64,000 bases of DNA from Planctomycetota bacterium (lineage in GTDB: Bacteria; Planctomycetota; UBA1135). Positions 1-64,000 of the stretch are shown here, piece by piece; positions within the stretch are counted from its first letter, which is position 1, and every line of letters begins with the position of its first letter. Where the stretch lies: NCBI GenBank assembly GCA_045047305.1, contig JASFYO010000010.1:4680-68679 (forward strand), given 5' to 3'. The position numbers were made by a program, and so were the translations under genes. Under the pieces are notes generated by a model. The model saw nothing but the letters and a program-made list of their open reading frames with translations, was not told the origin of the DNA and made no database searches.

Positions 1-989
1 TACCAGTTGTCGCGGAAGTAATAGTGACCCGAAAGTTCCCCACCAAACGGTGCATCGTTTTCACGCATTTTGCCCTTCAAGAAACTATGACCAACCCGTT
101 CCTTCTCTGGACGCCCGCCGCCCGCAAGGATGGTTTGCGGAAGCACCCAAGAGCTACGTAAATCGTAGACGATGGCTGCGCCTGGCTCTCCTTTCAGAAC
201 TTCTCGTGCGACTAGTGCAGTCACGATGTCATTGCCAATCGCCCGGCCTGTGTCATCAACAAAGCAACAGCGGTCAGAATCTCCATCAAAGGCAGCGCCT
301 AACTCAGCACCAGTCTCGACCACCAGTTTTTGCAGATCAACTAAAGTACTCAACTTTAGCGGGTTGGCCTCGTGGTTGGGAAAGGTTCCATCCAGTTCGT
401 AATAGAGGCCTTGGTGCTTGATAGAGGGCAGTTTGCCAAGTACAGCAGGAAAAGTATGAGCTGCCATACCATTTGCTGCATCCGACACAATATTCACTTC
501 GCGGGCTAAATCCGCCCACCGTGTCACGTGATTGGCGTAATCATTTAAGGTGTCGACTTCCGTGCGCACGCCGCGTTGCGCAACCGGGGCTGGGGCATCG
601 CCGGTGGTCGCCATGACCTCGATTTCTTTGATGCCGTTATCCGCACTAATCGGCTTAGCGTCTTCCATGCACAACTTGAATCCGATGTACTCCTTGGAGT
701 TATGGCTCGCCGTGACATTCATGCCACCTGCGGCACCAAGGTGTCCGATGGCGAAATAAGCTTGCGGTGTACTGCTAAGACCAATGTCAATCACATCGAG
801 GCCTCCGTCCATGATGCCTTCCATGACTTCATGATGGATTTCCGGTGCCATGGTGCGCATATCGCGTCCAATCACCAATGGACCTTCGCCTAAAAAATCG
901 GCAAAGGCGCGGCCAATGCGACGTGCGAGGCTGGCGTCGATTTGATCGGGGTAAGTTCCCCGGATGTCGTAGGCTTTAAAGACAGACAT
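1..989 (-). CDS. manB: Phosphomannomutase/phosphoglucomutase (3' end runs off the window; not in the ORF track)
   Basis: Manual translation from the ATG at 989 gives MSVFKAYDIRGTYPDQ...GRDMR, phosphoserine motif VTASHN, metal loop FDGDSDR and sugar-binding GGELSGHYYF. Confidence 0.93.
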   Translation of the reverse strand, partial: MSVFKAYDIRGTYPDQIDASLARRIGRAFADFLGEGPLVIGRDMRTMAPEIHHEVMEGIMDGGLDVIDIGLSSTPQAYFAIGHLGAAGGMNVTASHNSKEYIGFKLCMEDAKPISADNGIKEIEVMATTGDAPAPVAQRGVRTEVDTLNDYANHVTRWADLAREVNIVSDAANGMAAHTFPAVLGKLPSIKHQGLYYELDGTFPNHEANPLKLSTLVDLQKLVVETGAELGAAFDGDSDRCCFVDDTGRAIGNDIVTALVAREVLKGEPGAAIVYDLRSSWVLPQTILAGGGRPEKERVGHSFLKGKMRENDAPFGGELSGHYYFRDNW

Positions 990-991
990 GA

Positions 992-2032
992 TTATTTACT
1001 AAGCACCTTCTGCAGTGCGGATGCTGCGCGATCAACGCAGGCATCGGTGATGTGACGATGAGTGACGAAGCGCAACAGGCGATCGCCTAAGGCGAGGGCC
1101 AACACACCTTCATCGGCGAGCGCAGGCTCCAACATCGGGGCATCGAGGTCCAAATGGGTGACCTCGAGGAAAAGAATGTTGGTGTCGATAGTGGACTGAG
1201 CTAGGCGCACCCCTTCAATGGCCAGAGTAAGGCCACCTAGGCGTCGGCATCGCGAGTTATCTTCCGACAGAAGAGGTGCAGTCTCCTCTAAGGCAACGAG
1301 ACCGCAAGCAGCTAAATAACCAGCCTGGCGCATGCCGCCTCCCATCCATTTGCGCACATGACGAGCGCGTTCGATGAAGCTGCCACTTCCCATCAATAAA
1401 GACCCGACTGGACAACTGAGTCCTTTGGAAAGAGCAATGAACACCGAATCGCAAGTACGACCATAGGCTTCGAAGTCTACTCCGGTTTCCGCCTGTGCAT
1501 TAAACAAACGGGCCCCATCCATGTGCACTGGAATGCCATGATGCTGCGCCAAACTGTAAACCTCTTCGAGGTAATCAATCGGCACAATCGTTCCGCCAGA
1601 GAACAAGTGGGTTTCCTCCACGCAGACCAAACCGGTACGCGGCATGTGTTCGTTCACTGGGCGGATCGCCCGCGCAAGTTGGCCAAAGTTGTACTGACCA
1701 TTTTCGGTTGGCAAAGTACGAACATGAGCTCCGGCAATGCGACTTAATCCCCCACCTTCAAACTGAAAGATGTGCGAATCTTGGTCTACGATGACTTCTT
1801 CACCCGGCACGATGTGGGCTGCCGCTGCGCATTGATTCGCCATAGTTCCAGAAGGCATGAACAGTGCTGCCTCCTTGCCGAACAAACTGGCCATGCGAGT
1901 TTCAAGCTTGCGCACAGTTGGATCATCGCCGAGGACATCGTCCCCCACGCGAGCCGACGCCATGGCATCCAGCATCTTCGCGGTTGGTTTCGTGACTGTA
2001 TCGGAGCGGAAGTCAGCCGGAGCTCGTTCCAT
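992..2032 (-). CDS. ltaE: Low-specificity L-threonine aldolase
   Basis: DFRSDTVTKPT, GDDVLGDDPTV, PSGTMANQ, HMDGARLFNA, LSKGLSCPVGS (PLP lysine), GGGMRQAG. Confidence 0.93.
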   Translation of the reverse strand: MERAPADFRSDTVTKPTAKMLDAMASARVGDDVLGDDPTVRKLETRMASLFGKEAALFMPSGTMANQCAAAAHIVPGEEVIVDQDSHIFQFEGGGLSRIAGAHVRTLPTENGQYNFGQLARAIRPVNEHMPRTGLVCVEETHLFSGGTIVPIDYLEEVYSLAQHHGIPVHMDGARLFNAQAETGVDFEAYGRTCDSVFIALSKGLSCPVGSLLMGSGSFIERARHVRKWMGGGMRQAGYLAACGLVALEETAPLLSEDNSRCRRLGGLTLAIEGVRLAQSTIDTNILFLEVTHLDLDAPMLEPALADEGVLALALGDRLLRFVTHRHITDACVDRAASALQKVLSK

Positions 2033-3222
2033 TACAGGCTCTCCACCACTTTGCGCACGCGGCGCATACCTTCCTCGATATTCTCAATCGAGTTGGCATA
2101 GCTAAAGCGGATGTAACCCTCTCCTTCAGCACCAAAGGAGGTGCCGGCCAAACAGGAAACGCCACCCTCGTAGAGAATCTTGTCTTGCAGTTCTGCGGAA
2201 GTTACGCCCAGTTCCTTGATGTTAGGGAACACGTAAAAAGCACCAACCGGCAAGTGGCAGGACATGCCTGGAATCTCGTTTACCAATTCAGTAATGCGTT
2301 TGCGACGGCCATCGAACTTCACCAACATCTCGTCGACGGCAGATTGATCACCGGTCAAAGCTTCCATGCCTGCGCGCTGCGAAAAGCTTGCAGTACACGA
2401 GTTCGAGTTCACCATGAGTTTAGTAAACATGGCGGCAAGGTCAGGACGCATGACACCGAAGCCCATGCGCCATCCAGTCATGGCATAAGTTTTCGACCAA
2501 CCATCTAAGAGGATGATGCGATCGCGGATGTCTGGATCGACCATCGGGCTGAAGTGCTCATGTCCATCGTAGAGCATACGGCTGTAAATCTCGTCGGAGA
2601 GAATCCAGATGTCGGGACGATCCTTGAGCGCTGCAATCACCTTTTCCAAAGACTCTTTAGGAGTCACCCCACCAGTCGGGTTGGCGGGTGAATTCAGAAT
2701 CACCATTTTGGTTTTAGGGGTGAGACGCGAAATCACATCTTCTGGATCCAAAGCAAAGGCGTTGACCTCGCGGATGGGACATGCGACCGCTTTGCCACCG
2801 GTAAAGTTGATCATCGATTCGTAAATCGGGAACCCAGGGTTTGGGTAGATCACTTCATCGCCGCGTTCAATCAAAGCCAACATGGCATAGAACATGGTCG
2901 GCTTACCGCCGGGAACAATGGTGACTTCATCGGCGTTGACCGAAATCCCCCGAGTGCGGGAAACATAATCGGCGACCACTTCGCGTGCCTCTGGCTGCCC
3001 ATTTGCTGGCCCATAATGAGTCCATCCATTGCGCATGGCATCGACCCCAGCCTCGATGATGTTTTTCGGGGTATCGAAATCCGGCTCCCCGATCTCGAGG
3101 TGGATGATGTCCTGGCCCTTGGCTTCAAGCGCTTTGGCTTTAGCAAGGACCTCGAAAGCCGTCTCAGTGCCGAGACGGGCCATTCTGGACGCGAGTTTTA
3201 GTTCTGGAAGGGTGCTTGGCAT
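2032..3222 (-). CDS. PLP-dependent aminotransferase class I/II (aspartate aminotransferase-like)
   Basis: IGEPDFDTP, NSPANPTG, SDEIY, WSKTYAMTGWRMG, GAFYVFP, YIRFSYA; start taken at MPSTLP (the ORF track extends to 3234). Confidence 0.92.
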   Translation of the reverse strand: MPSTLPELKLASRMARLGTETAFEVLAKAKALEAKGQDIIHLEIGEPDFDTPKNIIEAGVDAMRNGWTHYGPANGQPEAREVVADYVSRTRGISVNADEVTIVPGGKPTMFYAMLALIERGDEVIYPNPGFPIYESMINFTGGKAVACPIREVNAFALDPEDVISRLTPKTKMVILNSPANPTGGVTPKESLEKVIAALKDRPDIWILSDEIYSRMLYDGHEHFSPMVDPDIRDRIILLDGWSKTYAMTGWRMGFGVMRPDLAAMFTKLMVNSNSCTASFSQRAGMEALTGDQSAVDEMLVKFDGRRKRITELVNEIPGMSCHLPVGAFYVFPNIKELGVTSAELQDKILYEGGVSCLAGTSFGAEGEGYIRFSYANSIENIEEGMRRVRKVVESL

Positions 3223-3361
3223 CGGGATGAGCAAGGGTTTGGTGTGCCCATTCTAGGGAAGCATGGCAGGGTATCCAGCGCTGAAATCAGCGTTCCCACA
3301 TGGGAACAAGCTTGGCGGCTCGACAACCTCCAGGCACGGCACGGGGCTTGCTACATTCCGC

Positions 3362-4372
3362 ATGATGCTGCGCCTGAGCCCCGCCCTCCTTCTACCCCTT
3401 TTCTTCGCCGCCTGCAGTGGCGAAACGCCGGACCTTGTGGTCTATTGCGCTCTGGATCAGGACCTGTCTGAACCCCTGATTCAAGATTTCGAACAACGTA
3501 CGGGTTTGCACGTGCAGACTCAATTCGATGTAGAACGCAACAAGACCGTGGGCTTGGTAAGCCGCATTCTGCACGAAGCGGAAGGCAATCCTCATGCCGA
3601 CGTCTTTTGGAACAATGAAATCGCGCATACGCTGCGGCTGCAGCAAGCTGGATTGACCTTGCCTTATCGAAGCCCTTCGGCGGAAGGCATTCCTGACCAA
3701 TTCCGTGATGCCGATGGCCACTGGACCGGCTTTGCAGCTCGGGCACGGGTGATTCTGTATCGCACCGATGCTGATCTGCCGGTCCCATCGAAGCTGGATG
3801 ACTTTCTGGATCCAAAGTATGCCATGCATGGCGCGATGGCTGTTCCATTAACCGGCACGACACTCACCAATGCTACGGTGATGGCCGAATTACGTGGACG
3901 CCAAGCCATGTTGGACTGGTTCACCGCAGTCGAAGCTGCGGGTCTACATTTTGGTTCCGGCAACGCCGACGTCATGCGTCGTACTCAATCCGGCGATTTC
4001 CACTGGTGCTTTACCGATACCGATGATGCCGCCAAAGCCATCGACTCCGGCTATCCAGTCGCAGTGCGCTATCTGGAACAAGGGGATGGCGATACCGGCG
4101 TTTTGCTCATTCCAAATACCTTGTGCATCCTGGATAGCGGAAAAAACCTCGATGCCGCAAAGAAGTTCGCGGATTTCATTCTTAGCTTTGAAACCGAGGC
4201 ACGTTTAGCCCACAGCATCTCGCGGCAAATTCCATTACATGAGGGCGCACTGATCCCCGATGGCGTCGGCCACCCAGGGAAAGATTTTAAAACTATGCAA
4301 GTGGATTGGGAAAAGGTTGCAGCAGCAATCGGAGATTTAGCTAAAGACCTACAGGAGGCCTTCGTCCGTTGA
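3362..4372 (+). CDS. ABC transporter substrate-binding lipoprotein, Fe3+ (FbpA/FutA-like) family
   Basis: Lipobox FFAAC; LVVYCALDQ, ADVFWNNE, WTGFAARARVI, TDTDDA; followed by permease and ATPase; start chosen at ATG 3362. Confidence 0.82.
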   Translation: MMLRLSPALLLPLFFAACSGETPDLVVYCALDQDLSEPLIQDFEQRTGLHVQTQFDVERNKTVGLVSRILHEAEGNPHADVFWNNEIAHTLRLQQAGLTLPYRSPSAEGIPDQFRDADGHWTGFAARARVILYRTDADLPVPSKLDDFLDPKYAMHGAMAVPLTGTTLTNATVMAELRGRQAMLDWFTAVEAAGLHFGSGNADVMRRTQSGDFHWCFTDTDDAAKAIDSGYPVAVRYLEQGDGDTGVLLIPNTLCILDSGKNLDAAKKFADFILSFETEARLAHSISRQIPLHEGALIPDGVGHPGKDFKTMQVDWEKVAAAIGDLAKDLQEAFVR

Positions 4373-5934
4373 GCGCTGGGTTGCAAATTCGAAGCCCGCG
4401 TCCCTTTTGGGGATTGGCTCTGCTCGCAAGCTTGCTAGCAGCATGGATTCCTTTAGCTCCGATCTTGGCACCGTTAGTGCGCCTGGACCGCTTAGCCACC
4501 ATGCTCGACGGTCGCACCGCCATTTTGCTATGGCGTTCGATTTGGATGTCCTCGGCTGCAGGCCTATGCGCCTTTCTCCTCGGCTGGCCGTATGCCCTTA
4601 TGGCCTTCCGCCTGCGCTTTCCCGGCAGCCGGGTCTTCCAACTCCTGATGCCCTTGCCACTCTTGCTACCACCACTCATGGTAGCCCAAGCATGGTTTGG
4701 CTTGAGCGGAATGACCGGCGCCTGGGCTTCGGTATTTACCTTTGGTGTTTGCTACGCACCACTACCAGCGTTACTTGCTTCTCGCAGCCTGGCCAATCAA
4801 TCCTACACTTCTCACGAGGCAGCTCTGCTCATTGGGCCACGCTTCGCCATTGGAGAGATGTTGCGCATTTCATTCCTTCCGGCTTTGATTGGCGCTTGTT
4901 TTGCATTCCTCTTTGCCGCTTCCGATTTCGCCGTCCCCGACTACTTCGCCACGGTTGGCGATTTATTCCACGTTTACGCTGCCGAGATTTTCGGCAACTC
5001 GCGCAATGACGATTACACCGCTGGCGCAACCGCAAGCCTGCCCCTGGTTCTGCTTGGTTTCCTTGTGCTATTGGGCACAGCACATTTGCAGCGTAGGCAA
5101 ATGAATTATGAAACCTCGCACGGTAGAACGCCTCGGCGTCTGCAACTCGCAAATGGCCGCTTCTTGAGTTTCGGTCTATGCCTTGGTTTGCTGAGCATCT
5201 TGCTCCTTGCCCCCCTCGCACGCATTGTTTATGAAACGGGCATGCAAGGCCCACTGAGCGAGCGAACCTGGTCAGAAGTCAGTAGCCAGGCATTCAGCGA
5301 TGCCGTCACCCGCGGCCGTGGCGATGTCCTGCGCACACTTAGCTACTCCGGCCTTGCAGGCCTCATCTGCTTAGGCCTCGCGCCACTATGGGCACACCTC
5401 TTGCTGAAAGCCCGTTCGGGATGGCGTTTTCTGTGGACGGTATTTTTGACCTTGCCGCTGCTAGTGCCTTCGGTGGCATTAGGCTTTGGCAGTATCTTAA
5501 TGTTCAACCAACCTTGGCTCGAAAATTTTTACAATAGCATTTGGCTACCTGCACTCCTCGTCGCTGGACGCTTCCTTCCAATTGCAGTCTGGATCCTAGT
5601 GGAACGCATGGGACGCATCCCCGAAGCCCAAGAAGATGCCGCCGCGCTGGCCGGATGCAGTTACCTCACGCGCCTCTTCCGTTATCGCCTCGGCCCTATT
5701 CGTAGCGCATGGTGGTTGGCTGCTGGATTGGTGGTCGCATTTGGTGTACGCGAACTTGACTTCGCAATTCTGCTTCCTGCAGCCAACCAATCCGCTGCGG
5801 TGCGGTATTACAACGCTCTCCACTTCTCACGTGACAACTTTGTCGCCGCCTATGGATTGGTGCTCGCCATCATCCTGTTTCTGCCGGTCATGCTGTTTGC
5901 ATGGTGGCGCAACCTTCGATCCCCGCAGGTATGA
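4369..5934 (+). CDS. ABC transporter permease, FbpB-like (two fused membrane modules)
   Basis: Many TM helices, two EAA-type loops (HEAALL, EDAAALAG); 4-nt overlaps with both neighbours. Confidence 0.85.
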   Translation: MSAGLQIRSPRPFWGLALLASLLAAWIPLAPILAPLVRLDRLATMLDGRTAILLWRSIWMSSAAGLCAFLLGWPYALMAFRLRFPGSRVFQLLMPLPLLLPPLMVAQAWFGLSGMTGAWASVFTFGVCYAPLPALLASRSLANQSYTSHEAALLIGPRFAIGEMLRISFLPALIGACFAFLFAASDFAVPDYFATVGDLFHVYAAEIFGNSRNDDYTAGATASLPLVLLGFLVLLGTAHLQRRQMNYETSHGRTPRRLQLANGRFLSFGLCLGLLSILLLAPLARIVYETGMQGPLSERTWSEVSSQAFSDAVTRGRGDVLRTLSYSGLAGLICLGLAPLWAHLLLKARSGWRFLWTVFLTLPLLVPSVALGFGSILMFNQPWLENFYNSIWLPALLVAGRFLPIAVWILVERMGRIPEAQEDAAALAGCSYLTRLFRYRLGPIRSAWWLAAGLVVAFGVRELDFAILLPAANQSAAVRYYNALHFSRDNFVAAYGLVLAIILFLPVMLFAWWRNLRSPQV

Positions 5935-6593
5935 GTACTCCTTTGCTCGACGTTCAATCTGTGCATAAATCCTTTGCTAGCCAAAGCATTCTGGCTGAGC
6001 TCTCATTGCAATTAGATGCGGGCCAACGCATGTCCATTCAAGGCCCTTCCGGCTGCGGAAAATCCACCTTATTGCGCATCTTAGCTGGCTTAGAAAACGC
6101 TGACCATGGCCGCATTTTCCTGCATGACCAAGAAGCCAACCGCGATAAAAAAATCTTGCTGCAGCCGTGGCAACGTGGGATTCAAATGGTGTTTCAAGAC
6201 CTTGGCCTATGGCCAACCCGTAGCGTACTACAACACCTCGTGGATGTGCGTAAAGCAAGTGGACTTCCGCTACCCAAAGCCGTAGGTGAAAAGATCCTCG
6301 CACAACTCGGACTCATCGAATTCAAAAACCGTCGGCCAGGAAAATTGTCTGGCGGAGAAGCCCGACGCCTTGCATTCGCACGGGTTATGGCTCTTGAGCC
6401 CAAACTTATCTTGCTAGACGAGGCCTTCTCCAGTCTCGACCCAGACAACCGTGAACAAGGATTCGAAGTCTTGGAACAAGTTCTGAGTGCAACTGGCGCC
6501 GCCGTCATCCTGGTGACTCATGACCCCGCCGAAGCCAAACGACTAGGCGGAAAGGCCTACCGCATGATGGAGGGCAAACTCCAATGCGTGTAA
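5931..6593 (+). CDS. ABC transporter ATP-binding protein (no C-terminal TOBE domain)
   Basis: Walker A GPSGCGKS, Q-loop MVFQD, signature LSGGE, Walker B ILLDE, VTHD; ATGA overlap with the permease stop. Confidence 0.9.
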   Translation: MSTPLLDVQSVHKSFASQSILAELSLQLDAGQRMSIQGPSGCGKSTLLRILAGLENADHGRIFLHDQEANRDKKILLQPWQRGIQMVFQDLGLWPTRSVLQHLVDVRKASGLPLPKAVGEKILAQLGLIEFKNRRPGKLSGGEARRLAFARVMALEPKLILLDEAFSSLDPDNREQGFEVLEQVLSATGAAVILVTHDPAEAKRLGGKAYRMMEGKLQCV

Positions 6594-7558
6594 GCACCGT
6601 CCTCAGTTTCCTTTTTGTTGCAGCAGGCTTGGTCGTGCTGGTCAAGCTTCTTACCCCACCGGCAAGCGATGAACCATTACGCTTACTTTCCTCTGGACAA
6701 TGCTTGGAATGCCACGCCGACGTCGGCAAAGAATGGCAGGCTTCGCACCACAAATTTGCCTACGAAAATCCTGAGGTGCGCAAGCTATCCAATAATTTTG
6801 CCAACCAAGAATGCATTGCATGCCACGCACCACGCCCGGTTTTAAACTTCGAACCTGGTGAACGCGTACTCGCACGCCAAAGCGACCGCGGCCTGGGAGT
6901 TGATTGCCTGGCCTGTCATGCGCATCCTGACGGAGGGGTGGGAACGAGCAATTTGGCGGCAAAACTAGACGCCCCTTGTCGCCCCAAGATTGTGCCACGC
7001 ATGGCGTCGGTGGAGCACTGTGCTGCTTGTCACAATCAACATAAGACGGTGGAACAATGGCGCGGCGCACCGGAAAATCTCAAGGGCGACAACTGCCTTG
7101 ATTGTCACATGCCTGAAACTTGGCGTGAAGGTGGGCGTAAGGGGCGTAATCACAGTTTTCCTGCGAGTCATGACTTGCCAAGCTTGCAATCAGCAGTATC
7201 GATGCAAGCTGGCTGGGATACAGATGGTCCATGGGTGAGGGTCACCAATAATGGTGCCGGCCATAACTTCCCCACCGATGAGCGGTCGCGTGCAGCGGAC
7301 CTTCAAGTGCGCTGGAAAAACGCACAAGGAGAATGGGGCGTGTGGAAACACGTCTATCGCTTCCGGGACCCCTATCGCGACGAAACCGATCTCACCAATA
7401 CCCAAATTCCGTCGGGAGGAACCCAGCGCTTTGCCTTGTCGCAAGAAGCGGATGCAAGAGAGGGCCAAGTGCGTTTGCTTTATCGCACCAACCCCTATTT
7501 GCCGGATACCGAATCGGTACAACTTCATTCCCTCACAATAATCAGGGACACGCAATGA
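6584..7558 (+). CDS. Membrane-anchored or exported pentaheme c-type cytochrome
   Basis: N-terminal hydrophobic helix; five CxxCH motifs (CLECH, CIACH, CLACH, CAACH, CLDCH); C-terminal VTNNGAGHNFPT beta-domain typical of multiheme cytochromes. Confidence 0.88.
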   Translation: MRVSTVLSFLFVAAGLVVLVKLLTPPASDEPLRLLSSGQCLECHADVGKEWQASHHKFAYENPEVRKLSNNFANQECIACHAPRPVLNFEPGERVLARQSDRGLGVDCLACHAHPDGGVGTSNLAAKLDAPCRPKIVPRMASVEHCAACHNQHKTVEQWRGAPENLKGDNCLDCHMPETWREGGRKGRNHSFPASHDLPSLQSAVSMQAGWDTDGPWVRVTNNGAGHNFPTDERSRAADLQVRWKNAQGEWGVWKHVYRFRDPYRDETDLTNTQIPSGGTQRFALSQEADAREGQVRLLYRTNPYLPDTESVQLHSLTIIRDTQ

Positions 7559-8823
7559 TCCGAATGGGTATTGCAAGCTTTATCCTGCTTGGCATGGGCA
7601 CGGCATGCACGAAATCAGAAGTGGCCTTAAATTCCGAAACCGCGGCACCGGGATGGACACCTGTGGTGCAAAATCATTTGGACTCCTTCGCCGAGGACGC
7701 CCTGCCGCAATCAACTGCGGAGGAACAGGCAGAGGTTTTAGATCTTCTTGACTTATCACTTAGCAGCGACAAAGGACACCACCAAGCCAATCACGTACTC
7801 AACGCCGAGAAACCGGATAGGGTGACGTCAATTATGCTTGCTCTCGTAGAAGGGCGTGAGGCCAATACCGAGATCAAGGCTGAGGCTTACAAATGGTTAA
7901 GCAAGCATGGGGTCGAAGCCATGGTTCCACGCTTAACTTTACGATTTAAATATGAAAAGGATTGGGCGGCAAATGTGGATATGACTACCGGCCTTTTGCG
8001 CTTCGGCTGCGGTGCTGGCCTAGCCGCACTGATCACCATCCTTCAAACTGAAGAGGGTGTCAATGACTTGGACCATGCACGTTGGTCTGCGATTGCGGCA
8101 CTGCGCAACTTGCCTCCAGCACCAGGCTGGGTTCCAGGCGAAAATTTCGATAGTGATTGGCAACGTTTACTGACTGTAGAACGAGAATGGCGGTCGAGCC
8201 ATGTACTTTCTGGTTTCGAAGACTCTCCAGCCCCCTCCCGTGGTTATCGGGCTGAAATTTGGAAAACTTTGGCGAAGTTTCGCTCGCAACCATTACGGCC
8301 AGTGGATGACGCCCGCTTCGTTTTGATGCGCCAAGCCACTTGGGCCTTCCCCGCTATCGTTGAAACCACTTACGACGAAAATGGGTATGTTCGCGAGCAC
8401 GCCCTGCAAACCCTTGCCTGGACGGGCTCACCTATCGGTGTTTGGGCAACCCGCACCGACTTTGATTTAGCCGGCCAACTTGCACCACTTCTAGGCGACG
8501 GACGCTTACGCGGACGGGTCCTGGAGGCCATGGGGGCTAGTGGCCTGAGTGTCATGCAAAATGCCATCCTTCCGTGGTTACGCGAAGGAAATAGAGAAGA
8601 GAGTACTGCAGCAGCCGATGCCCTTTTACGTTGCGCCAACCGCGACATCCTGCGCCCGATTGAATCCTTGTTGGCCAGCAGTCCGACGCTCAGCCCAGAG
8701 GGACATTATGCGTTGGAATGCCTGCGCCATGCCTTAGATCAAGAATATGTCAAGCAAACACCAGTTGGCGTCGATCCGAGTGAAATTTCAAGACGAAATC
8801 GCTGGGCTTCCGAGCGCCAATAG
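7555..8823 (+). CDS. Lipoprotein with HEAT/armadillo-like helical repeats
   Basis: ATGA overlap with the cytochrome stop; lipobox GMGTAC; HEAT-like segments (ENGYVREHALQTLAW, LRGRVLEAMGASG). Confidence 0.65.
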   Translation: MIRMGIASFILLGMGTACTKSEVALNSETAAPGWTPVVQNHLDSFAEDALPQSTAEEQAEVLDLLDLSLSSDKGHHQANHVLNAEKPDRVTSIMLALVEGREANTEIKAEAYKWLSKHGVEAMVPRLTLRFKYEKDWAANVDMTTGLLRFGCGAGLAALITILQTEEGVNDLDHARWSAIAALRNLPPAPGWVPGENFDSDWQRLLTVEREWRSSHVLSGFEDSPAPSRGYRAEIWKTLAKFRSQPLRPVDDARFVLMRQATWAFPAIVETTYDENGYVREHALQTLAWTGSPIGVWATRTDFDLAGQLAPLLGDGRLRGRVLEAMGASGLSVMQNAILPWLREGNREESTAAADALLRCANRDILRPIESLLASSPTLSPEGHYALECLRHALDQEYVKQTPVGVDPSEISRRNRWASERQ

Positions 8824-8825
8824 AT

Positions 8826-9647
8826 CTATCCAGTGGCGCCGGGCAAGGTAGAAAACCAAGCCAGAATCAACAGACAGACAGCCACTGCAATTGCCACGTG
8901 AACATTACGCATAGTTGCATGCTGCAAGGTTGAGTGCATCTTGCGATCCCATGCCGTGGACCCATGATCTACATATTCCTTAAAGGCCAACCCCTGAAAT
9001 AGCAGGTTCATCGGGAATAGACCAAGGCACATACCCTGCACCATAACCATCACAGCTCGACGAAAGGCTTCACCATAGGTTAGTAATCGGTTTTCCTCAT
9101 GCACCACCCGAATGCGGAAAATCCACTTGCCGGGGGTCATCCCCCATTTTGAGAGTGCATAAGACTCAAAAATAGCGAGTACACCGAAAGTGACCAGAGC
9201 ACTGAAAAGAAGATTCGCTATGGTTACCTCAGAGGCGCTTTCTACTGGAACCAGCAAGCTCAACAAAATCATCACTAGGTGGTAATCAATGAGCCGTGCG
9301 AGGAAACGGTTCCAGGCCAAACGCATACGCGCTGACTGGGCCGGAGTCCGGCTCCCCGAACCGCCACTTATGGTCTCGGCGGCGCTAGCGAAAGGATTAG
9401 AGCGCACACTTGCACTCGCGGTCGAAGGTGCAGCCTTTGGCTGTACAACTGGAACTGGTTCTGGGGACGGGGGCGCGGGGCGGTAAAGCGCTGGCACCTT
9501 CTCTGCAGAAGCCCAATCCGACATGCCCTTAGACCAGACCTTTATGTCTACCGGGAGGTTCCCACCCAGCAACATGCTGCGCAACTCATCCTCGGCGATA
9601 GGCCCCTTCTGTTGGTCCCCGAGCGCGTAATACCATTCCGCGCTCAT
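8826..9647 (-). CDS. GYF_2 (DUF4339) plus RDD family membrane protein
   Basis: N-terminal WYY...QQKGP...VWSKGMSDW; Pro-rich linker; RDD motifs RFLARLID, TPGKWIFRIRV and WD. Confidence 0.85.
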   Translation of the reverse strand: MSAEWYYALGDQQKGPIAEDELRSMLLGGNLPVDIKVWSKGMSDWASAEKVPALYRPAPPSPEPVPVVQPKAAPSTASASVRSNPFASAAETISGGSGSRTPAQSARMRLAWNRFLARLIDYHLVMILLSLLVPVESASEVTIANLLFSALVTFGVLAIFESYALSKWGMTPGKWIFRIRVVHEENRLLTYGEAFRRAVMVMVQGMCLGLFPMNLLFQGLAFKEYVDHGSTAWDRKMHSTLQHATMRNVHVAIAVAVCLLILAWFSTLPGATG

Positions 9648-9994
9648 GACTTGGTCGCCTCGTCATACATAGGTTCACAATAGCCAACCACTAGGGTGCG
9701 GCCGAGACGCAACGTTGGGGCGCGTAAATTTCCAGTGGGTCCTAACATGGTCTTCCTTGCTTGCTCCGATACCTTTAGGTCCGAGCTAAGGTATTTTACA
9801 TACTTTTTACCGCGCCCGATGAACACTTGATCCACCTTGTCTAGAAGAGCACGGGCGGCGCTTGCCCCTTGAGGCTCTTTGCGCGCGTCGACCATCTGAG
9901 AGGCCTCGAAACCGTGTTTCTGCAGATAACTATCCGCATGGGTGCACGACGTTCAGCTCTTCCGATGCAGGTACCAATCAAGAGTCAAAGCCAT
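9644..9994 (-). CDS. ArsC/Spx-like thioredoxin-fold selenoprotein (UxxC), 116 aa with Sec at codon 14
   Basis: ATG 9994 reads MALTLDWYLHRKS-TGA-TSC..., in frame with the 83-aa ORF-track fragment ending MLGPTGNLRAPTLRLGRTLVVGY; SECIS-like hairpin downstream of the TGA. Confidence 0.85.
9921..9938 (-). promoter_or_regulatory. Putative bacterial SECIS element
   Basis: mRNA UGCGGAU-AGUU-AUCUGCA forms a 7-bp stem with a G-containing tetraloop starting 22 nt after the UGA at 9955-9953. Confidence 0.75.
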
Positions 9995-10022
9995 GAGGCC
10001 ATTGTACCCGCAAGTCCACCCT

Positions 10023-10898
10023 CTAAGGGTTGGCCTTGCGAACTCTTGCCCAGAATGCGGCAACCAAAGCCCAGGCAGCGGCAGCACAAACTGCGGAAGG
10101 GCCATATGGCCAATCTAGCTCTAAAGACAAGGGCCAAGCTACCAGAACACAACCGATGCCGACACCCAAAACATGCAGTAGGAATTGGTTCATGTTGTGC
10201 GCAAGTGACCTTGCCGCCAACGGAGGTAAAAACAACAAACCAAAAACCAAAATTGGCCCCACGGTCATGACACCAGCTCCAATGGTGAAACCAATGAGTA
10301 GCAACTGCAAAATTTCAACCAACTTCACCGGCAAGCCTAAGGAGACCGCTTGGTCGTGATCAAAAGCGGAAACGATAAGGGCTTTACGGAATCCAATGAG
10401 GAAAATGAAACACAGCACACTGGCACTCGACAGCACCATCAGCCCGTGAATGTCTAAGAGTAAGACTTCTCCGCGCATCATCGTTTCAGCAAGGTTATTA
10501 CCTGCCGGCGCCGAGGTCAGAAACAAAATGGACAAGGCAGATGCGGTTGCAAAAGCACCGGCCAAAACTGCGCCGGAATCCCGCGGACCTTTTGCCATGG
10601 CACCAAATACGGCAAGGGCTAAACATGCCGAACCAGCCGCGAATGGCAATAGGTAAGACATGGGCGGATGTCCATGATCGAGGAAATAGGCGCTCATGGT
10701 GGGAAACCATGGCAACAACAGAAGACCCAGTGCAATCCCAGCTGCGGCGAACTGCGGTACCGCAATCCCTAAGAAAGCTTCGCGGCGCAAGAACATTAAG
10801 GCTCCAATGAGAGGCATGACAATGCCAACCACTAGGGAAGCCAGAAAACTCAAGCCAAACAGCTCACGGTAAAGGTCGAAATCTTGAATTAAGTCCAT
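10023..10898 (-). CDS. znuB: Zn/Mn ABC transporter permease (ZnuB/MntB family)
   Basis: LRREAFLGIAVPQFAAAGIA, AFDHDQAVSLGL, VGPILVFGLLFLPPLAA; operon context. Confidence 0.85.
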   Translation of the reverse strand: MDLIQDFDLYRELFGLSFLASLVVGIVMPLIGALMFLRREAFLGIAVPQFAAAGIALGLLLLPWFPTMSAYFLDHGHPPMSYLLPFAAGSACLALAVFGAMAKGPRDSGAVLAGAFATASALSILFLTSAPAGNNLAETMMRGEVLLLDIHGLMVLSSASVLCFIFLIGFRKALIVSAFDHDQAVSLGLPVKLVEILQLLLIGFTIGAGVMTVGPILVFGLLFLPPLAARSLAHNMNQFLLHVLGVGIGCVLVAWPLSLELDWPYGPSAVCAAAAWALVAAFWARVRKANP

Positions 10899-11569
10899 AA
10901 TTTCTCCAAGCCCTCGGCGCTACACATGATTTGCGGAGGAAGCTCTTCAAGCAAGCCGTTCTTCACCAGGATAGAACGATTCACGTGATTGCGTAAAGCC
11001 AAAGGTTGATGGCTCACTAGGACAATGGAAGTCCCCACCAGCATTTGTTGCTTCAACAATTCTAAAATGATCGAGGTTGCCCGTGCGTCGACTCCGGAAA
11101 CCGGTTCATCCAAAAGCAGGAAATTGGGCTTTAGCACGAGTGAACGAGCGAGCAGGACGCGCTGTTTCTGCCCCCCAGACAAGCGCCCAAAAGCTTGCTT
11201 CAGTCTGGCCTCCATAGAAACTAAGGCAAGAGCGTGATGTACGCGTTGTTTCCTTTCCTGCGAGTTCAAACGCACCCCTTTACCCCATAGGCCCATTTGG
11301 ACCACATCTGAAACGGATGCGGGGAAGCCTGCATCGAGTTGTAGTTGCTGCGGAACGTATCCGAGAATCAGGTCCGAGGAAGCCTCACGCCTTCCTTTGA
11401 GTGTTGGCAACACACCCAACAAACTGCGCACCAGGGTGCTTTTCCCAGCACCATTGGCTCCAGCCAACAACAGGAAATCCCCTTCCTCAATGCTCAGGTT
11501 TACATTTTCCAGTACCGCACTTCCTGTTTGATAGCCAAGGTTCGCATCGACTAACCGTAAACGGCTCAT
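10889..11569 (-). CDS. znuC: Zn/Mn ABC transporter ATP-binding protein
   Basis: GANGAGKS, GYVPQ, FPASVSDVVQMG, LSGGQKQR, LLLDEP. Confidence 0.9.
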   Translation of the reverse strand: MSRLRLVDANLGYQTGSAVLENVNLSIEEGDFLLLAGANGAGKSTLVRSLLGVLPTLKGRREASSDLILGYVPQQLQLDAGFPASVSDVVQMGLWGKGVRLNSQERKQRVHHALALVSMEARLKQAFGRLSGGQKQRVLLARSLVLKPNFLLLDEPVSGVDARATSIILELLKQQMLVGTSIVLVSHQPLALRNHVNRSILVKNGLLEELPPQIMCSAEGLEKLWT

Positions 11570-12513
11570 GAGGGTTTCTCCCCATTCTCCTGCGCTTCTG
11601 GCTTGGGCAAGCCATAAGCCTGGCGCATTTGCAAAATGAGAAATTCAATGTAATCCAAATACTCGACCTGGTCTTTGCGCAACCCACTTGTAGTAGCCAC
11701 CTTGACCACGTGCAGGTCATCCTGCATCAAGCTCCGTAAACGTTGCTCGTTGTACCACGGTTCCATGAGCAGCATGTTCACATGCTGTGCTTGAATCACC
11801 TTCTTCACATTCACTAAATGTTTGGCACTGGGCGATAAGCCGGGTTTCGGCTCAATCTCCGCCGCAACCTCTAAACCATAACGCTTGGTGAAATAGGACC
11901 AACTCCGATGGTAAGTCACCACAGCCTTCCCCTTTAGGGGGGCCATCCAACCTTGCCATTTCTTAATCCGAGCCTGCGCTTCGGTGTCCCAATCCAAGAA
12001 TCGTTGTTGGAATTCAGATTTCCACTGGGGCGCCAGAGCCACCAGTAAATCATATGCGGCGCGGGCCATAATGCGGCCATTCTCGGGATCCAAATTGTAG
12101 TGAGGATTTCCACGCGGATGCAAATCTGCGCCTTGGCCTCGACTCAAAGTCTCCGGGACTTCGAGCGGAGTAATGCGCGTCCCCACATTCATATAACCCA
12201 CTCCACCTGGGCGTATAGAATTCTTGCGCGTCTTCTCCAAAAGAGCAGGCAGAAAAGCGTGCTCGTAGTCTAAACCCATCAAAATGAGTCCATCGGCACG
12301 GCTTAACTTAAGCAGTAACGATGCTTTGGGAAGAATCGAGTGCGGATCGTTTCCTGGCGGGACCAACACTTGCACATGAACATGGTCGCCCCCGATGGTG
12401 GAAACCAGATTCCCTAAATCGGGAATCGTGGCGACGATTTCAAGACGATCCTGCGCGATGGCCGGAGCGCCACAGAAAAGCAAAAGGAATGTGGTGAGTA
12501 GAGCATTTTTCAT
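11566..12513 (-). CDS. znuA: Zn/Mn ABC substrate-binding protein (cluster A-I, ZnuA/TroA)
   Basis: Signal peptide; DPH, HPRGNPHYNLDP, TYHRSWSYF, EPKPG metal-binding motifs. Confidence 0.9.
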   Translation of the reverse strand: MKNALLTTFLLLFCGAPAIAQDRLEIVATIPDLGNLVSTIGGDHVHVQVLVPPGNDPHSILPKASLLLKLSRADGLILMGLDYEHAFLPALLEKTRKNSIRPGGVGYMNVGTRITPLEVPETLSRGQGADLHPRGNPHYNLDPENGRIMARAAYDLLVALAPQWKSEFQQRFLDWDTEAQARIKKWQGWMAPLKGKAVVTYHRSWSYFTKRYGLEVAAEIEPKPGLSPSAKHLVNVKKVIQAQHVNMLLMEPWYNEQRLRSLMQDDLHVVKVATTSGLRKDQVEYLDYIEFLILQMRQAYGLPKPEAQENGEKPS

Positions 12514-12515
12514 GA

Positions 12516-13799
12516 CTACCAGTCCAAAGGATGACTATGACTACCCAGAATGATGTCCCACTGCACTGCAAGAGACCATACTGCTGAGGATCCCACCGCC
12601 AGATCTTGTGTTACTTGCGTACGCAGGCGATTAAATTCACTGAAGTTATGGGTAACAAAGACACCGCGTTGCCCACCCGCTTGTGCCGAAGAAAACCAGT
12701 CGCTACCCACCGTATTGAGTGGATCCTGCCACCAGGCAGCTTCTACGCCTGCCCCCCAGTAAGGGTTAAACTCGTATTCGTAAAAGCCCCACAGGCCATT
12801 TGCATCACGGCTTACTTGATTCGAAGCTCCGTCGATGGTGTCGCGCTGGTTGCGCCATAACTCCACCGACCAGGTCGATGCTGAGTGGTCAGAGGCATCG
12901 ACGTCGCGCAAAGTAAGGTCGATAGCGAAGGTGGTTTGACCTAGGCCAAATTCTTGATCCACGATGCCATCGGAATTGGTGTCATTCTGATCCACAATCC
13001 CGCTACCAGTATGGAAAAAGCTCAAGCCATACTGGAAGAAACCATTGACGCCATAGTCTTGTTGCGCCGCCACGCGTCCGGTAAAGCCAAACTCCGAAAA
13101 GTCATGGTTGTCAATCACGCCTGAGCCAAAGCTGCTCCCTTGCGTATGCGGTCCTGGTCCAGTTTGAATCGGGTTACTCGCGCCAAAGGAAGATAATACG
13201 CCCAAAGACCAACGCACCGGGATATCACCCATCCCCGTCCATTGGTTCAATTCAATTCCAGTGCCATTGAGATTGCCACCAAAAAAAGCCGTACGCACAC
13301 CATCTTCAAACACAAAACTTTTATCGTGCAGATGGATGGTGTTCCATTTGCCAAAGTCAGCGAGCATTTTTCCAACACGGAGACTCATGTTGGCGGGGAG
13401 CTGATCCATGATTAAGGCAGCTTCTTCTACAGAAAAAATGTCATCTTCGTACGCGATGACGGCGTAAGCCCAACCAAGCGGATCAATCCGACTGGCGAGA
13501 TCAATTTCCACGCTGCGCATGTCAAAGCCGTCGACCCCGGCTCCACGTTCCTCGCTAAAGGTAGCTAGGCCATCGAAAATCAACCCCATTGCGGGATTAA
13601 AACTAGGGTCGAAGCGCGAGGTGAATCCGGAACCACCGCCGCCCATGGTCCCAGGGAAAGTGGTGTCGAGCATGCGACTGTTTAAGGTATCTTCGAGGTC
13701 ATCGCCCTCGGTTTGCGCAAAAGCGGATTGCACGCAGAAAATCGACAAAAGGAGGGTGGCGCAAATGCCACCAAAGGAATTAGGTAAGGTCAAATCCAT
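12516..13799 (-). CDS. Outer-membrane beta-barrel of the type associated with Zn ABC systems
   Basis: Signal peptide; FNPAMGLIFDG, VEEAAL, GKMLADFGKWNTIHLH; amphipathic beta strands; His-containing C-terminus GSHSHPLDW. Confidence 0.75.
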   Translation of the reverse strand: MDLTLPNSFGGICATLLLSIFCVQSAFAQTEGDDLEDTLNSRMLDTTFPGTMGGGGSGFTSRFDPSFNPAMGLIFDGLATFSEERGAGVDGFDMRSVEIDLASRIDPLGWAYAVIAYEDDIFSVEEAALIMDQLPANMSLRVGKMLADFGKWNTIHLHDKSFVFEDGVRTAFFGGNLNGTGIELNQWTGMGDIPVRWSLGVLSSFGASNPIQTGPGPHTQGSSFGSGVIDNHDFSEFGFTGRVAAQQDYGVNGFFQYGLSFFHTGSGIVDQNDTNSDGIVDQEFGLGQTTFAIDLTLRDVDASDHSASTWSVELWRNQRDTIDGASNQVSRDANGLWGFYEYEFNPYWGAGVEAAWWQDPLNTVGSDWFSSAQAGGQRGVFVTHNFSEFNRLRTQVTQDLAVGSSAVWSLAVQWDIILGSHSHPLDW

Positions 13800-13823
13800 G
13801 AGTAGGGAGTGGGTAAACGGAAG

Positions 13824-13848
13824 CTCAATCGACCCGAAGTCGATTGAG
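13824..13848 (-). promoter_or_regulatory. Strong hairpin between the leader ORF and the barrel gene (possible attenuator element)
   Basis: Perfect 10-bp inverted repeat CTCAATCGAC-TTCGG-GTCGATTGAG, 12 nt after the leader stop; no long U-tract. Confidence 0.6.
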
Positions 13849-13859
13849 GAATTAAATCG

Positions 13860-14126
13860 TTACCTTGACCGCGGTGGTGCTCGTCCGCAGTAGTTCTTCA
13901 CCACCGTAGACTCGGGCATCTGGGTCTGCATGATGCCCCTTACCTGGATGCGCCAGAAAAACATGAGTAAAATGACCCATCCACTGACACTCATTAAAAC
14001 CACCCCATTTCCGCAAAGCGCAAAGGGGCCACAGTCCTGGCCCGCTTGATGCAACGGAGCATGCATCAAGCCGGCAAGCAAAAGCAAGCCGAGCAGCAGC
14101 CAACCGAGGCGTTGCACCATGGACAT
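13860..14126 (-). CDS. Putative DUF2946/CruR-like metal-sensing leader peptide with a C-terminal RAPP arrest motif
   Basis: N-terminal signal/TM segment, HAPLH, CGPFALC, a second hydrophobic segment, ends CGRAPPRSR*; first ORF of the metal uptake operon. Confidence 0.72.
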   Translation of the reverse strand: MSMVQRLGWLLLGLLLLAGLMHAPLHQAGQDCGPFALCGNGVVLMSVSGWVILLMFFWRIQVRGIMQTQMPESTVVKNYCGRAPPRSR

Positions 14127-14166
14127 GTGTGTAGTGTAGTCGCCGATTCGTTAGATTGTCCAGTAC

Positions 14167-14976
14167 ATGTTGCGCATCCATACCCTCGCCAGCGGTTCCT
14201 CTGGGAATTGCGCCCTGATTGAGGCTGGGACTGGAGTCAACCGCGTGGTGCTGTGCTTGGATTCAGGAATCGCCCAACGTACGGCACGTGGATTCGCCGA
14301 GGCAGTCGGTCTGTCCATGACCTCGGTTGATGCCGTTTTGCTCACCCACCGGCATAGCGACCACTCGGCGAATATTGTGCCGACGGCCTCGCGCGCCCAA
14401 GCTCCACTCTATGCCCACTCGGAAAGCCTCGGCACCAATCAACGCACCAGCATGGCCGAGATTACTCGCCGCAATGTCGAGGTGCGGAACTTCGTGGATC
14501 GTGGTTTCTTTAAAATCGGGCCTTTAGTGGTGACCCCAATCCAACTCCCCCACGACGCCGACCCTACCTTTGGATTCGTGTTTGAAACCGCCACTTCCAA
14601 AGCTGGTTTCTTCACCGATCTTGGACGCCCGGAAATCCTCATGCAACCAGGCCTGCTCGACGGCATGGAAACCTTGATACTGGAATCGAATCACGACGTA
14701 GAGATGTTAGCCAAAGGCCCTTATCCCCGCGCATTGCGTCAACGGGTTGGTGGAGATCTAGGGCACCTTTCCAATGCGCAAACTTTTGAAATCTTGGCTT
14801 CATCCGCACCAAAGACTTTGCAGCGCCTGGTGTTGGCACATCTATCGTTAAAGAATAACACCCAGAAGATGGCCCTAGAGAATGCACACGCAGCCCTACT
14901 GCAGCGTGGACTCAAGGATGTTCAATTGCACGTTGCACCTGCGCGAGGCCCCTTAGCGCGTAAGCTGCCCATGTAA
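14167..14976 (+). CDS. MBL-fold metallo-hydrolase (YycJ/WalJ-like)
   Basis: LASGSSGN, THRHSDH, PHDA, TDLG, LESNHD, GHLSN, LAHLS. Confidence 0.9.
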   Translation: MLRIHTLASGSSGNCALIEAGTGVNRVVLCLDSGIAQRTARGFAEAVGLSMTSVDAVLLTHRHSDHSANIVPTASRAQAPLYAHSESLGTNQRTSMAEITRRNVEVRNFVDRGFFKIGPLVVTPIQLPHDADPTFGFVFETATSKAGFFTDLGRPEILMQPGLLDGMETLILESNHDVEMLAKGPYPRALRQRVGGDLGHLSNAQTFEILASSAPKTLQRLVLAHLSLKNNTQKMALENAHAALLQRGLKDVQLHVAPARGPLARKLPM

Positions 14977-15022
14977 TTCCAACAGCGGAGCGGCATTTAC
15001 CCGGCATTCTTAAGTCTCATGA

Positions 15023-15944
15023 ATGCGCAGTATTTATTTTCGCCTAGCTCCCCATTACGCCATTTTTCCAAACTTGGGGTGGCGGCATTCAGTACGCTAC
15101 TTTGCTATTGAAGAAGATGGGGTCCCGCTGGCAGGAGTTGCAAATCGTAATCACATTCAAAACCAGCGTGGCCCCATTAGCCCGATTACAGAACTTGGTA
15201 GCGGTGCATACTCTTTTGTACTAACCCCAGCAGGAACTGGGGAACACCCCTTGACGGTTCGTTTTGCAGAAGCAAGCTTCCACAGGACTCCGCTTGTCTT
15301 AGGTGCTGTACACCCGCATTGGGGCCAGCCTATGGCTGTTGAAGGGCTTGTGAATACAGCTGGCTATGAAGACGGGATCTCCGTTTCGGCGGACGGAGAA
15401 TTTTATTCGTTTGGTACGGCGCGTTTACTTTAGTGACATCGTTTTATTTGGACTGCCCAGGGCAGCCGGCGGATGTCGCGGCAACCGGCTCCTCCCTACC
15501 CGATGCTCCCATCCTTCGCTGGACCACGTCATTGGCCCCGTTGGGGAGCCAAGCCTCGCCAGGCGCAGTCATGGCCGTTATTTATACCTTGTGTATGCGA
15601 AAGTAAAAGACAACCATGATCCCAGTGGTATTCCGGACTTGGACTTCCAAGCGGGTTACGTCCTTGAGAGATTAACCCATAGCGGAGGAACTACCGAAGT
15701 ATCTCTTGTAAAGGCGTCCTCATGCATTTCCTCACGCCGCTACTTTTATTCATTCTTGCTGCGCCCAAGGCGACAGCACCGTGGTGGCATTCCACCTGCC
15801 TATCCAATTCGAACAAGCCTTAGAAACCGCGCACTCGGAGCATCGGTCCTACTCATCAAGGGTGCGGTCTTCGGCATCAATCAAGCCAGAGCCCAATGCG
15901 CTACCAAGGGACATTGGAGCCCCATTTGCAAAATGGCAAACTAA
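15023..15944 (+). pseudogene. Decayed gene remnant, possibly a TolB/PD40 propeller-containing secreted protein
   Basis: Protein-like segment WGQPMAVEGLVNTAGYEDGISVSADGEF continues only via frameshifts at T runs near 15400-15430, then degrades. Confidence 0.5.
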
Positions 15945-16396
15945 GTCTGGACGCAAAACCCAGCCTGCTCCAGTTTTTCTTTTAAAGAAATCATGAATGC
16001 CGTATGCCGCTGTGAATCGAACTGTTCTGCAGCATCCCAATCATGCAACCAAATGGGTTCCGTGCGCACCTCTTCGGCCTCAGTCGTATACCGCGGAAAC
16101 AAGTGCGCATGAAGTGCGGGTTCGATGTTACCAAGCATTTCATAATTGATGCGCAACGCCATAGTAAGCTCCAAAATGGCATCACCCACAGCTGTCATTT
16201 CGTAGAGGAAGCACTCACGCGCGTCTCGATCAAGTGCATTGAGGTGCGGCACCACTGGGTCTGGCAACAACAGGCAATAGCCCGGAACAATTTGAGGATC
16301 GCCAAGGATGACCCACCCAGACGATAACTTGCAAATCGCGCGCTCGAAAGCACCCACTTGGCACTCACGAACCTGCTGATGTATAGCAGTTGGCAT
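15941..16396 (-). CDS. HIT family protein
   Basis: GYCLLLPDPVVPHL, RINYEMLGN, ALHAHLFPRY (HIT motif variant). Confidence 0.82.
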   Translation of the reverse strand: MPTAIHQQVRECQVGAFERAICKLSSGWVILGDPQIVPGYCLLLPDPVVPHLNALDRDARECFLYEMTAVGDAILELTMALRINYEMLGNIEPALHAHLFPRYTTEAEEVRTEPIWLHDWDAAEQFDSQRHTAFMISLKEKLEQAGFCVQT

Positions 16397-16401
16397 AAAG
16401 C

Positions 16402-17103
16402 CTAGCTAAAAACGTTGTAACGCACGATGTGCCACAAAGCAGCCACACCATCTTTCCATCCGATCTTTTTACCCTCGGCATAATCACGCCCGTAGTAACT
16501 AATCGGTACCTCGTATATACGCACGCGTTTCCCATTCAAACGCTTACGGGCAATCTTTGCAGTAATTTCAGGCTCAAATCCAAAACGATTAGACTTGGTT
16601 TCAATGCCCTCCAAAACCTCTGCCTTGAACACTTTGTAACAAGTCTCCATGTCGGTGAGGTTCAAGTTAGTGAACATGTTCGACGCTAAAGTGAGAAAGT
16701 TGTTCGCCATTTGGTGCCAGAACAAGTGCACCCGCGACATGCGCGATCCTTTGAAACGGGAACCATAAACCACATCTGCCAAGCCTTTCTTAATCGGCTC
16801 CAGGAGAATTGAGTATTCACCGGGATCGTATTCCAGGTCGGCATCTTGCACCAGCACCACATCGCCGGTGACGTGCTTGAAGCCGGTACGCAGGGCTGCA
16901 CCTTTACCTTGGTTTACCGAGTGGTAATGAATGGAAAGATCTTCATCGCCCTCGAGGTCCTTCAAAATGGCGCGAGTGCCATCTTGGGAACAATCGTCGA
17001 CCAAAATGATTTCCTTTTCAAACGGGGTAGCACGCACCCGCTCGATGATATCGAGCAGCGTTTCTTCCTCGTTAAAGATGGGGATTACGACGGAGAGTTT
17101 CAC
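16402..17103 (-). CDS. Glycosyltransferase family 2 (polyprenol-phosphate mannosyltransferase-like)
   Basis: [49 protein letters not shown]. Confidence 0.93.
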
Positions 17104-17106
17104 GGT

Positions 17107-19032
17107 TTACTTCTGAGAGACACTGGCGCGGTACATCATGATGGCAACTCCTGTCATGGCAAAAGCTGTCAAAAATGGCGTAAATGCGCCTTCTAGGTCA
17201 GGTAAATCGACCTGGGCTGCCTTAGGGATGGCAATGAGAACGCCGGCAATTGCTTCACCAGCAATCAACCCGGAGGCTAAGAGTACCCCCTTCTCGTGCC
17301 CACGTCCGCGACTTTCCGGATTGGCATGCGCGCGACCGGAGAACCAGGCCAACAAGCCGCCGACAAGAATGGCCATACTGAGACCGAGCGGCAAGTACAT
17401 GCCGACCGCAACTGGCATCACGAAGAGGCGGAACTTCGACCGTTTGGGCATCAGGAACAACTGATCGATAACAATGATGATGAGGCCGGCTGTAGCGCCT
17501 GCAGCGATGATGCCCCATGGCAAATCGGCCTCACCAAAGAAGCCTTGCATAAGGGAGGCGAAAAGCTGCGCTTGCGGCGCTTCGAGTGCATGGCCTTGCA
17601 ATGCTGGCGGGAGGTGCACATCGGTGCCAATGCCGTAAGCGTTATGTAAGAGTCCAAGAACTGGTGCCATGACGAAGCTGGCAGTAATTACGCCAATAAC
17701 TTCCGCCCATTGTTGGCGATAAGGCGTGGCTCCAATGAGCTGACCAGTTTTCAGATCTTGGCAAACATCGCCAGAAGTGCAAGTTGCACAACACACCACA
17801 CCGGCCACAGCCATGGTGGCAAGAATCGCAGTCTCCCCGCTATAGCCGAAGAGGAAAATGACACCCGAAGTCAGGAGCACCGAACAAATGGTCATGCCGC
17901 TGACCGGGCTATTCGAACTGCCAACCAGCCCAACAATGTAACTAGCGACAGCGACAAAGAAGAAGCTACACACCACCATCAGTGGAGTCGCTAGCGCAGC
18001 CAGGCCCATGTGCCCGGTGACGCGGTAATAAAGGAATAGCACCACCATGCAGGTGGCGGCAATCAGGAACAGCAACCATTTGCGGCTCATATCCTGATCG
18101 GTGCGCGGCGGTGGCGCGGCATCTTCCATGGCCGCACGGTAACCACCAAAGGTTTCACGCACTCCCTGCGCAATGCCTTTACGGATTTGGATAATCGACC
18201 AAAGTCCGCCCACAATCATGGCGCCAACCCCAAGGAAGCGGACGTCGGCCTTGACCAAACCAAACAATTCGGGCGCATCGAGAGCCACTCCGTAATCGGA
18301 AGTCGCAGTTAAATAGGGTGCTGCAATCAACCAAGAAATCGCGCCACCGACAAAGACCAGCAACGAAATATTGAGGCCGACGATGTATCCCACCGCAATT
18401 AAGGCTGGCGACGCGGTGAAGCCTCCGAACACACGTGCGCCGAAAATAGTCCAAGCACCAGAAAGGTCAGCAGTCAATAAACGCAGACCGTTAGTCAGGA
18501 TTTGAATGAAGGTTCCGACACCCAGAGCGGCGAACACTATCTTCATGCCACTGCCACCCTCTTCACCCGCGCGCAACACTTTCGAACACGCGACACCTTC
18601 TGGGTAAATGAGATCTTTGTCCTCCACAATCATGGGACGGCGCAATGGGATCATAAACAGCACACCCAACATGCCGCCGGTCATCGAAATCAGGGTTGTG
18701 GTCCAGAAATCGAAGTCGCTCCACACCCCAGCAATCACCAAAGCCGGCATGGTAAAGATGATTCCCGCCGCTAAGGACTCCCCTGCCGAAGCGATGGTTT
18801 GCACGATGTTGTTCTCGTGAATCGTGCCACGCTTGAAGACTCCCTTGAGCAATCCCATGGAGATGACAGCGGCCGGAATCGAAGCGCTGACGGTCATGCC
18901 CGCGAACAGTCCAAGATACACATTCGCCAGCGACATACCGAGGCCGACCACAATGCCGAGGCCAATGGCTAGACCAGTGAATTCGGCCGTAGGGATCTTG
19001 TCGCGTTGATTTACGGGGTCCTCAGACTGCAT
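17107..19032 (-). CDS. OPT family oligopeptide transporter
   Basis: NVYLGLFAGMTVSASIPAAVISM, ENNIVQTIASAGES, YPEGVAC, SSNSPVSG, QDLKTG, ASGLIAGE. Confidence 0.95.
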   Translation of the reverse strand: MQSEDPVNQRDKIPTAEFTGLAIGLGIVVGLGMSLANVYLGLFAGMTVSASIPAAVISMGLLKGVFKRGTIHENNIVQTIASAGESLAAGIIFTMPALVIAGVWSDFDFWTTTLISMTGGMLGVLFMIPLRRPMIVEDKDLIYPEGVACSKVLRAGEEGGSGMKIVFAALGVGTFIQILTNGLRLLTADLSGAWTIFGARVFGGFTASPALIAVGYIVGLNISLLVFVGGAISWLIAAPYLTATSDYGVALDAPELFGLVKADVRFLGVGAMIVGGLWSIIQIRKGIAQGVRETFGGYRAAMEDAAPPPRTDQDMSRKWLLFLIAATCMVVLFLYYRVTGHMGLAALATPLMVVCSFFFVAVASYIVGLVGSSNSPVSGMTICSVLLTSGVIFLFGYSGETAILATMAVAGVVCCATCTSGDVCQDLKTGQLIGATPYRQQWAEVIGVITASFVMAPVLGLLHNAYGIGTDVHLPPALQGHALEAPQAQLFASLMQGFFGEADLPWGIIAAGATAGLIIIVIDQLFLMPKRSKFRLFVMPVAVGMYLPLGLSMAILVGGLLAWFSGRAHANPESRGRGHEKGVLLASGLIAGEAIAGVLIAIPKAAQVDLPDLEGAFTPFLTAFAMTGVAIMMYRASVSQK

Positions 19033-19090
19033 CTAGGGATTGTAGAGAATCGAGAGTTATGATGGAGGCCCAGAACCCTGGACCTTAGTC

Positions 19091-20080
19091 ATGCGCCTTT
19101 CCTCTCAAATCCTTCACGCCGCCGCGTTGCTTAGCTGTAGCCTTCTCCTAACCGCCTGCAGGGAAAGCCATGTAAGCCCTCGGAGCCAAATTGAGATCGA
19201 TTTAGCCCAGGGACATGCCCCAGCCTTTGATGAGGAACGTGCTTTCACAGACCTTCGCTTTCTTTGTGAAGCAATTGGTCCGCGCAGGATTGGAACCAAG
19301 GGATTGGAACGAACGACAACCTGGCTACAAGAAAATTTAGCGAAACTCAACGGTTGGGATGTGAGCCTAGACTATTTCAAAGCTCAACCACCTGTAGGCG
19401 CGCGGCGCAAAAGTGAGATATCCGGGGTGAATGTTTTAGCCCGACGCGAAGGGACAACTGCAGGCGAGGTTTGGATTTGCAGTCATTACGATACTTACGA
19501 CTACCCTGGCTTTATGGGCGCCAATGATGGAGGCAGCTCTACGGTGGTGCTATTAGAACTCGCACGCCAGCTAGCCGGCGAAGGGAAACACAATGGTCAG
19601 ACAATAGTGCTTGCTTGGTTTGACGGCGAAGAGCGCTTCCCCCCTATTCCGTGGGATGACTTCACCAACTCGACCTTTGGGAGTCAAAATCTCGCGCAAC
19701 GAATGTTTGAAGATGAAAGCATCCGTGCCATTTCAGCACTCATTCTGATTGACATGATTGGCGATTCCAAACTTGGGGTGATCAAGGAGAAATCTTCCGA
19801 CCCTAAGCTAAAGCGGATTATGGAATTGACTGCTGGCGCTTTGGACGATCCCAATCTGTTTGTTGGCCAACGGGACATTCAAGATGACCATATTCACTTT
19901 CGCAGGCGCAATGTCCCTTCCGTTAATCTAATTGACTTCAACTTTGGGCCTGGCAATTCTTATTGGCATACGCGGGAAGACAACATGAAACACGTAAGTG
20001 CCAAATCGCTTGGCCGGATTGGACGTTTGCTACTTGCTGCCCTGCCACTTGTGGAGCGGGAGTTTCATCCGCGGGATTAG
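19091..20080 (+). CDS. M28 family peptidase / glutaminyl cyclase-like lipoprotein
   Basis: Lipobox LLTAC; SHYDT, GANDGGSS, FDGEE, DMIGD, DDHIHF, YWHT. Confidence 0.88.
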   Translation: MRLSSQILHAAALLSCSLLLTACRESHVSPRSQIEIDLAQGHAPAFDEERAFTDLRFLCEAIGPRRIGTKGLERTTTWLQENLAKLNGWDVSLDYFKAQPPVGARRKSEISGVNVLARREGTTAGEVWICSHYDTYDYPGFMGANDGGSSTVVLLELARQLAGEGKHNGQTIVLAWFDGEERFPPIPWDDFTNSTFGSQNLAQRMFEDESIRAISALILIDMIGDSKLGVIKEKSSDPKLKRIMELTAGALDDPNLFVGQRDIQDDHIHFRRRNVPSVNLIDFNFGPGNSYWHTREDNMKHVSAKSLGRIGRLLLAALPLVEREFHPRD

Positions 20081-20180
20081 CCGCCGTCGACGGAGCTGAT
20101 GAATCCTTAGCTCAGCTCAACTCTTAATGCGCAGTGAGATGCCCTGGGGATGATGCCGGCACTAGGATCCGGCAACAATC

Positions 20181-20660
20181 TTGGCGTTGCCCAAATCTCC
20201 TGGCGTTACCCAAATCTCCGTATTCCTAACAAGGAGACAAATGGCTTGTTTCATGCCCCTTGAGGGCCGGTGGAGCAAAGCGGAATCGACCCCACAAGGG
20301 AGTACAGAAATGCGTTTCAGGCGCTCCGCTATTAAAATAATGCTAGAGGGCCTGGTGATAGGTGTCATCACTGGATTTATTGGAGTCGGTGATGGATTCC
20401 TAATTATCTCAGCTTTAGTTTTGCTTGGCAGACTTGCTATGCGCCGCGCAGTTGGAACTAGCTTGTTCAGCATTACGCTAAAGACCTCCTCTGGATTTAG
20501 CAAATACTTGAATCTCCTCCATGACCAAGGTCTCGAACTCGACTGGGAAATCCTAGGAATTTTCTCTGTACGAGGAATCTTGGGACGCTTCGCAGGAACT
20601 GTCATCAGCTCCAAGCTACTTCAAGACCGTCTGAACAGGCCTTTGCATTCTTCCTATTAA
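20181..20660 (+). pseudogene. Sulfite exporter TauE/SafE family remnant (C-terminal half)
   Basis: EGLVIGVITGFIGVGDGFLIISALVLL...AVGTSL resembles the TauE motif GVGGGFLIVPAL with substitutions; N-terminal half eroded. Confidence 0.65.
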
Positions 20661-20860
20661 GTTGGCTTTCTAATCGTCGCGTAAACCTGATCCGAGTTGA
20701 CCAACTAACGCGCTGAAACGAACACTCTTTATCCTCACATAAACTTCACAAAAAGATAGGATTTGGCACAAGCGCAGAAGTCAAAAAAAATATAAATTCT
20801 CTGAACCAAACTTGAGTGAGATCCGTTTCATAGTGCTAATCAGGTCCCCAAACCTTAGAC

Positions 20861-23041
20861 ATGCTCCTCCTAACCGCACTGCTTTCGCCTCTCTTCTTCC
20901 CACAAGAGCCAGCTCCTCAGGAAGCGGAATCCACCGAGGTGCAAACTTCGGAAACGCAACAAAAGCCTTCACTCTATTCCGCCAAGGAAATTGTTGTCAT
21001 TGCAACTAGGCTTGCAGAGGATCTTTTTGAGGTCCCTCGTTCGGTCAACATCATTGACGCACAGGACATAAAGGAGCGCACACCACGGACTGCAGCAGAA
21101 GCCTTACGCCAGCAGCCTGGAATCTGGATCCAACGTACTGGGCATTCTGGTGGAGCCCCCATTATTCGCGGTTTTATGGGCAAACGCGTTATCTATATGT
21201 TCGATGGCATCCGTCGCAACACGGCCAGTCTTTTCAACGGCCCAAACGGTTTCTTGGGCACGGTCGACGCCCTCGACATTGACCGGATTGAGGTTCTACG
21301 CGGCCCCGGCTCGGTCCTTTACGGTTCCGATGCGATTGGTGGTGTCATCAACGTGGTCACCAATGAAAAACCTCTCTACACCGATGGTGGCATTTCAACC
21401 GGTGGACGCTTCCATACTCGGTTTGCAAGCGCCGACCATGAAGCCTCCGCCCGCACCGAGGCTTATATTGCTGGCCAGGACGCTTACGCTTTTTTAGGCG
21501 CAACACGTCGCAGTATTGCAGACGTAACTTCCGGGCGCGGAGGTGGCCTTCAAGACCCCAGCTCTTGGCATGAGACCAACTTTGACATCGAAGGTGGATA
21601 TCGCTTGAGTGACAAACAAGACTTACAGATTTTCGCGCAAAGCTATGACCGCCCAGATGGCACTCGCTACGACAAGCCGACACGAGTCACAAGTAACAAA
21701 CGGAACCTCTATGGCCTACGTTATCGTGCCACTGATTTGGCCTTCACCGATCAGGCCACGATGACTGCGTATTACCATCGACAGGAAAAACTAAACGATG
21801 ATCCAACCCGTGATTCACTCTCTCTAGACACATCCATGGGGCTCGATCTCCAACTCGAAAACGCCTTAGGCAATGGTGGTTCTCGTCTGGTTTACGGCCT
21901 TTCCGCGATTGCTGACGACGTTCAGAAGAGTAATCCACAAGGCGGTACACGCGACCCCGAAGCCTCTTGGTCGGACGTGGCAGCCTTCGCCCTCACCGAG
22001 ATGTACGTCACTGATACAGTTCGTATCGACGTTGGTGTCCGAGTCGACCGCACGCGCTTGAAGTTTGACAACCTCCCACTCAATGAACTTGACACCCTAG
22101 TGCAAGATGCCATCAGCAATGGTGAACTTTCTCTTTCTGATCTCGCGCTTGAGAATACGAATACTGCACTAACCGGAGGTATTGGTCTTAGCTGGTTCCT
22201 CAACGATGACTTAGCAGTTTTCACCAACTTAAGCCGAGCATTTCGCGCGCCCAATAAGAGCGACCTATTCAGCTTTGGCCCCTTCACCAATGGCTTTAAC
22301 GTTCCATCCCCCAAGGTCGATCCTGAGTCAGCCTGGAGTTACGAACTTGGCATGCGTGGACAGTCTCATGACTCTGCATGGAGCGCGACTGGCTTTTACA
22401 CCGAACTCGACAATGCCATCGTTTCGGAGCCAGGCACTTTTAATGGCGACTCCTTCATTGACCTCGATGGAAACGGAACACTGGATCCGGGCGAAGAAGT
22501 TTATGTGAAAAGGAACTCCACCGACAAGGTTACGGTCCAGGGTGTTGAACTCCAAGGCACCCAATACCTCCCGACTCGCTGGACCCGCTCCTTGTTGAGC
22601 CATGGTGTGGTTTCGGTCTACGGAAATGCCTCTTGGATTGACGGCAAGAATCAAGCTACCGATGGCCCGCCTGACCGTCTCTTCCCGACCAATGCACTAC
22701 TCGGTGTGCGTTGGGAAAACTCCCGCAATCCACGGGAACGAACCACTTGGGTTAGTTTTGAATCCTGGATGGTCGATAGCTTTGACGACATTGCGGCTTC
22801 CCGTGCTGGCGATCCGGCCTTCAAAAATGACCCGCAGGACAGAGGTTCCGGCCTTCTGGCTCCGGGCCCCCGGGTTCCAGGCTTCTCCGTCTTCACCTTG
22901 AGGGGTGGAGTCCAACTCAACCAGCGAGTTTCCTTGACACTCGTTGTCGAAAACCTCGGCGACCGCCTTTACCGCGTAAAAGACTCCCGGATCGACGCAC
23001 CGGGGATTAACTTCGTGGCGGCCGTGGATATCCTTCTCTAA
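20861..23041 (+). CDS. TonB-dependent receptor (HmuR/BtuB-like by context)
   Basis: Signal peptide; TonB-box-like EIVVIATR; plug PIIRG...DGIR, IDRIEVLRGPGSVLYGSDAIGGVINVVT; FRAP; C-terminal ENLGDRLY...PGINF. Confidence 0.93.
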   Translation: MLLLTALLSPLFFPQEPAPQEAESTEVQTSETQQKPSLYSAKEIVVIATRLAEDLFEVPRSVNIIDAQDIKERTPRTAAEALRQQPGIWIQRTGHSGGAPIIRGFMGKRVIYMFDGIRRNTASLFNGPNGFLGTVDALDIDRIEVLRGPGSVLYGSDAIGGVINVVTNEKPLYTDGGISTGGRFHTRFASADHEASARTEAYIAGQDAYAFLGATRRSIADVTSGRGGGLQDPSSWHETNFDIEGGYRLSDKQDLQIFAQSYDRPDGTRYDKPTRVTSNKRNLYGLRYRATDLAFTDQATMTAYYHRQEKLNDDPTRDSLSLDTSMGLDLQLENALGNGGSRLVYGLSAIADDVQKSNPQGGTRDPEASWSDVAAFALTEMYVTDTVRIDVGVRVDRTRLKFDNLPLNELDTLVQDAISNGELSLSDLALENTNTALTGGIGLSWFLNDDLAVFTNLSRAFRAPNKSDLFSFGPFTNGFNVPSPKVDPESAWSYELGMRGQSHDSAWSATGFYTELDNAIVSEPGTFNGDSFIDLDGNGTLDPGEEVYVKRNSTDKVTVQGVELQGTQYLPTRWTRSLLSHGVVSVYGNASWIDGKNQATDGPPDRLFPTNALLGVRWENSRNPRERTTWVSFESWMVDSFDDIAASRAGDPAFKNDPQDRGSGLLAPGPRVPGFSVFTLRGGVQLNQRVSLTLVVENLGDRLYRVKDSRIDAPGINFVAAVDILL

Positions 23042-26000
23042 TGAGAAAGATGGATTTTGCGGGTAGGGTACTTGGGTTGTTCCTACCCGCATTTTTTTTC
23101 GGATTGCTCGCCTCTACCTTGGCGGCACAGGAACCAGATTCTCCATTAACCACCTCTGACGAAAGCCAGCACCATGCTGTTTTTCTCGGAGTCTGGGACC
23201 GTGCCCAACCTTTATTGGATCGAGTGGGCCCGAAGGCAGGTTTCAAGGTCGAATTCCATAACGACCACGACTTAGGACAGCTCAATGTCGAATCTCTCGC
23301 CAAGGCAGATCTCATCTTGGTGCTCAATTTGCGCCCCGAAGAAGCCTCTGCACTGACTCAAGCCTTAAGGGAGCTACGCCGCGCAAGGCCGCAAATACCG
23401 ATTCTTGCCTTAGACCAACGCGATTCGCAAAAAGGTTTAGAGAGCAAGTCCTTATTGTCGCGCGACGCCACCTTGCAATCTTATTGGAGGAATGGTGGCA
23501 GTGAAAACTATCGGCGCATGTTTAGCTACCTGGGCTTCGCCTATCTAAACGACGGCCAAAAACCACTCCCACCAGCAGTCATCCCAGAGAGCGGAATTTG
23601 GCATCCTGCTGCGAGCGATTTATTCACGACTGCGGAATCCTTCCTCGCGTGGCAAAAGAGCCGCCCGAATGCCCCGCAAGGCCCTCACATCACCCTTGCC
23701 ACGCAACGAAGCTTTGTATTACTAGAAGATATTAAAGTGCACAAGGCTATGGTGGAAGAACTTGAATCGCGTGGCCTTCAAGTTGCGGTCATGTTCTCTG
23801 CCGACCAGAAAACTTTTATGGACATGCTGCGGCAATGGAAACCGCAAGTGTTATTAGACGATGGCCACGCATCCCCCATGTTGCTCGCCGGAGCTAAGGA
23901 ACTTGACATTCCGCAAATGAAAGTCATTTCCATGCTTCGATCCACCCTTGAAGAATGGCGTGCATCGCCCCTTGGCCTGGAACCGGGCGATGTCGGTTTG
24001 CATCTCATTAGCCAAGAGGTCTATGGCATTGCAGATCCCCAAATCGTAGGTGGAATCGAAGCACACCTTAGTGGATACCGAATCCATCAACCGGAAAAGG
24101 AACGCATTGCTCACATGGTCGACCGCGTTCTTGCATGGCTCGCTTTACGCAGTAAGTCCAATCAAAAAAAACGCATTGCGGTTATTTATTATCACAAATC
24201 TCTAGGCGGCGGCGACTTAACCCGTGGCAGTCCCAGTGGCGCATTCCTCGATGGACCAGAAAGCCTTTACCGTTTCCTTCTCGCCATGCGCGATGCTGGA
24301 TACAAGGTGGACCCGATGCCTAAGAACGCCGAGGAACTCCTCCAGTGGATGCGCCAAAGGGGACGCAACGTGGGCGTTTGGGCAGATGGCGACAAAAAGA
24401 AGCTGGTCGAAGAAGGTGATCCAATCCTTTGGCCGATGGCTTCCTACCGCAAATGGTTCCAAAAGCTACCCGCCAAAACCCAAGAAGAAGTCCTTACCGC
24501 TCATGGCTCCCCGCCTGGCGTGCAAATGGCGTGGCGTGAAAACCAAAAGGACTATTTTATTATCCCACGCATAGATCTGGGTGGAGTCGTTTTACTTCCG
24601 CAGCCGGCAAGAGGGCCTGAGAATGACCCTAAACTCCTGCATGCACGCGATATTCCTCCACCCCATCAGTACCTGGCCACCTATGCGTGGCTGCAAAACG
24701 ACGCCAAAGTCGACGCTCTCATTCACTTTGGCACCCACGGTTCCGAATTGCTTCTTCCCCTGCGTGGCTCCGGCTTGGGCCCCACCGATTTTGGTGACCG
24801 CATTTTGGGTCGTCTTCCCAATATCACTCCCTGGATTTTGGACAATGTTGCGGAAGCTACATTAGCCAAACGTCGCGCCTATGCGGTCCTTGTCGATCAC
24901 CAGGTTCCTGCTTATGAAGCCTCTGGCCTGTCGCCCGAGCTCCTCCTTTTGCAGGGAGATCTGCAAAAATTTGGCGACATGGAAGATGGCATGGTGCGCA
25001 ATCGCTACCGCGACAGCATCCTAGAAACTGCAGCTAAGAATGGTCTTCCCGTCCCTGACCATGCGGAAGATTTCACGGCTGAATCCGCGCGCGAACTCCT
25101 AGAGGAAGTTGAAAATATTCGTGAGCGCGTGGCCCCCATGCACCTTCACATTCTTGGCCAGCCAGCGCAAAGAGATCGCCTCATCGCCATGGCCACAACC
25201 ATGCTGGGGACCGGTTTCCGGCAGGATTATGCGAGTCGCGAAGAAGCCGAAGATGCCGTACGCCATGCCATAGACTCGAATGAGGAATTTCCTGCGGAGA
25301 GTTGGCAAGGAAAGGCGCAAATCTACCAGCAACGTCTCTCCGACACCGATGATGAAATTCTTAATGTCCTGCACGCACTCGATGGTTCCTTTGTGCCACC
25401 CGGTCCGGGCAATGACCCACTGCGTAATCCCTCTGCGGTCCCCACGGGGCGCAATCTTTACGCCCTAAACCCAGAGGAAATCCCCACCCCTACGGCTTGG
25501 GCAATCGGGGTCGAACTGGGTGACAAATTGCTCGAACGCGGCCCTCTCAAAAAGGTTGCCTTCGATCTCAACGCCTTTGAAACCATGCGCGACTATGGCG
25601 TTATGGAGGCTGAAATCCTCTACCTCATGGGAGTGCGGCCTATTTGGGATGAAAACGGTCTAGCCGCAGAAGTTGAGGTGATTCCGCACGAAGAATTGGG
25701 CCGCCCACGGGTCGACGTATTCATTGCCATTAGTGGCGCGATGCGCGACAACTTCCCTTCCCGTGTGCGCTTGTTTGATCAGGCCGCACGTATGGTTGCC
25801 GCTCTAGACGAGCCAGAAAACGAGGTGCGCATAGCAACCCTAAAACGGGAGCAAGTGCTCCTTGGTGAAGGTTTCGCGCCGATACAAGCCAAGCGTTTAT
25901 CCGCTGCCCGCGTATTTGGGCAAAAGCCTGGCGAATATGGAACGCGCATTCTATACATGGTTCCGAAATCTGGTTCCTGGGATTCCAATGAAGAAATTGC

Positions 26001-26925
26001 CAGTGTTTACATGGACACGATGTCGCATGTCTATACCGAAGGAATTTGGGGTGAAAAAGTGGAGGGCCTTTACCGCCATGCCATAGCCGGTTCTGATTTA
26101 GTGCTACGGAATTGGGCGTCGAATATGATGAGTCCACTATCGAATCATCATGTTTACGAATATGCCGGTGGACTTAGCCTTGCGCTAACCTCGGTGAATG
26201 GCACACAACCCGAATTGCTCATTAACGACGTACGCGAAAACGCCAAGTTACGTGAATTTGATTCGGTCATGCGCGAAGAATTCCATGCCACCCTCCTGAA
26301 TGCCAAATGGGTCAAAGGGATGAAGGAAAACGGCTATGCTGGAGCCGGGCAAATGGCCGAATTGGTCAAGAACAGTTTTGGCTGGGAAACGGTACGTGAT
26401 GGCTCGGTTGGGCAAGCCATGTGGGATGGCATCGACGAGGTCTACCTCCAAGATCGTTATCAACTTGACCTTGAAACCTGGTTTCAAGATCAAAATCCGC
26501 ATGCCTTCCAAGAAATCGCTGCGACCATGCTTGAGGCCAACCGTAAAGAATATTGGGAGGCCAGCGAAGAACGTCTGCAGCAGATCGCAAAAGACTATGC
26601 ACAATCCGTTGCTGATTATCGATTGTCAGGAGGCATTGTCGATGGCGGGAATAAACACCTCCAAGAAGCCGTCCAAAGGTTTCTCAATGCTGCTGGCGAG
26701 TTAGAACTCCTTGATGCCTATCAAGCTTCCATTCAAGAGAGTGAAGCCTCGAATGGCGAAAACCGTGTCAAGGGCATGCAGCTTGCAAAAGCGCCCACGG
26801 AAGAGCCCAAGGCCCAACCCGCCCAAACTTCTGGCGCAAGGGATTGGCTCTTCCCGCTCATCGCTGGAGCTGGAGCTATTGTGGTGTTCCTTGTAGGCTT
26901 CACCCGTAGATACCGTAAGAGTTAA
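23041..26925 (+). CDS. CobN/magnesium chelatase H family protein, exported and C-terminally anchored (HmuS-like)
   Basis: KKRIAVIYY, PPPHQYLATYAWL, HFGTHGS, EATLAKRR, PGPGNDPLRNPSAVPTGRNLY, GRPRVDV, GMKENGYAGA; N-terminal signal and C-terminal TM helix. Confidence 0.92.
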   Translation: MRKMDFAGRVLGLFLPAFFFGLLASTLAAQEPDSPLTTSDESQHHAVFLGVWDRAQPLLDRVGPKAGFKVEFHNDHDLGQLNVESLAKADLILVLNLRPEEASALTQALRELRRARPQIPILALDQRDSQKGLESKSLLSRDATLQSYWRNGGSENYRRMFSYLGFAYLNDGQKPLPPAVIPESGIWHPAASDLFTTAESFLAWQKSRPNAPQGPHITLATQRSFVLLEDIKVHKAMVEELESRGLQVAVMFSADQKTFMDMLRQWKPQVLLDDGHASPMLLAGAKELDIPQMKVISMLRSTLEEWRASPLGLEPGDVGLHLISQEVYGIADPQIVGGIEAHLSGYRIHQPEKERIAHMVDRVLAWLALRSKSNQKKRIAVIYYHKSLGGGDLTRGSPSGAFLDGPESLYRFLLAMRDAGYKVDPMPKNAEELLQWMRQRGRNVGVWADGDKKKLVEEGDPILWPMASYRKWFQKLPAKTQEEVLTAHGSPPGVQMAWRENQKDYFIIPRIDLGGVVLLPQPARGPENDPKLLHARDIPPPHQYLATYAWLQNDAKVDALIHFGTHGSELLLPLRGSGLGPTDFGDRILGRLPNITPWILDNVAEATLAKRRAYAVLVDHQVPAYEASGLSPELLLLQGDLQKFGDMEDGMVRNRYRDSILETAAKNGLPVPDHAEDFTAESARELLEEVENIRERVAPMHLHILGQPAQRDRLIAMATTMLGTGFRQDYASREEAEDAVRHAIDSNEEFPAESWQGKAQIYQQRLSDTDDEILNVLHALDGSFVPPGPGNDPLRNPSAVPTGRNLYALNPEEIPTPTAWAIGVELGDKLLERGPLKKVAFDLNAFETMRDYGVMEAEILYLMGVRPIWDENGLAAEVEVIPHEELGRPRVDVFIAISGAMRDNFPSRVRLFDQAARMVAALDEPENEVRIATLKREQVLLGEGFAPIQAKRLSAARVFGQKPGEYGTRILYMVPKSGSWDSNEEIASVYMDTMSHVYTEGIWGEKVEGLYRHAIAGSDLVLRNWASNMMSPLSNHHVYEYAGGLSLALTSVNGTQPELLINDVRENAKLREFDSVMREEFHATLLNAKWVKGMKENGYAGAGQMAELVKNSFGWETVRDGSVGQAMWDGIDEVYLQDRYQLDLETWFQDQNPHAFQEIAATMLEANRKEYWEASEERLQQIAKDYAQSVADYRLSGGIVDGGNKHLQEAVQRFLNAAGELELLDAYQASIQESEASNGENRVKGMQLAKAPTEEPKAQPAQTSGARDWLFPLIAGAGAIVVFLVGFTRRYRKS

Positions 26926-27491
26926 TGCTGGAACTCCTCCCTCTGCTATCGCAAGCCCTCTTGTGGCCCGTCATCATCTTGCTTTTCCTCGGGATTGCAG
27001 CGACCTTAACCATGCTTGGTGGCTTATGCGGAGAATTTTTGCAACGCAGGAAATGGCGCCAAGCAAACGCCACATTAGTGCAGAATTTAATGGAGGACAC
27101 ACAGCGCCAAGTCCCCTTGGCGGAATTGGAACAGGCCCTCCGTTGGCGCAGAGTGCAAGCAACCTTTTCCTCTCCCAACCCAGACCTCGATAAAATCCTA
27201 GACGATTATCAACTACGGGTGCAAAAGGATTTATCGCGGCCTAATATGTTGGTACGCCTGGGCCCCATGCTTGGACTGGCTGGCACACTCATTCCACTGG
27301 GACCGGGTTTAACCGCACTATCTAGCGGAGATGTAAACACTTTATCTAGCCAATTGGTCATCGCTTTCACCTCCACCGTTCTCGGGCTTTTTGTGGGCGG
27401 ATTAAGCTATGTCATCCATTCGGTGCAACGCAACTGGTATGCACAAGACCTAGGCGATCTAGAATTCCTCTTCCAAAGGCGCGGAGCATGA
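26925..27491 (+). CDS. MotA/TolQ/ExbB proton channel family protein (HmuU-like)
   Basis: RLGPMLGLAGTLIPLGPGL, LVIAFTSTVLGL, WYAQDL. Confidence 0.9.
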   Translation: MLELLPLLSQALLWPVIILLFLGIAATLTMLGGLCGEFLQRRKWRQANATLVQNLMEDTQRQVPLAELEQALRWRRVQATFSSPNPDLDKILDDYQLRVQKDLSRPNMLVRLGPMLGLAGTLIPLGPGLTALSSGDVNTLSSQLVIAFTSTVLGLFVGGLSYVIHSVQRNWYAQDLGDLEFLFQRRGA

Positions 27492-27829
27492 GAAGCAAGC
27501 GCGAGTTAATCACCCAGGAGGAAGATCCGCTTACCGGATTTGCCAATCTATTCGATATTGGCATCGTGTTCTCCTTAGGTTTTATGGTGTCCCTCATTAC
27601 CTATCTTGGATTGCCTGAATTACTTGGCAACCAAGATATGGTTTTGGTCAAGAATCCAGGAACCGACAGCATGGAAATGATTATCAAGAAAGGCGAACAC
27701 CTTGAGAAACTCCAACCTACCGGCAGCAGTCTGGCGGGAGACGGTGGACAGAAACTCGGCACGGCTTACCGCCTCCCCTCAGGAGAGGTGGTTTATGTTC
27801 CAGAAACGGCCGCGGACAGCGAAGGGTAA
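27488..27829 (+). CDS. DUF2149 domain protein (HmuV-like)
   Basis: DPLTGFANLFDIGIVF, VKNPG, KLGTAYRLPSGEVVYVPE. Confidence 0.9.
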   Translation: MRSKRELITQEEDPLTGFANLFDIGIVFSLGFMVSLITYLGLPELLGNQDMVLVKNPGTDSMEMIIKKGEHLEKLQPTGSSLAGDGGQKLGTAYRLPSGEVVYVPETAADSEG

Positions 27830-27843
27830 AAAGTCTTGGAGAC

Positions 27844-30800
27844 CTAAGAGTTGGTCTCCATTTCCTTCTCGACCACGACCTCGCGATCAGCCGCAGCGCC
27901 TTGATCCAAACGAGCACGCGCTGGGTCCACGGCCTCGGCGTTGGAAAGATCAAGCTCTCCTTCACCTGCCACTTGATCGAGTTGCACGCTCACTACCATG
28001 GAGACGCCACGTTTACGCATGGTGACACCAAAGAGGCGTTCACAACGCGACATGGTGATGCGGTTGTGGGTCACGACCAAGAACTGCGTAGTCCCCGTGA
28101 AGTCGCCCAGCACGTCTACGAAGCGCTCTACGTTGGCATCGTCCAGGGCGGCATCGACTTCGTCTAAGAGACAGAATGGCGACGGGCGCGATTGGAAAAC
28201 CGCAAGTAGCAGTGCAAGAGCGGTCAAGGTGCGTTCACCACCCGACAGAAGGTTGATCGAACGCAATTCCTTGCCAGGAGGGCGCACCGTGATTTCAATA
28301 CCTGCATCGAGCGGATCGACATCGGCCTCGAGTTGAATCGAAGCTTTACCGCCACGGAATAAGCGGCGGAAGATGTGCTCGAACTCCCCTTGCACCTTAT
28401 TGAACGTCTCCACAAAGCGCTCCCGACACTTGATATCGAGTTCCTCGAGGGTGTCCTCTAAGTTGGTTTTAGCTCCAACGAGGTCATCACGCTCACGGAT
28501 GAGAAAGGATTCACGCTCTTGACGATCTTCTAATTCCTGAACGGCATCGAGATTCACCGATCCAATGCTCTCGATTTTCTTCTTCAGCTGATGCAATTCC
28601 TGGCGCCAAGCATAGGCATCGGCATCTTCTGGAAGTGGAATGGAAGAATCAATCTCTAGGCTGCGTGCCAGGTCTTCGAGCGGCTGCCCAAACTCCTCCA
28701 CCACACCACGAATCAGCTCATCCAACTGCATTTGCACCTTTTGCACATCCAAGGCCAGTGCTTGACGCTGCTCAAGCAAGCGCTCCATGTGTCCACTTCC
28801 ATCTGCGTTGCGCGCTCTTGCACCATGCAAAACTTCCGTAGCACGTTGCAATTGCGTTGCAGCATCATCCACACGCTCTGCGATTTCTGCGCGACGCTCT
28901 AACAAAGTGGAACGTTCGACACGCGCCTTCTCCGCTTCTTCGCGCAAGGCCACACAACCCTTTTCCAAGTCGGTGATTTCTGATTTAAGGCTACCGTGCT
29001 CGCGGGTTTGCTTCTCGGTGCGAGTCAAAAGTTCTGCATGACGCTGGCGCCAATGCTTAAACTCGGTTTCCAAACCAGAATGCCCAACTCGAGCTTCTTG
29101 TTGGGATTGCGATGCGCTTTCAAAGGCTGCGTCCTTTTCATCTGCAACACTCTGTAGCTCTTCCAATTCTTCATTGCAACGCACCCGATTTGCCTCCACG
29201 GCATCGCGGCGTTCTGCGGCCTCCTCCTCTGCCTTGGTGGTAGTTTCGACGACCTCCGCCAACTGTTTGGCTTCCTGGTCCATTGCTGCCAGCTCTTCGG
29301 CCAAGCCTTTCGCACGACGTTCTACTCCTTGGAAGCGTGCGCGGCAATCCTCACGCACTGCGACTGCTTTGCGCAAAACCACATCCGCTTCCCGTGCTGC
29401 AATCTCTGCGCTCACAAGTGACTTTGCTACTGCTTCTTCAAGGGCAAAAGCACCATCAAACTCGATTTGAGCTTCTTTCAAAGTGCTTGCGGCCAAGTCG
29501 CGCTCATTCCGACGTGCAAGACGACCAGTGGAGTCCTCGGCGAGCACTCCGCAACGTAGGTAGCCTCGGCCCTGAATGGCGCCGTTCGCACTGAGGAATA
29601 GTGCTTGTGGATGCTTCGCTGCAAGAGCTTCGGCATCGGCGCTTTCGTCGACACAGTAAACCGCACCCAAGCGGGCGCACAAGGCATCGCATGCGGCTTC
29701 ATTGCCGGTCAATAAAGAACGTAAGGAACGGGTTCCACCGATCTCTATTGGGGTTTCCGCTTGCCCTTGCAACGGGAAGAAAAAGTCATACATGCCATCG
29801 GCCAAATTCTTGGCAGCACTGCGGTCGTCTAACCAAATCGCATGCTGTAAACGGCCAAGCAAGTTTTCCAATAAACGGTCCCATGGTTGCTCAATCTGAA
29901 CATCCTCCAGAATCCAACTTCCGACGCCTTCGTGTTTCGCCTCTAAGAATTTGCGCAGATAGTCGGGGACTCCTGGCATTTCTTCGTCGATGGCTTGGAA
30001 GGCTTCCAGACGTGCGGAAGCTGAGGCGCGGCGTTGGCGTGCTTCATGTGCAACTTTGGCATAGCCGCTGCGCTCATCCTTGAGCCGCGAGACTTCCTCT
30101 GCGGTAGTACTGCCTGCTTCTTGCGCCTTCTTGGCTGCGGTTTCAAGACCATTCAAAGTCAGGCCGAGTTCGCCAAACTCCTTTTCGGAAGAAGCGCTCT
30201 CTGCAGAAATCTCCACCCGACGACGCTTTAACGCCGACTGACCGCCTTCGGCCTCACTACGCCGTTTCGCGGCATTTGCAACTTGGTTATTCCATCGCGT
30301 GCGCTCTTGCAAGGCATCTAGTACCGTGCGACGCAACCCCTCCATTCGATCCCGCTGAGTGCGACGTGCCTCACGAGCTTCTGCGAAAGCGGCTTCGGCT
30401 TCTTTCAAAACCGCTGCGGTCTTCTCCAGACCTTCAGTGAGACGGGTCTGCTCTTGCAATAGGCCTGAGGCTGCATCGGCATCCTCTTGTTTCTCACTGG
30501 TAAGCGAAGTCAAACGCAGGCGGTCACGCTGGATCCGTGTTTCGCCTTCACTGGCACGTGTTTCTAAACCGTGCACCCGCTCTTCTAAACCGGCGGCCTT
30601 CTCTTTAATCTCACCTGCCTCGGAGCGCAATGCGTCATGACGCTCACGCAAGGTTGACTCTTCCTTTTCCAACTCCGCTAACTTCGCCTGGACTTGGTCG
30701 CGCTCAACACGCAATCCTTCAACCTGGTTTTCCAGCTCCGCTTCTTTCGCACGCAGCTCTTGGTCTTGTTGCGACCAAGCCGCGTTATCGCTCAAGGCGA

Positions 30801-31485
30801 AACGCACGCGCAGTTCACGATGGCGGTCGCGCATCTCGACAAAGCGTTTGGCTTTACCAGCCTGCAAACGCAAAGAACGCACAGCCCGAGAAACTTCCTC
30901 GAGTACGTCTTCGACGCGCGACAAATCTTGATCGACCCGCTTAAGCTTCAATTTCGCTTCATGCTTGCGTGCCTTGTAGCGCGAAATACCAGCTGCTTCT
31001 TCAAACACGCTGCGGCGTTCATCTGGGTTCGCAGCAAGTACGGCGTCGATTTTGCCTTGCGCCAACACCATGTAGCCTTGCACGCCAAGGCCGGTATCTA
31101 AAAGCACTTCGCGCACATCCTTGCGCCGCACTTTGCGGCCGTGAAGCAGATACTCTGCATCGCCTCCTGCAAACAAGCGGCGCCCAACCGCAAGTTCTCC
31201 ACCAGGTTCCACAATTTTGCCTTCTGGATCTCCCAGAATGACCTCCACCATTGCGTATGGTGCCGCTGCTCGACCTTCAGCACCTTTGAAGATGACGTCG
31301 TCCATAGCATCGGCGCGCAATGCTTTGGCAGAGCGCTCTCCCATGACCCAAAGCAGGGCATCTACCACATTGGACTTGCCGCAACCATTGGGGCCGACAA
31401 TACCAGTTAAACCACGCTCAACAGGGATGACGGTGCGGTCGGCGAAGGACTTAAAGCCTTCCAGTTCGATTCGTTTCAGGTACAT
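27844..31485 (-). CDS. smc: Chromosome segregation protein SMC
   Basis: LEGFKSFAD, Walker A GPNGCGKSN, long coiled coils, GSVNLDA, LLSGGE, PFCLLDEVDAALD, VTH. Confidence 0.96.
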   Translation of the reverse strand: MYLKRIELEGFKSFADRTVIPVERGLTGIVGPNGCGKSNVVDALLWVMGERSAKALRADAMDDVIFKGAEGRAAAPYAMVEVILGDPEGKIVEPGGELAVGRRLFAGGDAEYLLHGRKVRRKDVREVLLDTGLGVQGYMVLAQGKIDAVLAANPDERRSVFEEAAGISRYKARKHEAKLKLKRVDQDLSRVEDVLEEVSRAVRSLRLQAGKAKRFVEMRDRHRELRVRFALSDNAAWSQQDQELRAKEAELENQVEGLRVERDQVQAKLAELEKEESTLRERHDALRSEAGEIKEKAAGLEERVHGLETRASEGETRIQRDRLRLTSLTSEKQEDADAASGLLQEQTRLTEGLEKTAAVLKEAEAAFAEAREARRTQRDRMEGLRRTVLDALQERTRWNNQVANAAKRRSEAEGGQSALKRRRVEISAESASSEKEFGELGLTLNGLETAAKKAQEAGSTTAEEVSRLKDERSGYAKVAHEARQRRASASARLEAFQAIDEEMPGVPDYLRKFLEAKHEGVGSWILEDVQIEQPWDRLLENLLGRLQHAIWLDDRSAAKNLADGMYDFFFPLQGQAETPIEIGGTRSLRSLLTGNEAACDALCARLGAVYCVDESADAEALAAKHPQALFLSANGAIQGRGYLRCGVLAEDSTGRLARRNERDLAASTLKEAQIEFDGAFALEEAVAKSLVSAEIAAREADVVLRKAVAVREDCRARFQGVERRAKGLAEELAAMDQEAKQLAEVVETTTKAEEEAAERRDAVEANRVRCNEELEELQSVADEKDAAFESASQSQQEARVGHSGLETEFKHWRQRHAELLTRTEKQTREHGSLKSEITDLEKGCVALREEAEKARVERSTLLERRAEIAERVDDAATQLQRATEVLHGARARNADGSGHMERLLEQRQALALDVQKVQMQLDELIRGVVEEFGQPLEDLARSLEIDSSIPLPEDADAYAWRQELHQLKKKIESIGSVNLDAVQELEDRQERESFLIRERDDLVGAKTNLEDTLEELDIKCRERFVETFNKVQGEFEHIFRRLFRGGKASIQLEADVDPLDAGIEITVRPPGKELRSINLLSGGERTLTALALLLAVFQSRPSPFCLLDEVDAALDDANVERFVDVLGDFTGTTQFLVVTHNRITMSRCERLFGVTMRKRGVSMVVSVQLDQVAGEGELDLSNAEAVDPARARLDQGAAADREVVVEKEMETNS

Positions 31486-31491
31486 GAAAAA

Positions 31492-33189
31492 TTAGGATTC
31501 ACGCGCAGCAGATGGGCGCCGGTCTGGAGGGTTCGAGAGACGGACGATGAGATGACTCTCGAGTAAAGCAGCGGCCGGAAGTTCCAGCCATGGGGCGGTG
31601 TCTAGAGCCATGGACAACATGTCATCCGACGATGCCCCGGGCATCCAGCCACAAGTATGTTCTTTAGGTCCAAAAATCCCACTGCGCTCTGCCAGACGGA
31701 ATCCGGCTGCACGAGCATGCGGAGGACAGGTATATTCCAAACGCAAGCCAGCCTTTTTGGTGGCGCGTTCAAAGCGGTCACGCAATGCCAAAATAAGACG
31801 TCTGGAACGGACACTGCGTAAGGCAGAATCTGGAAAAAGGATGTCGAGTGCTTTGGGCAAGCCAGAGGGAGTCAGATGAACTCGTGGATGTTCGCCTGCT
31901 TTGGCACGATCACAAATTGCAGCGAGGGTGCCACAAGTCAAATCCAAAGATTCTTGAGTCTGCGCCAAAAAGTCATCCACCTGCAAAGGCCCAGCCTCCA
32001 CGGCGGCTTGGATGAGGTCTATCGCAGCACCCTGATTCAAGCGACGCTCACTCAACTCTGCAGCCAAAGGATAACGGGTTGGTGGTTGCCACTGCACCGA
32101 AGTTTTCCCTAGCGCCACCAGTGCGAGAGCCGTTTTGCGCTCAGCATGCAATAACGGATGCGCCGGAATACGATGCCAAACCCCAGCCTCTGCCCATTTC
32201 TGCGCCAGCTCTAGGGAGGATGTGGCGAAACGTAAATGCATCCCGGGGCCAGTAAGCCATTGCGGCGCATTCACCGACAAACTTCCATGCGCACGGGAAG
32301 CTGGCCAAAACACCTGTACCTCATGCGCGCGCAAACGGGCTTCTGCCACTCGTTTCCAGAAGGCGGTTTCGGATTCTTCCGGCTCTGGATGCAACCATAA
32401 CCGCAATGGACGCATCCAATCTCCTAGAGCAAGCAGGTCGAAACGTCCTGCGCGCCAAGCTTCAAGCTGCGCTGCGGAAAGGACTTCCTCCAAGGCAAAC
32501 CGAGCCAACAATTCACTGCCTAGCAGTGGACGCGCATCTTGGCCCTGCGGACCTAAACTCGGCAAACCGGGAGCGCCAACTTCAGAAGGCATACATTCAC
32601 CCCCGAGCCACGCACGCAACTGGCGACGTTCAATCCCCAGGCTTTCTGCATGCATCGGGCCACCGCGCAGCCCCATGGTGCGGCATTCATTTTCGGTTAA
32701 CGCACTGACCAACCGCCCAGTTAAATGTTTGCTACCAATCGCTACGAGGCGACGTTCAACGCGCCTGGCAACGCTGCGTGCAACACTGCTCTCCAAATAC
32801 AGATCACGCATAAGGGAGCGTGCGACACGCGCGCGATCCCAGAGGTTCGAGACGGCATCCTTGCCTGAAGGCGTAAACACCCGCAAACCAGCCTTAATCT
32901 CTGATTCTTCCATGCGGTACCAGGCATAGGCATCGGCCGCCTGAGTACATTCGTAAAGCCGCAGGACAGCAACCACCTCTTCAGCCAGACGTTCGCTTTC
33001 AATGCGACCCATTGGGTTCGATGCGCGTACCCAAACAGTTTCTACAAACTGCTCGGCAAGCAAGGAGTGATCTCCTCCAGCAGCAAGCGCGTTTGCAATC
33101 GATTCGCTTAAGCGGTGACGGTCGAAACTTTGTTCGCTGCCATCACGTTTCACGACACGGCGGATATCAGCGTTTTTGGCCACTTCCAC
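31492..33189 (-). CDS. Tandem ATP-cone protein with a degenerate class III ribonucleotide reductase (NrdD)-like core, predicted inactive
   Basis: ATP cone 1 [19 protein letters not shown] cone 2 [10 protein letters not shown]...LTGRLVSAL; NrdD-like segments without catalytic Cys, Zn ribbon or RxxGY loop. Confidence 0.7.
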
Positions 33190-33637
33190 CTTCGAGGAAT
33201 GGTTTTAGTTCCGTGACAAACTGTTCAACGTCTTTAAATTCCCGATAGACCGAGGCAAAACGAACATAGGCCACTTGGTCGAGCTTTTTCAACTCTTCCA
33301 TGACTAGTTGCCCGATGTATTTGCTGCCGACTTCGCGGTCGAACATCTCGGTCAGGCGGCGTTCAATTCCAGCAGTAATCTTCTCCAACTCCTCCATCGA
33401 TACTGGACGCTTCTCACACGCCTTCAGGATCCCTTTCAGAATCTGGCCACGATCAAATGGAACGCGCGAGCCATCCTTCTTCACCACGCGCAACGGAGTT
33501 TCCTCCATCCGCTCGTAGGTTGTGAAGCGGCGACTGCAATCCATGCATTCCCGGCGACGGCGAATGGAGAACCCATCAGCGGCGGAACGCGAGTCAATGA
33601 CTCGGTCATGATCTGCTTGGCAATAAGGACAGCGCAT
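33167..33637 (-). CDS. nrdR: Transcriptional repressor NrdR
   Basis: MRCPYC...VIDSR...[22 protein letters not shown] cone [21 protein letters not shown]. Confidence 0.98.
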
Positions 33638-33679
33638 CGGACAACCCGTGGTAGAGCTCGGGTTACAGAACCCTTTTTA

Positions 33680-33695
33680 CCACAACACCTAGTGG
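33680..33695. promoter_or_regulatory. Putative NrdR box upstream of nrdR
   Basis: CCACAACACCTAGTGG, inside ACCAC-N8-GTGGT, matches 11 of 16 positions of the consensus acaCwAtATaTwGtgt; about 43 nt upstream of the nrdR start. Confidence 0.7.
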
Positions 33696-33741
33696 TGTTC
33701 TAGGCATAGAGGGGCTTGAGACCCTTTTATTTTACAACTTC

Positions 33742-35124
33742 CTATTTTCCTATGCAAAAATCAGCGAACAAGCGGTCCAGGACGTCCTCAGGGGTAGCCT
33801 CGCCCACCAATTCTGCGAGACTGGCCAGAGCGCTGCGGATGTCCTCGGCCACTAGGTCCTGATGACCGCCACCCGCATCCCATTCTTGCCCCTGCTGGAT
33901 GCTTAAAATGGCCTCACGAAGCGCCTGTTGATGCCTGGCGGAATGTCGCGCGGCCTGTAAATGAGCATCTTCCGATTGCTGAAATGCCTCAAAGGTGACG
34001 GACTCGAGCCGCTCCACGCCATCGCCAGTTTTGGAGCTTATTTCCACTTCGGGCACTTCACCAAGCAAGCCTTGAAGCTTTTGCTTTAACTCCATCGAAG
34101 CCGATCCAAGCGCGCGGTCCGCTTGAGACCACAGGATTACGACTGGAGCTTCAGGAAGTGCCACAGGTAAAGTCGAAGGCTCCTCATTGTTTGGAAGACA
34201 AAACCACACAAGATCCAGAGCAGCATCTTCTTGCTGCGCCAACTTACGTGCGGAGGCGTCATGCACATCCACCGCCTCGCCGCCAAAACCAGGAAAGTCG
34301 ACCAGGGTGATAGGAATTTCGAGTTGTGGAATTCGCCAGTTGGCTTCCCGTCGGTCTCGGGTGGTACCGGCCTGCTGACTAATCAAACTTGGCTTACCAC
34401 TGAGTGTTTGGAACAAACTGCTCTTGCCCGCATTGGGTGGCCCAAACAAACCAACGCGAAATTGTCCACCATGGCGCAATTGCCGATTCTCCTCTGCAGC
34501 AAGCCCTTGGCGTAAAACATCCAGCGCTTGGACTAGGAAATGCCCGACTTCCCCTGGCTCCAAATCTTGGCTGTCGCCTTCTTCAAAATCCAGGCCGGCT
34601 TCCAACTCGACTAAGGCGGAAAGCAAAACATCGCGGCATTCCGTGAGCGGTGCGGCAAGGCTCCCACCAAGTAAACGTGCTGCAGATAGTGCGCCACCCT
34701 GGGAACGAGATTGGACTAACTCGAGCACCGCTTCGGCTTGGGTCAAATCAAGGCGCCCACGCAGGAAAGCACGTCGGGTGAACTCACCAGGTTCCGCTAA
34801 GCGGGCACCGCGGGCTTGGAGCTGCTCCATCAAAGCATCGAGGATAGGCATGGAGCCAGGCAGATGAATTTCTATGACATCCTCCCCCGTGGCCGATGCC
34901 GGCCCCTCGAAACAAAGAATCTGCAAGTCGACGGAAACACCGGGTAGCACTTCACACGGAGAAAAAAACACTCCACGCTTTCCAGAGAGCACATTTACAT
35001 CCGCCGGCAAATAGTGGTTTGCCTGCTCAAGAAGGCCAATGCCGCTTAAGCGAAGGACTGCCCTCGGCGCCGGACCACGTGGAGTAGCCGGCGCAACAAT
35101 GACATCTAGCTCAGGATTTAGCAC
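33742..35124 (-). CDS. mnmE: tRNA modification GTPase MnmE/TrmE (divergent)
   Basis: IVAPATP, SATGEDVIE, ARLAEPGEFTRRAFLRGRLDLTQAEAV, GPPNAGKSS, GTTRD, C-terminal FCIGK. Confidence 0.93.
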   Translation of the reverse strand: MLNPELDVIVAPATPRGPAPRAVLRLSGIGLLEQANHYLPADVNVLSGKRGVFFSPCEVLPGVSVDLQILCFEGPASATGEDVIEIHLPGSMPILDALMEQLQARGARLAEPGEFTRRAFLRGRLDLTQAEAVLELVQSRSQGGALSAARLLGGSLAAPLTECRDVLLSALVELEAGLDFEEGDSQDLEPGEVGHFLVQALDVLRQGLAAEENRQLRHGGQFRVGLFGPPNAGKSSLFQTLSGKPSLISQQAGTTRDRREANWRIPQLEIPITLVDFPGFGGEAVDVHDASARKLAQQEDAALDLVWFCLPNNEEPSTLPVALPEAPVVILWSQADRALGSASMELKQKLQGLLGEVPEVEISSKTGDGVERLESVTFEAFQQSEDAHLQAARHSARHQQALREAILSIQQGQEWDAGGGHQDLVAEDIRSALASLAELVGEATPEDVLDRLFADFCIGK

Positions 35125-36991
35125 CGGCCCTTTCAGCCAGGGCTACAGCCTGTGGGGAGCCAGGAACCGGCCAGCGCTTACGGATGACCTGCTGCTCAAA
35201 GATGCCGATGGCTGAACTGGTAATCATGTACAACGACAGGCCAGCTGCGTAGTTGTACAAAATGAGGCCGAACATAACCGGCATGAAGGCCATCATTTTC
35301 TGCATTTGTGCTTGCTGCTTATCCGCTGGCTTAGGCATGGAGCGTTGGTGCGTGACCCACAACACCACCATGATCAAAGGCAAGATGTTGAAGGTAGTGA
35401 TGTTACTGAAAGGCCAGAAACCAAGCACCGGGCCGGAAAACTGGATGAGAGCATCGGGCTTAGCTAAGTCATCAATCCAAAAGAAGAATGGTTCCTGCCG
35501 AATCAGAATGGAACTGCGCAAGGCTTGAAACAGACCGACAAAGATGGGCATCTGCAGGAACATCGGCAAGCAGCCTCCAATCGGCGGAGAAAGCTTGTGC
35601 TTCTGGTACATCTTCATGGTCTCCGCATTCTTCTTTTGCGAATCATTAGCGTACTTCTTATTAATGACTTCCAGTTGCGGCTTCACCTTGGCCATCTTGG
35701 CTTGATAAGCCGCCATTTTGACCTGGCTATGACGCATAATCGGGAACACTGCAGCCTTCACGACAATAGTCAACAGAATAATAGCCAACCCCCAATTCCC
35801 GACTAGGGTATGGAAGAAGGACATAATCCACAAAATGATCGGCGCGATATAAGCGGTGCCAAACATACGGTAGAAAAAGGAGCGTCCGTAATCTGCGTAA
35901 TGGATGACTTCTGACATTTCACCGTAAAGGCTTTCTGTCATGATGCGCGTATCCTTTGGACCGAAATACCAGCGGAACTGTTGACGCTCTGCCGTATCCG
36001 CCGCCGAAAGGTGCATGGTGAATCCGCCTGCAACCGAAGCGCGGCCCCAATACTCCGACGCAGGGTTGGTGACGACAGGTTCGCCATTGGCGTTCTCCAT
36101 GTCGTTACTGAATTGGAGGTCATCAAACAGGACCTCCGCCACAGCACCATCGAAACCGCGATCTCCAAGCGCCTCGATGCCAGAAAGGAAGTACTTCGAT
36201 CCTTCTACCACGAAAGGAATCCCAGTTGCTGTCCAGCGCTGAGCTACCGCGCGGTTTTCCCGAGGCTTCCCATTCGGAAGCATGAAGTCGACTTCATCCA
36301 GTTGGCCATACTCGCGCAAACCAACGCCAACGTATGGGTTGGGGTAAAATTTATCCGCAGTCATGCGAATACCCCCTCCAGTAGACAACTCAAACGTGAC
36401 GTCGCGACCAATCGAAACTTGGTCATGCGGAATGACCGTGACTTCCGCATCAAAGTGATAAACCCCTGGATCGAGGCGCATTTTTTTGATGACGGTAACC
36501 GCCGCGGGACTCTCCCAAGTGAAAGTCATGGCATTATGCTCAGCATCGAAGTCCACATCCCAAGTAACCGAATCCAAGTTCTTCTTCACCCCAGTTTCCT
36601 GGTTCGAAGGAATCAAGAAATCTGAGGACTCAAGCAGGCGGAATGCATCGCGACGGCGATAATCATTCAATCCGACACCAGGTTTTTCTTCGACCCAGTG
36701 GGCATCGTAAACCACCAACCAGTCTTGGTCAGTGACCTCGCCTTCATGTAGATCTTTGGTGAATTGCTTCAGCAAGACCCGGCCGCAAGAAGCGCCGGTA
36801 GCACTCCATTCGGAGCGGATGAACTCGTTCTCCAACACCAACGGGTATTCCGCTGGCGCAGGCACTTCGAAGCTCTCAAGCCATTTGGCTTGCTGTTTGG
36901 TTTGTTCCGGAGTCTTGTCCGGAACACACTGCTGCATGATGAAGACCGCGACGAGTCCCCAAAGTGCAATGGTTAAGATGCGTTTTCCCAT
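35111..36991 (-). CDS. yidC: Membrane protein insertase YidC
   Basis: Large periplasmic domain; GNWGLAIILLTIVVK, GGCLPMFLQMPIF, WIDDLAKPD, AGLSLY. Confidence 0.96.
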   Translation of the reverse strand: MGKRILTIALWGLVAVFIMQQCVPDKTPEQTKQQAKWLESFEVPAPAEYPLVLENEFIRSEWSATGASCGRVLLKQFTKDLHEGEVTDQDWLVVYDAHWVEEKPGVGLNDYRRRDAFRLLESSDFLIPSNQETGVKKNLDSVTWDVDFDAEHNAMTFTWESPAAVTVIKKMRLDPGVYHFDAEVTVIPHDQVSIGRDVTFELSTGGGIRMTADKFYPNPYVGVGLREYGQLDEVDFMLPNGKPRENRAVAQRWTATGIPFVVEGSKYFLSGIEALGDRGFDGAVAEVLFDDLQFSNDMENANGEPVVTNPASEYWGRASVAGGFTMHLSAADTAERQQFRWYFGPKDTRIMTESLYGEMSEVIHYADYGRSFFYRMFGTAYIAPIILWIMSFFHTLVGNWGLAIILLTIVVKAAVFPIMRHSQVKMAAYQAKMAKVKPQLEVINKKYANDSQKKNAETMKMYQKHKLSPPIGGCLPMFLQMPIFVGLFQALRSSILIRQEPFFFWIDDLAKPDALIQFSGPVLGFWPFSNITTFNILPLIMVVLWVTHQRSMPKPADKQQAQMQKMMAFMPVMFGLILYNYAAGLSLYMITSSAIGIFEQQVIRKRWPVPGSPQAVALAERAGAKS

Positions 36992-37022
36992 GGTGGAAAG
37001 CTATGTTGATTTCGTGATTGAC

Positions 37023-37787
37023 CTAACGGCCAACAATCAGACGTGCCGCCAAGGTGTCAGGAAGCCCAGCTTCTTGAATCCGCGTGGCAGCTTTTTGGTG
37101 ATCGTATTCAAGGCGACGCCAACGCAGGCTTTCCCCATCAAAAAGGGTGTAGCACAAACGTGGGTCTCCATCGCGGGGCTGCCCCACCGAGCCAACATTG
37201 ACTAAGTAGCGCTTATCCGCTTTAAGTTTTAGGGTGGCGTCGTGGCCTACCGCCTTTTCAAATTCTTGGCCTTCCTCAAACCAACCAGGATGGTGGGTAT
37301 GTCCGTAAAAAGTCAAACGATGATGCGCCGCCTTGAAGTTGGCCACCACGCGCTCACTGTTCCCGGCCAAGGTTGGCATGAGGTATTCCGCAAGTGGTTC
37401 GCGCGGAGAAGCGTGCACGATTTGCATCGACTCGTAGCCATTGGGCGACAATTCCATCGACGGCACTAGAGAACCCAACCAATCCCAGATCGGCCAATGC
37501 TCTTCTTTTTCCGGATCGAGTTTTTGCCGGGTCCAATCAATCGCACGCAGGGCGCGTTCGTTGAAACCGATGGCATCTTGGTCATCAAGCAAGGCGGCAT
37601 CGTGATTACCCTGGAGACAAACACTGCAGTGCTCTTGCACCAAGCGACAAACCTCATACGGCGCAGCGCCGTAGCCAATGACATCGCCTAGGCAGACGAT
37701 AGTATCGACACCCAATGACTCAATGTCATGGAGTGCCGTCTCCAACGCTTCTTGGTTGGAGTGCAGATCGGAGATGAAAGCAATCAA
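37023..37787 (-). CDS. Metallophosphoesterase family protein
   Basis: ISDLHSN, CLGDVIGYG, GNHD, HASP, GHTH, NVGSVGQPRDGDPR. Confidence 0.92.
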   Translation of the reverse strand: MIAFISDLHSNQEALETALHDIESLGVDTIVCLGDVIGYGAAPYEVCRLVQEHCSVCLQGNHDAALLDDQDAIGFNERALRAIDWTRQKLDPEKEEHWPIWDWLGSLVPSMELSPNGYESMQIVHASPREPLAEYLMPTLAGNSERVVANFKAAHHRLTFYGHTHHPGWFEEGQEFEKAVGHDATLKLKADKRYLVNVGSVGQPRDGDPRLCYTLFDGESLRWRRLEYDHQKAATRIQEAGLPDTLAARLIVGR

Positions 37788-37866
37788 GGGGTTTCACTAA
37801 CCAGGGCTTCCGCCGAAGTCAGATGGGCAGTATTCTCGTTCCCCTGTCTACTTGTCGCAACCCGTC

Positions 37867-38832
37867 ATGAAACTAACTCGCCCATCTTTACTTTTTTGCC
37901 TTATTTCGGCCCTCACAAGCCCAATTTTCGCCCAAGACGAGAAGCCCAAGCCCCCGTTGCCGGCCGATGTCGCCGCCATCGTCGACGGCGAGCCCATTTT
38001 GCAGGCGGAATATGAGCATTTCCTATATCAGAGTTTTGGCAAACGCCCGCTACATCAGTTGATTGATCAGCGCCTGGTCCTCGCTGCCGGCAAGCTCTAC
38101 GGCATTCAGATCTCCGCCGAGGCGCAGCAGACCATTTTCGAGGAACGTTTGCTCCAAGCCCACCAAGGGCGCAGCGAAGAGCAGTTTCTGATTTCTCTAA
38201 GCGATGGTGGACTCAGCATCGAACTATTTGAATCGAATACGCGGCTTGAAATTGTGCAAGAACTCACTTTGGATGCATTGGTGCGCCAAACCCGGGTCCC
38301 CACCGATGTGCGCCTGAACAAAGCCTTCGAGGCTCAATACGGAGCTGGCGGAGTCAAGGTTGAAGTGAGCCATATCCTGGTCATGCCTCACTTCCTCCGC
38401 GCCAACCTCATCAAAGCAGGAGCCGATGCGCGCAGCATTGACAATGCCAAGATGAAAATTGATGCTGAACGCCTTGCAGGTGAATGCCACGACAAGCTGG
38501 TTGCAGGTGCGGATTTCAAAACCATGGTTGCCGAATATTCACACGACCAAGTTTCCCTGCGGTCGGATGGTCTGTTGCCGAGTTATCGCCCGGGCCTTTA
38601 TGGACCAGAATTCACCCAAGCAGTGGCTAGCCTAGAGCCGGGAGAGTTTTCCAAAGTGATTGAATCCGGTGCTGGATTTCACGTAGTCAAACTGATTTCT
38701 CGTCAGGTGACCAAGTTTGAGCAGGTGCGTTCTGCCCTCATCGAAAAAGTCATGACCGCCGCTCCAACTTGGCAGGAGCGGGAAGAAGTACTGACCTCGC
38801 TACGTGCCGCTGCGGATATCCAACTTTGGTAG
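37867..38832 (+). CDS. Exported parvulin-type peptidyl-prolyl isomerase (SurA/PrsA-like)
   Basis: Signal peptide; VAAIVDGEPI; SHILV, F...EYSHD, G.L, EFTQAVASLEPGEFSKVIESGAGFHVVK. Confidence 0.85.
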   Translation: MKLTRPSLLFCLISALTSPIFAQDEKPKPPLPADVAAIVDGEPILQAEYEHFLYQSFGKRPLHQLIDQRLVLAAGKLYGIQISAEAQQTIFEERLLQAHQGRSEEQFLISLSDGGLSIELFESNTRLEIVQELTLDALVRQTRVPTDVRLNKAFEAQYGAGGVKVEVSHILVMPHFLRANLIKAGADARSIDNAKMKIDAERLAGECHDKLVAGADFKTMVAEYSHDQVSLRSDGLLPSYRPGLYGPEFTQAVASLEPGEFSKVIESGAGFHVVKLISRQVTKFEQVRSALIEKVMTAAPTWQEREEVLTSLRAAADIQLW

Positions 38833-38878
38833 TCCAAGCAGCAAACCGACGGGTGCCTGCAGGCTCCTTCCGGAATGG

Positions 38879-39484
38879 CTAAACCGGGCCCAGTAGCCCG
38901 AATTCACGCATCAAGGCGACCACCGGCTGAGGCAGACAAGGCGGCACTAAGCCTTGATTCAAGGCAGCGCGTACTTCGGTAGAGCTAGCCGGCACTTCTT
39001 TCATGGGGAGAAACTGGGCACGAAAAAACTCGGCCAAGGGCGTAGGCAAAGCATGCGTAAAAGGAGCTAGTTTTTCCACCCCCCAACCAATTCGCGGTAC
39101 AAATAAGAATTGCACGCGCTGGAAAAGTTCTGCCAAATCGCGCCAAGTGGACAGATGAGACAAAGAGTCGCCACCGAGCAGGAAGTAAAGGTCGACGCCT
39201 GGATACTGCGCCTCCAACTCGCGCAAAGTATCTACGGTGTAGGACAACCCTTCGCGCTCCAGCTCCATGGTGCAGACTTCCTCACCAGGGCGTTCATCCA
39301 CCACTGCATGTAAAAAGGCAACGCGTTGGGAGGCATCGGCCGGAGGGTAATCGGGCTTATGTGGAGCCTGACGAGAAGGAATCCACAAGATCTTCTGCGG
39401 CTGCAACACCTTCTGCGCAGCATCGGCCATCGCAATGTGACCGTCGTGCACAGGGTCAAAAGAGCCGCCGAAGACAATCAACAT
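38879..39484 (-). CDS. nadD: Nicotinate-nucleotide adenylyltransferase
   Basis: FGGSFDPVHDGH, PHK, SYTVDTL, LLGGDS...W, ASSTEVR. Confidence 0.95.
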   Translation of the reverse strand: MLIVFGGSFDPVHDGHIAMADAAQKVLQPQKILWIPSRQAPHKPDYPPADASQRVAFLHAVVDERPGEEVCTMELEREGLSYTVDTLRELEAQYPGVDLYFLLGGDSLSHLSTWRDLAELFQRVQFLFVPRIGWGVEKLAPFTHALPTPLAEFFRAQFLPMKEVPASSTEVRAALNQGLVPPCLPQPVVALMREFGLLGPV

Positions 39485-39486
39485 GC

Positions 39487-40821
39487 TTACACTCCGAGGG
39501 CTTCTTGCAGTACGGCGAGCACCGCATCCTGCTCCACTTTGCGCTCGTGCTTTGCCACCAAATCCTTCATCACGATTTGATGTGCCTCGCGTTCATCCGC
39601 ACCAAGCACCAGGGCAAATCCTGCGCCACTCTTCGAGGCTTCCTTAAACTGCGCCTTAGGTGATTTACCACGGTGATCCATTTCTACCCGAATCCCAGCC
39701 TGGCGCAAATCCGTCACGATTCGGAATAATTCCAAACGGTCTTCCTCAGCGATGCCGATGGCATAAACCTGTGGTAACAAATCGGTTTCCAAATCGAGTA
39801 AATCTTTGGCGTGCGGCAATCCGAGCTCTTTCAACGCCAGTTCGGTTGGCGTAAAGCCAACCGAGAATCCAACACCTGGAGTCGGCTTACCGCCCATTTC
39901 CTCGACTAAACCGTCGTAGCGTCCACCACCGCATAAGGCCGAACGTGCTCCAAGCGGAGGATAATGCACCTCAAATACGGTACGCGAATAGTAATCCAAG
40001 CCACGCACAATGCTGCGGTCTTCCACTGGCTCAAAGCCAATCGCACGCAAAGAATTGCCAAAGTCCTCATGGTGCTGCTTAGCTTCGGCGCCCATCACCG
40101 AAAATAAATCTGGAGCACCGGCGTTCCGTTCGACACAACGTGGCACCTTGCAATCCAATAGGCGGAAGACATTGCGCGCATAACGGGTTACGCAATCATT
40201 GCAGCGGTCGCTAGTTTCGCCCATAAATTGGTCGGCGAAAAATGCGCGCAATTGGTCACTCCAAACAGCGCGATCTTGCGCATCGCCCATCGAATTCACC
40301 CGCACCTCAAGCTGCTCATCGAACCCTAGCGCGCGGAAAAATTGCAGCGCGATGCCGACCACCTCGGCATCCAATGTTGGGCTTTGCGGGCCAAAGGCCT
40401 CGACTCCAAACTGGGTGAACTGACGCTCACGCCCTTTCTGCGGGCGTTCATAGCGGAACATGGGACCAATATAGAACCACTTTTGCAGCGGCGCGCTCTT
40501 GGCGAATCCACCTTGAATATAGGCCCGAGCAATGCTGGCGGTATTCTCGGGGCGAAATGTGTAGCCGTCGGCCAAATTCAGCTCAGCTCCAGGAGCGCCT
40601 CGTTTGGGCACGCTGAACATCTCCTTAGCCACCACATCTGAGGTTTCGCCCAAAGAACGCTGAAAAAGGCGGGTTTCCTCAAATAAGGGGGTGCGAATTT
40701 CGCGATATGAGGCAGCCGACGCCACCTTTTGCGCTACACGCTCCAAATGCCGCACAAGAACTAGGTCCTGAGGCAGCAAATCGCGGGTACCACGGGCGTT
40801 ACGGAAGGGCTCGGCGCTCAT
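39487..40821 (-). CDS. hisS: Histidine--tRNA ligase
   Basis: RGTRD, SDVVAKEMF, RPENTAS, FRYERPQKGR, VRGLDYYSRTVFE, CGGGRYDGL. Confidence 0.97.
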   Translation of the reverse strand: MSAEPFRNARGTRDLLPQDLVLVRHLERVAQKVASAASYREIRTPLFEETRLFQRSLGETSDVVAKEMFSVPKRGAPGAELNLADGYTFRPENTASIARAYIQGGFAKSAPLQKWFYIGPMFRYERPQKGRERQFTQFGVEAFGPQSPTLDAEVVGIALQFFRALGFDEQLEVRVNSMGDAQDRAVWSDQLRAFFADQFMGETSDRCNDCVTRYARNVFRLLDCKVPRCVERNAGAPDLFSVMGAEAKQHHEDFGNSLRAIGFEPVEDRSIVRGLDYYSRTVFEVHYPPLGARSALCGGGRYDGLVEEMGGKPTPGVGFSVGFTPTELALKELGLPHAKDLLDLETDLLPQVYAIGIAEEDRLELFRIVTDLRQAGIRVEMDHRGKSPKAQFKEASKSGAGFALVLGADEREAHQIVMKDLVAKHERKVEQDAVLAVLQEALGV

Positions 40822-40852
40822 AATCAGATGCAAGGATAACGCCTCCCGGCGA

Positions 40853-40881
40853 TTGACGAGACTTCCCGCCCCTCCTAACCT
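40853..40881 (+). promoter_or_regulatory. Putative sigma70 promoter of the lipoprotein gene
   Basis: TTGACG-N17-TAACCT, 33 nt upstream of the ATG at 40915. Confidence 0.55.
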
Positions 40882-40914
40882 TATGCCGTCCCGTTTCCTA
40901 CCCGGAACCCGAAC

Positions 40915-41292
40915 ATGTCCCGCACTCTGACCGCACTTCTCGTACTCCTCGGCCTAGGCCTAGGTTCTTGCTCCAGTAGCCCTTCTTCTACGGAGCTTGG
41001 TATCAATCCAGATGTCGATACCAGTCATTTCAATCCACGCCCACGCGGTATGCATGGAAGTGGCGTTGCCTTCGATAAGTACTTCCTTGCAAGTGAAGAA
41101 ATTGGGCCTGCCCACCGTGACACCTGGTACCACGTCTTTACTCCATGGAATTGGGGCAAGCAGTCATCCTTCGGCAATGTTACCAAGCGTACCAACCGCT
41201 CACGCACAAGCTCAATTGAGCGTGATAATGGTTTCTATGAGTTCTATAGCTGGGCGATGAACGAAAACGCCAACGACCCCTACAACGACTAA
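40915..41292 (+). CDS. Small lipoprotein, function unknown
   Basis: Signal with lipobox LGSC; own promoter and terminator. Confidence 0.7.
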   Translation: MSRTLTALLVLLGLGLGSCSSSPSSTELGINPDVDTSHFNPRPRGMHGSGVAFDKYFLASEEIGPAHRDTWYHVFTPWNWGKQSSFGNVTKRTNRSRTSSIERDNGFYEFYSWAMNENANDPYND

Positions 41293-41311
41293 GCTCCCAG
41301 CCTTCTTGGAT

Positions 41312-41340
41312 AAACCCCGCAGCTTCTGCTGTGGGGTTTT
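41312..41340 (+). terminator. Intrinsic terminator
   Basis: AAACCCCGCAGC-TTCT-GCTGTGGGGTTTT, 20 nt after the lipoprotein stop. Confidence 0.8.
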
Positions 41341-41371
41341 CTCATGGGCAAGCTGCGGATAGTGTCGGGGT

Positions 41372-42040
41372 ATGCGTTTTACTCTCCTTACCATCCTCGT
41401 GCTAGGCCTTAGCTTTGCCTGCCTTCCGGATTTCTCAGCCAATGTTTCCGCGCAAGAACCAGAATCATCCGATTCTTCTGCAGGCCAAGATCTTTCTGTT
41501 GAGATTGCCACCCTCAAGCGCGATTTGTCGGTTGCGCGGTTACGCATGGAAAACTTACTTAGCGAGCAAGAACTTACACGGCTTCAAACCGAAATCGCAC
41601 ATAGCGATGCAGTTTCTGACTTGCAAGAGTACAACGTCTATGCGAGGGAAGCATCGGTACAGCAAGCGGAACTGGATTTGCAATATTCCAAGGATGAGTT
41701 AGCGGATGCCGAGGAGGAATTACGCCAACTTGGCATGATGTACGACAGAAATAACCTTGCTGATTCCACAGCACAGATTGTCATGGAACGCGGGAATCGT
41801 GGAATCGAACGTCAGCGCAAAGCTTTAGAACTTGCTACCAAGGAGCACGCAAACTGGATTCAATATGGTCTCCCTCGAGAACTCGCTGAGAAAAAAAATG
41901 CCGAGATCGTAGCAACGGCAGAATTGAACCTCATGTTTCTCGCGCAAACTTTGGCGCTGAAGGAGATGGAAAATACCATTTCTGACTTAGAGAAAAGCAT
42001 CAAGAAACTGGAATCCGAATCGGTGGAGTCGGGAGATTGA
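41372..42040 (+). CDS. Exported coiled-coil protein (resembles the helical hairpin of HlyD-type adaptors)
   Basis: Signal peptide; heptad-rich AELDLQYSKDELADAEEELRQL. Confidence 0.6.
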   Translation: MRFTLLTILVLGLSFACLPDFSANVSAQEPESSDSSAGQDLSVEIATLKRDLSVARLRMENLLSEQELTRLQTEIAHSDAVSDLQEYNVYAREASVQQAELDLQYSKDELADAEEELRQLGMMYDRNNLADSTAQIVMERGNRGIERQRKALELATKEHANWIQYGLPRELAEKKNAEIVATAELNLMFLAQTLALKEMENTISDLEKSIKKLESESVESGD

Positions 42041-43176
42041 TTGCCATCATCTTGACTCTGGCGCAAGCGGTAACCCTGGCACCAGCGACCAATGAAGCCA
42101 TCGTCACAGCCAGAAAAGTAATTGTAGACGGCGCCGGTTTTCTCATCGAAACACAAAACGCCAATGGCTCTTGGGGCGGACCACAGACGCCAATGATTTA
42201 CGATCGATACTGGAGTAATCCGGAAACCCATCGTTCTTGGCAGATTGCCACCACCGGTCTAGCAGTGATGGCTCTCATCGACCTACCCGAAGATGCCAAT
42301 GCACGCGCTGCCGTGGATCATGGTATCGACTACATCACCAGTGGGAGCAAACTAAAGCGTCCAAACGGATGGGATAGCGACAACACTTGGGGTTATGTGT
42401 ATGGATTGGCGGCCATGGTCAAGGCCGCTCAGGACCAGCGTTTAGGTCAAGGAACACGACACATTGCGATTGCGGTAAAAGGCAAAGAATTCCTTCAGCA
42501 GATTTGGGACTACCAAGCTCCGAATGGCGGTTGGGCCTACTACGCTATGGATACCGGGGCAGCGCGTCCGAGCTGGGGCACCTCGTTTATGACGGGAGTT
42601 GCAGTCCTTGCGATCCTCGATGCCAAGGCGCTCGGTTGGGAAATTGAGGAGAAGCGACTTACGGCTGGCATTCGCGCCATCGTCCATTGCCGGCTTCCAG
42701 ATGGCTCCTACACCTACGACGTCAACCCAATTTCAGCCTGGGATGCGGGCACTGGCATTGACCGAGTGCGTGGTTCTCTATCCCGTATCCAGGTGTGTAA
42801 TCTTGCTTTAGCACGCGCCAAGGATGCAGGTTATGAAACACCAATCACCGAAGCGGATCTCCAAGAAGGGCTAAGTTTATTGTTCCGCGAACATCACTAC
42901 CTAGACATCGCCCGCGGACGTCCTTATCCGCATGAAGCTTTCCACTATAACTCAGGATACTTCTACCACTTTGGCCATTATTACGCGGGTTATGTACTAC
43001 AAAGGTTGGGGCCGAAGGCTTGGGATCAACTTCTCCCTCCCTTGGTGCATGCAATTGCCAAAACCCAAAGCCAAGACGGAGCCATGATCGACTTCTTCAT
43101 GAACGATTATGGGCGTCCATACAGCACCGCATTTGGAATAGGCGGACTTATCCGCGCCACAACATTGGCGCCTTAA
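42037..43176 (+). CDS. Prenyltransferase/squalene cyclase repeat (alpha/alpha barrel) protein
   Basis: QW-like repeats TQNANGSWG, YQAPNGGWAYY, RLPDGSYTY, TQSQDGAM. Confidence 0.75.
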   Translation: MIAIILTLAQAVTLAPATNEAIVTARKVIVDGAGFLIETQNANGSWGGPQTPMIYDRYWSNPETHRSWQIATTGLAVMALIDLPEDANARAAVDHGIDYITSGSKLKRPNGWDSDNTWGYVYGLAAMVKAAQDQRLGQGTRHIAIAVKGKEFLQQIWDYQAPNGGWAYYAMDTGAARPSWGTSFMTGVAVLAILDAKALGWEIEEKRLTAGIRAIVHCRLPDGSYTYDVNPISAWDAGTGIDRVRGSLSRIQVCNLALARAKDAGYETPITEADLQEGLSLLFREHHYLDIARGRPYPHEAFHYNSGYFYHFGHYYAGYVLQRLGPKAWDQLLPPLVHAIAKTQSQDGAMIDFFMNDYGRPYSTAFGIGGLIRATTLAP

Positions 43177-44080
43177 GGTCTCCACGCCAAACCACCTGTT
43201 GCTGCGGTAATTTCTTGAGCTGAAAATGCGGGATTAAGTCTTCGGCTTGACAAGGAGTCGCATCCATTTGCAGGCCGCAACTCCAAGCGAGCCAACCAAG
43301 AATGGCCGCGGACGCAACACCTTGGGCGCGAAAGGCGCGCAAACTGGTATCACCGTGTCGTTTGGCTAGGCGCCGCCCATCCTCCCCCACGACCAGGGGT
43401 AGATGGGTAAAGGTAGGCATGGAATACCCCAATGCCGCTCCTAGCTGAATCTGACGCGCGGCAGAGCTCAGCAAATCATCTCCGCGCAAGACCTCTGTGA
43501 CCCCCATGGCGACGTCATCCACCACCACCGCTAGTTGATAAGCCGCTTGCCCATCACGTTTAAAAATAACGAAGTCGCCAAGTTCTTGTTGCACATGCAT
43601 CTTGCATGTGCCGCGAAACCCATCCTGGAAGCTCATGTTTCCGTCGGTCACCAAAAAACGGAAAGCGGCATTCTCGGTCTCAGCGGAAAGGTTTTTATCG
43701 CGGCAAGTCCCAGGGTAAATCGGGCCTTCTTCTCCGCTATGCGGCGCCGATGCAGCTAACTCCACTTCCTTGCGTGAGCAGGTGCAGGCATAAGCTAGTC
43801 CTCGCTGCAAAAGCTTGCGCAGAGCCTCAGCATAGGATTCCTGACGCTCACTCTGCCGCACAATCGGTCCATCCCAATCCAAGCCTAGCCACTCTAAATC
43901 AGCTAAGCATTCCAGCTCTGCACCTGCTCGAATCCGCGGCCCATCTAGATCTTCGATGCGCATCAAGAGTCGTCCATCCTGCGAACGCACCGATAACCAC
44001 GCCAACAAGAAACTGCGTGCATTGCCTAAATGCAGTACACCGGTTGGACTTGGCGCCAAACGCCCCACGACCTCACTCAT
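43148..44080 (-). CDS. gluQ: tRNA glutamyl-Q(34) synthetase GluQRS
   Basis: GRLAPSPTGVLHLGN, RIEDLD, CTCSRKE...YPGTC, AYQLAVVVDD, LAKRHG; no anticodon-binding domain. Confidence 0.93.
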   Translation of the reverse strand: MSEVVGRLAPSPTGVLHLGNARSFLLAWLSVRSQDGRLLMRIEDLDGPRIRAGAELECLADLEWLGLDWDGPIVRQSERQESYAEALRKLLQRGLAYACTCSRKEVELAASAPHSGEEGPIYPGTCRDKNLSAETENAAFRFLVTDGNMSFQDGFRGTCKMHVQQELGDFVIFKRDGQAAYQLAVVVDDVAMGVTEVLRGDDLLSSAARQIQLGAALGYSMPTFTHLPLVVGEDGRRLAKRHGDTSLRAFRAQGVASAAILGWLAWSCGLQMDATPCQAEDLIPHFQLKKLPQQQVVWRGDLKAPMLWRG

Positions 44081-45222
44081 GAATCCGAGGTCCACTCCAA
44101 CAGGAATTCTCGGGGAGTTTTCCCCTCGGAGGCAGCACGTTGCACCAAGCTTTCGAACTCTGGTTTAAGATTTTGCATCGCCTCTCCCTCCACGGCTGCG
44201 GCGCACTTCCATGGCAAGCCTTCCTTCTCCTCTACCCCACGTAGCTGACGCGAACGCTGCAAAACAGTCGCACGAATACCTAAGGTTCCAAGCAGGCGAA
44301 ACATGCGTTGTTCCATTTTGCTTTGTTGCACAGCATCAACTTGCACGATGACTTCAAATGCTGGGCGCCCCTTCTTGGTTGCAGCCGGTAGAACATAAGC
44401 CTCCTTGGCTCCTAACGAACGAAGGTCCTCCAAGGCATGCCCCACGATTTCCCCTGATTGGTCATCCACCAAACTGCGCAATTCCACCACACATTCTTGC
44501 TCCAAAGCGGCAGTCTCTAACTCCACGCGCAGAACATTGGGGTAATCCTCTGGGTCACGAGTACCTAATCCATAACCGACGCCTGCGCAAACCGCTGCAC
44601 CGCGGGTGGAGCAATCTACCTCCCAGGCGCGGAGTAAAGCGACTCCGGTTGGGGTTGCACATTCTCCTTCTAAATCAAAACCACAGCTGGGATATCCTTC
44701 TAAAAGATAGCGCGTTGCGGGTGCGGGGATTGGCATCGCGCCGTGGGCACAGTGCACGGTTCCATGACCGACCGGAATGGGCGAGCAGAAGATCTCGGAG
44801 GGATCTAGCGCATCCATTAATGCACAGGCTCCGGAAATATCCAAGATAGCGTCCATGGCCCCGACTTCGTGGAAGTGCACTTCTTGCGCAGAGCAGTTGT
44901 GCGCCTTGCCCTCGGCCTCAGCAAGCGCTTGGAAGGCTGCAACTGCCCACCGATGCGCACGTTGCGTGAGCGGTAACTGCTGCAGGATTGGAAGGACATC
45001 GGCGAGGTGTCGATGTCTATGTCCTTCCGTAATTTGCACGGAAAAGTAGTGCCCAGAAATACCACGCCGAACCTGCTTCTCCCAGGAAGCTTGCACTTCC
45101 TCAGCGGGTAAGGCTCCGAGTATAGCCTGCAATGATTCAGGGGGTGCACCGGCATCCAACAAGCCGGCAATCAACATATCGCCGGCAACACCACCAAAGA
45201 GGTTGAGGTATATGCGCATCAT
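44077..45222 (-). CDS. larC: LarC family nickel-insertion protein
   Basis: GVAGDMLIAGLLDAG, HRHRH, AEAEGKAH, VHFHEVGAMDAILD, AHGAMPIPAPAT, TPTG, KKGRP, TLGIR. Confidence 0.9.
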   Translation of the reverse strand: MMRIYLNLFGGVAGDMLIAGLLDAGAPPESLQAILGALPAEEVQASWEKQVRRGISGHYFSVQITEGHRHRHLADVLPILQQLPLTQRAHRWAVAAFQALAEAEGKAHNCSAQEVHFHEVGAMDAILDISGACALMDALDPSEIFCSPIPVGHGTVHCAHGAMPIPAPATRYLLEGYPSCGFDLEGECATPTGVALLRAWEVDCSTRGAAVCAGVGYGLGTRDPEDYPNVLRVELETAALEQECVVELRSLVDDQSGEIVGHALEDLRSLGAKEAYVLPAATKKGRPAFEVIVQVDAVQQSKMEQRMFRLLGTLGIRATVLQRSRQLRGVEEKEGLPWKCAAAVEGEAMQNLKPEFESLVQRAASEGKTPREFLLEWTSDS

Positions 45223-45234
45223 CTACGATTCTAC

Positions 45235-45891
45235 TCACTCCACAACTGCCAAGCACAAAGCACGGACCTCACGTACTCCTGCGCTGCGTAAGGCTCGAGC
45301 GGCCTCCTGCAAGGTAGCCCCTGTAGTGGATACATCATCCAATAACATGACCGAAACGGGCACCTTGCCGCCACGCCAATCAAACACTCCCTGCAGATTC
45401 GCACGGCGTTCTGTGCCACTCAATTCGGCTTGATTGCCACGAGTTTGTCGCCGCACCAAAAGCCTTTGAGAGTTGGCGCCAAGTGAGGAAGCTAAAGGTT
45501 TGCAGAGAAACTGGGGCAAGTACCAATCGGCACGGCGCCGCTGCTTGGAAGGCGGCGGCACACACCACCGCGCTTCTCCTGCTGCAGCGAGATGCGGCGC
45601 ATCCCCCAGGCGCACAAGCTGATGTATCGCGGCACGCCGTAAAGCCCAGGCATGGGCACCATGCGGCTGATCTTTCGCCTGCACGATTAAGCGCCGCACC
45701 GTTCCGGCATAGGGCCAAAGGGCAAGACGCTGCAAGTTGGGTAAATCCAGAACCCCGAATGCTGGTGGCCAATCCTGTTTACAACAAGAGCAAAGCATGA
45801 CCCCCAGGGCACTCAAGCCCACACTCGTATCTACATTTCCACAACCAGCGCACCCAGGGAGCAGGAAGGCGTCGGCTAGAATCGTCCACAC
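45235..45891 (-). CDS. comF: ComF family protein (Zn finger plus phosphoribosyltransferase-like domain)
   Basis: CAGC...CSCC, QAELSGTERRANL, LLDDVSTTGATL. Confidence 0.82.
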   Translation of the reverse strand: MWTILADAFLLPGCAGCGNVDTSVGLSALGVMLCSCCKQDWPPAFGVLDLPNLQRLALWPYAGTVRRLIVQAKDQPHGAHAWALRRAAIHQLVRLGDAPHLAAAGEARWCVPPPSKQRRRADWYLPQFLCKPLASSLGANSQRLLVRRQTRGNQAELSGTERRANLQGVFDWRGGKVPVSVMLLDDVSTTGATLQEAARALRSAGVREVRALCLAVVE

Positions 45892-45918
45892 CTTGGTAGA
45901 CGACTTGATGAAAAAAGG

Positions 45919-46500
45919 TTACGCCGGAAAATGCGGCGCGCGACGCCCAAACAACTTCGATGGAGCTTCCTTTAATCCCAAGCGATCGCGCAAACGGCGC
46001 ACATAACTCTCCACCGTGTCTTCCGTTGCACCTGGAATACCAAACAACTCCCCTATTTCACGAGTGAGAGCAAGATTGTCTTCAAAAGAAAAATGAAACT
46101 CACGCAAGTGAGCCTGCAAATAACGCCGCATAGCATTCTCCGTATATTTCCCCTGCAAAAACAACAGAACCGCAGACAAAACGACTAAGCCAATGGCACC
46201 ACCCGGGAGCATGAGTTTGGGTAGCTCGACATCTAATGTCACCGCCGCGCCAATCAGGATGCCCGCCATCGCGAGAAAACAGGCACCAACTTGACCGCGG
46301 ACCTTGGATTGCAGCACTCCACGCAGGGGCTCCAACGAAGTAATCATGGTGCCAAGAATCAGCGAGCTGCGGAACCGCGCGCGATCGCGGCCAAAGGCTG
46401 AAAAGAAAAATCCTCCAGCGAAAATCAAGCAGCAGGCGCCCAAACCTAGCATGGTTGGGTCGGCGTTGGTGAGAACCTGGCGGAGAGGCGTACGCAGCAC
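45919..46500 (-). CDS. Hypothetical membrane protein (start uncertain: GTG 46500 or ATG 46452)
   Basis: Three hydrophobic helices followed by a soluble tail; fills the gap between comF and the next gene. Confidence 0.55.
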   Translation of the reverse strand: MLRTPLRQVLTNADPTMLGLGACCLIFAGGFFFSAFGRDRARFRSSLILGTMITSLEPLRGVLQSKVRGQVGACFLAMAGILIGAAVTLDVELPKLMLPGGAIGLVVLSAVLLFLQGKYTENAMRRYLQAHLREFHFSFEDNLALTREIGELFGIPGATEDTVESYVRRLRDRLGLKEAPSKLFGRRAPHFPA

Positions 46501-46635
46501 AAAGGCATAGTACCGGCGGCGAGTCTCGGCTCCAATTCCAGAAAAACTTTGCAAGCGCAACATTCCTGAAACATCCCTAGCCGATGATGCAAGAGTCAAT
46601 GGCGGCTCCCGCACTCGACCAACCACGTGATTACC

Positions 46636-47604
46636 ATGAAAAATCCACTCTACCCTCTGTTAAGCCTAGTTTTAGGCCTCTTTTTACTCTCTGCAACCCA
46701 TGCCATGGCGCAGGAGGCCAGCGCAACACCCCAGGCTGCACTCACCAGCAACTCCACCACTGACCACAAACCTCAATTACACGCAGAAGAAGATGAGGAA
46801 CTCATGTGGATGATGGATGGCCTGTCCCTCGCATCCGATGCCATTGGAATCACTGAAGAGGAATTGTTCGATGCTCTTGCCCACGGACTTTCCATGGCTG
46901 ACGTCGCCCGTGCTCACGGACTAGACCCCATCGATTTATTGGATATCGCGGTGAGCTTTGAGGAAAGCGAAATTCTTGAGGAACTCCTTGATGAGGAAAT
47001 CAATCGCCAAGACGCGGAAGAGTGGCGCGAGGAAGCTGCCACCGACAACGCTTGGCTGTACTACACCGAAGACCCATTTGGTTTAGAGGATATTGTTTGG
47101 ATTCTGGACGGCGCCAGTGAGGTCATGGATCTCGACATTCTGGAGCTCACGGAATGGATGTACGATGGTGTAAGTTTGGAAACGATTGCCAAAGAAATGG
47201 AAGTGGATCTCGGTGAGATCTCGGACTCCGCTTTAGATTATCTCGACGACACCATCGAAGTTATGTTGATGTTAGAAGATATCGAAGAGGACGAAGCCAA
47301 GGAATGGTCCGACTGGAGCGAAGAATCCTTAGACGAGATGCTGGCGCAATCCGACCTCCTCGATGTTGTGGCTGAGGATTTGTGGGCGGACGAAATGGCC
47401 GAAACCGTGGCTGACCTATTGGATCTTGACACTGAGGAATTATGGGAAAAGATTGACGCTGGCGGTGACATCATGCTTATGTTGCGCGTCGAAGGAATCA
47501 AAATCGAAGATCCGGAGCTTGAAGAAAGAATTGTAGAATTCAATGACTGGCTCAAGGAAGACAACCTCGAGGATGATGCTGAAAGCGAGCGCGAACATTT
47601 CTAA
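46636..47604 (+). CDS. Exported, extremely acidic helical-repeat protein
   Basis: Signal peptide (AMA/QE); D/E-rich; about 2.5 copies of an A..(I/L)G....EL.......G.S...(V/I)A repeat. Confidence 0.75.
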   Translation: MKNPLYPLLSLVLGLFLLSATHAMAQEASATPQAALTSNSTTDHKPQLHAEEDEELMWMMDGLSLASDAIGITEEELFDALAHGLSMADVARAHGLDPIDLLDIAVSFEESEILEELLDEEINRQDAEEWREEAATDNAWLYYTEDPFGLEDIVWILDGASEVMDLDILELTEWMYDGVSLETIAKEMEVDLGEISDSALDYLDDTIEVMLMLEDIEEDEAKEWSDWSEESLDEMLAQSDLLDVVAEDLWADEMAETVADLLDLDTEELWEKIDAGGDIMLMLRVEGIKIEDPELEERIVEFNDWLKEDNLEDDAESEREHF

Positions 47605-47612
47605 ATGACTCT

Positions 47613-48311
47613 ATGATGACTCGGGTGAAGAAGAACCGCATCTTGGTGGTTGAGGATGAACCGCGCATTGCGCATTGGGTCACCTCCTTCTTTACCCGTG
47701 CCGGTTTCGAGGCCGACAGTGTCCACAACGGCGCTCTTGGCCTTGAACGCATCCTTCATGAGGCACCGGACCTAGTGATTCTAGATCGTATGTTGCCAGA
47801 TATCGACGGGTTGGAGGTTCTGCGCCGTGTACGCATGGTTTCTGCAGTACCGATTATTTTGCTCACTGCCCTTGGAGATGATCATCAACGTATCGAAGGC
47901 CTGCGCCATGGCGCCGATGATTATCAGTGCAAGCCATTTCATCCAGAAGAGTTGGTCGCACGTGCCGAGGCTATTCTGCGCCGTGTGCGTGACGAAAGTT
48001 GCGAGCAACTGATAAGCGAAAATGTGGTTCTAAATCTGGATGCCCGTTCCTGCTGTGTACGGAATACATCGGTGGAGTTGACCCGACTACAATTCGACAT
48101 CCTTGCCACCCTCATGAAAAGGCCAGGTCAAGTCTTCCCCCGCCGCGATCTAGTGCAAGCGGCGTTCGACCGCGACTTCCAGGGATCCGATCGCGCTGTC
48201 GATGTTCAAATCAGACGCCTTCGCGAACGAGTCGAATCGAATTCCTCACAGCCACAATTGATTGAAACTGTGCATGGAGTTGGCTATCGCTTCTCCGATT
48301 TGGTTGAATAA
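47613..48311 (+). CDS. OmpR/PhoB family response regulator
   Basis: ILVVEDE, LDRMLP, LLTA, GADDYQCKPF, winged helix RAVDVQIRRLR, IETVHGVGYRF. Confidence 0.95.
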   Translation: MMTRVKKNRILVVEDEPRIAHWVTSFFTRAGFEADSVHNGALGLERILHEAPDLVILDRMLPDIDGLEVLRRVRMVSAVPIILLTALGDDHQRIEGLRHGADDYQCKPFHPEELVARAEAILRRVRDESCEQLISENVVLNLDARSCCVRNTSVELTRLQFDILATLMKRPGQVFPRRDLVQAAFDRDFQGSDRAVDVQIRRLRERVESNSSQPQLIETVHGVGYRFSDLVE

Positions 48312-48315
48312 GTTC

Positions 48316-50043
48316 ATGCGTTCAGGGCTACGCACTCGAGTGTTCATGGCAAGTGTTGCCGTCGTCTTGCTCACCTTAATCCTAGGTGGTGCTTTAGTTG
48401 GGGACGCAGTCCGCGGCAACTTCTCTCGCTTTGCGCGCGCCGAAGCTCGAGACCAAGCCTATGACTTAGGTGTGTATTTGGAGTCTTGGCTCAATCGTTC
48501 TGAGAACCAAGACCGCCCTGGCCCAGCATTACAGGATTTCTTTGCTGGCGATGTGCCCGACTTCCGACCCTATTCCACCGAGGACTTAGATGGCCCCAAA
48601 TGGGGTGATTGGACAGCTCTTGCGGCCAATTCGCTGCGCATGAAGGAAAGCGATTTAGTCGCAAGACTTGCGCTGCAATCGATGGAAGAAATCTGTGATG
48701 AAACTGATTTCTCCACCGAGTCTTTGCTCGCCATCATCATGCGCTATGAGATGAACGCCCTGGAACAAGAGGGTTATGCGGAAGCCGACGCAGTCGATGA
48801 ATTAGGAGGCATTCTTTTTGAGGTACATACCTTCCTCTACGATGGCCCGGCCGAACAAGCACTTCAAATCGACGCCTATGAAAATGCCCTCCCTGAACGC
48901 CTCAATTGGTTCTTGGACACTCTGGTGGATGATGCGCAAATCCTTGCCGTCGACCCCAATGGCAAGGTCCTTTTTGACTCTAGCGGCGGTTCTTTAGGGG
49001 TTCAGGTTCCAGAACCACTGTTCGACGCGGCCACGGCCATTTACGATTGGCGCGATGGGTCTGAGCTGTGCGAAATCATTGTCGCCGCTGGCCCTGGCCA
49101 CTACCGCGCAGAAGCTAACTTCTTCTTACAGAGAGTGAAGCGCTCCCTGACAACTAGCGCCTTGCTCCTCCTAGGCGCCGCGCTCCTCCTTTCCTGGTGG
49201 CTTGGCCGACGCCTCTTAGCTCCCATCCAAGCCCTCACCGATGCGTCTGCGCGCCTTGCCAAGGGCGACTCCGACGGACGCCTCCCGGTTGGCAGCGAAG
49301 ATGAGGTTGGCAGAATGAGTGCTTCCTTTAACCACATGCTGGAATCTCTGGAGGAGCAACGGGAACTCCGCAAACGCCTCGTTGCTGATTTAGCGCATGA
49401 ATTAAATACTCCCCTCAGCGTGATTCAGCTGGAACTTGCAGGGCTCGATGCCGGGATGCAATCCGCAAAAGAATGCGCAGAACGGATTGGGGTGGAATTG
49501 GAAGTCCTGAAACGCTTAGCCAACGATGTCCGCATTCTCGCCGACTCCGACCGCGGCGCCCTAGAATTACGCCTTGAACCATGTGACGTCCAGGCCTGCT
49601 GCCACGAAACGGTGCAACGTTGGCAACCTCGTGCCGCAGAGAAGAATATCCAATTGGAATTTCTTGACGGACCTTCCTTCCCACCCGTGCAAGCCGACCG
49701 CGTGCGCGTGATGCAAGTTCTCGGAAACTTACTAAGTAATGCGGTGCGCCACAGTGACATCCATGGAAACGTTCAAGTCGATGCGCAAGTCACTAGCGAC
49801 GCAAACGGAGAGTCCTTCCTGCAAGTTTCTGTTCAGGACAATGGCGAAGGCATTCCAGCGCAACAAATCCCCACGATTTTCGAACGTTTCACCCGCGCAG
49901 ACTCCTCGCGCAATCGCGAGTCTGCAGGGCGTGGGCTGGGACTTGCCATTGTCGCCGACTTAGTCCAACGCCACGGCGGGCGCGTGTGGGTAGAGAGCGA
50001 AATCGGTACCGGCAGCACCTTCTATTTCACTCTACCCCTCTAG
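48316..50043 (+). CDS. Sensor histidine kinase (BaeS-like; periplasmic domain, HAMP, HisKA, HATPase)
   Basis: Two TM helices, HAMP DEVGRMSASFNHM, H-box LAHELNTPL, N-box NLLSNAVRH, DNGEGI, GLGLAI. Confidence 0.95.
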   Translation: MRSGLRTRVFMASVAVVLLTLILGGALVGDAVRGNFSRFARAEARDQAYDLGVYLESWLNRSENQDRPGPALQDFFAGDVPDFRPYSTEDLDGPKWGDWTALAANSLRMKESDLVARLALQSMEEICDETDFSTESLLAIIMRYEMNALEQEGYAEADAVDELGGILFEVHTFLYDGPAEQALQIDAYENALPERLNWFLDTLVDDAQILAVDPNGKVLFDSSGGSLGVQVPEPLFDAATAIYDWRDGSELCEIIVAAGPGHYRAEANFFLQRVKRSLTTSALLLLGAALLLSWWLGRRLLAPIQALTDASARLAKGDSDGRLPVGSEDEVGRMSASFNHMLESLEEQRELRKRLVADLAHELNTPLSVIQLELAGLDAGMQSAKECAERIGVELEVLKRLANDVRILADSDRGALELRLEPCDVQACCHETVQRWQPRAAEKNIQLEFLDGPSFPPVQADRVRVMQVLGNLLSNAVRHSDIHGNVQVDAQVTSDANGESFLQVSVQDNGEGIPAQQIPTIFERFTRADSSRNRESAGRGLGLAIVADLVQRHGGRVWVESEIGTGSTFYFTLPL

Positions 50044-50047
50044 CGAC

Positions 50048-51589
50048 CTACTCCCACTCAATGGTCCCGGGAGGCTTAGAAGTAATATCCAAAACCACAC
50101 GGTTGATACCTGGTGAGTTGTTGATGATGCGATTAGAAATCGCCTGCAAGCATTCGCGTGAAGGGTAAACCCAATCCGCAGTCATACCGTCATTCGATTG
50201 CACGGCACGGATAGCACAAGCCTCTTCATAGGTGCGCTTATCACCCATCACTCCGACAGAGCGCGCGCCAGTAAGCACAGCAAAGTATTGCCAAACGCCC
50301 AAGTGCTCCTCGCGAGCTTCAAACTCTTCGCGTACCACGCGGTCGGCTTCACGTAGGAGGTGAATGCGTTCTGGAGTACAGTCGCCGACACAACGCACCG
50401 CAAGCCCTGGCCCCGGAAACGGCTGACGCGCAACCATCTCTTCTGGCAGTCCCAGAATACGCCCAAGTTCTCGGACTTCATCTTTGAACAACAGGCGGAG
50501 CGGTTCCACCAAGTCCATGTCGAGGTCGTCGGGAAGTCCACCTACGTTGTGATGCGACTTGATGACCTCGGTTGCGCCACCATGCGCAGCAACGGATTCA
50601 ATGACATCGGGATAAAGGGTGCCTTGGCCCAAGAATTTGGCATTCTTGAAGCGCTTGGCTTGCTCGCGGAAGATCTCCACGAACTCATAACCAATGACCT
50701 TACGCTTAGTCTCTGGGTCAGTAACCCCAGCAAGCTTGCTAAGGAAACGTTCTTCAGCATCAATCACCGTCAGGTCTAACTCAAAGTGATCTTCGAATGC
50801 CTTCTCCACCATTTGGCGTTCGCCCGCACGCAGCAAGCCGTTATCGACGAAAATTGCATGGCAACGGTTACCGATAGCCTTTTGGCACAAAGCACCGACC
50901 ACCGAACTATCGACGCCTCCAGAAAGCCCAAGCACAATCTCACCATCATCGCCGACTTGTTGGCGCACGCGATCAATCAACTCAGTTGCTAAATCGCCAG
51001 GCGTCCAGTCACCGACACATCCACAAATATCCTTCAAGAAGTTACGCAACATGCGCTCTCCTTCTTGAGTGTGCCCGACTTCGGGGTGGAACTGCACCGC
51101 ATAGTAATCGCGGGAGGTATCTCCGATTGCCCCTTCAGGACAATCAGCGCTGTGCGCCAGATTTTCGAAACCGTCCGGCAATTTCTCTACGCGATCTCCA
51201 TGACTCATCCACACCACAGTGTCGGAAGCGACTCCAGCAAAGAGTTTCCCTGGTGTATCCACTTTCATCGGAGTGAATCCATACTCACGCGAAGTACCGG
51301 GAATAACGGCGCCGCCGAGCACCTCACACATCCATTGCATGCCGTAACAAATTCCTAAGACTGGAACACCATGTTCCAGAATCTCGGCGGGCAAAGTGGG
51401 TGCGCCTTCTGCATAGGCACTACCAGGACCACCCGAAAGAATGATGCCTTTGAGTCCTTCAGCCTTCGATGCTGCGAGAGCTTTGTGTGGCGGAACGACT
51501 TCAGAGAACACCTGATGTTCACGCACACGTCGTGCAATGAGCTGGGTGTATTGAGATCCGAAATCGACAATGAGGATGCGTTCGTGCAC
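50048..51589 (-). CDS. guaA: GMP synthase (glutamine-hydrolysing)
   Basis: DFGSQYTQLIARR, GICYGMQ, QFHPEV, LSGGVDSSV, IKSHHNVGGLP, KPPGTIEWE. Confidence 0.98.
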   Translation of the reverse strand: MHERILIVDFGSQYTQLIARRVREHQVFSEVVPPHKALAASKAEGLKGIILSGGPGSAYAEGAPTLPAEILEHGVPVLGICYGMQWMCEVLGGAVIPGTSREYGFTPMKVDTPGKLFAGVASDTVVWMSHGDRVEKLPDGFENLAHSADCPEGAIGDTSRDYYAVQFHPEVGHTQEGERMLRNFLKDICGCVGDWTPGDLATELIDRVRQQVGDDGEIVLGLSGGVDSSVVGALCQKAIGNRCHAIFVDNGLLRAGERQMVEKAFEDHFELDLTVIDAEERFLSKLAGVTDPETKRKVIGYEFVEIFREQAKRFKNAKFLGQGTLYPDVIESVAAHGGATEVIKSHHNVGGLPDDLDMDLVEPLRLLFKDEVRELGRILGLPEEMVARQPFPGPGLAVRCVGDCTPERIHLLREADRVVREEFEAREEHLGVWQYFAVLTGARSVGVMGDKRTYEEACAIRAVQSNDGMTADWVYPSRECLQAISNRIINNSPGINRVVLDITSKPPGTIEWE

Positions 51590-51603
51590 GGTTCAGGAAT
51601 TAC

Positions 51604-53049
51604 TTAGTTCGCTTGCCAGTAGTTTGGCGCTTCTTTGGTGACGCGGACGTCGTGAGGATGATTCTCTTGCCGCCCCGCTCCGGTAATGCGTACAAAGCGT
51701 GCGCGGGAGCGAAAAATACCGAGGTCTTCGGAACCGAGGTAGCCTAGGCCCGCCCGGATACCGCCGACAAACTGATAAACGAAGGGAGCCAAAGCCCCGC
51801 GGTGCGGGACCATGCCTTCGATGCCTTCGGGGACTAATTTCTGTTGTTCATCGACACTCGCTTGTCCGTAACGAGCTTTACCACCTTCAACCATCGCTGC
51901 GAGAGAACCCATACCGCGAACAGCTTTGAAGCTGCGCCCTTGATAAAGAAAGGTCTCACCAGGAGATTCGTTCACGCCGGCAAACAAGGAGCCGAGCATC
52001 AGGCATTCAGCGCCAGCTCCTAGAGCTTTAACGCCATCTCCGGAGTGACGTATGCCGCCATCTGCGATGACAGGTACATCTTCCGCGGAACAGACTTGGC
52101 TGACTTGATACACCGCTGTGAATTGTGGGATGCCTACCCCTGCAACCACCCGCGTAGTGCAGATACTTCCAGGTCCGATACCAACCTTAATCCCATCTGC
52201 ACCAGCATCAATGAGGGCTTCTGCAGCTTCGGCGGTAGCAATATTGCCAGCGACGACGTCGACCCAATCGCGCTTCTTCAATTCACGCACCGTCTCCATC
52301 ACGTTCATGCTGTGCCCATGTGCGGTGTCAACGGTCAGAACATCTACACCCGCAGCAACCAATGCTTCTGCGCGTTCGTAATCACGCACTCCTACGGCAG
52401 CACCGGTGATGAGGCAACCGTTTTTGTCTTTGGCGGCATCCGGGAACTCGCTCGACAAGCGGATATCACGCATGGTGATGAGGCCCGCCAACCTGCCTTC
52501 CTTGTCGGCAAGAATCAACTTCTCTACCTTAGCTTTGTAAAGAATGGATTTGGCTGTGGCGAGATTGGTATCGGGCGGCGCGGTAACCAAATCACGCGAC
52601 ATCACTTCGCTAGCTTTTTGGTCATCGCCACCTTGATATTTGAGGTCACGCCGCGTGAGAATTCCAACGACCCGACCATTATCAACCACCGGCAGACCTG
52701 AAATATTGTTCTCCGACATCAAGCGCCGGGCGTCCCCCACAGTGTCATCGGGCTCCAAAGTCAGCGGGTCATGAATCACACCATGGGCACTCCGCTTAAC
52801 GATATCCACTTCGCGCACTTGATCTTCAATCGACAAGTTGCGGTGAATGATGCCGATTCCGCCCTGTTGCGCCAAGGCAATCGCCAAACGCGACTCAGTT
52901 ACAGTGTCCATCGCAGCCGAGGCAATCGGAATCTCCAAGCGCACGTTGCGCGAGAACCGGGTGACTGTATTGACCTCCGTTGGAAGGACATCCGACTCCT
53001 GAGGAATCAGAAGGACGTCATCAAAGGTGAGTGCAAGTGGCAGGTCCAT
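51604..53049 (-). CDS. guaB: IMP dehydrogenase
   Basis: [20 protein letters not shown] pair, [30 protein letters not shown]. Confidence 0.98.
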
Positions 53050-53147
53050 AAGCCATTGTAGCGCGGCGGCTGGGTGCGATGCTAGCCCCATGCCACGAGG
53101 AAATGTGCGTTATACTGGCGCTTTCAGCTCGCCCTGAAAGACCTACC

Positions 53148-55916
53148 ATGACCCTGACCGCAAACGCCGTGAAACTGCCATTCGGCCTCAGCCTCTCGCA
53201 GATCGATGCCCTCAACCTGATTGCCGACCGCGCCCTTGCGCAAATGGCACATATGATTTGGGAGGCGAATCATCGCCCAGATCATCTGGCAACGGACCCG
53301 AAGGTTGGAGGACATCCCGCAGCCTGCGCTAGCAGTCTGCACCTGGCCACGGCAATGCATATGGTGGCGCGTGCACCGCAAGACTTCTGGTGCGCCAAGC
53401 CTCACCTGGCGCCACTAGATCATGCGCTGCACTATCAAATGGGCTTCTTTCGCAATGCCGACGGTAGCTGGATGGACGAAGAAACCATGGAAGGTGCCAT
53501 GCATCGCCTGCGTAAGTTTTCGCAGCATGGCGAACCGGTATTTCAGTCTTACCATGCTGCCAGCGACCCTGATGCCTGGCGCATCCTGCCCAGTGGCACC
53601 GTCGGCATTCCACCGGTCAACTCTGGATATCTAGCCTTGGCATGGGATTACTTAGTCGATCACGGCGTCGAAGAAAAACGGGATATCCATTTTTGGTCTT
53701 TACTTGGCGACTCCGAATTCCGCGAAGGCTCGTTGATGGAAGCGATTACTGATTTTGCCGAACGCGAGCTCAACAACGTGACTTGGATTCTGGATTACAA
53801 CCGCCAAAGCTTGGACGGCACCCGGATCACCAACAATCAAGTCTTCGATGGCACCGATGCAGACCGTATTCGTCGCACCATGCAAGCCAACGGCTGGGAA
53901 GTCCTGGAACTCGCCCACGGACGCCTGCGTCAGTCCGCATTTACAGGCCCGGGTGGCAAAGCTCTGCGCGCCGTGTTTGAGAAGGGATTAACCGATTACG
54001 AACTGCAAGGCCTTTTGTGGAAGCGCGATGCCGACTTGATTCGCGAGTCCATCAAACGCATCGATGCTAAAGCGGTCAAAGCGATTGCAGACCTAAGCGA
54101 TGAGGATTTACTCGCTTTGTTCGCCGACCTCGGCGGGCACGACATGGTTTTAATCCTGGAAGCTTATGCTGCGGCACGTCAGTCGAAAAAACCGACCATG
54201 GTGTTGGCACATACTATCAAAGGATTAGGCTTGGATAGTTATGCTCAACCTGGCAACCACTCCTCGGTTCCCAACGAGGCGGAAGTTGGGCGCATGATGC
54301 AAGCTCAAGGCACCGACATGGAGCACCCATACGCGCGCCTCGGCCAATGGGATACGGATTCCGAAGTGGTCAAGATGCTGCAAGCGCGTGGAGATTTAAT
54401 GCGCGCTGCTGTCGCCACGGAAGAGGCGCGCATGCAGGCCAATCGTGAGCAAGTGGAGGCTCGACTGCAAGCTGCAGGCCCCCTCCCCACCGACTTTGGA
54501 GTCAACCTGTCGATGATGCCGATTGTGCATACCCAATGGATGTGGGGACAAGTTGCAGGCAAATTGGTGCGCATTGGCACCCGCGATGAGCTCGAAGCGG
54601 CAGGGCAGGATGTAGGCAAAGAGCTAAATGACAACGAGAAAGCTTGGCAAGCGGCAGCCGATTTAATGCTGACCATGTCCCCGGACGTCGGCACCAGCAC
54701 CAACATCAATCCCGCTATGGATGGAAAGATTTATGGTGTCGTCGAAGATCGCGATTGGGAAGCCGAGTTGGAATGGAATGAGCGTGGACGTCCGCATTTA
54801 CACTCCAGCCACAATCCTTGGACCCGGCACATCCGTTTTGAAATCGCCGAAGCCGCCAGCATGAGTGCGGCTGGGTCCTTTGGCAAAGCTGGAGCCTATT
54901 TCGGCGTGCCACTGATGCCGATGATGACGGTCTATGACTTCTTCATCAAACGCGCACTCGACCAACTGTATTACAACGTTTACTGGCGCAGTTCCTTCTT
55001 GCTCATCGGCACTCCTTCTGGGGTTGCACTTTCTCCAGAAGGCGCACAGCATTCTTGGAAAAGCGATATCCAGATGCCAAGCATGGTCACTTGGGAGCCA
55101 TTCTTTGCCAAAGAAATGGAGTGGATTCTGGCCGACGCCATGGCCCGACATTGCTCCAGTAATAACCTCGACCGCGAGGGCGTGGTGGTGCGTGCGGTCA
55201 CCATGGGTGTGAAGCAGAAGGAAATGATGAAGCACCTGCAAGCGCAAGAGCAACATCAAGGGCGTAACAAGGATGCCATCCTGGAAGCTGTGCGCCAAGA
55301 TGTACTCGCCGGCGGTTACTGGCTTATCCAGCGCTCCGGAGAGGAGGACTACCAGCCAGGTGATAACGTAGTCACCATCCTTGCTATCGGTGCCATGGGA
55401 GTGGAGGCCATGGCTGCTAGTGAGCTACTTCGCGAGCGTGGCATTTGCGCCGACGTGCTCATCTGCACCTCCCCCGAACTCTTGCTCGGACGTTTCGCAG
55501 AACGCGACTCCTTCGCGCAACTCAACAAGCTTGGCGTCAATGGCGCAGTACACCTAGTAGGTACTGCCGGGGAAGTCCTCGACGCGGCCGACGTCTTGTT
55601 ACTCGCAGCACGAAGCATCCCCATCGTATCGGTGGTCGACGGCGAGCCTGGCATATTGGATAACGCGGGCTCCATTGTGGGCGTAAAGCAGGTATCCCTT
55701 GGAGTGAAAAGATTCTCCAAGTCCGGGCGTCCGCAAGAAGTTTTTGCCTACCACAACATGCACGCCGATGCGATTGTCGAAGCTGCAGGCCAAGCCTTGT
55801 CCGAGGCCACTTTGCGCGAAGTCAAGCTCTCCAAGCAAGCCGCACAACAGCTTGCTGCTCAGGGTAAGGTTACGCAACCGACTTCCGATTGGCGCACGCT
55901 CTGGCCGAAGACTTAA
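53148..55916 (+). CDS. aceE: Homodimeric 2-oxoacid (pyruvate) dehydrogenase E1, AceE-like
   Basis: KVGGH, ThDP motif GDSEFREG...DYNRQSLD, GGHD, AHTIKG, IAEA, PEGAQH. Confidence 0.8.
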   Translation: MTLTANAVKLPFGLSLSQIDALNLIADRALAQMAHMIWEANHRPDHLATDPKVGGHPAACASSLHLATAMHMVARAPQDFWCAKPHLAPLDHALHYQMGFFRNADGSWMDEETMEGAMHRLRKFSQHGEPVFQSYHAASDPDAWRILPSGTVGIPPVNSGYLALAWDYLVDHGVEEKRDIHFWSLLGDSEFREGSLMEAITDFAERELNNVTWILDYNRQSLDGTRITNNQVFDGTDADRIRRTMQANGWEVLELAHGRLRQSAFTGPGGKALRAVFEKGLTDYELQGLLWKRDADLIRESIKRIDAKAVKAIADLSDEDLLALFADLGGHDMVLILEAYAAARQSKKPTMVLAHTIKGLGLDSYAQPGNHSSVPNEAEVGRMMQAQGTDMEHPYARLGQWDTDSEVVKMLQARGDLMRAAVATEEARMQANREQVEARLQAAGPLPTDFGVNLSMMPIVHTQWMWGQVAGKLVRIGTRDELEAAGQDVGKELNDNEKAWQAAADLMLTMSPDVGTSTNINPAMDGKIYGVVEDRDWEAELEWNERGRPHLHSSHNPWTRHIRFEIAEAASMSAAGSFGKAGAYFGVPLMPMMTVYDFFIKRALDQLYYNVYWRSSFLLIGTPSGVALSPEGAQHSWKSDIQMPSMVTWEPFFAKEMEWILADAMARHCSSNNLDREGVVVRAVTMGVKQKEMMKHLQAQEQHQGRNKDAILEAVRQDVLAGGYWLIQRSGEEDYQPGDNVVTILAIGAMGVEAMAASELLRERGICADVLICTSPELLLGRFAERDSFAQLNKLGVNGAVHLVGTAGEVLDAADVLLLAARSIPIVSVVDGEPGILDNAGSIVGVKQVSLGVKRFSKSGRPQEVFAYHNMHADAIVEAAGQALSEATLREVKLSKQAAQQLAAQGKVTQPTSDWRTLWPKT

Positions 55917-55938
55917 ACCCGCACTGCTGTGGAAGCCG

Positions 55939-56541
55939 TTAGTTCTTGCGAAAGAACACGGAGGCAACCACGCTGAGCGTAAAAACGGTCACCACAATCC
56001 ACGCCCATGAGGCCATGTCGCCCTGAACGTTTTCCAGAATTGGATTAGCGACTGAAGCCAGTTCACCGTTGGGAATCATCTGATCTCCTTCGCCAGACGC
56101 ATTAGAAACCAAGTTCACTAAAGTGAGGGAACTGATGGTTATGCGCACCCCGATGAGGGCCCAAACCACGGAACGGATGCCGTTGCCAGCGAATCCCGCA
56201 CGCACCCAACCAAAACATGTGATGAGACTGCCAAAGACTACGGCAATACCGAGAAGAACCATGCTCATCAGTTCCCGCGCCCACTCAGCAAGCAGGGTCT
56301 TGCTTGGCTCCACGGCACCATGCAGAAGCTGTAAATCACCCCACAAAGTCCAACCCAACCACAGCATGAATACGGTGACCAAGGTCAAGGCGACACTCTG
56401 CGCACGCATCAGTTTTTCTTTGCCAGAAGGTGCAGCAAACAAACTCAACCCGACCAAGGCTCCGGTAAGGAAAAAGAAAATGACCGCAACTAAACCGGCG
56501 AGGAAGAACAGGCTAAAAAACGTCGAATCCATGATGTTCAA
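55939..56541 (-). CDS. Hypothetical integral membrane protein
   Basis: About five TM helices; 4-nt overlap with the upstream DUF4340 gene. Confidence 0.65.
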   Translation of the reverse strand: MNIMDSTFFSLFFLAGLVAVIFFFLTGALVGLSLFAAPSGKEKLMRAQSVALTLVTVFMLWLGWTLWGDLQLLHGAVEPSKTLLAEWARELMSMVLLGIAVVFGSLITCFGWVRAGFAGNGIRSVVWALIGVRITISSLTLVNLVSNASGEGDQMIPNGELASVANPILENVQGDMASWAWIVVTVFTLSVVASVFFRKN

Positions 56542-57563
56542 TCATCTTGGAGCATGCGCTCCACAGGCTGCCGAAGTTGGCTCACCTCAAAATCAGAAAG
56601 GGTGAAGATATAGGGCAAATCCTTCACCCGCAAGAAACGTTGACCATTTTTGGTCGGGTTACCCAGCTCGAAGCGAAACACGTCGCCTTCAATGCCTACT
56701 GCAAACTGATCTTTGGGAAAACCAAAGCGAGCTTCATCGGTGCCATCTTGACTTGCAACACCAATGATGTCGGCAAACTTTAACCCCACGATGGAGGTGG
56801 CCATGGAATCCCCAGCATAGCCTAAAGCGGGCTGCTCCGACGGTTCGGTCATGAACCATGCGCTGCTTGCACCGACCTCGCCGCCAGCCTCTGCTGCTCG
56901 GCGCTCCACACGCCAGCTCTCGCCAGTCTGAAAGTCCTTGCGTTCGATCCAGCTCACGCGATCCATGCCGATGCCTTTCAGTGGCTGCACTTCACACCAG
57001 CCCACGGGGTCAACAGCAGGGAGTATGGCGTCGCCACTGAGATATACGCGGTCACTACGAGCATCGCGCATATAAAACTCAAGCACTGCACGATCACCTC
57101 CCTGAATGTCTTGCTGACGCATGGAACCTGCGATCCAATCGACCAAGAGGCGGTTATCATCTGAGTAAATCTGAACCCGGCGGCCCTGGCCCTCCGCCAC
57201 TCCATACACACCATGTTTCTCGGGGTTCACCGACACTACATCGGATGTTTGGATGCTCGCCAAGTTATCCAGCATTTGCGTAAAACGGGCATAGTCCAGC
57301 GGGAAGTTCTTTTCCTCAACCATCCATCCACGACCAATAGTGCGGTTCTCGCGGCTCACTAAACTAAGTGTGGCACGCTGCTCGCCATCCGTGATAATAA
57401 TGCGTGCGATGCTATCGATTTGCTCCGGAAGCTGCGGATAAAGTGCGCCGATTTGTGCTGCGGTACGCGCATGCGCATCCCCCTGCCATGGACGAGTCAG
57501 GCCGAGGTAAAGCGACCAAGCTAGCGCCGCCGCGATGAAGAGTTTCCAATTACGCCCGCTCAT
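56538..57563 (-). CDS. DUF4340 domain protein (Gld-type ABC accessory)
   Basis: N-terminal TM helix, VSVNPEKHGVYGV; usual position after a GldG-like gene. Confidence 0.75.
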   Translation of the reverse strand: MSGRNWKLFIAAALAWSLYLGLTRPWQGDAHARTAAQIGALYPQLPEQIDSIARIIITDGEQRATLSLVSRENRTIGRGWMVEEKNFPLDYARFTQMLDNLASIQTSDVVSVNPEKHGVYGVAEGQGRRVQIYSDDNRLLVDWIAGSMRQQDIQGGDRAVLEFYMRDARSDRVYLSGDAILPAVDPVGWCEVQPLKGIGMDRVSWIERKDFQTGESWRVERRAAEAGGEVGASSAWFMTEPSEQPALGYAGDSMATSIVGLKFADIIGVASQDGTDEARFGFPKDQFAVGIEGDVFRFELGNPTKNGQRFLRVKDLPYIFTLSDFEVSQLRQPVERMLQDD

Positions 57564-59266
57564 GAGGAGGCTCTCTCTTTTTGGAATGACATTTGAGCCT
57601 GCCTCCGGTGGTAGAAGAAATGCAAGGCAGCGAAAATCAGAACTAAAAGTACTGGGGCTAAAACATTGATCCAGGCAATCCAGCGATGCATCGAGCGCTG
57701 ATGCCGCGTGGAATCTCGGTGCAGAATCTCTAAAGCTTCAATTTCCTGGTCCCAGCCACCATGAGCAGCGACATATTCTTCCCCAAAGTCCGTCAAGGGA
57801 CGTGCACGTTTGCCGCGCGAGCGTAAAGCAATTAGGGCAGAATCTTGCGCTACCCAATCCATAAGGTTGGCAGCGAAATCCGCATTACCCTGGGCCCCAG
57901 AGGCGAAGGTCGTGTTGTGAAATAGATCGGCGTCGCCAAGGACAACCAAAACGCCTGGCGCCGGCACCAAATCAGCATGCGCAAATTCAGGAGAGAAAAC
58001 CCCTTCCACGGCAATCGCAAGTGGATACGAAGTAGCGTTACCACTTGCACGTGCGCTTTTATCCATGGCCCTGATGTTGCTCAGATTCATCGCCAGATCA
58101 GTCTCTGCCGGAAGCAGCCAAGATCGCGGACTACTCCGCAAAAGCACATCGGCCTCCAAGCCAGGGGAAAGATCCGCAAATCCGATTGGGTGCGCCCACA
58201 GGGCTAGAACTACCGAAAGGTCCGCGGTCGCCACATGATCCTGCGCCAAGCTAGCGCCCTCGAGTTTCAGGCCTAGGCCATACATCTCATGCAGTGGCAC
58301 TACCTTATTGCCAGTGGAAGTCTTTAGCGTTTGCACACCGGCAGGCACCATGATTCCGTTTAAGTCATAGATAAGGCGGGCATCCGTAGTGATACCGAAT
58401 CCCGCCAACCAAGACTCTAAACCGGTCTGTAATGGGTCCGAATCTAAGGTCGAGGGATCCACTACTTCAGAGTCTTGCAACACCACGACCTTGCCACCTT
58501 CAGCAAGATAGCGGTCGATGAACTCCAGCTTGTTTTGCGCCAAATTGCGCGGCCGTGCAACCACTAATGCGACCAGGTCCTGGGGGATTTCTCCCTCGTA
58601 ATCCAAGTCTAAATCACGCACGGCATAGCGCGCGCCAATGCGACGACGGAATTGCTCAAAGATCCGCGCTGCCGGGATTTGTCGTGCCACACCTGGCATC
58701 GGGCGAGGCAGCGGCGGCTCATCCGAAACAAATCCAATCACTGGCCGCGTAGGACGTAACAACGAAGCTAGGCGCACGGTAAACGCGAACTCAAACTCCG
58801 ATGCTGTGACAAATGGGATTACCTCACTGCGGTCTTGATAGCGCAGTTCCAAGCCCTGGTATTGCAATTGCACCCGAACCCCTGCGAGGCCCTGACCGGT
58901 CAGCTGCAATGGCTCCACCCCCACATGTTCGGCGTCGCGCATGGCTGCAAGGTCAGAGGTCGGATCTACAGTTTCCACCTCGACGTATGCGCCACCAACA
59001 CTTGCGATTTCATCCAACAAATCGGTCATTAAGAGACGTTGCGGTAGCAAGGCCTCCGCTCCCTCAATGTCGCGGTTGAAATATAGCTTGACCTGCAAGC
59101 GGTCCTCAAGCTCATGCAACAGATGGATGGTCACTGGAGCCAAGGAATACTCCCCATCTTGAGTCAGATCGATGCGTACCGGCCGAATTTGCAACAAGCC
59201 CACCACAGGCACCAGCAACAAAAGTACCAACCACAGGGAAAGCGAAGACTGGCGTGATTCTCTCAC
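57560..59266 (-). CDS. GldG-family ABC transporter auxiliary component
   Basis: RIDLTQDGEYSLAPVT, IDRYLAEGG, LVVLGDADL, NADFAANLMDW, LIALRSR; GTG start overlaps the permease stop. Confidence 0.85.
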   Translation of the reverse strand: MRESRQSSLSLWLVLLLLVPVVGLLQIRPVRIDLTQDGEYSLAPVTIHLLHELEDRLQVKLYFNRDIEGAEALLPQRLLMTDLLDEIASVGGAYVEVETVDPTSDLAAMRDAEHVGVEPLQLTGQGLAGVRVQLQYQGLELRYQDRSEVIPFVTASEFEFAFTVRLASLLRPTRPVIGFVSDEPPLPRPMPGVARQIPAARIFEQFRRRIGARYAVRDLDLDYEGEIPQDLVALVVARPRNLAQNKLEFIDRYLAEGGKVVVLQDSEVVDPSTLDSDPLQTGLESWLAGFGITTDARLIYDLNGIMVPAGVQTLKTSTGNKVVPLHEMYGLGLKLEGASLAQDHVATADLSVVLALWAHPIGFADLSPGLEADVLLRSSPRSWLLPAETDLAMNLSNIRAMDKSARASGNATSYPLAIAVEGVFSPEFAHADLVPAPGVLVVLGDADLFHNTTFASGAQGNADFAANLMDWVAQDSALIALRSRGKRARPLTDFGEEYVAAHGGWDQEIEALEILHRDSTRHQRSMHRWIAWINVLAPVLLVLIFAALHFFYHRRQAQMSFQKERASS

Positions 59267-59982
59267 CGCACACGCCTCCGCTCGAGCACCACACCATTGG
59301 CGCATAAGAAAAACACAATGATGCCGAGATAGAAACTCACATGGCCAAAGTCCAGAACGCCGCGGGTTATCGCATGAAAATGATTGCCGAAATCCAGCAT
59401 TAAGAACAAGCGGGCTAACCCCTCTGGCATGGCCTCAGCCATAGATGCAATTCCAATTAGATTGAATCCCATCAGCACCGTCGCGCCAAGCAAATAGGCC
59501 ACGATTTGATTATCAGTAATGGAGGATAGAAATAGGCCAATCGCCAAACTTGCACCGCCAAGGAGCAGGACGCTCAGATAACCACCTATCACAGGGCCCC
59601 AATCTAAATCGCCGAGGACTTCGGCAGTGATCGGCACACCCAAGGTGAAGGCTAAAGCTAATGCGAGAACCGCCCAAGCCCCCAAGAACTTTCCAAGCAC
59701 TAAGTCGCGTAAACGAAAGGGATAGGTAAGCAAAAGCTCTTCCGTCCCAGAGCGACGTTCCTCCGCCCAAAGCCGCATGGTAATGGCTGGTGCAAGCATC
59801 ACTAACAACCACGGCATAGTGGAAAAGAAAGGACGCAGGCTGGCTTCATCTAGGGCAAAGAATGGTCCAGTCAAAAAGAACAGAACCGCCGCCAATCCAG
59901 GAAAAAGTCCAAGGATGACGTATCCAGTGGGCACATCAAACGTGGAGAAAAACTCGCGCTTGGCAATCAGGAGACTCCTCAT
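59263..59982 (-). CDS. ABC-2 permease, GldF-like
   Basis: IAKREF, PAITMRLWAEERRSGTEELLLTYP, LVLGKFLG, SSITDNQIVA. Confidence 0.92.
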   Translation of the reverse strand: MRSLLIAKREFFSTFDVPTGYVILGLFPGLAAVLFFLTGPFFALDEASLRPFFSTMPWLLVMLAPAITMRLWAEERRSGTEELLLTYPFRLRDLVLGKFLGAWAVLALALAFTLGVPITAEVLGDLDWGPVIGGYLSVLLLGGASLAIGLFLSSITDNQIVAYLLGATVLMGFNLIGIASMAEAMPEGLARLFLMLDFGNHFHAITRGVLDFGHVSFYLGIIVFFLCANGVVLERRRVR

Positions 59983-60947
59983 TATTCCGCCTCAACTGGT
60001 AAGTTTTGGAATAAGGATTCCAGGGTTCCGCTTTGCGGGGCAAGTTCAATTAAATCGACACCGCGATCCGCCGCTGCTTGGGCAACGCGGGAAAGGCCTT
60101 CGCAGCCGTCTACCTCAATCAGGGCGCTACAAATCGCGGTATCTGAAAATGGACTTGGACGTTCCTCCAGCAACACGGCGTCGGCCTGCTCCAAAAGTCC
60201 TTCTAAATCACAACTCGCGCAACGAAAAGTCACCCGTGCAATGCACGATCCTTGACCATTACATGCAATGCCTGCGAGCGGTCCATCAGCAACTTTGCGC
60301 CCCTTATGGATTAAAACTACGCGATCGGCAAGGGCTTCAATCTCTGGTAAAACATGACTGGTAATGATGATGGTTTTAGTTTTACCCAGTTCCCGGATGA
60401 GGTTGCGCATCTCCACCACCTGCAACGGATCCAAACCATTGGTCGGCTCATCCAAAATAAGAAGCTGCGGGTCATGCAACAACGCCTGCGCCAAACCCAC
60501 CCGCTGCCGAAAACCCTTGGAGCACTGTCCGATGCCCCTGCGATACACCTCTTGCAATCCAGTCTGCAACACCGCACGCTCAATGGCTTGCTGAGCTGCT
60601 CCAGCGGTTAAACCAAAGGCACTCGCGGTGAACTGCAAGAAATCGGCAACCCGCATATCTAGATAAAGCGGATTATTCTCTGGCAGGTAACCAAAGCGCT
60701 TCTTTACCTCCAAAGGCTCCTTGGCCACATCGAATCCACATACTTCCACCTTGCCGGCGTCGGCAACCAAGTATCCAGTGATCACTTTGATCGCGGTTGT
60801 CTTGCCCGCCCCATTGGGCCCTAGGAATCCAAGAATGGAGCCAGCTGGGACTTCAAAGTCTATACCACGCAGGGCCTTCACTGGACCGTAGGATTTCTCC
60901 AGACCAGTGACGCGCACTACGGCAGAAGCGTTTTCCTTAGGCGACAT
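59982..60947 (-). CDS. ABC transporter ATP-binding protein, GldA-like
   Basis: GPNGAGKTT, GYLPENNPLY, SKGFRQRVGLAQA, LDEPTNGLDP; start MSPKEN overlaps the rho stop. Confidence 0.92.
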   Translation of the reverse strand: MSPKENASAVVRVTGLEKSYGPVKALRGIDFEVPAGSILGFLGPNGAGKTTAIKVITGYLVADAGKVEVCGFDVAKEPLEVKKRFGYLPENNPLYLDMRVADFLQFTASAFGLTAGAAQQAIERAVLQTGLQEVYRRGIGQCSKGFRQRVGLAQALLHDPQLLILDEPTNGLDPLQVVEMRNLIRELGKTKTIIITSHVLPEIEALADRVVLIHKGRKVADGPLAGIACNGQGSCIARVTFRCASCDLEGLLEQADAVLLEERPSPFSDTAICSALIEVDGCEGLSRVAQAAADRGVDLIELAPQSGTLESLFQNLPVEAE

Positions 60948-62355
60948 CGTCCATGGAAAACGCGGCAAGGAACTCCTGGTTCGATGGATATCGAGCCAAA
61001 CGATCAATCAGCATTTCCATTGCTTCGCGGGAGCGCATACGGCTCAAAACACGGCGCAGAATGTTGATTTTGCGCAGAGTCGTGCGCGACAACAAACGTT
61101 CTTCTTTTCGCGTTGCCGTTTGCTCAATCGAAACCGCTGGGTAGATGCGACGATCAGCCAATCGGCGATCAAGGGTCAGCTCCATATTGCCGGTGCCCTT
61201 AAACTCCTCATAGATGACTTGATCCATGCGCGAGCCAGTGTCGACCAATGCAGTCGCTAGGATCGTCAGCGAACCGCCATCCTCGGTGTTTCGCGCTGCG
61301 CCAAAAAAGTGCTTCGGGCGCTGAAACACCCGTGCATCCAAACCACCAGACATGGTGCGCGAGTCTTTGCCGCCCCCCATCGTATTGTTGAAGGCCCGAG
61401 TCATACGGGTAATCGAATCCAGCAAGATCATGACTTCCTTGCCCGTTTCCACTAAGCGTTCAGCACGAAACTGCACCAGTTCCGACAACCGTGCATGATT
61501 CTTCGGTGATTGGTCCATCGTGCTTACGAAGACCTCACCATTCTTGATCGAACGGCGCCAATAAGTGGCTTCTTCGGGACGCTCATCGACCAGCAACACA
61601 ATCAAGTGAACATCTGGATAAAGCGCTTCCATGGCATTTGCCACAGCCATCATCAAAGTGGTCTTTCCAGTACGCGGAGGCGCAACCAGCAAACCACGTT
61701 GGCCGCGCCCAATCGGGCACAGCAAATCCAAAATACGCATGGAGAGTTGGTTCTCTTGCTCAAAGCCTCCCAACTCAAAATGAAAGTCAGGGTCAATCAC
61801 AGTGAGGTTCTTAAACCCACGCTGCTTGCGTAGTTCGTCCACGGTGAAGCCGTCCACCGTTTCAATCGAAGTGACGCGCGCGCTTTGATGACCGCGGCCC
61901 TTCATGCCCTTACCCACAATCAGGGAACCGTTTTTCAAACCATTCCGCTGTACCATTGGCTGTGGAATCATCGGATCGCTTGGTTTTTCGGCGAGGTCAT
62001 TGACTAGCTGACGTAAAAAGCCAGTACCGTCTTTGCGTAAATCCAAGATACCGGAGACCTCTTCGAGCTCACCACCACGAGGCTCAGCTTGAGAACGTGC
62101 GCGCGCTCCTCTTCCGCCACCACCCTTCTGTTCATTGCGTCCACGCGGAGCTTGGCCAGCTTCACGTGGTGCCCTATCTGGGCGTTGACGACGACGGCGA
62201 CGTTGTGTATTTCCGGAGGACTCGCCGGAGGCAGCACCATTTTCTCCACAATCAGGCTTCTCCGCAGCTACGGATGATCCTGGATCTTGGATGGGATTAC
62301 GACGCCTTCGACGACGCCTACGCTTTGCCGGCTGTTGGCTTTGTTCTTCAGTCAT
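60937..62355 (-). CDS. rho: Transcription termination factor Rho with an Arg-rich N-terminal extension
   Basis: GTGFLR, PIGRGQRGLLVAPPRTGKT, LLDSITR, SGG, FFGAARN, IYEEFKGTGNMEL; start taken at MTEEQ (62355). Confidence 0.97.
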   Translation of the reverse strand: MTEEQSQQPAKRRRRRRRRNPIQDPGSSVAAEKPDCGENGAASGESSGNTQRRRRRQRPDRAPREAGQAPRGRNEQKGGGGRGARARSQAEPRGGELEEVSGILDLRKDGTGFLRQLVNDLAEKPSDPMIPQPMVQRNGLKNGSLIVGKGMKGRGHQSARVTSIETVDGFTVDELRKQRGFKNLTVIDPDFHFELGGFEQENQLSMRILDLLCPIGRGQRGLLVAPPRTGKTTLMMAVANAMEALYPDVHLIVLLVDERPEEATYWRRSIKNGEVFVSTMDQSPKNHARLSELVQFRAERLVETGKEVMILLDSITRMTRAFNNTMGGGKDSRTMSGGLDARVFQRPKHFFGAARNTEDGGSLTILATALVDTGSRMDQVIYEEFKGTGNMELTLDRRLADRRIYPAVSIEQTATRKEERLLSRTTLRKINILRRVLSRMRSREAMEMLIDRLARYPSNQEFLAAFSMDDVA

Positions 62356-62371
62356 TGGGACTCCAAAGAAT

Positions 62372-62518
62372 GGCCGTGAAATACGACCGTCGGATCCAAA
62401 CGGGTAAGGGTTTGATGCAAGGGAGAAATACTCCCTGCCCAGCATCCCTCGGTATAGCGTTTTGCCAGGTTTCGCTTCGCCCTTCAGTGGGCGGCGTACT
62501 CTGGCTGCTATCGGACCC
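62372..62518 (-). ncRNA. Candidate structured 5' leader of rho
   Basis: Nested complementary segments forming two long hairpins enclosed by an outer stem (details under findings). Confidence 0.4.
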
Positions 62519-62599
62519 AGGTCAAGTATAGAAGACTCTTTCCTTCCGTTACCAGCCCCAGGAAGGTTTTCCCCAAGGTTTTTTATTGTTTTGAGCTGC

Positions 62600-64000
62600 T
62601 TAACTGCCCAAATCCACGAAAACCCCGCCATTATCCTTGGCTAAATCCTGGATAAAACTGCTGGGGAAGTCACCAATGGCGATGGTATGGATGACAACGC
62701 CGCGGAATCGGTTGATTTCTCGAATGGCATTTTCAATGTCCTGGGTGTCGACCAACTCCCCTACCGTCGGCTTACCGTCCGAGAGGAAAAACATGGTATC
62801 TGCCACCTTTTCGGGGTCTTTACCTGCCACTTCGGTCATAGGACCTCGCTTTTTGGGGTCGGGACTTACACCCAAACCAGCTAAAAGGCCGGCATAGGTG
62901 TTGGTGCGACCATCCTCCATCTTGGAGGAGCCGCGCAATCCCGCCGACGCCATGGCCGATGCCTGGCCGCCACCAATGGGCTTCAACTTGCGAATCCATG
63001 CGATTGCACTTTTCTTGTTCAAAGCATTGGCTGGTACTGGCTTTTTGCGCCATGGATGTACTTTGCTGGCAAAACTATAGATGTTAAACACCACATGCTC
63101 GCCAAGCTGATCGATCGAGCGCGAAAGCTCTTCTTTGACGATAGCTAACTTAGAAAACTGAGTAAATCCACGCTCGCGGAAGGAATCGCGATTGATGATT
63201 TCCTCCTCCATCGACCCCGAAACGTCAATCACAAAAACGATCTGGCGACTACTAGTTTTCACACCCATGAAATCGGCTTCGGCCTTGGGAGTAAAATACT
63301 GCGCATTCGCTTTCGCTCGAGCTTCACGACGGGTAGCGATTTCCGCATCGGTTGGGATGGTGTATGTCGCTTCCACCTGAGTCCACCAACCACGCCAAAT
63401 CCCTGGATCGTCATTAAATGGTTGGTCTGTGATCTCAACCAAAGTAGGCCATAGCAACTCCACAATGCGGCCCTCACCCTCTTCTAACAGCCGAATCAGA
63501 GGTCCAATCGCTTCCTTGGTGCGAATAGTGCGCAAGCCAATGCAGGCTGCTGTGCTCACCGAAGTACTTTTATCATCCAAGGCGGCCACCAAAGGCGGGC
63601 CGGCTTCGGCTTCGCGTCCGCGCCCCAAAAGCACCAAGGCCTGAACCGCAGCAGCGCGCACCAGGGTGTGATCATCTTCCACCACCATGAGGCCTACCTG
63701 TGGCAAAGAATCAGCATCGTGGATGGTGCCGACAGCCGTGACCGCCCACAGGCGCACGCTGTCATCACTATCTAAAAGGTAGGGACGGACGACTCCAGAG
63801 AATTCGGTCCAACGACCGTCGGCAACAGCGCGCAAAATTGGAGCGAAGTAGTCACTCTGCTTGGCCTCGAGGAGTACCTCCTTCAGAGGAATTCTCGACT
63901 TGGAAGAGGGCAACTGCGTAATCACGCTCAAAGCAGCCTGTGCACAGAGCGGCTCCTTATCCTTCAAAATCTTGAGTAGGACCTTCGGCACACTTGGGTC
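62600..64000 (-). CDS. HEAT-repeat plus VWA domain protein (5' end outside the window)
   Basis: HEAT repeats (DDSVRLWAVTAVG, HTLVRAAAVQAL); MIDAS motifs VIDVSGSM, GRTNT, FLSDGKPT, IHTIAIG. Confidence 0.85.
   Translation of the reverse strand, partial: DPSVPKVLLKILKDKEPLCAQAALSVITQLPSSKSRIPLKEVLLEAKQSDYFAPILRAVADGRWTEFSGVVRPYLLDSDDSVRLWAVTAVGTIHDADSLPQVGLMVVEDDHTLVRAAAVQALVLLGRGREAEAGPPLVAALDDKSTSVSTAACIGLRTIRTKEAIGPLIRLLEEGEGRIVELLWPTLVEITDQPFNDDPGIWRGWWTQVEATYTIPTDAEIATRREARAKANAQYFTPKAEADFMGVKTSSRQIVFVIDVSGSMEEEIINRDSFRERGFTQFSKLAIVKEELSRSIDQLGEHVVFNIYSFASKVHPWRKKPVPANALNKKSAIAWIRKLKPIGGGQASAMASAGLRGSSKMEDGRTNTYAGLLAGLGVSPDPKKRGPMTEVAGKDPEKVADTMFFLSDGKPTVGELVDTQDIENAIREINRFRGVVIHTIAIGDFPSSFIQDLAKDNGGVFVDLGS

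Follow-up and report, generated by a model that had tools for sequence, protein, structure and literature searches.

The reverse strand of the stretch of Planctomycetota DNA analysed here (64,000 nucleotides, hereafter the window) carries at 9644..9994, terminal TGA included, a gene for an ArsC/Spx-fold protein of 116 residues in which the in-frame TGA at codon 14 is very likely read as selenocysteine, judging from the sequence of the gene and of its relatives. The gene is a missed member of a selenoprotein family that has already been catalogued, and its recognition is therefore an annotation correction rather than a discovery. From its sequence and a structure model, the protein is probably a small selenol/thiol oxidoreductase of the cytoplasm whose surface is basic, rather than an arsenate reductase.

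The protein scores 113.6 bits with the NCBIfam model NF041106, 'ArsC family (seleno)protein', whose cut-off is 85, and matches it over its full length (positions 1-107 of 107); the 34 sequences of alignment A1 likewise all match this model at E <= 0.001. With this family (ArsC_rel_Se_1) it shares, besides the full-length match, the UxxC motif, the alternation of selenocysteine with cysteine and a SECIS element inside the reading frame. No essential difference sets it apart; the gene falls in a clade of seven (support 83/89) in which a short hairpin with an AGUU loop is frozen at codons 21-24. 'ArsC-like' selenoproteins are already listed in a 2006 paper, and a table of the 2008 ocean survey has an entry 'Arsenate reductase 2' (cd03032, UxxC, 42 Sec sequences; PMC2398784). 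Table 1 of a 2026 review gives NF041106 as 'Arsenate reductase-like protein' with a UxxC motif, credited to Zhang and Gladyshev 2008, and grades the family there as 'predicted', as opposed to 'experimentally verified' (PMC13188914). One database match, P0015, bears the '(seleno)protein' family name. The first-pass annotation of this DNA had proposed a hidden selenoprotein, an interpretation that is supported by the sel genes of the genome and by codon 14 in homologues, and for which a curated model, NF041106, already exists. As it stands the gene matters little, since one annotation is corrected; as a small soluble member with natural cysteine orthologues and a sharply defined SECIS of 18 nt, it is a convenient object for testing the function of the family.

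Reading frame and codon 14

The gene runs from the ATG at 9994-9992 to the TGA at 9646-9644 on the reverse strand, and the only internal stop codon in this frame is the TGA of codon 14 (9953..9955, reverse strand). Read through, the N-terminus translates as MALTLDWYLHRKS-U-TSC, with U-T-S-C at codons 14-17. The putative selenocysteine is the U of UxxC and aligns with C10 of Spx, and the candidate resolving residue, Cys17 (9944..9946, reverse strand), is invariant in alignment A1. The program-made list of open reading frames starts at an internal ATG at 9895 and gives a product of 83 residues. The ends of the frame, the TGA of codon 14 and the start at 9895, along with the residues WYLHRKS-U-TSC around the TGA, had been reported at first pass and came out the same on re-reading and re-translation. 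A contig from a public sequencing run spans the entire stretch with 95-99% identity, and all 19 listed differences (21 were counted) leave the TGA and the hairpin downstream of it untouched; a sequencing error is therefore unlikely.

It had also been claimed that standard gene callers would truncate the protein, and databases bear this out. A 99%-identical database protein (P0002) is the 83-residue short form, and among the best 150 of 831 representatives (E <= 0.001) position 14 is absent together with the N-terminus in 82, while it is cysteine in 54 and tryptophan in 11. To judge by these 82 of the best 150, most database entries of the NF041106 family come without their active site.

The protein was matched in 30 of 61 related genomes. 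One of these matches (L049) is a distant YffB/Spx-like paralogue and was set aside, leaving 29 family genes; a further locus, L050, encodes the same protein as L022 and was excluded from all counts. Codon 14 is TGA in 27 of the 29 genes and TGC in the remaining two (L027 and L029), both of which come from genomes that carry selA. Across the phylum, NF041106 was matched in 68 of 251 Planctomycetota genomes, with one TGA in 58 of the 70 matches and none in 12, one of the latter being a partial match that misses the codon 14 site. Where loci were parsed at this level (26 of 30), codon 14 proved to be TGA in 21 and TGC in five. In both sets, then, homologues have TGA or a cysteine codon at this position, as a selenocysteine reading would have it, and in orthologues read from DNA the alternative to TGA is always cysteine. 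On a tree built with the codon 14 site masked, five to six changes between selenocysteine and cysteine are needed, a figure with rough support, as the bootstrap has not settled. The 13 codons 5' of the TGA are also coding-like: their residues are kept, and codon pairs for the same residue differ in 59% of cases, compared with 57% over the remainder of the gene. An ATG lies 13 codons 5' of the TGA in 27 of the 29 family genes, and 14 codons 5' in one more.

The alternative, in which the TGA reflects a nonsense mutation or an error, or the true protein is the 83-residue product starting at 9895, could appeal to the short forms that predominate in databases and to the ease with which a hairpin alone arises by chance. 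However, the presence of TGA at codon 14 across the phylum, its alternation solely with cysteine codons and the conservation of the upstream codons as protein rule out a nonsense mutation for all practical purposes. The 83-residue product is just as hard to credit, as the upstream ATG is conserved and preceded by a -10-like box, whereas the residues at which the short database forms start vary among homologues.

The gene was not found in four of eight genomes of the same genus (87-89% complete) and is therefore probably dispensable. In one orthologue (L047, G015:C67), about 20 residues after the RG motif have been lost through an in-frame deletion, with the TGA and the GPxGNLxAP motif retained.

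The hairpin and the selenium machinery

Downstream of codon 14 lies the hairpin UGCGGAU-AGUU-AUCUGCA (9921..9938, reverse strand), which has a stem of 7 bp, a 4-nt loop at 9931-9928, a 21-nt spacer and a folding energy of -7.5 kcal/mol. Counting from the UGA, its loop begins with base 22 and has G in second place, so that the element is present as the first-pass annotation had described it. The consensus for bacterial SECIS elements set out in the legend to Fig. 2 of PMC13188914 comprises a loop of 3-9 nt, a stem of 4-16 bp, a G in the first two loop bases, a spacing of 16-37 nt and a minimum free energy of -7.5 or lower; the hairpin agrees with it in loop (4 nt, AGUU), stem (7 bp) and spacer, and its energy stands right at the threshold. 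As proof of a SECIS, folding energy was rejected: the z-score is -0.59 over 60 nt (-2.0 over 30 nt), and hairpins of the model type at -7.5 kcal/mol or better follow 6.1% of 3000 sampled genomic TGAs.

The significance of the hairpin derives from conservation at synonymous sites, not from energy alone. Among the seven most similar genes, chosen by score and having a DNA identity of 52-83%, just four of the 44 degenerate columns with an invariant residue also have an invariant codon, and these four are the hairpin codons 21-24, where 84 of 84 codon pairs are identical as against a synonymous difference of 57% elsewhere. The hairpin is thus under selection beyond protein coding. Covariation is uninformative because the stem is nearly invariant in these seven genes, with no two-sided change, one one-sided change and five of seven pairs that never vary; the sole change, found in two of the seven, turns a G-U pair into A-U and keeps the pairing. 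When the region 3' of codon 14 is compared with synonymous resampling, the median z is -1.77 in genes with TGA (n = 46) versus 0.09 in those with TGC (n = 7), and the value for the query gene itself is a modest -1.93.

Beyond the closest genes, a loop containing GUU recurs at a similar distance on other stem sequences in 13 of 19 phylum-level TGA genes (several of them close kin), and some of the more distant TGA genes have longer stems. In five of the 20 more distant TGA genes of the relatives (L030, L036, L039, L046 and L047), no hairpin was found that combines a perfect stem with an early G in the loop. The other selenoprotein genes of this genome share the geometry, with AGUU or GGUC loops at 17-25 nt.

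The host assembly (2.83 Mb, 87.7% complete) encodes a tRNA-Sec(UCA) that scores 75.6 bits against a cut-off of 47 and is also found by ARAGORN, and selA, selB and selD are all above their model cut-offs. The search for selA, selB, selC and selD, on which the selenoprotein claim had been made to depend, therefore found all four. The selB gene is on the contig of the window, some 10 kb outside it, selD carries an in-frame TGA of its own, and selA is present in 60 of the 61 related genomes. Reading of the UGA as tryptophan or another residue, through an alternative code or loose read-through, might be suggested by the tryptophan at position 14 in 11 of the best 150 of 831 representatives, but is scarcely believable, since those residues most likely stem from gene callers using code 4, the genome terminates genes with TGA (this gene included) and has a tRNA-Trp(CCA) as well as the tRNA-Sec(UCA), and cysteine is the invariable alternative in orthologues read from DNA. 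Taken together, the readings without selenocysteine retain a very small share of the probability, and, on the evidence of sequence, insertion at codon 14 would almost certainly depend on SelB. As the conservation of the hairpin and the machinery of the genome suggest, SelB would bind the AGUU-loop hairpin and deliver Sec-tRNA(UCA) to UGA14, and the terminal UGA, after which there is no such hairpin, would remain a stop.

The selenoproteome of this genome is rich for one of 2.8 Mb. Scanning of 19 candidates for TGA read-through left three that look spurious (C2:29314, C20:24068 and C49:19296). The others include SelD, an FdhA-like protein (by motif only), two peroxiredoxin-type and two AhpC/TSA-like WU-GPC genes, SelW-like and deiodinase-like genes, two AhpD/CMD-like genes, a DUF3179 gene and several thioredoxin-like genes, along with two O6-methylguanine methyltransferases (PUHR) and a candidate double-Sec VPGUxxT/MsrA-like protein (C56:16881 and 16521). 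Outside the window, three genes for FG-GAP/UnbV_ASPIC (CRTAC1-like) propellers also have an in-frame TGA (C17:343 on the forward strand, C63:569 and C63:3738 on the reverse strand; L051-L053), in the motif D-L/V-U-S-x-F-W-R, and one of the three has a Pfam AhpC-TSA/redoxin domain. This propeller family has matches in 22 of 31 genomes, with one TGA in 40 of the 48 matches listed; of 25 loci read, 22 have the TGA and a conserved hairpin, and the other three have Glu, Ala or Asp, not Cys. None of the NCBIfam selenoprotein models matches the propeller genes, and a UnbV_ASPIC selenocysteine family was found neither in Table 1 of PMC13188914 nor in the main text of PMC13326102 (supplements aside), nor among the top 20 results of a literature search. 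The Sec-type propellers are more novel than the ArsC-like selenoprotein.

Predicted fold and function

The structure model (pLDDT 85.8, pTM 0.74) has a thioredoxin-type core whose redox motif lies at helix 1. At residues 56-69 a beta-hairpin is predicted, in contrast to the helical bundle found in Spx and ArsC. Profile searches returned Spx, YffB and ArsC-related structures at E 8e-9 to 2e-4. Foldseek ranked Spx first, with a best E of 1.8e-3 and a middling TM of 0.55, and Spx chains took six of the first seven ranks; in VIA, ArsC-related, Spx-like and YffB chains came top at Z 8.1-7.6, where a Z of 8.1 over 88 residues is again middling. The predicted fold is Spx/YffB/ArsC-like.

A family signature, G85-PTGNL-R91-A92-P93 (9716..9742, reverse strand), contains a putative cis-proline (P93), and its Ala92 takes the place of R94 in ArsC and of R92 in Spx. 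In the best 150 of 831 representatives, G85, G88, L90, R91, A92, P93 (kept in 147 of the 150), G104 and R/K61 are nearly fixed. The homologues are basic proteins, with a median pI of 9.3. Four Cys-form homologues (P0023, P0029, P0030 and P0128) have long N-terminal tails rich in Lys, Ala and Pro, which presumably resemble histone-like DNA-binding tails.

As a selenol/thiol oxidoreductase, the protein would hold U14-x-x-C17 at the start of helix 1 of a thioredoxin/glutaredoxin core, with P93 beside it. Following the established chemistry of CxxC and UxxC motifs, the selenolate of Sec14 would attack an oxidised sulfur or another electrophile, and Cys17 would resolve the product to give a U14-C17 selenenylsulfide. 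The YffB and ArsC-related proteins (1rw1, 2kok, 2m46 and 3gkx) are alike in size and fold class and likewise have no full arginine triad. YffB is described as a proposed glutathione-dependent thiol reductase that has one cysteine and binds glutathione (PMC3169414). In contrast, the selenoprotein has U and C rather than a single cysteine, and gshB was not found in the 87.7%-complete genome; trxB, for thioredoxin reductase, is present, and re-reduction would most likely be carried out by the thioredoxin-reductase system. R11, R/K61, K63 and R91 form a conserved basic face (the pI is about 9.3), and the partner may accordingly be acidic or carry phosphate.

It is conceivable, though unlikely, that this selenoprotein is instead a Spx-like switch whose oxidised U14-C17 pair binds nucleic acid, perhaps with RNA polymerase, and in which selenocysteine raises the sensitivity. 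Spx chains are among the top profile matches as well as heading the Foldseek ranks, and the likeness to Spx and MgsR (B. subtilis Spx; 1z3e, 6gho and 7f75) takes in the thioredoxin core, a motif of C-T-S-C type at the same place (UxxC aligning with C10-C13), equivalents of R60, K62 and R91, and a GY/FNE loop. The DNA-backbone contacts described for the Spx activation complex (T11, S12, R60, K62, R91 and Y105-E107; PMC8501982) align with T15, S16, R61, K63, R91 and G104-Y/F105-x-E107 of the selenoprotein, and among the best 150 of 831 representatives R/K61 is kept in 139, R91 in 143 and F/Y105 in 144. With several backbone contacts retained, the role may not be purely enzymatic. The basic character of the proteins, and the Lys/Ala/Pro-rich tails of a few homologues, also speak for such a switch.

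However, the base-reading R92 in the RPI motif of Spx is replaced by Ala in 138 of the same best 150 and is Arg in none of them (here the motif reads R-A-P-T), and the region of Spx G52 that binds the alpha-CTD is not conserved, a four-residue deletion falling there in what is the least certain part of the alignment; in the structure model, the predicted beta-hairpin stands where this region would be. The selenoprotein further differs from Spx and MgsR in having Sec for C10 and a shorter C-terminus, its scores against Spx models are far below the cut-off, and the genome has a separate CxxC paralogue (on C32) that is more Spx/YffB-like. Put for the family as a whole, the proposal would be that NF041106 proteins are not enzymes but Sec-gated Spx-like switches, binding nucleic acid or nucleoprotein according to the U14-C17 state, which by sequence would have kept the DNA-backbone surface but neither the base-reading arginine nor the alpha-CTD patch; this is somewhat less probable again. 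If true, it would mean a bacterial regulator that senses oxidants via selenium and is present in roughly one in four of the sampled Planctomycetota genomes, and a selenium-based regulatory switch would be a new role for selenocysteine in bacteria.

A selenocysteine-containing arsenate reductase, as the family name suggests, is very unlikely. The protein shares the fold class of ArsC (E. coli R773 type, TIGR00014) and equivalents of H8, C12 and R60, with H10 and R61 aligning with H8 and R60 of E. coli ArsC; the top VIA match, 3rdw, is a putative arsenate reductase (Z 8.1), and an ArsP_1 permease gene lies nearby on the opposite strand in one relative (L038), the single such match in the neighbour scans. 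However, the arginines described as essential in ArsC are R60, R94 and R107 (PMC3169414), and in an alignment made via the ArsC paralogue of this genome, R94 corresponds to A92 and R107 to G104/Y105, so that two of the three are absent, and UxxC is a motif of dithiol type. No ars operon was found in the window or in the neighbour scans, which took in 24 + 20 loci and 84 of 90 and 80 of 96 candidate ORFs within 1 kb (short frames and the loci of near-duplicate kin being left out). Moreover, the genome has a separate and closer ArsC of classical type (on C19; 100.5 with TIGR00014, whose cut-off is 106, and E 2.5e-12 in comparison with E. coli ArsC), as well as a gene like the LMWP-type reductases (on C74). 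In the latter (C74:7825-8748, reverse strand), the LMWP-type arsenate-reductase-like domain is fused to a C-terminal domain that by eye is glyoxalase-like.

Promoter and neighbouring genes

A TACAAT sequence resembling a -10 box lies 6 nt before the ATG (10001..10006, reverse strand) and may mark a promoter of the gene's own with a leaderless mRNA. Of the 29 family genes, 14 have TANNNT at exactly 6 nt and 18 have it at 5-8 nt. Genome-wide the motif peaks 6 nt before starts, where 96 of 1165 long ORFs have it, compared with about 11 for other positions. A -10 box just before the start codon is a mark of leaderless mRNA, and the pattern points to widespread leaderless transcription in this lineage. 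A sigma-70 scan of 8600-10300 found no full promoter and no terminator, and the support for a promoter is therefore the -10-like box. Transcription from the TACAAT box would give a leaderless mRNA extending into the downstream gene, which encodes a GYF_2 and RDD membrane protein (8826..9647, reverse strand) and whose ATG overlaps the selenoprotein stop (ATGA); the two genes are likely to be co-transcribed. The same neighbour accompanies ten of the 29 family genes of the relatives (six by Pfam; L021-L024 by likeness), all of them within the host family, and was seen at no locus among the 20 scanned at phylum level. A functional link was rejected on this distribution, and the adjacency is probably synteny.

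Upstream, a Zn/Mn-type ABC operon ends 28 nt before the selenoprotein gene, its last gene being an ABC-3 (Zn/Mn-type) permease (10023..10898, reverse strand). The operon (10023-13799, reverse strand) encodes ZnuA, an ATPase and the permease, and is led by a protein of 427 residues with no Pfam or NCBIfam match that gives the impression of an outer-membrane beta-barrel. It is a neighbour in some relatives only, adjacent according to Pfam in L020, L025, L029 and L031 and, on sequence likeness, in L021 and L024 as well; in L030 and L032 it is missing at the locus, and a metallo-beta-lactamase gene abuts the selenoprotein gene there. A functional link to metal uptake was rejected given its absence beside the gene in these two. 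Gene neighbours vary widely across loci, and a search for fusions gave one weak match among 7992 scored and no common fusion, which is weak evidence. Further along the window, a multiheme cytochrome c gene (6584-7558, forward strand) is followed by one for a HEAT-repeat protein (7333-8823, forward strand), and this pair converges with the GYF-RDD gene, the stop codons lying just 2 nt apart.

Follow-up and report, generated by a model that had tools for sequence, protein, structure and literature searches.

A candidate metal-sensing arrest leader with an RAPP motif heads a porin and zinc-type importer operon in Planctomycetota

In a planctomycete contig, a small leader peptide ending in an RAPP motif is the first gene of an operon that encodes a porin and a ZnuA/C/B-type importer. 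By analogy with the copper sensor CruR, we propose with moderate confidence that the leader stalls its own ribosome at RAPP and keeps the porin and importer on until a metal, probably zinc, releases the ribosome. The parts of this proposal differ in strength. Control of the operon by an arrest leader is very likely, a metal is likely to be the signal, and a helix at the porin start codon is probably the main output. The CruR-like arrest-leader reading is supported by the conservation of the leader, the fixed spacing between its cysteines and RAPP, transitive matches to DUF2946, the zinc-type nature of the operon, and a predicted and conserved RNA helix that the footprint of a stalled ribosome would cover. 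Positions are those of the window, i.e., the whole stretch of 64,000 nucleotides that was analyzed (Table 1).

Table 1. Features of the leader and of the operon that follows it (positions in the window)
Feature	Positions	Strand	Basis and remarks
Sigma70-like promoter, TGGACA-18-TACACT	14133..14162	-	-10 box ends 6 nt before leader ATG
Leader ORF (arrest-peptide candidate), 88 aa	13860..14126	-	Conservation and purifying selection
First hydrophobic segment, residues 7-21, signal or anchor	14064..14108	-	13-residue hydropathy 2.49; AlphaFold helix 3-25
Candidate metal site H22, H26, C32, C38 (HxxxH ... Cx5C)	14013..14063	-	Ligand conservation
Second hydrophobic helix (residues 40-63), mainly a trait of the Cx5C clade	13938..14009	-	AlphaFold helix 40-63, pTM 0.38
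Putative RAPP arrest motif, R82-P85	13872..13883	-	Followed by RSR-stop; R, P, P invariant
Last leader codons and stop: 5' strand of predicted switch helix, under the putative stalled ribosome	13858..13870	-	Centroid and MFE structure, pair probabilities
Inner intergenic hairpin with a perfect stem of 10 bp and a weak terminator-like tail	13824..13848	-	Folding, terminator scoring
Porin start region; predicted leader-end partners 13819-13812 and 13793-13782, on both sides of ATG 13799	13782..13819	-	Folding; no Shine-Dalgarno
Porin (beta-barrel), 427 aa	12516..13799	-	AlphaFold barrel, pLDDT 74.9; ESM Atlas score 0.98
ZnuA-family solute-binding protein, His58, His138, His202	11566..12513	-	PF01297
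ABC ATPase (ZnuC/AztA-like)	10889..11569	-	Pfam, NCBIfam
ABC-3 permease (ZnuB/AztB-like)	10023..10898	-	Pfam, NCBIfam

Re-translation of 14126-13860 on the minus strand agrees with an earlier sequence-only reading of this DNA, which had described an 88-aa ORF 60 nt before the barrel gene. The barrel ATG is at 13799, and the 40-nt upstream gap leads to a divergent metallo-hydrolase gene at 14167. The ORF is free of indels in contigs of two sequencing runs from two studies, X1 and X4, the first of which may be the source sample of the window; runs X2 and X3 yielded no contig here. In X4, 9 synonymous and 4 non-synonymous variants were found, vs 61 and 203 sites, and the variants at H22, L25, P34, and P85 are all silent. 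The pN value is below pS in all seven equal-length leader pairs (7/7), most strongly in residues 1-40. In three pairs that include the window copy, pN is 0.12-0.34 in this part vs 0.49-0.62 in residues 41-78, which form a fast-evolving linker. These comparisons indicate that the 88-aa leader ORF is a real gene under purifying selection. Its position is also unusual in its genome (G000). A frame ending in R[AG]PP is found within 750 nt upstream of only 4 of 1701 long genes, and the leader is the only intergenic and hydrophobic one among nine such frames genome-wide.

The promoter before the leader is the sole promoter-like site in 9500-14500, where 3.3 are expected by chance, and the scan alone is therefore weak. 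Of the 36 distinct leaders, 27 have a TANNNT box at a distance of 5-9 nt upstream of the start. The same spacing peak is seen across the genome, where 50 of the 267 non-internal starts have this box at spacer 6 and the use of Shine-Dalgarno sequences is weak. Since the -10 box is so close to the start and the same spacing peak is seen genome-wide, the leader mRNA is predicted to be leaderless. Judged from these boxes, leaderless-type starts look common in the genome and are not peculiar to the leader gene. The divergent gene, which encodes a metallo-beta-lactamase-fold protein (14167-14976, plus strand), borders on the same 40-nt promoter gap, and its synteny is kept in most loci of the family.

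The leader can be divided into an N-terminal hydrophobic segment, a group of potential metal ligands, a linker, and the RAPP tail. The export or TM segment that had been claimed for it is supported by hydropathy and by the AlphaFold model, both of which are predictions; the 13-residue hydropathy of the first segment is at least 1.96 in 35 of 36 leaders. Among 28 aligned leaders, H22 is invariant and H26 is kept in at least 90%. HxxxH is present in 33/36 leaders and a Cys pair in 36/36. The pair is spaced as Cx5C in 18/36 (the H[AG]PLH...Cx5C form, window leader included) and as CxxC in 18/36. A second hydrophobic stretch accompanies the wider spacing, with a hydropathy above 1.5 in 15/18 Cx5C leaders vs 2/18 CxxC leaders. 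In the AlphaFold model (pTM 0.38), the leader is a hairpin of two helices, and the loop that connects them bears the ligands. The ligand set had been called different from that of CruR. This holds for Cx5C and HxxxH with the second helix, but the equal split of the family makes Cx5C one clade's version of CxxC.

The motif itself, located at 13883-13872 and followed by RSR-stop in the sequence-only reading, was reproduced there as residues 82-85. R82, P84, and P85 are invariant in the 28 aligned leaders, and the 36 distinct peptides comprise 21 with RAPP and 15 with RGPP. RAPP is written with many synonymous codons across the leaders. Three residues separate the motif from the stop in the window leader, and 1-7 in the family. 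The distance from the second Cys to the Arg of the motif is 42-47 in all 36 leaders and in both Cys groups, though this Cys stands anywhere from residue 33 to 91; counted as intervening residues up to RAPP, this is 43 in the window leader and 41-46 in the family. Compared with the CxxC group, the Cx5C group has its first Cys displaced outward by about three residues. A Cys directly before RAPP had also been read as a ligand. It was rejected as part of the sensor, since a Cys occurs within two residues before the motif in only 4/36 leaders. Long proteins of the genome contain RAPP 4 times vs 13.7 expected and RGPP once vs 11.4 expected. Against this evidence stand KAPP (2 vs 7.7) and RAPA (12 vs 27.6), which are depleted as well. 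Across Planctomycetota, RAPP and RGPP are rare, with mean biases of 0.19 and 0.15 in the source data of PMC12992588.

Since the gene is real, and since its product has candidate metal ligands and a helical hairpin by prediction, the product could also be an ordinary small membrane protein or a metal chaperone of the operon that acts after release from the ribosome, with no regulatory stall. We regard this as the least probable explanation of those considered here. It leaves unexplained why an invariant motif is one that the proteome avoids, why the spacing is fixed across a fast-evolving linker, why the gene comes first in the operon, and why its mRNA is predicted to pair with the next start.

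The arrest-leader reading had predicted that the small ORF and its RAPP would be conserved before homologous barrel genes, and this is the case. An upstream frame ending in R[AG]PP is present in 57 of 68 porin loci (69 loci were examined, of which 68 have a porin match), with His22 and R[AG]PP invariant. The 57 leaders collapse to 36 distinct peptides, and the genomes are kin, so that the counts are not independent. One further locus (L019) has an intact leader that was found by eye and is outside the 57. In five of the misses (L021, L022, L030, L063, and L065), the upstream DNA is too short. In three others (L026, L029, and L057), the porin and the binding protein are present, and a search upstream for a leader found none. 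The remaining two, L010 and L039, belong to one genome (G004) with a deletion (L039:4730-6047). Here, an in-frame fusion joins the promoter and the first codons of the leader to a porin that has diverged, and the sensor and RAPP are gone. The ABC genes are absent from the locus, and a search of the genome, which is 87% complete, found no ZnuA. The fused porin is predicted to be either constitutive or decaying.

A phylum-wide search added 25 loci, 13 of which carry the strict motif. In 11 of the other 12, a frame with a hydrophobic segment, His, and CxxC ends in RAPP (2), RSPP (4), RPPP (4), or RDPP (1). The same-layout leaders with the RDPP, RSPP, or RPPP endings are those at L106, L109-L111, L115, L118, L119, L121, and L124. 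These endings are candidates for further arrest motifs; if the reading is true, RSPP, RPPP, and RDPP in the same slot elsewhere in the phylum would be further natural ones. RSPP is absent from the long proteins of the window's genome (0 vs 8.5 expected).

Paralogous barrels were compared in 14 regions. None has a ZnuA match, and 13 of the 14 have no upstream frame ending in R[AG]PP. The single frame found is an overlapping one without the His/Cys pattern. In three of these regions (L079, L080, and L082, among L072-L085), a paralogous barrel that has no such leader peptide lies upstream of a different ABC system, which looks molybdate-like from the resemblance of its translations.

ApdA, ApdP, and SecM monitor protein export and are not known to have conserved metal ligands. 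The leader might likewise be a secretion or membrane-insertion monitor of the SecM, ApdA, or MifM kind, whose stall is released by the pulling of the translocon without any metal. Its two hydrophobic helices and the exported protein encoded by the next gene would suit such a role, and RAPP-type motifs were first found in secretion monitors (PMC12992588). However, a monitor of this kind would not account for an invariant His and a Cys pair at a fixed distance from the motif. The downstream genes are for metal uptake, not sec or yidC, and the paralogous barrels do without a leader. We therefore consider a metal-independent monitor very unlikely.

The genes behind the leader point to metal uptake. 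The best fold matches of the 427-aa barrel are the OmpT and OprP porins, and Pfam and NCBIfam scans of it gave no match. Its nearest ESM Atlas clusters are named 'zinc-regulated' receptor, a name that was given automatically. Apart from the binding protein, the genome has no ZnuA-family match. The best solved match of this protein is 2ov1, a zinc-uptake binding protein from a cyanobacterium, and its top solved matches bind zinc. The ligands His58, His138, and His202 are kept in 60/60, 59/59, and 58/58 of the homologues that cover each site, and no conserved acidic fourth ligand was seen in these homologues. In ZnuA-type binding proteins, three His ligands go with zinc and His2-Glu-Asp with manganese. 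With a His conserved at each of the three ligand positions of the binding protein, zinc is more likely than manganese, and of the initial suggestion of a zinc- or manganese-responsive leader, the zinc part is favored. The named relatives are from Planctomycetota. Among 26 downstream ORFs scanned, no zinc-specific accessory gene and no copper gene was found, and the genes for GYF/RDD proteins give no metal clue. A gene at 9644-9994 on the minus strand encodes a selenoprotein of the ArsC family and has its in-frame TGA at 9955-9953 (U-x-x-C). It scores 113 bits vs the cut-off of 85 for NF041106 with TGA read as Sec. A TANNNT box of its own is found 6 nt upstream of its ATG, so that it is probably transcribed apart from the importer.

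Other metal regulators were sought in the genome, which is 88% complete. It has one Fur-family gene, with 103.9 bits for Fur vs 59.8 for Zur, both under the cut-off; being below every curated cut-off, this protein could act as Zur. Exactly one Fur-family match is found in 28 of 41 genomes of the family. A search for a DtxR/MntR domain in the window's genome found none. A scan with the Caulobacter-type Zur box gave 9 matches vs 12.2 expected, none of them near the promoter, and the planctomycete box may differ; the 40-nt promoter gap contains no inverted repeat. Both scans bear out the remark that this gap has no Zur-like palindrome, a lack that fits control through the leader without proving that Zur is absent.

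For the identity of the metal, the three-His binding protein, the class name of the receptor, a Fur-family gene closer to Fur than to Zur, and a search that found no DtxR/MntR domain are on the side of zinc. On the side of copper, Cys pairs bind copper well, and both tested relatives, CruR and CutF, sense it. On balance, zinc is rated a little better than an even bet as the metal sensed by the leader. The same arrest leader could respond to another metal (Cu, Ni, Co, or Mn) or to the redox state of its Cys pair, which we hold to be unlikely. CruR and CutF do their sensing via Cys motifs, Ni/Co has been suggested for His-only members (Öztürk et al.), cluster A-I binding proteins carry Zn, Mn, or Fe (PMC8811889), and the scanned ORFs offer no zinc-specific accessory gene. 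Weighing against this are the three-His ligand set with no conserved acidic fourth ligand, the zinc-binding top matches, and the lack of a copper gene in the same scan.

The output of the stall may lie in the RNA between the leader end and the porin start. Folding predicts a helix between these two regions in many homologues, with sequences that differ between species. In a pre-set duplex test, the 30 nt from the P-site proline were paired with the 30 nt before the porin ATG and compared with shuffles. A z value below -1.64 was reached by 21 of the 36 homologues and by 11 of the 118 control gene pairs. Because the MAFFT intergenic alignments did not register the helices for per-pair covariation, cognate duplexes were compared with non-cognate ones instead. 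Cognate duplexes are 6.9 kcal/mol stronger than the row and column means (off-diagonal SD 2.9). When the ribosome footprint is masked, the cost of opening the start region falls by 5.0 kcal/mol on average vs 0.2 in controls. This gain exceeds 2 kcal/mol in 26/36 homologues vs 16/118 controls, and the other 10/36 gain 2 kcal/mol or less. No Shine-Dalgarno sequence is present at the porin start of the window, and 29/36 homologue starts are without an SD-like word.

The window copy gives a mixed picture. In the pre-set duplex test with 30 nt before the ATG, it was negative (z +0.56, rank 24 of 36). Its opening gain is 1.8 kcal/mol when 40 nt of porin sequence are included, and 19 of 118 controls are as high. 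With 50-60 nt of porin, a calculation run after the first result, the gain is 5.1-6.0 kcal/mol, and 1 of 77 controls is as high. In the centroid structure, the last codons pair on both sides of the ATG (z -2.68). A stall-opened RNA structure over the downstream initiation region is hence predicted at the family level, and for the window's own copy the prediction depends on the length of sequence folded. A shifted porin start in this genome was also considered and dropped, since the ATG aligns with the ATGs of the relatives.

The same sensor could instead act by transcription attenuation, as CruR does, with release of the ribosome allowing Rho or the intergenic hairpin to end the transcript before the porin. 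Rho is present in the genome (C68:2332-3558 and C10:65637-66749), one match being over the TIGR00767 cut-off and the second under it at 428 bits; the Rho-like gene on C10 corresponds to about 60958-62070 of the window (minus strand). C exceeds G in the intergenic region of 35/36 leaders vs 86/118 controls, the skew of 0.38 in the window is matched by 4/118, and the hairpin at 13848-13824 was scored terminator-like. Yet the gap is short (60 nt in the window and 48-189 nt in the family vs 162 nt for CruR), most homologues show no evident U-tail behind the inner hairpin, and the species-specific pairing with the start region points to translation. Attenuation as the output is thus improbable, and the two outputs are not mutually exclusive.

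With translation as the main output, the following sequence of events can be proposed, in which the stall, topology, metal, and direction of the response are modeled on CruR. The leader would be translated first from the predicted leaderless operon mRNA. By comparison with CruR and ApdA/ApdP, the ribosome would stop with Pro84 and Pro85 in its P and A sites. The stalled ribosome would cover the last codons and the stop, which otherwise pair around the porin start codon, and the start would be freed. At this point, 46-62 residues would separate H22, H26, C32, and C38 from the P-site proline. The four ligands would be outside the tunnel, probably at the translocon or at the periplasmic face. Binding of the metal may fold the loop between the two hydrophobic helices and pull the chain free. 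The released ribosome would then terminate, the helix would form, and porin translation would stop. Polarity, for which Rho is available, may then silence the ABC genes.

A more specific version can be put forward tentatively, at somewhat less than an even chance. A zinc-released arrest sensor would do the job of Zur in this planctomycete lineage. Its His2-Cys2 site, placed in the loop of a membrane hairpin and with the CxxC spacing widened to Cx5C, would read zinc on the nascent chain and gate an SD-less start on a leaderless mRNA. In the literature consulted, the metal-sensing arrest peptides that have been tested, CruR and CutF, are copper-responsive. If the leader responds to zinc, nascent-chain sensing would no longer be limited to one metal, and zinc uptake would have a form of control other than Zur. 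The family also provides natural experiments, such as CxxC vs Cx5C at constant stall distance, leaders with one vs two hydrophobic helices, the motifs RAPP/RGPP/RSPP/RPPP, RNA helices that compensate, and a genome in which leader and importer were lost together. Through them, the selectivity for metals and the origin of the force that releases the ribosome can be tested directly. The leader is expected in outline, yet it is a well-supported candidate for a zinc-sensing arrest peptide.

Kinship with CruR was examined through DUF2946 (PF11162), to which CruR (Bp2923) of Bordetella pertussis belongs (PMC9426467). The 88-aa leader itself had no match in scans against Pfam, PF11162 included, and NCBIfam. 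In the window's genome, a six-frame PF11162 search found nothing over the cut-off and one sub-threshold match broken by stops. Homologues of the leader match weakly, in 9 of 22 aligned sequences with a best E of 4.3e-4, and 2 of 52 scanned profile matches (72 were found) pass the PF11162 cut-off. A profile built from CxxC members only ranks the 88-aa leader above all 300 shuffled decoys. This result holds without the RAPP tail, with a narrow margin of 12.2 bits vs 11.4 for the best decoy. In the ESM Atlas, the leader is closest to unnamed clusters at 0.92-0.93; a cluster containing DUF2946 appears only at 0.87, which is a lead, and the structure matches are generic helical hairpins. From these profile comparisons, the leader is remotely homologous to the DUF2946 group through a transitive link only and is not a formal PF11162 member. 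The sequence-only reading had called it an analogue of CruR. The likeness is upheld by the spacing, conservation, operon, and RNA helix, but the transitive matches speak against analogy alone.

CruR, the arrest of which was shown in vitro (PMC12992588), shares with the leader its place as the first gene of a metal-import operon, an export or TM segment, a Cys pair, and a C-terminal RAPP. The number of residues between Cys and RAPP is nearly identical (45 in CruR and 43 in the leader), and CruR with 5 added residues responds poorly to copper (PMC9426467). The logic, as predicted for the leader, is also the same: a stall keeps the operon on, and the metal turns it off. The two differ in that the leader has Cx5C with HxxxH and a second hydrophobic helix, whereas CruR has CxxC. 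CruR is longer (145 aa vs 88 aa), has its transcription start site 45 nt upstream in place of a predicted leaderless mRNA, and is followed by a gap of 162 nt instead of 60 nt. Downstream of CruR lies a TonB copper transporter in place of the porin and ZnuABC-type importer, and its output is Rho termination, whereas control of translation initiation is predicted for the leader.

CutF of Rhodobacter capsulatus is an exported nascent sensor and, as is predicted for the leader, its stall melts an RNA structure over the next initiation region (PMC9973294; bioRxiv 10.1101/2025.02.05.636593). However, copper induces the stall of CutF and turns detoxification on, while the metal is predicted to release the stall of the leader. 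CutF has CxxxC, a proline-rich tail, and a stem that hides a Shine-Dalgarno sequence, an element that most porin starts of the leader family lack. In ApdA, ApdP, and SecM, a stall of the RAPP/RAGP type opens the RNA structure that covers the next start (PMC12992588), as is predicted for the leader. The same paper reports many RAPP uORFs before metal genes. The word 'zinc' is absent from its main text, and the supplements of PMC9426467, as far as available, hold no ZnuA or zinc entry. In the literature consulted, no zinc-responsive RAPP leader or Cx5C form was found, and further supplements and figures could bear on this. The source data 4B of PMC12992588 list at least 9 rows of leaders before a receptor of the same name as the porin clusters, one of them annotated as DUF2946 (QBG48836.1). 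Like the window leader, these 9 have a hydrophobic segment, His, mostly CxxC, and RAPP; unlike it, none of the 9 listed, which are data-table entries only, has the HAPLH...Cx5C form. We class the leader as a variant of the CruR/CutF kind, and leaders that precede the same receptor class are already present, undiscussed, in these source data.
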